IMG/VR virus record: IMGVR_UViG_3300009157_000004
DNA length: 20,000 bases
From: an uncultured virus (IMG/VR IMGVR_UViG_3300009157_000004)
Lineage: Duplodnaviria > Heunggongvirae > Uroviricota > Caudoviricetes
Direction: 5' to 3' (one strand)
Shown: piece by piece, positions 1 through 20,000 of the stretch
Layout of the letters: each line of letters opens with the position of its first letter
Position numbering within the stretch: the first letter of the stretch is position 1
Program-made: the position numbers and the translations under genes
Notes under the pieces: generated by a model
The model's database searches: none
Seen by the model: the letters and a program-made list of their open reading frames with translations, nothing else
What the model was told of the DNA's origin: nothing

Positions 1-115
1 GGGCGAGGGCTTCTTTGGTTATATCTCTAATAATTATAAGACAATCTGCATCGGGGCTTATGCCAGATTTTGTCCAATGAAGTATTTGTATAAATTTCTC
101 TTTAATCTTTTCCAT
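1..115 (-). CDS. Hypothetical phage protein, 5' part only (MEKIKEKFIQILHWTKSG...), runs off the window edge
   Basis: ATG at 115 preceded by a GAAGGGG RBS, overlaps the end of the upstream gene, open to the edge. Not in the ORF track. Confidence 0.6.
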   Translation of the reverse strand, partial: MEKIKEKFIQILHWTKSGISPDADCLIIIRDITKEALA

Positions 116-299
116 GTGCCCCTTCTTCCCAGCAATGATCATCATATTCATCCTCTTCCGGAAGATCCGGACCGTGATAATCGTGCTCCTCGTCTTCCTG
201 CCTATCTACTATACACCCCCGTCCGGAGCAGCAGTTACAGATATAATCGTCTATCCGTCCGTCCCCGTCGCACTCTGGGCATCGTTTTAAAATAGTCAT
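102..299 (-). CDS. Small DnaJ-type zinc-finger protein (two CxxCxGxG repeats, acidic tail)
   Basis: CPECDGDG and CNCCSGRG motifs; start abuts the polymerase stop; GGGGAGG RBS. Confidence 0.75.
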   Translation of the reverse strand: MTILKRCPECDGDGRIDDYICNCCSGRGCIVDRQEDEEHDYHGPDLPEEDEYDDHCWEEGAHGKD

Positions 300-2873
300 C
301 TAATCGTCCTCCCCTTTCATTAATCCCCACACCGTCCCTTCCTTAAAATCCACCGGCGTTGGGATTCCAATATTGGTGGTTGTTTCCATAACGCTTTTTG
401 TCACCAGATTGCAAAAAACAACGTGTTGTTCTGGTATCTCATTAAGAAGTGCGTCGTGAATCTGGATCAAAGAGCGTATGTCAATCCCTTCGCTGCGTAA
501 CTGTCTATAAATTGGTGTCAGTTTGCCCATTGCTAACTTAATAATCCCTTGCGCGGAGGCCTGGATAGGCTGGTTCTGTGCCTGCCTGAGTGCGTCCATT
601 ACTACCCACTTATTCGGGCTGTATACGCCCGGTGTCAGTTTAATCCTCCCAAACATATCTCTGACATAACCGTGTCTCCTGGCATAAGCATGGATCTCCG
701 CAATATAATCCCGCACTCTGCTGAACCGGTCGAACCAGGCCTTGATCAGATCCTCGCACGCGGTTAGGGTCCATGTACTCGGATCGGCACCATCTTTGAT
801 CAGGGTCTCCATCAGTCCCTGTGCTTCCGTACCGTAGGGAATTCCGAAGTTAACCCTCTTACAAGGCAACCGGTGCTTATACTTATCAATCTGAGATTCA
901 GGTAATCCGAACACTTCACAGGCTGTCATTGTGTGAATATCCTTGCCATCCGTGAACGTCTTAATCATCGAAGGTTCATTCGCCATTTTTGCTAGAAGTC
1001 TAAGTTCTATCTGCGAATAGTCTCCCTCAACTAGCACATACCCCTCTTCCGCAACAAATCCCTCCCGCATCTTCCGGCCCTCTTCATCCTGGTTAGGCAC
1101 TGCCATCAGGTTAGGCTCTGCGGTCGATAGCCGGCCCGTGTCTGCGCGCGTGACCTTAATCTTAGGGTGGATACGCCCATCTGCCGCGATTCGATTGGGC
1201 ATAGGCCCTGAGTACGTGTTAATCAGTTTATCATACCCTCGCCAATCCCTAATCACCTCAATAACCGGATGCGTCCCCTGCAACATCGCGAGTACCTTAT
1301 CATCTGCCTGCTCCAGCCCTGTCTTCGTAAACTTTACTGCTTTCAGGCCCAGGTCCTCGAATAACAACTTGCGCACCTGTTGATGACTCCCTAATTGCAC
1401 ATCCCGGTCTGTCAACTCGTACACTTTCTTCTGTAACAATTCTTTCTTAGTATTGTAATATTCTGTTAGAGATCGGAACTTGTCCGGGTCTGCCTTGATC
1501 CCATGCTCCATCATGCCCATAACCATAGGGAGTATACTAACATCCATCCAGAATACGTCTTCAAGCTCTAATTCGTGTATTCTGGGCCACAGGTACTCGT
1601 AGACTGCCAATGTCATCTCAGCGTCTTGGCAGGCGTACTTAAGCGCGTCCTCGAAGGGGATATCACACAGTTCGCCATCAGGCATCAGCCCGAACTTAGC
1701 CTCCGCGATCCCTCTGCCCTCGTTTGGGTCTATGTTCAGCCAGCGTTCGCGTAATTCGATATCCGGACTCTTTGAATAATCGCTTAAGATCCTGGTCGCT
1801 TTTTTATTAATCGGCCAGGGGTTCTTGACCTTCCAGACACCTTTGGCTTGATAGGGTATCGCTTCGGGCTTAGGCCAGGATTCAGAGGCGATAAGACATA
1901 AGTAATCCAGTGCTTTCTGCTGCCGGGCTGGGCGGATTGTCTCCTCGTAACTGAACATCCGACGGCCAGTAACCCGGTACGCCAAGGCCTTGAGGCCCTG
2001 CGGCTCGTCCTGGAGCAGATAGGCGAGAATCATAGTATCCACTATCTTATCCGGGATCAGCCCCATATCCTTCAGCACAGGTAGATCGTAGAGTGCATTA
2101 TGCAACAGGACCGTAATGTTGTTCGTACGGATATAGTTGTCCAACTGGGCAATAAGCGGGTTATCTGCCAATAAGAAATATGCCTTGCCGTGTTCCCAGC
2201 ACGCGGTCAGGTTCCAGCCCTTCCCCCTGGCCCATTCAGTATCTATTGCAATCACTTTCGGCGGCTGTTCAGGAAACGTGAACGTGTGTGCTTCGTATAC
2301 AGGCGTCGAAGTATCCCAGTAAATCGCTGGTTTAGGCTTAACCTGGCCATACATAATCTTGACTACCTGCTTATAATCGTTCTGGCATAGGGCCATTATC
2401 TCAGGGCGGTGTAATCCTGCCGCTGGGTGATAACAGGGGATAATCGTCCGGCCATTGATCTTGTAGCCGATACCGTGGCAGAGTTCCATGTCCAGGTCCG
2501 GGATAAACTTATGTGTGGCCAAGGCACCCAGGCAGACGATGATCGAGGGATCTACTAGTCGGATCTCCTCGTTCAGCCAGTATGAGCATGCTTTCACGCA
2601 TTCCTCATCCGGGTCCTCATCATCGGGCACCCTGCACTTAACTATATTCGTGGTATAGGTATCTTTGCGGTTCAGCCCGTTGCGCCGTAGATATGCTGTG
2701 TGCTCTTCCCCAGCTTTAGCTTTCTCGACAAAGGGCCTGCCTGTGCTGTCTTCCCACTTCCCAGGGCCTTCGCCAATAAACATAATCCCGGCGTCTTCGG
2801 GGCCTTCACCCCATACTATCTTACGCCGGGATTTGGATAATTTACAAAGATTGCATGTGTTTGCGAGTTTCAT
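300..2873 (-). CDS. polA: Phage family-A DNA polymerase with N-terminal uracil-DNA glycosylase (family 4-like) domain and 3'-5' exonuclease
   Basis: UDG: CNLC, GEGPG, NIVKCR, YHPAA. Exonuclease: ExoI DTE, ExoII HNALYD, ExoIII YACQD. Polymerase: TGRLS, motif A DYSQIELR, motif B KRVNFGIPYG, motif C QIHDA. Confidence 0.95.
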   Translation of the reverse strand: MKLANTCNLCKLSKSRRKIVWGEGPEDAGIMFIGEGPGKWEDSTGRPFVEKAKAGEEHTAYLRRNGLNRKDTYTTNIVKCRVPDDEDPDEECVKACSYWLNEEIRLVDPSIIVCLGALATHKFIPDLDMELCHGIGYKINGRTIIPCYHPAAGLHRPEIMALCQNDYKQVVKIMYGQVKPKPAIYWDTSTPVYEAHTFTFPEQPPKVIAIDTEWARGKGWNLTACWEHGKAYFLLADNPLIAQLDNYIRTNNITVLLHNALYDLPVLKDMGLIPDKIVDTMILAYLLQDEPQGLKALAYRVTGRRMFSYEETIRPARQQKALDYLCLIASESWPKPEAIPYQAKGVWKVKNPWPINKKATRILSDYSKSPDIELRERWLNIDPNEGRGIAEAKFGLMPDGELCDIPFEDALKYACQDAEMTLAVYEYLWPRIHELELEDVFWMDVSILPMVMGMMEHGIKADPDKFRSLTEYYNTKKELLQKKVYELTDRDVQLGSHQQVRKLLFEDLGLKAVKFTKTGLEQADDKVLAMLQGTHPVIEVIRDWRGYDKLINTYSGPMPNRIAADGRIHPKIKVTRADTGRLSTAEPNLMAVPNQDEEGRKMREGFVAEEGYVLVEGDYSQIELRLLAKMANEPSMIKTFTDGKDIHTMTACEVFGLPESQIDKYKHRLPCKRVNFGIPYGTEAQGLMETLIKDGADPSTWTLTACEDLIKAWFDRFSRVRDYIAEIHAYARRHGYVRDMFGRIKLTPGVYSPNKWVVMDALRQAQNQPIQASAQGIIKLAMGKLTPIYRQLRSEGIDIRSLIQIHDALLNEIPEQHVVFCNLVTKSVMETTTNIGIPTPVDFKEGTVWGLMKGEDD

Positions 2874-3265
2874 GCACTTGCCTTTGGTTTACTCGGCCGA
2901 GGACTCCAAGGCAATTCGGCAATCGCAAGCGCATACTTCTGGGCAAGTTTGGGGCTTTTCACGTCCCACCACTTGTCGAATAAAGTCGTGCCACAGGTAC
3001 AGGGTTCATCAAATTCTTTAGATTTCCCTCCCCAGTCAATAGGGCAACACTTACAGATGTCACGATGTCTAAATTCAGACCCATAACGGGTTGCGGCTTC
3101 AACACACGCATAACAGTAGGGATAGTCTATGATTGCGAATCCCAATGTCATGCGAGCCCTCTCCTTCGCGCTGTGATTTCGGTCCACCCATCTTATGAGT
3201 TTATATCTGGCGATCTTTTTCCAGACCGCAATATGTCGTCTATGGTTTTCTCGATTACTGTTCAT
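2870..3265 (-). CDS. Cys-rich hypothetical phage protein (131 aa)
   Basis: Start moved from 3346 to the ATG at 3265 (AGGAGG RBS); CYAC and CKCCPIDW motifs; ATGA overlap with the polymerase start. Confidence 0.75.
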   Translation of the reverse strand: MNSNRENHRRHIAVWKKIARYKLIRWVDRNHSAKERARMTLGFAIIDYPYCYACVEAATRYGSEFRHRDICKCCPIDWGGKSKEFDEPCTCGTTLFDKWWDVKSPKLAQKYALAIAELPWSPRPSKPKASA

Positions 3266-3275
3266 TATGATCCTC

Positions 3276-3461
3276 CTATGATTCCGTATTACCTTTCTCG
3301 AACCCTGTCTGATAAGAATCCTGAAGACATTTCTCGCAGGGTTCAACGATTAACCTTCTTGATTTGCCGCATCTCTCTTCTGTCCTGCTCTGGTTGCATA
3401 ATCCTGCACCACAAGAACAGTATACCTCGAACTCAATCTCTTCTCCGCTAAATGATGGCAT
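3276..3461 (-). CDS. Small putative zinc-binding hypothetical protein
   Basis: GGAGG RBS; CSCG...C and CEKC motifs; fits operon packing. Confidence 0.7.
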   Translation of the reverse strand: MPSFSGEEIEFEVYCSCGAGLCNQSRTEERCGKSRRLIVEPCEKCLQDSYQTGFEKGNTES

Positions 3462-3463
3462 AT

Positions 3464-3553
3464 TTATCCTCCCAATGCTAATTTTAAGATGTATATCATT
3501 ACCGCAGCGTACATGAACGCTACCCAGTATCTATATAGCCATTTCGGGTCCAT
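3464..3553 (-). CDS. Putative 29-aa single-pass membrane peptide (MDPKWLYRYWVAFMYAAVMIYILKLALGG)
   Basis: Fills the gap between neighbouring genes; AGGGGG RBS; ~20-aa hydrophobic core. Below the ORF-track cutoff. Confidence 0.5.
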   Translation of the reverse strand: MDPKWLYRYWVAFMYAAVMIYILKLALGG

Positions 3554-4148
3554 GTACGCCCCCTGCCTGATTGAGTATTTCGCTATACTCCTCTACGGCC
3601 TCTGCCCTTTTCTTCTCTCTGTGCCGCTTCTCAATCTCTCTTCTGATCTGCCTCTGGTGTTCCGGATCTGAGCGCATCCCGTCCCAGTCAAACTCGGAGA
3701 TATACTTAAGCAGGACCTCAAACTCGCACCAAAGGATCTGAATCAAGTTACCATACAAAGGGAGCTTTGACTCGGTTTGTCTGTTAACGCACCCGGAGCA
3801 GGTCATAAGCGCAGCGAGCTTTGAGTCGCTCAGATCTCCCAGGTCAGTCGTGTTCTTATATCTGAGATAGTGATTCCAGGCTTCTAGGGCATACTCCTGG
3901 CGTCTTTGGCAAGCGCGGCAGGATATCCGGGCATTAAGTGAAGTACAGACAACCAGCTCCGGGTAATCAACCGAGAAGTCTGCGTCCTGTGGGAGGACGT
4001 GGTCTTCTATTGAATTGAAAGGCGTTTCGGTATGCGGGTTATCAAAGCTCTGTCGGAGCCATTCCATCTTATCCGAATGATATAGGGCAGGCTTGAATTC
4101 CTCTGACGGTGTGGTATAGGCGTTTATTACTCCGAAATGTCCGGGCAT
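3531..4148 (-). CDS. Hypothetical protein (205 aa; CxxC pair, charged helical C-terminus)
   Basis: GGAGGTG RBS; CRAC and CSGC motifs; long ORF on the operon strand. Confidence 0.75.
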   Translation of the reverse strand: MPGHFGVINAYTTPSEEFKPALYHSDKMEWLRQSFDNPHTETPFNSIEDHVLPQDADFSVDYPELVVCTSLNARISCRACQRRQEYALEAWNHYLRYKNTTDLGDLSDSKLAALMTCSGCVNRQTESKLPLYGNLIQILWCEFEVLLKYISEFDWDGMRSDPEHQRQIRREIEKRHREKKRAEAVEEYSEILNQAGGVHGPEMAI

Positions 4149-4420
4149 GTGCTCACCTCCGTAGCCGTATTCTTCTGGGGCAGGTTAGGCTTCTTCTGGT
4201 CCATACCCAATTGTCTTCTGAGGCGTCGGTCCAGGCTGGTGAACTTCTTCATTATCCGGGCCTGTGCAAGTGACGCGTCCGGGTTCGCCTCATACTCGCG
4301 CTCTAACCTGGCCATCTTCTTGATCGCCCGGCGCTGGTGGCGGTTCAATCCGTCTTCCGGGGCCTGGTCGGGCATTTCGTCCACTTGTACCCCAGGGTGA
4401 TTTGTTCCGTTGTCGTCCAT
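4127..4420 (-). CDS. Hypothetical protein (97 aa)
   Basis: AGGAGGAG RBS; TAATG coupling to the upstream gene; NRHQRR segment. Confidence 0.7.
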   Translation of the reverse strand: MDDNGTNHPGVQVDEMPDQAPEDGLNRHQRRAIKKMARLEREYEANPDASLAQARIMKKFTSLDRRLRRQLGMDQKKPNLPQKNTATEVSTCPDISE

Positions 4421-4596
4421 TATCTTATCTCCTCCTTTTGCTCTTCGGGGAATCGGCGTATATCCTTCTCATGGACAAGTAGCCAGGCCCCCTTAGTTGT
4501 TAAGATCTCGCGCGTATAAGGCTTGTCGCCCTTACGCACCTCTAAAAAGTATCGCTGTTTCCCTTTGTCCCAGTATAATCCCGGTTTAGTTTTCAT
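4420..4596 (-). CDS. Small basic hypothetical protein (MKTKPGLYWDKGKQRYFLEVR...), possibly nucleic-acid binding
   Basis: Start moved to the ATG at 4596 (ATGA overlap with the upstream stop, GAGGG RBS). Confidence 0.65.
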   Translation of the reverse strand: MKTKPGLYWDKGKQRYFLEVRKGDKPYTREILTTKGAWLLVHEKDIRRFPEEQKEEIR

Positions 4597-4880
4597 TGCA
4601 CCCTCACCGGGAATTCCATAACCATTACGCCCTGAGATTCCAGCCATGCTGGGCAGTTGTCGCGCTTCTCACACGTCGCACACCCGAATACCTCCATCTG
4701 TTCGACCATAGACAATGACTGGAACGTGGCGACAATAAACAGGTTAATGTCAAGCAGCTCCTTGAACATGCCGTATACCTCTTCGGGCTTGTTCATGTCG
4801 AGCTGGCCGGATTCCTTCTTGACTGCTATCCCGGCCTCAATAAGCAGGTCCTTGAATTCCTCTGCGCGTGATTTAGCCAT
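4593..4880 (-). CDS. Hypothetical protein with CxxC-x5-C motif
   Basis: AGGAGG RBS; overlaps both neighbours; CATCEKRDNCP. Confidence 0.75.
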   Translation of the reverse strand: MAKSRAEEFKDLLIEAGIAVKKESGQLDMNKPEEVYGMFKELLDINLFIVATFQSLSMVEQMEVFGCATCEKRDNCPAWLESQGVMVMEFPVRVQ

Positions 4881-5064
4881 TCGTTTCGCCCTCCTGTCTG
4901 TATTCGGTTACCGCTTTGTTAAACTTGTCCGCGTCAATATGCAGCGTGACCTCATTATCGTGGCCGCCGATAAGAATTGATAATGGTTCATCGTGGCCAA
5001 ATTGCCGGATTGAGAAGATGTCGCTCTTCTCTATGTCAAATATGCGTCTGGTTGATCGTTTCAT
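4873..5064 (-). CDS. Hypothetical protein (63 aa)
   Basis: GGAGGGGAG RBS; TAATG translational coupling. Confidence 0.7.
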   Translation of the reverse strand: MKRSTRRIFDIEKSDIFSIRQFGHDEPLSILIGGHDNEVTLHIDADKFNKAVTEYRQEGETNG

Positions 5065-5246
5065 TACTCCCCTCCCTCCCTGTCATGCACGGTTTTTACC
5101 AATACCCGGCCCATGTACTCTGCCTGGACATTGACTATCTCGTCAATATCCGTATCGGTCCAGGTGGCGTGTACGTCAACAATCGCCTTGTCAGCCGGGT
5201 TGTGAACGTTCTCAAAATGAAGCTCTTTAAGCGTTGATTTTACCAT
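5064..5246 (-). CDS. Hypothetical protein (60 aa)
   Basis: AGGAG RBS; coupled to the next gene. Confidence 0.7.
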   Translation of the reverse strand: MVKSTLKELHFENVHNPADKAIVDVHATWTDTDIDEIVNVQAEYMGRVLVKTVHDREGGE

Positions 5247-5277
5247 ATTAAATATACTCCTGTCAAATAGTTAATGT

Positions 5278-5439
5278 TTAAATCCGTACCCCCGATTGCC
5301 GCGCCAGGCTATACAGCGACTCGTCGTTCATTACCCACAATTCGCGCTCCTGGTTGTTGATCTTGCAATTAGGGCATACGGCGATAATTACCGCGTCAAT
5401 CTCTTCTCTGTATTCCTTGACGAATTGTTTGAGCGTCAT
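5278..5439 (-). CDS. Hypothetical phage protein (MTLKQFVKEYREEID...WVMNDESLY)
   Basis: GGAGGT RBS before the ATG at 5439; an alternative in-frame start at 5472 also has an RBS. Confidence 0.7.
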   Translation of the reverse strand: MTLKQFVKEYREEIDAVIIAVCPNCKINNQERELWVMNDESLYSLARQSGVRI

Positions 5440-5504
5440 GCCTACCTCCGTTATACCCAGGGAGACGTTCATAGTCTCCCCGGCCTATGTTAGACTGTTA
5501 AAAT

Positions 5505-5672
5505 CTACCTATGGCAATATCCGGCTTCAATAAGAGCCGATGCTGTCCGGCCATAGCACCCTTGCAAACTCCAGGCCATACCATTATCAATTAATTCCTG
5601 AAACAGTTCGATGGTTCCGTCGTCGTCGAGTTCGCCCTCTTCCCAGGCTATCATTTTGTCAAGCTGGTCCAT
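5505..5672 (-). CDS. Small phage protein of unknown function (55 aa; FQELIDNGMAWSLQGCYGRTA motif)
   Basis: AAGGAGG RBS; not in the ORF track. The QxLIDxGxAWxLQGxYGRxA pattern is one I recognise from recurring phage hypothetical proteins. Confidence 0.8.
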   Translation of the reverse strand: MDQLDKMIAWEEGELDDDGTIELFQELIDNGMAWSLQGCYGRTASALIEAGYCHR

Positions 5673-5701
5673 TATTTAGTCCTCCTTTTTAGATGTTAAT
5701 T

Positions 5702-5758
5702 TAAAACCTTCGAGCCTGCCTACAACTTACCAGGTCATAAGCAGGATTGAGGGTTTTA
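5702..5758 (-). other. Intergenic ~57-nt RNA hairpin, candidate RNase III processing or mRNA stability element
   Basis: TAAAACC...GGTTTTA outer stem and CCUGCUUAU/GUAGGCAGG inner stem; mismatches become G:U pairs on the minus (mRNA) strand. Confidence 0.55.
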
Positions 5759-5777
5759 GCCCCCTAAGCGCATGAGA

Positions 5778-5948
5778 TCACCTGCCTTTCTTATCAGACG
5801 TTTGTACCCTCCCATATAATATAATCTTTAATAAGTACTCTGCTTTTCTGCATATTCTGAATGCGCTCCGCCGTGATATACCCATCCGAATAAGCATACA
5901 TGCTAAATTAAGCGGATTGAAATAATGTTGTAACATGGAGCGCGTCAT
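5778..5948 (-). CDS. Small basic hypothetical protein (MTRSMLQHYFNPLNLACMLIRMG...)
   Basis: Fills a gap in the operon; AAGGTG RBS; alternative ATG at 5936. Not in the ORF track. Confidence 0.6.
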   Translation of the reverse strand: MTRSMLQHYFNPLNLACMLIRMGISRRSAFRICRKAEYLLKIILYGRVQTSDKKGR

Positions 5949-5951
5949 AGC

Positions 5952-6164
5952 CTACACCTTCGCGGCCGCTGCCCAGTCCATAATAAATCGATAAAGCCCC
6001 AGGCCTGTCTTGTTACCGCTTGGCAGGTCCCAGCGGTCCCGATATCCCGGAGCACGCGTGAGTCCCAGGTTCTCTGCCAATATGTTGCCCCTAATCTCCT
6101 GAATCTGTTCCGGCGTCTTCCCGGCTTCCTCATTCAATCTCTTTAATGTCTCTAAATCGTGCAT
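5952..6164 (-). CDS. Hypothetical protein (70 aa)
   Basis: GGAGG RBS; tight operon packing. Confidence 0.7.
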   Translation of the reverse strand: MHDLETLKRLNEEAGKTPEQIQEIRGNILAENLGLTRAPGYRDRWDLPSGNKTGLGLYRFIMDWAAAAKV

Positions 6165-6167
6165 AGT

Positions 6168-6389
6168 CTATTCCTCCGTGGTGAATTCTGCTATAAGTTG
6201 ACTTGATACGCACCAATTACTGCCCCCGGTTCTGTATACCCTGCATACGTCTTTCCCATCTATATGCTCCATTACTACCCTCGCGCCGATATTCCAGCCG
6301 CGGATATGCCCGGATATGCCTGAACTTTTGGTTCCCATACGCGTCGCCTCTCCTCTGTTGCCCTGTATTGCTGCATAGAATTGTGCCAT
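6168..6389 (-). CDS. Phage hypothetical protein (MAQFYAAIQGNRGEATRMG...)
   Basis: GGGAGG RBS; Gly-rich, beta-strand-like pattern; tight operon packing. Confidence 0.8.
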   Translation of the reverse strand: MAQFYAAIQGNRGEATRMGTKSSGISGHIRGWNIGARVVMEHIDGKDVCRVYRTGGSNWCVSSQLIAEFTTEE

Positions 6390-6393
6390 TGTT

Positions 6394-7098
6394 TTAATCC
6401 TCCCTTGTTTTAGTGTATACTATAAAATGAATATCAAATTGCCCCTTGCCTGTCAAGACAAATATGAAGTCAAGCTCCGGGTTCCTGTCCTGTATAGCCT
6501 CTGCAATCTTCTCAGGCTTATTATCTTGGCCTGGATAGAAGCCGCTTTCATAGCGTTCGGTGCCCCTGGTCCAGCCGTTAATTTCCAGTATAGCCTGAAA
6601 ATCATCGGGCAGCGCTTTACGGTTGTCGTTTTTGAATTCGTCAATAATCTCCGGGAGACTGTTAGTATAACAATCCCGGCATATTATCGCGCAGCCATCA
6701 TTAATACGTACATAAGAAGGCAGCCATGAGTATGAATCCGGGCTTGTTCGGACCGCGCAGCCGCAGTCGTCGCAGGCTGTCCATTCGTCGCTCCATAATA
6801 CTTCAATATCCAGCTTGTTTTCAACAAAAGACTGCAATTTATCGGAGACTTTATTCCAATTAGCAGCTATGCCCGGCCTATCAGTACATCCCGGTTCGCT
6901 TATGCCCGGATAATCCATCGGATATGCGCCGTGCTCTTCCAGGTGCTTTATAATGTTCTCTAATACGATATCAGGATTGAATTCAGTCACGCGTGCTTCA
7001 ATCGCATAGCAGTCGCGGCATAGGTCCTGGCCGTGATATGGCTTTAAGAATTCAGGCCCGATTGCTGTTTGTCCACACTTACACGTATTTGTCTGCAT
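6394..7098 (-). CDS. Phage hypothetical protein with several zinc-binding Cys pairs (234 aa)
   Basis: GGAGG RBS before the ATG at 7098; CKCG, CRDC (twice), CDDCG; WSDEW, PDSYSW, YESG, GQFD segments. Confidence 0.8.
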   Translation of the reverse strand: MQTNTCKCGQTAIGPEFLKPYHGQDLCRDCYAIEARVTEFNPDIVLENIIKHLEEHGAYPMDYPGISEPGCTDRPGIAANWNKVSDKLQSFVENKLDIEVLWSDEWTACDDCGCAVRTSPDSYSWLPSYVRINDGCAIICRDCYTNSLPEIIDEFKNDNRKALPDDFQAILEINGWTRGTERYESGFYPGQDNKPEKIAEAIQDRNPELDFIFVLTGKGQFDIHFIVYTKTRED

Positions 7099-7121
7099 AA
7101 TGTCCTCCATTTAGTTTGTTA

Positions 7122-7186
7122 TTAATCGTGCTCTTTACTCCCCCTTCCAGGTCCTCGACTGGCTGAGGGATAAAAAGCAGGGTTAA
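7122..7186 (-). other. Intergenic ~65-nt RNA hairpin, candidate RNase III processing element
   Basis: UUAA..UGCUUUUUA.UCCC / GGGA.UAAAGAGCA..UUAA stem plus CCAGUC/GAC-CUGG apex; G:U pairing favours the minus strand. Confidence 0.55.
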
Positions 7187-7326
7187 TCGTCAGTAAGCTC
7201 CCATTCAGGTTTAATATCCCATTCTGAGAACGGGCATTTATCAGGCGTGCCTTTTGCAATAGTCGCATCTACCTGACATTGATTCTCGCATTGTCTGCAT
7301 ACCCAGCGCTGGTAATCTTTCTGCAT
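7183..7326 (-). CDS. Small putative zinc-binding protein (47 aa; MQKDYQRWVCRQCENQC...KCPF)
   Basis: AAGGGAG RBS; CxxCxxxC...CP. Not in the ORF track. Confidence 0.7.
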   Translation of the reverse strand: MQKDYQRWVCRQCENQCQVDATIAKGTPDKCPFSEWDIKPEWELTDD

Positions 7327-7338
7327 AGTCTCTCCCTT

Positions 7339-7358
7339 GCCCGGATATCGCTCCGGGC
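7339..7358 (-). other. GC-rich 7-bp stem hairpin immediately 5' of an RBS
   Basis: GCCCGGA-N6-TCCGGGC; no U-tract, so not a classic intrinsic terminator. Confidence 0.45.
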
Positions 7359-7371
7359 GGCGCTTAATAGG

Positions 7372-7755
7372 TTAATCAATAAAAATCACTTCGCCCACTA
7401 ATAAGTCATATATCGCTTTCTGCCCGTTCGCGCGCCCTGCCTTAAAAGCCGCGTTCAGGTCCCCAAATAGACTGGCCACTTCGATGTAGCTGGTATCGGT
7501 GTCCGTGTCATACCAGGTGCCTAGCGCCGGGATAGAGAAGTAGTATTTGGGTACAGGCGTTTTGTCCGTTAACCAGTTATGCTGGACCTCTATCAAGTCG
7601 TCGTCGCTGATTATCGCGCCTTTCACTTCTTTTGTCAAGCGCGAATTAATAACGACGCTGAAAAATGCCACGCCTGCCAAATTGTGGCGACTGTCCATTG
7701 TAAACGTGCTGCCGCCTGTCTCGTTATGTACCTTTACTTGGTCCTGTAATGACAT
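7372..7755 (-). CDS. First gene of the early operon; hypothetical protein with possible remote similarity to phage SAM lyases
   Basis: AAGGGGA RBS before the ATG at 7755; GGST...LGTWYD...YIEV...A..GR.NGQKAIYDL pattern. The gene is well supported, the function is speculative. Confidence 0.75.
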   Translation of the reverse strand: MSLQDQVKVHNETGGSTFTMDSRHNLAGVAFFSVVINSRLTKEVKGAIISDDDLIEVQHNWLTDKTPVPKYYFSIPALGTWYDTDTDTSYIEVASLFGDLNAAFKAGRANGQKAIYDLLVGEVIFID

Positions 7756-7797
7756 GTTATCCCCTTTCAAATAAGTATTAATCTCTGCCTATTATAT

Positions 7798-7813
7798 AGC
7801 ATACTCCGTGCCA
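7798..7813 (-). promoter_or_regulatory. Sigma-54 (RpoN) -24/-12 promoter of the leftward operon
   Basis: Minus strand reads TGGCACGGAGTATGCT against consensus TGGCACG-N4-TTGCW, with exact GG-N10-GC spacing; intergenic; predicted +1 near 7787, ~32 nt before the ATG at 7755. Confidence 0.75.
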
Positions 7814-7818
7814 AACTG

Positions 7819-7831
7819 TAACCTATTGAAA
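7819..7831 (-). promoter_or_regulatory. IHF-like binding site
   Basis: Minus strand TTTCAATAGGTTA against WATCAANNNNTTR (one mismatch); at about -32 to -44 from the predicted sigma-54 start. Confidence 0.5.
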
Positions 7832-7856
7832 TCATTGAACTCCCGTTTTCCAGACA

Positions 7857-7978
7857 TTGCATAATTCAATGGACAAATCAGTAACCATTCCTATTTAGCC
7901 CAATCTATTAGTCTATTCAGCTAGTTATCGCCTTGCAAAGTTCAATGCCCGAATACCCCTATTTCTTGCAATCTGCAA
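7857..7978. promoter_or_regulatory. Three TTGCA-N3-T(G/T)CAA palindromic boxes, candidate upstream activator sites
   Basis: TTGCATAATTCAA (7857-7869), TTGCAAAGTTCAA (7933-7945), TTGCAATCTGCAA (7966-7978). Confidence 0.45.
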
Positions 7979-8029
7979 TCTAAAGACGGCTGGTCCATGC
8001 CGCGACAAGCTGTCTATTACTCTCATCCC

Positions 8030-8080
8030 TGGACACGTTTGGACATCTTTGGACATCTATTCTCACCTGTGGACACCTGC
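8030..8080 (+). repeat. Helically phased TGGACA direct repeats
   Basis: GGACA at 8031, 8041, 8051 and 8071 (10-bp register). Confidence 0.65.
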
Positions 8081-8094
8081 ACTATTTATTTCCC

Positions 8095-8123
8095 TGGACG
8101 GCGTATTACCTGCATAGTACACT
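8095..8123 (+). promoter_or_regulatory. Possible sigma-70-type promoter for terS
   Basis: TGGACG-17 bp-TACACT, ~30 nt upstream of the terS start; weak match. Confidence 0.3.
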
Positions 8124-8152
8124 AATACACTGAGACACAGGAGATGTAAAGC

Positions 8153-8800
8153 ATGTTAGAAGAGAAAAAAGTGCAATTTTTGCACTTATACGTTCGCAAT
8201 CTAAGTGTCAGAGCGTCCGCCCTTGCGGTAAATGTCGCGGAGTCTACAGCATGGGAATGGATGAAACATCCTGATATTGTTAAGTTATTAGAAGATTATG
8301 CGGCAGTGCAGAATTCGCGGACAACTATTAACGTAGACAAGCTGGTGAAAGAGATTGCTATCCTGGCAAGTAGTGATGTCATGGATTATTTCGACTCACA
8401 TAAGGGGATATTGACGTTTAAAGACCTCAAGAGTCTGCCGCCGGAGATGACGCGTTGTATTAAATCGGTTGAAGAAACCGTGTCGCCCCAAGGCCAGGTC
8501 AAGCTTAAGATCCAGGTCCATGACAAGCTGGAGGCCATTGAACGGCTAACTAAGGTATTCGGGCTGGAGATGGAACGTGTGTTACTCGTCGATTCGAACA
8601 ACCAGGCGCTAGGCGTGGTAGGTACCGGCCAGCAGCAGGCGGCCCTCCCACCTGTCAATTCAATAGAAGACTGGGAAGCGCAGGTGCAGAGCGCGCGCAG
8701 GTCCCGGGATTCATTGCCCGGATTAAGCGCCCCTTTATCTCCGCCACGCACCCCGGATTCAGCGCCCACCAGCGCCCAGGTAATCGACATTGACCCCTAA
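8153..8800 (+). CDS. terS: Terminase small subunit
   Basis: N-terminal HTH-like region, 'VKEIAILASSDVMDYF' and 'HDKLEAIERLTKVFGL' segments typical of terminase small subunits; AGGAG RBS; first gene of the packaging arm. Confidence 0.8.
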   Translation: MLEEKKVQFLHLYVRNLSVRASALAVNVAESTAWEWMKHPDIVKLLEDYAAVQNSRTTINVDKLVKEIAILASSDVMDYFDSHKGILTFKDLKSLPPEMTRCIKSVEETVSPQGQVKLKIQVHDKLEAIERLTKVFGLEMERVLLVDSNNQALGVVGTGQQQAALPPVNSIEDWEAQVQSARRSRDSLPGLSAPLSPPRTPDSAPTSAQVIDIDP

Positions 8801-8949
8801 CCTACCCACACACACACGGGTTCAAATACCCGTTGACCCAGCCGATCACCTGACCGTAAATCCTAAGACCGGGGGGTGGCCCCCTCGATGGGGTGGGTGT
8901 ATCGTAGAGAGGTTGGATCTCACACGATTTTTTAGAAAGGTAATCAGAG

Positions 8950-9123
8950 ATGCCGAACGATAAAGACATAAAAGTGACACGTACAGATTGGCCTACAAAC
9001 ATGGATGAGTTTATTAAAAAGTTATGGGGGAAGAAGCAGGAGCTGGAGATGCAGGGGAACGAGGATTATTTCAGAAAGATGCAGATGGGGGACTGGGAGA
9101 TAAAGAGGCCAGGGGAGAAATAG
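8950..9123 (+). CDS. Hypothetical protein (57 aa; MPNDKDIKVTRTDWPTNMDEF...)
   Basis: AAAGGT RBS; purine-rich, coding-like composition. Not in the ORF track. Confidence 0.5.
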   Translation: MPNDKDIKVTRTDWPTNMDEFIKKLWGKKQELEMQGNEDYFRKMQMGDWEIKRPGEK

Positions 9124-9231
9124 GGATCTCAGCTGAAATTTTAAACACTTTTTCACATAGGGGTGTATTCGCAATTAGAAATAAGGCCCTGTAATTATTT
9201 TTTTATAAAAAGGTATTCAAGGGAGGACGAG

Positions 9232-9339
9232 ATGGAGGATCACGATCAAATAATCCACTTACTGAAAGATATCAAATTTTTCGTAATGGTTATCTGGATT
9301 CAAATCCTAGTTGTCTGGTTACTAGTTTTAGCGGTATAA
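9232..9339 (+). CDS. Putative 35-aa membrane peptide (MEDHDQIIHLLKDIKFFVMVIWIQILVVWLLVLAV)
   Basis: Strong AAGGGAGG RBS; 20-aa C-terminal hydrophobic helix. Not in the ORF track. Confidence 0.6.
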   Translation: MEDHDQIIHLLKDIKFFVMVIWIQILVVWLLVLAV

Positions 9340-9347
9340 GATATCCT

Positions 9348-9416
9348 GAGACAAGGTGACATGTACGACAAATGACATGTGGGACAAGGCGACAACTAGT
9401 CAACTAGTTAACTAGT
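9348..9416 (+). repeat. GACA array followed by three AACTAGT repeats
   Basis: GACA at 9350, 9358, 9367, 9374, 9383, 9391; then AACTAGT-C-AACTAGT-T-AACTAGT. Confidence 0.75.
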
Positions 9417-9453
9417 AAGGCGGTGGCCGCGAACCGGTTCAGATCAGATTTTT

Positions 9454-9668
9454 TGTACTCTTGTAGTATACGAGAATTAGCCCGGATACAGTTAGCGGCG
9501 GGTATGGAATGACAAAGTGACACGTGTGACACGGAGACAAAGCAACAATAATACATATACTGTATCTGTCATTCTGTCACACAATACTCTTGTACGACAT
9601 GTCATTCTGTCGGTTTGTACCCAAAACTCACTGTATCCGGGTCAAATCTCGTATACTACAAAGATACA
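9454..9668. repeat. ~215-bp imperfect inverted repeat with AT-rich centre; candidate replication origin or structured element
   Basis: Perfect arms 9461-9475/9647-9661 (15 bp) and 9481-9492/9630-9641 (12 bp); inner GACA repeats mirrored by TGTC repeats. Confidence 0.85.
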
Positions 9669-9694
9669 GAATATGGAGGGCCGGATTTAACCAT

Positions 9695-9711
9695 CCTTGC
9701 ATTTTGCAAGG
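9695..9711. promoter_or_regulatory. Palindrome CCTTGCA-TTT-TGCAAGG, operator-like
   Basis: Perfect 7-bp arms, just upstream of the RBS of 9734; same core as the boxes at 7857-7978. Confidence 0.45.
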
Positions 9712-9733
9712 TTTTAGATGGGGAGCTTAATTA

Positions 9734-10129
9734 ATGGCAGAAGCAGGAAGCAAGATCGGATTCCAGATGTTCAAAGACCTATTCGGCAAATACGTCAACA
9801 CTCTGCCGGCGAAGAATCGGGCAGCGATTATGGAAGAGGCGAAAGAGGCCGATGTGATGTCGCCTCTCCTCACGATGGAGAATGTTACCAAGCACTCTAT
9901 CTCGATAATCCTGACGGAGAATGATGATCGTGCGATCCTGGTCCAGAAGCGTATAGACCCAGCAGACAATTCGAGTGTGTACGTGATCGATATCGTGTGT
10001 AGATCGGACCGGACCAAGCTCCAGACGACTGAGGAGATCCGGACGATGCTGATTCTGAGCCCCAGATCGAATGAGTATGAGGAGATAGGACCTGAAGAAA
10101 TATATAGAAAGGTAATAGAGGAGGATTAA
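9734..10129 (+). CDS. Hypothetical protein (131 aa)
   Basis: GGGGAG RBS; on the late-arm strand. Confidence 0.75.
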   Translation: MAEAGSKIGFQMFKDLFGKYVNTLPAKNRAAIMEEAKEADVMSPLLTMENVTKHSISIILTENDDRAILVQKRIDPADNSSVYVIDIVCRSDRTKLQTTEEIRTMLILSPRSNEYEEIGPEEIYRKVIEED

Positions 10130-10130
10130 G

Positions 10131-10280
10131 ATGGCGGTTATCAACATACCTGCACTGAAGATTATTTATCCAGATCTTGTGAAGGCCTGGGAGAAGTACC
10201 GGAAGAGAAGTCAGCGTATATGGGCAAAGTACCCGGCAAAGAATGAGGCGACTAAAAATGAATGTACCCCCTCGAAGTAG
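10131..10280 (+). CDS. Small basic hypothetical protein (49 aa; MAVINIPALKIIYPDLVKAWEKY...)
   Basis: GAGGAGG RBS; starts 1 nt after the previous stop. Not in the ORF track. Confidence 0.55.
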   Translation: MAVINIPALKIIYPDLVKAWEKYRKRSQRIWAKYPAKNEATKNECTPSK

Positions 10281-10400
10281 GCGAGGAGTACCTTGTCAGA
10301 CAGACCTAGATTGGGGTATTCGCCGATATACCCGATCTGAGGAGCCGGCCCTTGTATACTGAGATCTGCCTGAAAGATCATTTTAAAAAGGTAACAAATA

Positions 10401-11060
10401 ATGAGAACAATAACGAAAGCTGATATCCAATACGCCGAGGGCATCGCATACCGGACGTGCCCGATTAAGGATTTCGACCACCCTTTGTGGAAAGAGTGCC
10501 TCTCTGCGGCGCGTTATGGCCTCGTTGATGCCGCAAGGAAGTATGACCCGGATCATGCCAAACAGAACTGGAAGGCGTTTATGGCCATACGAGTCCGAGG
10601 GGAAGTCCGTGAGATTATTCGCAAAGAGAGGGTCCAGTGCAGTGTAGGGCTGACTCACCGGAGCCGGAATAACCAGGATCATATAAAGATCTCAGAGTAT
10701 GACACAATCTGGGATATCGCGTCAGATTCACACCAATCTATGAATAAGGAGGCGGTGTATGATAATCAGGAGATTGGGGACGTTATGGATCTTATTGGTA
10801 AGAAGTTTCCTCTCCGTGTGGCATCGGAGTCAGAATCGCCAGAAGATATATTATTGGCAAAAGAGATAACCAAGTTGATTTATGAGGCGATGGACTTCCA
10901 GCTGCCGGCAAAAGAGAGTTATGTACTGGATCTGTTCTATTTCCAGGATATGACGATACCCGAGATAAGGAAGTATAGCAGAGTATCAGAAGATGAGATT
11001 CAGGCACTTATCGAATCGGGGCTCAAACATCTAAGAGAATTGTTGAAAGAGCTCGAATGA
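10401..11060 (+). CDS. Phage-encoded sigma-70-family RNA polymerase sigma factor (FliA/WhiG-like)
   Basis: Region 2: GLVDAARKYDP...AIRVRGEVREIIRK. Region 4: SPED...LPAKESYVLDLFYFQDMTIPEI...GLKHLR. ATGA overlap with terL. Confidence 0.85.
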   Translation: MRTITKADIQYAEGIAYRTCPIKDFDHPLWKECLSAARYGLVDAARKYDPDHAKQNWKAFMAIRVRGEVREIIRKERVQCSVGLTHRSRNNQDHIKISEYDTIWDIASDSHQSMNKEAVYDNQEIGDVMDLIGKKFPLRVASESESPEDILLAKEITKLIYEAMDFQLPAKESYVLDLFYFQDMTIPEIRKYSRVSEDEIQALIESGLKHLRELLKELE

Positions 11061-12634
11061 GTCTAATTGAACCAAAGAACATAGATACGAATAAGTTCTG
11101 GATACCTCAGGTAGGTCCGCAGTTAGAGGCAACGCTATGCCCTGCTGATGAACTGTTGTTTGCCGGCACGAGAGGGGGAGGAAAGACACATCTCGCGGTA
11201 GGTAAACAGATCATAGGTGCGCTTAAATATGGCTATGCGTGGAACGGGGCTATCTTCAGGAGGAAGTATAAAGATCACGCTGTAATGCGCAGATCCTTTG
11301 ATGAGATAATACGCACTACACGCCTACCTGCTAAACGTGTTGGCGGTGATGAGCAGCTTACAGTATATCATTTCTCTAACGGGGCCACCGTATCCTTGCA
11401 CGCGATTCCAGAGGTCAAGGCCCTGGAGGATTTCCAAGGCCAGCAGTTTCAGCTTATCGTGCTCGATGAGGCACCTTTATTGCCGTATATAGGCATTGCG
11501 ATAGACTTATTGAAAGGGTGTCTGAGATCTCCACACGGCGTCCCCTGCCAGATGCTGCTTACCGGCAACCCAGGCGGACCCGGTGCCGGGACAATCAAAG
11601 CGATGTATATCCCCAAATCTGCTGGAGGCATGAGCCCGGTAGAGGAGGGCCAAGTTAACTATATAAGGGAGACACTGCCAGATGGAAGAGCGTTTACTAG
11701 AACCCGAGTATTCATTCGATCTCGATTGCAGGATAACAAGTATCTCTGGGAAAATAACCCGGGATACGTTTCCAGCCTTATGTCAATTAATGACCCAGCT
11801 CTTAGAGCAGCCTGGCTCGATGGACGATGGGATGTCTTTGTCGGTCAGGCCTTCAACTTCAATGAGCGCCACATAGTCAAACCGATCTGGCCTATTCCCC
11901 AGGAAGTCCCTCTATATATGACCTACGACTGGGGACATGGCGCGCCCTTCTCTGTAATCTGGTGGTGGGTAGACGCAGATGACAGAGTTTATGGATTTGC
12001 CGAATGGTATGGCTGCGACCCCAGCAATCCGTCAAAGGGGATCAGATTGACCGATAAACAGCAGGCAGAAGGGATTGTTCAGCGCGAAAAGCAGATGGGC
12101 ATCGCCGGACGCCCGATTACGCGATTATGCGACCCGACGTGTTTTAATAAGAAACCGGATTATATGGGCGGAGGTCAGGGGCCATCTACCGCTGAAGAGT
12201 TCGAAAATTATGGCAACTCAGTAGGTTACAACCTGACACTCTACCCAGGAGATCCGAATAAAAAGTTAAAGATCAGGCAGTTCCGCAACCGGCTCGAGGT
12301 GCCCTCATCAGATGAGACAATGCCGGCTCTTGTGGTCTATAACACGCTTGAGCATTTTATCCGGATAATCCCCAATCTGTGCGTAGACGAGTTGACGCAG
12401 GAAGGGCTGGCGGAAGGCCAGGAGCTGCATCCCTATGATAGCGCTTGTCATATCTGTATGGCGAGGCCTCACGGTGCAGATTACGTTGCGCTTCAGGAAG
12501 AGGCGCAGAAGCAGGCTCGGGTCGAAGTGGTGCAGAATTTGGATAACGTGTCGCAGATGGCTAGTCATGCGATTGATCAATTAAAAGAGAAGCTTACTAA
12601 TCAACAGAATTATGATAATATTTTCTATGATTAA
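11057..12634 (+). CDS. terL: Terminase large subunit
   Basis: Q motif PQVGPQ, Walker A GTRGGGKT, Walker B LIVLDEA, motif III TGNPGG, nuclease YDWG and HPYDS. Confidence 0.95.
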   Translation: MSLIEPKNIDTNKFWIPQVGPQLEATLCPADELLFAGTRGGGKTHLAVGKQIIGALKYGYAWNGAIFRRKYKDHAVMRRSFDEIIRTTRLPAKRVGGDEQLTVYHFSNGATVSLHAIPEVKALEDFQGQQFQLIVLDEAPLLPYIGIAIDLLKGCLRSPHGVPCQMLLTGNPGGPGAGTIKAMYIPKSAGGMSPVEEGQVNYIRETLPDGRAFTRTRVFIRSRLQDNKYLWENNPGYVSSLMSINDPALRAAWLDGRWDVFVGQAFNFNERHIVKPIWPIPQEVPLYMTYDWGHGAPFSVIWWWVDADDRVYGFAEWYGCDPSNPSKGIRLTDKQQAEGIVQREKQMGIAGRPITRLCDPTCFNKKPDYMGGGQGPSTAEEFENYGNSVGYNLTLYPGDPNKKLKIRQFRNRLEVPSSDETMPALVVYNTLEHFIRIIPNLCVDELTQEGLAEGQELHPYDSACHICMARPHGADYVALQEEAQKQARVEVVQNLDNVSQMASHAIDQLKEKLTNQQNYDNIFYD

Positions 12635-12643
12635 GGGGGATGA

Positions 12644-12850
12644 GTGCCAGGATTTTATATAAAAGCAGTGCCTTTCTCCCCAAGCTGGGATTATGACCGA
12701 AGTGCTTCCTGCTATGTTTGCGATACTTCTGTAAGTTTTCAGTATCTCCCGTATACGATTACGCAAGAAGGAGAGCACAGATGGATCTGGCACTGTAAGA
12801 ACCCTGAATGCGAGAAAGCAATAAGAGAGAAGTTTTTTCATAAACCTTAG
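12644..12850 (+). CDS. Small putative zinc-ribbon protein
   Basis: AAGGGGG RBS, GTG start; CYVC...CKNPEC. Confidence 0.6.
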   Translation: MPGFYIKAVPFSPSWDYDRSASCYVCDTSVSFQYLPYTITQEGEHRWIWHCKNPECEKAIREKFFHKP

Positions 12851-12868
12851 ACCGTGGAGGACAAGACA

Positions 12869-13072
12869 ATGTTAGATTTAGAGAATATCTACAAGTATCA
12901 CGCACCGAAGAACGACCAGCAAGAACGCTATGTCGCTTTGAGAGATAAAGCGAAAGAATTGGCCAGATTGATCGAAGCTAACTGCCCAGAAAGTAGGGAG
13001 CGTTCAATCGCGTTCACAGAAATAGAATCTGCGGTGATGTGGGCAAATGCGTCTATAGCCCGCAACGAATAA
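12869..13072 (+). CDS. Acb2/Tad1-like helical-hairpin protein, putative immune-signal (cyclic nucleotide) sponge
   Basis: YHAP...QQERY..LR..AKELA..I...CPESRERSIAFTEIESAVMWANASIARN resembles the Acb2/Tad1 hairpin pattern; GGAGG RBS before the ATG at 12869. Confidence 0.75.
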   Translation: MLDLENIYKYHAPKNDQQERYVALRDKAKELARLIEANCPESRERSIAFTEIESAVMWANASIARNE

Positions 13073-13098
13073 CCTTTTAATCTAAGTTGGAGGACAAC

Positions 13099-13383
13099 AT
13101 GGATATGACACTTGGAGTATGTCTTTTTATCATCTGCGCTCTTTTGGCCTTAGTCGTTATTTTGGCTACTGGCATGAAGAAGAGCTCGGATAAACTTATT
13201 AACGACTTAACAAACAAGCTGATCGCGAAGGATCTCACAGAATACGCAATGTCTAAATCTGCGCTGGATTCCACGCCCAAAGATGAACTTAAGAAGATCG
13301 GGGCCGAGAATAAGCTCGCAGTCAAGGCGGCGCAGATTGAGCAGCAGATGGTCGAGAGGCAGCTTACGGGGGTGCAGGTATGA
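13099..13383 (+). CDS. Hypothetical protein with N-terminal transmembrane helix
   Basis: GGAGG RBS; LGVCLFIICALLALVVILA followed by a helical region. Confidence 0.75.
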   Translation: MDMTLGVCLFIICALLALVVILATGMKKSSDKLINDLTNKLIAKDLTEYAMSKSALDSTPKDELKKIGAENKLAVKAAQIEQQMVERQLTGVQV

Positions 13384-13634
13384 CAGGAGAGATCAATACC
13401 CCTAAAGAAACCCCCCCTAATGCGCCGTCTCGCCAGGAGCCCCTCAATATCAGTTTTATTGTCTTACCTGATGGCCGGCTCTCCTGTTCAACCAACATGG
13501 ACTATCTGACTTTCTGTTCAGTTATGCTCGACGGATGGCGTACTATAATGAACGGGATGCTCCAGCAGGCAGCCAAGCCGCCCTCGATAATCATACCTCA
13601 AATGGACGTGTCCAAGATAAAACTGGCACATTAA
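13380..13634 (+). CDS. Hypothetical protein (84 aa)
   Basis: ATGA overlap with the upstream gene; ends just before the portal RBS. Confidence 0.7.
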   Translation: MTGEINTPKETPPNAPSRQEPLNISFIVLPDGRLSCSTNMDYLTFCSVMLDGWRTIMNGMLQQAAKPPSIIIPQMDVSKIKLAH

Positions 13635-13648
13635 GGAGAATTTACCAC

Positions 13649-15730
13649 ATGGCTAAAAAGTTATCCTCCAAGCTCTCCCAGGCCGAATGGGAGCAGAGAT
13701 TCGTCTCGGCATTTAAGCCGATGTCAGATATGGTCAGGCCTACGCAGGAGCTCGACTGGTTTCGCAATATTCTCTATTACTTAGGCCAGCAATGGATCGA
13801 ATGGTTCACGTCTGAGTCCAAGTTTGGCCGGAAGTACGCGGCAGATGTGAATGTGCCGACACCTGTATCGAATCTTATCCGCGAATATGTCCGATCCAAG
13901 AAAGCACTCGTACTCAATAAAGCGTATTCGATGACAGTATGGCCGAATAGTGCAGAACAGTTCGACAAGGATGCCGCCGAGGTGGGCCAGAATATACTTG
14001 ATCACCTGAGGACTGCTGACGACGAAGAGGATCTCGAGCTTCAGGAAGAGACGGCTATGTGGTGGCTGATTTGCGGCAATGCGTTCCCGCGCGTGTTCCC
14101 GGATATGGAGAGAGGCGGATACATCCCCTTTGCTGAAGGTGTCGTAGGCCGTGGCGAAGTTGGCATGGACATCGTACTGCCGTTTAATATCAAGGTGCCG
14201 ACTATTGGGACCAGATTAAAGCGTAAGCCCTGGGTAGGAATCCATACGCTCGTGCTCAAAGAATGGCTGGAGGATACGTACAAGGTTAAAGTCGAAGGGT
14301 CTGCGTCTGGGGAGCTGGACTATCAGAAAGAGTTACTTACGCTTGTTGGCAACGTGTCGAGCTGGAACAGTTCCGGGGATGCGCTGGCGATGGACATCGA
14401 GAACAAGGATCTGGTGATTGTTAAAGAACTCGAATACCGTCCCACAGCCACTTATCCCAAAGGCCAGTATGCTATCATGGCCGGAAATGACGTTATCTAT
14501 ACACGTGATGATATGCTCATTCCGACTGATGCAGATTCGGGATTCTGGAGCTATTCAGTAACCCATGTGAAATATGATCTAGTCCCTGGTAGTTTCTGGG
14601 CCACTGGTGCCGTGGATGATCTCCTCTCGCCCCAGCGGACGATTAACGAGATTGATCAGGCACTTGAGATCAACCGCAAGTCATTTGGCCGCCCCTTCTT
14701 GTTAACCCCGGCAGAACTCACACTTAAGCGTGTCTCGGCCCGGGGCCAGGGTATCCTCGCTGTTACTTATGACGCAATGAAGGCCCGTAATCTCCAGCCG
14801 ACAATTCATCAAGGCGTACCCTATCCTGCCCAGATTATTGAAGAAAGATCGATTAAGATGGAAGCAGCTCAGAATGCAGGCGGAGATCCGAAGAATGTAA
14901 TGAAGGGGTCGCAGCCGTCAGCCAATGCCTCTGGGACCTTATTCGACATTATGCGTGAAGCCGCAGAGCAGAGCCATGCCCCGGATATTAAACGATTCTA
15001 CCGCGCCTGGAAGCAAGTCGAGAGAAAGAAACTCATCCTTGCGCAGACACTATTCAGCGAAGAGCGGATGATCAAGTATAAGGGCAAGGGGAACGAGGCA
15101 CTGGTTAAACGGTATAAAGGTTCGGATATACACAACAATTTCGATGTGCGTATGGACTTGGATAGTGGCATCGCCTCGACGCAGGCCGGCACCAAGGATA
15201 TGATGATGCAGTTATTGCAGTATAAGCTCTGGGACCCTAGCATACCCGCCGTAACACGCAGAGAGGTGCTTAAACGCGTAGGGCTGGGAGGGTTCCCTGA
15301 AGAGAGCAATGTGCATCGGGATAGAGCCGAATGGGAGAATAGCATGATATCAACCGGTCAGATGGACATCATTGCTACCCCTGGGATACCCGATAAGGTG
15401 GCAACCGATCCCCAGACGGGCCAGGAAGATATCGCGAGTTATAAGATTGAACCGGTTGTTGACCCTGTGTTTAAGTTCGATAACCATCAGATTCATCTGG
15501 TCACGCACGCGATATTCATATTTAGTAGAGAGTTCAAGGGATTAACTAAGGCGGTACAGTTACTCGCCCTGGGCCATTACGAAATGCACAAGGTTACAAT
15601 GGAACAGGAGATGGCACAGCAGGCTGCCCAGGGTGCAGCACTCGAAGCTGCGGCGAAAGGGAAGACAGCTGAACAACCTGGAGCTGTGCCTGAAGCTGGT
15701 GGAGAGACAGATACCTACCAAGGAGCGTAA
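13649..15730 (+). CDS. Portal protein (large, ~693 aa)
   Basis: Lies between terL and scaffold/capsid; 'YYLGQQW', 'NLIREYV', 'DDLLSPQRTINEI', 'ASG', Q/A-rich tail; AAGGAG RBS supports the start at 13649. Confidence 0.88.
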   Translation: MAKKLSSKLSQAEWEQRFVSAFKPMSDMVRPTQELDWFRNILYYLGQQWIEWFTSESKFGRKYAADVNVPTPVSNLIREYVRSKKALVLNKAYSMTVWPNSAEQFDKDAAEVGQNILDHLRTADDEEDLELQEETAMWWLICGNAFPRVFPDMERGGYIPFAEGVVGRGEVGMDIVLPFNIKVPTIGTRLKRKPWVGIHTLVLKEWLEDTYKVKVEGSASGELDYQKELLTLVGNVSSWNSSGDALAMDIENKDLVIVKELEYRPTATYPKGQYAIMAGNDVIYTRDDMLIPTDADSGFWSYSVTHVKYDLVPGSFWATGAVDDLLSPQRTINEIDQALEINRKSFGRPFLLTPAELTLKRVSARGQGILAVTYDAMKARNLQPTIHQGVPYPAQIIEERSIKMEAAQNAGGDPKNVMKGSQPSANASGTLFDIMREAAEQSHAPDIKRFYRAWKQVERKKLILAQTLFSEERMIKYKGKGNEALVKRYKGSDIHNNFDVRMDLDSGIASTQAGTKDMMMQLLQYKLWDPSIPAVTRREVLKRVGLGGFPEESNVHRDRAEWENSMISTGQMDIIATPGIPDKVATDPQTGQEDIASYKIEPVVDPVFKFDNHQIHLVTHAIFIFSREFKGLTKAVQLLALGHYEMHKVTMEQEMAQQAAQGAALEAAAKGKTAEQPGAVPEAGGETDTYQGA

Positions 15731-15783
15731 CATTTTAGAACCAAATATGTATACAAGTTTGTGGCAAAAACAGGGGTAATATT

Positions 15784-15948
15784 ATGCCTGATACATACCA
15801 AGCCTACGTTGCAAAATGCAATGCAGAGAAGACCAAACCACTCGCTGAGAAAGAGTGGAAGAAGAAGAACACTTTAAGCATCCGGTCTGCGGTTGGTGCG
15901 ATTAAAACCCGACAGCAGCAGATGAAGGAAGTAATGGGGGGTAATTGA
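15784..15948 (+). CDS. Small basic hypothetical protein (54 aa; MPDTYQAYVAKCNAEK...)
   Basis: AGGGGT RBS; fills the portal-scaffold gap. Not in the ORF track. Confidence 0.55.
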   Translation: MPDTYQAYVAKCNAEKTKPLAEKEWKKKNTLSIRSAVGAIKTRQQQMKEVMGGN

Positions 15949-16051
15949 GAATGATTCTCAATAGCAATAATCACTGAACCGCTTCCGAATAGAATTTTAG
16001 AACCACTTTTATCTAATAGTGTCGAGCACCTATTAGCTTAATAAGGAGAAA

Positions 16052-17026
16052 ATGATGGGTATAAGAGAAGGCCTCAAAGAGGCAAACGCGGAATTTACAG
16101 CCGCACTGACACAGGAACTTAACGCGGGGCAAGACGACGGAAACGCCGCCAAACCAGCCTCCCCAGCTGGAGAAGATAAATCTGGGCAAGCCGCAGCGGC
16201 AGCCTCCCAGACTGCCGACAAAGATGCTGGCAACAAAAATGCTGGCGCAGACGGTGCGACTAAGGATGAGGAGACACTCCCATTCGACAAGCATCCAAAG
16301 TGGATCTCAGCACGTCAAGCTGAGAAAAAGATGCAGGAGACCCTGGAGAAATTCGGGCTCGAGTCGATTGACGAATTGACTGAGCGCATGGAAGCCGGGG
16401 AATCGCTCAAGGGTATCCTCGGGGGCAAAGACCCCAAGAAGCTTATCGAGGATGCTGACTACCTGGCGAAGGTCAAAGAGTACTGGGCGCAACAAGACGC
16501 GCTCAATAAAGAGAAAGAGGAGACTCTCGAAGAGACCGTTACGCGTCTCAAGAAAGAAAAGGAAGATATCCTCAAAGGTAAACAGGCCGAGGAAGACGGT
16601 AAGAAAGAAAAGGAAAGTGCCGAGAAAGCAGTGCAGGACTATACGAGCTTTGTGAATAAGGCATTAACCGCTTCCGGAATCACTGGTAAAATGGCCGAGC
16701 TTACCAAACTGGCATTGACCCTGGACAATCCGCTTGTAGATGTGACTGATATTACGGACAAGAAAGCGGTAAAGGACGCGACGGATAAGGTTCTTACACA
16801 GGTCAAAACGCTCTATGATGCGATCAAGCAGGAAGTGATTGCAGAATATGCCAAGACTAAAGGGGATGTCCCCAAAGTGCCTGGCGCAACCGGAGCAGCG
16901 ACCAATACTACAGTGGTTGATACAGTAGATGAGTCTAAACTTACTCTGGCGCAGCGCAGGAAACGTGCTGACGATGAGGTTTTAAAAATCATGCTCTCGG
17001 CAAAGGGTGCCATAGATAATAGTTGA
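16052..17026 (+). CDS. Capsid scaffolding protein
   Basis: Directly upstream of the major capsid gene; low-complexity N-terminus, PFDKHPKW motif, E/K-rich coiled coils; TAAGGAG RBS. Confidence 0.75.
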   Translation: MMGIREGLKEANAEFTAALTQELNAGQDDGNAAKPASPAGEDKSGQAAAAASQTADKDAGNKNAGADGATKDEETLPFDKHPKWISARQAEKKMQETLEKFGLESIDELTERMEAGESLKGILGGKDPKKLIEDADYLAKVKEYWAQQDALNKEKEETLEETVTRLKKEKEDILKGKQAEEDGKKEKESAEKAVQDYTSFVNKALTASGITGKMAELTKLALTLDNPLVDVTDITDKKAVKDATDKVLTQVKTLYDAIKQEVIAEYAKTKGDVPKVPGATGAATNTTVVDTVDESKLTLAQRRKRADDEVLKIMLSAKGAIDNS

Positions 17027-17092
17027 CGAGTTAACTAATTGTCGAATCGCATTTTCTGCTTGGGGGCCAACTAATATGAAAGGACTATTAAA

Positions 17093-18463
17093 ATGGCTGA
17101 TGACGGCTTGACCCACAACACTACCGCTATAGCATTCCAGCTCAAAAGGGTTTATGGAAAACTCCTGACCGCTCTGGCTGCAAAGCAGAAAATGACCTAT
17201 AACCTGTTCGAGGAATCGAACCGTAAGGCGGCAATTCAGCCGCGCGGTGCCGGATACTATTTCGGCGTCCGGACTAAATCCAACCAGGCAATCGGTGCCC
17301 GTGGTGAGGATGAGTATTTGCCTGATGCCCTCCAGCCGGCTGGGACCCAGGGAGTAATTCTGCCCAAGTATGTATACGGTACCCTGAGACTCTCCGGCCC
17401 GGCTCTTTATGCTGCAAAGGGTAACGAGGCTGCATTCGTCGAACAGCAGGGCGATGCGGTTATGGACACCTACGAGTCCCTGGTCGAAGATCTTAACCGG
17501 CAGTGCCACGGCGACGGGCACGGCAAGTTGGCAGTGATGTCTACTTCCGCGACCTCTAGCACCTCGGCGACCTGGACAGTAACCTGCAACAACGACCTGG
17601 GAGTAAGGTATCTGAAACCCGGCATGGTTGTAGATTTCTACGGCTCCAGCGGCGCGACACCCGATTCCACCTGTTCGTCTTCAAGGATCTCGAGCATTAA
17701 CCCGATTACCCGTGTGGTAACGATGGAAAAGTGCGTTGATACGACTTACAACCAGTATCACCCCAATTCCACAATGAGGGCTTACACCCCTGGTACCAGT
17801 ACTTCAACCGGTCAGACCATTGCCTCGGCAGACGTTATTGTTCGCCAGGGCGCGCGTGACGCCGCATGGACGAGCGCTGATACACCCGTTGAGATGGTGG
17901 GGCTCCTGGGCCAGTATGACGACAGCACCCTGCTTGCCGCTCATGAGGGGATCACGATCAGCTCTTATCCCGATTTCGTAGCGAATGTGCTGGATAACTC
18001 CGGTACCAATCGCGCACTCAGCCTCGACCTGATGCTGGCGGCTATGGATATGACTGCGGCCAGATACGGCCAGCAGCCGAACCTGATCAGAATGGGCCTC
18101 GGCCAGAGAAGGAAGTATTTTGCTCTGTTGGCTCCTGATGTCAGGTTTGCCCCTGGGGAGTTCATCGGCGGATACGAGAAACTCGCATTCAGCCAGAATG
18201 GTGCGGTGAGTATTCTCGTTGACCCCGTTACCCAGCCGAATAAGCTGTTCTTCGAGGTAGACGGGCTTATCAAGAAGTACGAGATGAGGCCGCTCGGATG
18301 GCTTGGCGAGGGCGAAAAGATGCAGCTCAGGGAACATTACGACCAGTGGACGATGATCCTGGCCATTTACGCTAACCTGGGAGTCGAGGCGCGTCACGGG
18401 CTTACACTGCTCGATGACCTGACCGAACCCACTGGCGGAACCGGCGGATCGATGCCCTTCTGA
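17093..18463 (+). CDS. Major capsid protein (HK97 fold expected)
   Basis: Size and position; 'LKRVY', 'G.RGE...LP', 'YGTLRLSG', 'DLNRQCHGDG.G.L', and C-terminal 'YANLG' patterns typical of phage MCPs. Confidence 0.88.
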   Translation: MADDGLTHNTTAIAFQLKRVYGKLLTALAAKQKMTYNLFEESNRKAAIQPRGAGYYFGVRTKSNQAIGARGEDEYLPDALQPAGTQGVILPKYVYGTLRLSGPALYAAKGNEAAFVEQQGDAVMDTYESLVEDLNRQCHGDGHGKLAVMSTSATSSTSATWTVTCNNDLGVRYLKPGMVVDFYGSSGATPDSTCSSSRISSINPITRVVTMEKCVDTTYNQYHPNSTMRAYTPGTSTSTGQTIASADVIVRQGARDAAWTSADTPVEMVGLLGQYDDSTLLAAHEGITISSYPDFVANVLDNSGTNRALSLDLMLAAMDMTAARYGQQPNLIRMGLGQRRKYFALLAPDVRFAPGEFIGGYEKLAFSQNGAVSILVDPVTQPNKLFFEVDGLIKKYEMRPLGWLGEGEKMQLREHYDQWTMILAIYANLGVEARHGLTLLDDLTEPTGGTGGSMPF

Positions 18464-18486
18464 TTAAGGGAGTAGTTATCTAATTG

Positions 18487-18538
18487 TCAGGGGTCTTGAA
18501 AGTTGTCCGGTCCTCCTGCAACGAGTAGGGGCCTCTGA
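18487..18538 (+). other. Stem-loop downstream of the capsid gene
   Basis: TCAGGGGTCTT/GGGGCCTCTGA stem (G:U pairs on the plus strand) with inner GTTG/CAAC; no U-tract. Confidence 0.4.
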
Positions 18539-18601
18539 TACCCAATTAACAATTTAAGCAGTATCCGGTTAAGCCGGGGTAAACTATGAAAGGGATGAAT
18601 T

Positions 18602-19540
18602 ATGATCAGAGATTATAATATTGCGATGGATGCTGCGATCCAGCCGCAGAAGATACTTGGCGGGGGCGGTGGCTACAACCTTGGTTTCCTGGGCGGAGCT
18701 CTAAGACCCGGTTCAGATGTCCAAGGCCAGATTTATTATATCCACGACGGTGTAGGATCTAATGCTAATGACGGGCTCTCTCCCGACACTCCGTTGGCTA
18801 CGATTCTGGAAGCCCGAACCCGTTCAGCTGCTCGGATTAACTGGTCAGCGAGTGGCGTCCCCTGGGCGAACAATGACGTAGTTGTTATCTACCCGGGGAA
18901 CTATGACGAGACCAATCTTACTTCAGGGCTATATGGTATTCATGTTATAGGTCTTGGGAATGCCAATGATGTCAACGGGGAAACCGGAGTTGTGATCAAA
19001 CCCTCTACCGGTGCAGTCTGGGATGCGACTTCGTGGATCAACATGTCTATGAGCAATATCGCTTTTCTAGGCGTAGCGACTGCTGTACCTCTGCTTCAGC
19101 TCGATAACTGCAACAGATGCCTACTTCAGGATCTTGTATTCCAAGGCATTCCCGGTGCATCTGCTACCACAACCAAGGGCTTTGAAGTGGTCAAGGATAT
19201 GACCGGAAGTCAGATGAAACGCTGCACTTTCAACCAGCTGACTCACGGGATCTATCTTGTAGCCGACAACGCCAATTCCAAGCAGATCACAGGCGATTCG
19301 TTCGAAGATATCGAGATAATGCTGACTGAGACAGCCGGTATCTATCTGGACGCTAACTGCGTGCCTTCCGGAACAAGGTTTAAAAGATTCATAATCGGAC
19401 CTACTCCTACACTCGGAGTAGATGATAATTCAGCCACAGCAATGTTTATCCAGGGCTGGGTCGAAGCAACAGGTATGGACCCTGCGAGTGCATCCGGACA
19501 TTACAGTCAGGTGTACGTTAATGGTACTCTTTACACCTAA
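18602..19540 (+). CDS. Right-handed beta-helix (pectin-lyase-like) virion protein, likely head fibre or decoration
   Basis: 'YYIHDGVGSNANDGLSPDTPLATILEA', 'DVVVIYPGNY' and repeated GIYL strands; directly follows the MCP. Confidence 0.7.
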   Translation: MIRDYNIAMDAAIQPQKILGGGGGYNLGFLGGALRPGSDVQGQIYYIHDGVGSNANDGLSPDTPLATILEARTRSAARINWSASGVPWANNDVVVIYPGNYDETNLTSGLYGIHVIGLGNANDVNGETGVVIKPSTGAVWDATSWINMSMSNIAFLGVATAVPLLQLDNCNRCLLQDLVFQGIPGASATTTKGFEVVKDMTGSQMKRCTFNQLTHGIYLVADNANSKQITGDSFEDIEIMLTETAGIYLDANCVPSGTRFKRFIIGPTPTLGVDDNSATAMFIQGWVEATGMDPASASGHYSQVYVNGTLYT

Positions 19541-19561
19541 TAGTTAAAAGTTTTGCAGATT

Positions 19562-19588
19562 AAGGGGGTTCTAACCAGCCCCCTTTTT
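19562..19588 (+). terminator. Rho-independent terminator
   Basis: AAGGGGGTT-CTAACC-AGCCCCCTT stem ending in a 5-T run. Confidence 0.65.
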
Positions 19589-19602
19589 CGAAGAGGTGTG
19601 AG

Positions 19603-19824
19603 ATGGGTTCGAATTTAAAAGTGAAAGAGACGTGTTCCTCCTGTGGTGGAACAGGAGATCAGCCTCTGCACCCTACAGGTAGTGTTACCTGTTCCATGTG
19701 CGGGGGCTCCGGGAAGAGAGAAACTGCTACAATACACCTTGATGTAGATTTTGACGATGTTATGGATAAACTGAACGACGTTATGGATAAATTAGACGAT
19801 ATCCAGGAGAAGCTCGACGAATGA
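19603..19824 (+). CDS. Small DnaJ-type zinc-finger protein with acidic heptad-repeat coiled coil
   Basis: CSSCGGTG and CSMCGGSG; DDVMDKL-NDVMDKL-DDIQEKL; GAGGTG RBS. Confidence 0.75.
   Translation: MGSNLKVKETCSSCGGTGDQPLHPTGSVTCSMCGGSGKRETATIHLDVDFDDVMDKLNDVMDKLDDIQEKLDE
19753..19815 (+). repeat. Three 21-bp coding tandem repeats
   Basis: gacgatgttatggataaactg / aacgacgttatggataaatta / gacgatatccaggagaagctc. Confidence 0.7.
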
Positions 19825-20000
19825 GTAGACCGCGTTACAGCATAGACAACGATATTACAGGGACGGTGGAAGCTGCTAGACCTCGGATGTTGGATGCCGA
19901 AACGAAACATCAAGTATACGGTGTAGAGATGGCAGAAAAGCATTACAAAGATGTTGTCTATTATCGTCAGCGTCAAGGTGGAGAGGGATGGTTTCATGGG
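19821..20000 (+). CDS. Hypothetical protein, 5' part only (MSRPRYSIDNDITG...)
   Basis: ATGA overlap with the upstream stop; open to the window edge. Confidence 0.6.
   Translation, partial: MSRPRYSIDNDITGTVEAARPRMLDAETKHQVYGVEMAEKHYKDVVYYRQRQGGEGWFHG

Follow-up and report, generated by a model that had tools for sequence, protein, structure and literature searches.

A predicted enhancer-dependent sigma-54 promoter before the small-gene block of an uncultured tailed phage, with a host protein as its probable activator

Genome setting of the divergent intergenic region

The analysed window is a 20-kb stretch of a 66.3-kb tailed-phage contig, about 46 kb of which lie beyond it. Two gene arms diverge from a single intergenic region. 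The leftward arm starts at 7755 and comprises about 17 small ORFs followed, at its far end, by a UDG-fused family A DNA polymerase (300–2873, minus strand). Its first gene (7372–7755, minus strand), preceded by a ribosome site at 7761–7766, encodes a 127-aa protein of a viral family without assigned function. The run of small ORFs that follows (2870–7326, minus strand; DUF7417, PHROG 5927 and 35561) has no assigned function either and forms a putative early block; that the leftward arm is early we infer from the layout. The rightward arm comprises the terminase small subunit gene TerS (8153–8800, plus strand), which diverges from the promoter described below, a phage sigma-70-family factor (10401–11060, plus strand) just before TerL (11057), an Acb2/Tad1 gene, and the portal and capsid genes. 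The sigma-70-family factor, 37% identical to its counterpart in the nearest relative, is a candidate for control of the later stage.

The -24/-12 element and the IHF-like site

The sigma-54 -24/-12 consensus, TGGCACG-N4-TTGC, was used for scoring. The element at 7798–7814 (minus strand) departs from it at one of the 11 specified bases and is the top-scoring site of the window; dinucleotide shuffling (200 shuffles) predicts 0.21 sites of this quality per 20-kb window. On the minus strand the GG (7812/7811) and the GC (7800/7799) are separated by exactly 10 nt, the predicted +1 falls at 7787, and the ATG at 7755, with its ribosome site, is 44 nt past the -12 C. The element thus occupies the correct strand of the window's one divergent intergenic region. 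A first-pass annotation had placed a GG-N10-GC element about 45 nt before the first early gene, and both its position and its RpoN consensus score bear this out. An IHF-like site that the same annotation had put at about -32 to -44 is confirmed at 7819–7831 (minus strand; -44 to -32) as a 13-mer with one mismatch to WATCAANNNNTTR, located 5 nt before the -24 element. The window holds 3 IHF-like matches at one mismatch against 2.83 expected, which taken alone is not above chance; for this putative site it is the position that is informative, not the match. No sigma-70 consensus site was found on the minus strand between 7770 and 8150, or upstream of the first leftward gene in the nearest relative.

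Upstream boxes and their resemblance to LuxO enhancers

Three boxes of the form TTGCA-N3-T(G/T)CAA lie within 200 nt of the sigma-54 site, where 0.0014 would be expected: a proximal box at 7857–7869 (-82/-70), a middle box at 7933–7945 (-158/-146) and a distal box at 7966–7978 (-191/-179). They had been reported at about -70, -150 and -185, and are found with inner edges at -70, -146 and -179. Two further boxes were overlooked in the first reading, one intergenic at 9697–9709, 25 nt before the ORF at 9734, and one at 15809–15821, inside an ORF; both are perfect TTGCA-W3-TGCAA copies. Neither has a sigma-54 site nearby, and the former scores also as a terminator-like hairpin. In all, the window contains 5 physical TTGCA-N3-TKCAA boxes (10 strand hits) against 0.28 expected. 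We regard those upstream of the promoter as candidate activator boxes.

The box pattern fits the published LuxO enhancer consensus TTGCAWWWTGCAA (PMC10162802, PMC10328515). The box at 9697 matches this consensus perfectly, and both it and the box at 15809 are identical to LuxO ChIP sites listed in table 1 of one of these sources (PMC10328515). The three promoter copies deviate from it, by one base in the proximal and distal boxes and by two in the middle one, and none of the promoter boxes (0/3) is the perfect TTGCAWWWTGCAA that a LuxO regulon would call for. The change in the proximal box is that of the C-130A variant, for which weakened activation by LuxO and SypG in V. fischeri is described (PMC10162802). 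LuxO itself is therefore unlikely as the activator, because the promoter boxes deviate from its consensus and the proximal one carries a weakening change.

Boxes of this kind are rare beside other viral promoters. They occur upstream of only 2 of 95 unrelated viral sigma-54 sites, and two scans of viral contigs for a box before a sigma-54 site returned 20 and 12 loci, many of them in coding DNA, among which the triple arrangement was present only in the window's own copy and none besides that copy matched the window's proteins. The nearest relative has no boxes, which we count against the preferred reading.

Conservation in related phages

Searches with TerL yielded 175 loci, 112 of them non-redundant including the window's own copy; one record (L021/G001) is wholly inside the window. 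The nearest relative, L023, shares 76% identity in TerL and 39% in TerS and gives no blastn match in the promoter region. All the same, an element on the matching strand stands 33 nt ahead of its first leftward gene, and a perfect, inverted IHF consensus lies 18 nt upstream of that element. Over the 437 kb upstream of TerL in the collected loci, the strict pattern gave 22 leftward sites (11 from L027 and one the window's own) vs 3 rightward, and over the 692 kb downstream of TerL it gave 2. Of the 46 non-redundant loci that extend at least 3 kb upstream, a leftward site is present in 12 and a rightward one in 4, and wrongly spaced versions (9 or 11) number 2–4. With a cut at 52.5% that was picked after the data had been seen, the site is present in 6 of the 7 closest relatives, own copy excluded, vs 5 of the 38 more distant ones. 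In a quick tree, from which 3 of the 46 rows had been dropped for stops or length, 7 of the 12 rows of the window's branch (SH-aLRT 99) carry the site; clustering of the site over the whole tree was not significant (56 of 500 shuffles). In five loci (L031, L184, L119, L076 and L180) the site is followed by the start codon of the leftward arm with its ribosome site, and in L024 an element lies inside the TerS region, antisense.

Thus, conservation across related phages holds for the -24/-12 element, which recurs in six of the seven closest relatives in the same direction although the DNA is not alignable. For the accessory sites the outcome is mixed, the IHF site being kept in L023 (perfect, inverted) and the boxes not. 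We infer that the core promoter is retained within the lineage while the enhancer is exchanged, presumably along with the host. The full sigma-54 enhancer-type layout proposed in the first-pass annotation is supported overall, with position and strand kept in close relatives, and the element is very probably a genuine site for sigma-54 polymerase, a judgement that spans the readings with a host activator, a phage activator and a closed complex.

One relative (L027, complete genome G004) has 16 co-oriented elements and none elsewhere in its 67.7 kb. Fourteen of these are packed into about 500 bp between TerS and TerL (L027:8457-8955; G004:C1:18550-19062) and point back through TerS, while the remaining two stand before the leftward arm. 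The 14-element stretch is not a promoter layout; it is possibly a loading array or a decoy. Compared with cultured phages by blastn, it gave chance-level matches only.

IHF-phased sites across viral contigs

A scan of viral contigs for an IHF consensus combined with the element returned at least 120 hits (98 distinct), vs 61 in all (31 distinct) for the same pattern with one extra base, in a set (L197–L316) of which some contigs may include host DNA. In the 98 distinct sites the gap between IHF consensus and element peaks at 5–7, 13–17 and 25–26 nt, and shows helical phasing with R 0.51 at a period of 10.5, a value that none of 20,000 uniform draws reached; the control gave R 0.13. The 5-nt gap in the window agrees with the phase peak of these sites, 5.5 nt at period 10.5. 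In 87% of the viral sites, A or T occupies the unconstrained position that follows TGC, and 20 of 69 sites fall in ORFs of at least 120 aa, vs 63% of random positions. Upstream TGAC-N7-GTCA palindromes are present at 9 of 87 viral loci, compared with 0 downstream and 0.25 after shuffling, and upstream GTCA-N6-TGAC palindromes at 5 viral loci. Enhancer-dependent promoters served by varied activators would be expected to show such an enrichment. The recurrence of the IHF-phased layout in about 100 unrelated viral contigs might point to a widespread and undescribed form of phage early control. An extended -10 sigma-70 reading of the viral sites was considered and rejected, as it fits only 3 of the 98.

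The same box in Desulfobacterota genomes

We surveyed 401 genomes of Desulfobacterota, the phylum of G030 (Desulfobacterales). In 39 of the 401 (47 places) a sigma-54 site has the box 20–200 nt upstream of it, compared with 6 of 401 for a downstream control that falls mostly in coding DNA. A version of the box with N4 spacing, intended as the null, proved as common as the N3 form (47/401 genomes) and was dropped as a control in favour of the downstream placement; a reversed-pattern control (0 hits) is no fair null for co-occurrence. Since the N4 box is equally common, the N3 box does not single out one activator, and TTGCA half-sites instead mark a broad class of enhancers.

Among 30 fetched host loci, with 62 of their 104 ORFs scanned, an activator gene adjoins the box in 16. 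Ten of the 16 activators are PAS-type, nine of them with the OrpR C-X8-C-X3-C motif, and their genes often stand before NifX-like or DUF5320 genes. The other six are of two-component type; five of their genes precede a sensor kinase and the sixth precedes kdpA, a gene that comes after the site in 4 host loci. Identical copies of the phage boxes are found as well: a 13-mer matching the proximal box follows an OrpR-like activator gene in L401, and 13-mers matching the distal box follow two-component activator genes in L420 and L421.

Seven host loci (L413, L415–L418, L420 and L421) form a set of their own, in which kdpA and neighbouring sensor-kinase genes appear to be transcribed from sigma-54 promoters with TTGCA-N3-TKCAA boxes, and those boxes adjoin a two-component activator. 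In another locus (L402:1-3070), a sigma-54 site and box precede APS reductase genes, and an OrpR-like activator is encoded divergently from them.

Search for an activator and for the host

The statement that the window encodes no enhancer-binding activator is confirmed: 37 ORFs were scanned and none match PF00158. The same profile found nothing in 25 related phage records (11 of them near-complete), with all 14 controls recovered; the records scanned include the complete, site-carrying G004, G005 and G006 and a 24-kb record of the nearest relative. A GAFTGA-like motif is absent from the ORFs of G002, G004, G005 and G006, a Pfam search of 137 ORFs of G002, G004 and G005, mostly non-structural genes, found no activator, and no phage sigma-54 was found in 5 records. 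For the sequence covered, a host activator is the simplest reading of this.

Host identity is less clear. Labels of Desulfobacterota or Deltaproteobacteria attach to 6 of 13 genome-binned TerL relatives, and none of the 13 is a vibrio, but the binning of phage contigs is weak evidence for host. Moreover, the four Desulfobacterota-binned relatives on the TerL tree fall on another branch and are without the site. The first-pass annotation had taken the promoter as a hint of a sigma-54-rich, deltaproteobacterial host, which these placements leave as plausible only. The bin of the in-clade relative L184 contains rpoN and 0 strict sigma-54 sites, and so lends no support to a sigma-54-rich host. Matches of TerL to cultured phages are all below 60% (best 32%), too low for the host to be read from cultured phages, and a homologue search with the sigma-70-family factor together with a protein-representative search returned nothing on the host.

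Extent of control by the promoter

Within the leftward arm, one sigma-70-like site matches at 11 of 12 positions at 7610–7638 (minus strand), inside the first gene, and is by consensus match a possible bypass promoter. A second 11/12 match at 5237–5266 (minus strand) is doubtful because its -10 overlaps a start codon. By our estimate, the two matches are only modestly above chance; such internal sites may bypass the sigma-54 gate.

It had been proposed that a host or phage enhancer-binding protein gates the early and replication arm as a whole. The host-activator part of this proposal fits the 25 related records, in which no activator was found. The gating of replication is not supported: the polymerase gene is 4.9 kb away, behind the two sigma-70-like sites, and the complete relatives G004 and G005 carry it on the other strand. 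The replication genes of G002 are mostly found on the strand opposite, beyond the polymerase. The promoter therefore probably controls the first block of small genes only. A role in prophage induction, also raised earlier, is not supported, because integrases and recombinases are scarce in the relatives: a tyrosine integrase (PF00589) is present in 2 of 19, and in none of the 11 near-complete ones, the phage's own genome being represented by the 20-kb window, and a serine recombinase (PF07508) scores over the cut-off in 0 of 3–5. The gene content of these relatives suggests that the phage is probably non-integrating.

Proposed mechanism and alternatives

Our preferred reading is that the region is an enhancer-dependent sigma-54 promoter which serves the first block of small genes in the leftward arm and is fired by a host activator; from the sequence evidence we give this a probability of roughly 0.6. 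Host sigma-54 RNA polymerase would bind the -24/-12 element as a closed complex, as consensus and conservation suggest, and the three boxes would be bound by a host AAA+ activator of the NtrC family that recognises TTGCA half-sites. Candidates for such an activator would be redox sensors of the OrpR-like PAS/Fe-S kind, or those two-component activators that adjoin sensor kinases or kdp genes in Desulfobacterota. IHF would bend the DNA so that activator and polymerase meet, a mechanism established for such layouts elsewhere, and transcription would start near 7787. The first genes would then be on only while the host signal is on; that they depend on a host signal-sensing protein is probable given that the relatives examined yielded no activator gene. 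Later genes would probably be served by sigma-70-type sites and the phage's own sigma factor.

Another reading draws on the element array of L027/G004, with 14 of its 16 co-oriented elements between TerS and TerL, the antisense element within the TerS region of L024, the two 11/12 sigma-70-like sites in the arm and the box at 9697 that stands alone. In it, the element would hold sigma-54 polymerase mainly as a stable closed complex and act near the packaging region as a loading site, a decoy or a brake; the boxes would be operators of some other regulator, and the arm would be transcribed from sigma-70 sites. We think this rather improbable for the window, where the element is single and lies 44 nt before a start codon with a ribosome site, where the first gene has no other promoter candidate, and where a phased IHF site is accompanied by upstream palindromes of the kind seen beside activator genes. 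A promoter that is real but fired by a phage activator, encoded in the remaining 46 kb or carried in the virion, would amount to a phage cascade with no host checkpoint. An orphan box such as that at 9697 would be in keeping with a phage regulator, 20 kb of the 66.3 kb are covered, and a bEBP-like phage protein lacking the GAFTGA loop, of a type that could evade PF00158, is described (10.64898/2026.10.06.757011). This alternative is nonetheless unlikely, given the 0/25 result with PF00158 and the lack of a GAFTGA-like motif in the ORFs of G002, G004, G005 and G006; it would also be hard for a phage product to fire the very first promoter.

Two other explanations appear very improbable. In one, the activator is LuxO, the host belongs to the Vibrionaceae, and the early genes follow quorum sensing, being on at low cell density. 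The identity of the boxes at 9697 and 15809 to LuxO ChIP sites (PMC10328515) invites this idea, against which stand the one or two changed bases in each promoter box, the proximal change that weakens LuxO activation, the lack of vibrios among the 13 genome-binned relatives and the use of the same box in Desulfobacterota. The other is that an A+T-rich control region resembles a promoter by chance, or holds a vestige of one. Taken by itself the IHF match is indeed no better than chance, and each window is expected to hold 0.21 such elements, but chance would hardly produce conservation specific to position and strand in unalignable DNA, or three boxes in 200 nt against 0.0014 expected, and the extended -10 reading fits just 3 of the 98 viral sites.

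A wider picture can be drawn, to be held only tentatively and, as a whole, more doubtful than the promoter reading itself. In it, lytic phages of anaerobes would make the start of infection conditional on a redox- or potassium-linked host activator, the genome waiting until that activator is on; the enhancer would be swapped with the host, the element arrays of some members would load or trap sigma-54 polymerase, and the IHF-phased layout would be widespread.

Relation to known systems

A close parallel to the layout is the orp system of D. vulgaris, in which OrpR, sigma-54 and IHF act at promoters with a -24/-12 element, an IHF site near -40 and palindromic activator sites 70–190 nt upstream (PMC3897727, PMC8359166); IHF is placed at -42/-43 and the activator sites at -88 and -131 in one description (PMC3897727). 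The nine host activators beside the same box share the C-X8-C-X3-C PAS motif of OrpR (PMC8359166). The orp promoters are chromosomal and have the activator gene beside their target, whereas the present one is phage-borne and the search for an activator gene came up empty; furthermore, the OrpR site as published, GGGCGYRTTTTGCGCCC, has only its core in common with the phage box. A second likeness is to the LuxO/SypG enhancers of Vibrionaceae qrr genes, 13-bp TTGCA-N3-TGCAA sequences present in several copies upstream of a sigma-54 promoter (PMC10162802, PMC10328515). Unlike those, the phage promoter copies are off by one or two bases, nothing points to a vibrio host, and the target is a phage gene block rather than a small RNA.

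In the literature searched, which covered few subscription papers, we found no description of a phage promoter with a -24/-12 element, an IHF site and an enhancer. The only phage promoter labelled sigma-54 that we found there is P015 of Pseudomonas phage YuA, called 'sigma54-like', and the accessible text of its two sources gives no IHF site, enhancer or activator for it (10.1101/2023.10.13.562163, PMC10914365). The 50 nt listed for P015 contain no GG-N10-GC and instead read TTGACC-17-TACAAT, which is sigma-70-like (PMC10914365). Other reports describe a T4-like phage protein that resembles activators without GAFTGA (10.64898/2026.10.06.757011), a weakly predicted sigma-54-like gene in a Pectobacterium phage (PMC7693777), and the resistance of rpoN and IHF mutants to two Salmonella phages, explained via RpoS and glutamine (PMC8744999). 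Sigma-54 enhancer promoters and the gating of phage genes by the host are each known already; the present proposal combines them.

For host gating, the nearest case involves CtrA, a response regulator that acts at sigma-70-type promoters. CtrA-controlled promoters of Alphaproteobacteria phages have been discussed as 'lytic deferment' (PMC9437464), and there, too, sites of a host regulator are clustered in a phage intergenic region and tie phage genes to the state of the host. For those phages CtrA binding is demonstrated (PMC9437464), whereas the promoter in the window is a prediction from sequence. Since sigma-54 polymerase opens no promoter without an ATP-driven activator (PMC8359166), the gate proposed here would be tighter than that of CtrA. 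If the preferred reading is right, a phage without an activator of its own hands the go signal to a host sensor, which would be a tighter form of CtrA-type gating by host state and a route by which lysis in slow-growing anaerobes could be delayed. For uncultured phages, host and signal might then be predicted with the help of the enhancer sequence.

Other features of the window and its relatives

An Rfam search of the window returned no match. Just upstream of TerS, at 8030–8075, are four TGGACA repeats, three of them spaced 10 nt, which are candidate terminase or regulator sites. A long imperfect inverted repeat with GACA/TGTC-rich units spans 9340–9730 (arms 9448–9525 and 9597–9674; single-strand fold z -6.7) and is a candidate origin or packaging signal; the nearest relative has a similar repeat-rich stretch after TerS, at 9050–9210. 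The Acb2/Tad1 gene (12854–13072), between TerL and portal, encodes a hairpin-domain protein of an anti-defence signal sponge family, and its homologue in L024 is located before TerL. Relative to the window and G002, the strand of the UDG-polymerase gene with respect to the leftward arm is switched in G004 and G005. The G004 copy of this gene contains an intein with an HNH domain, and G005 carries a purA-like gene of the adenylosuccinate synthetase family.
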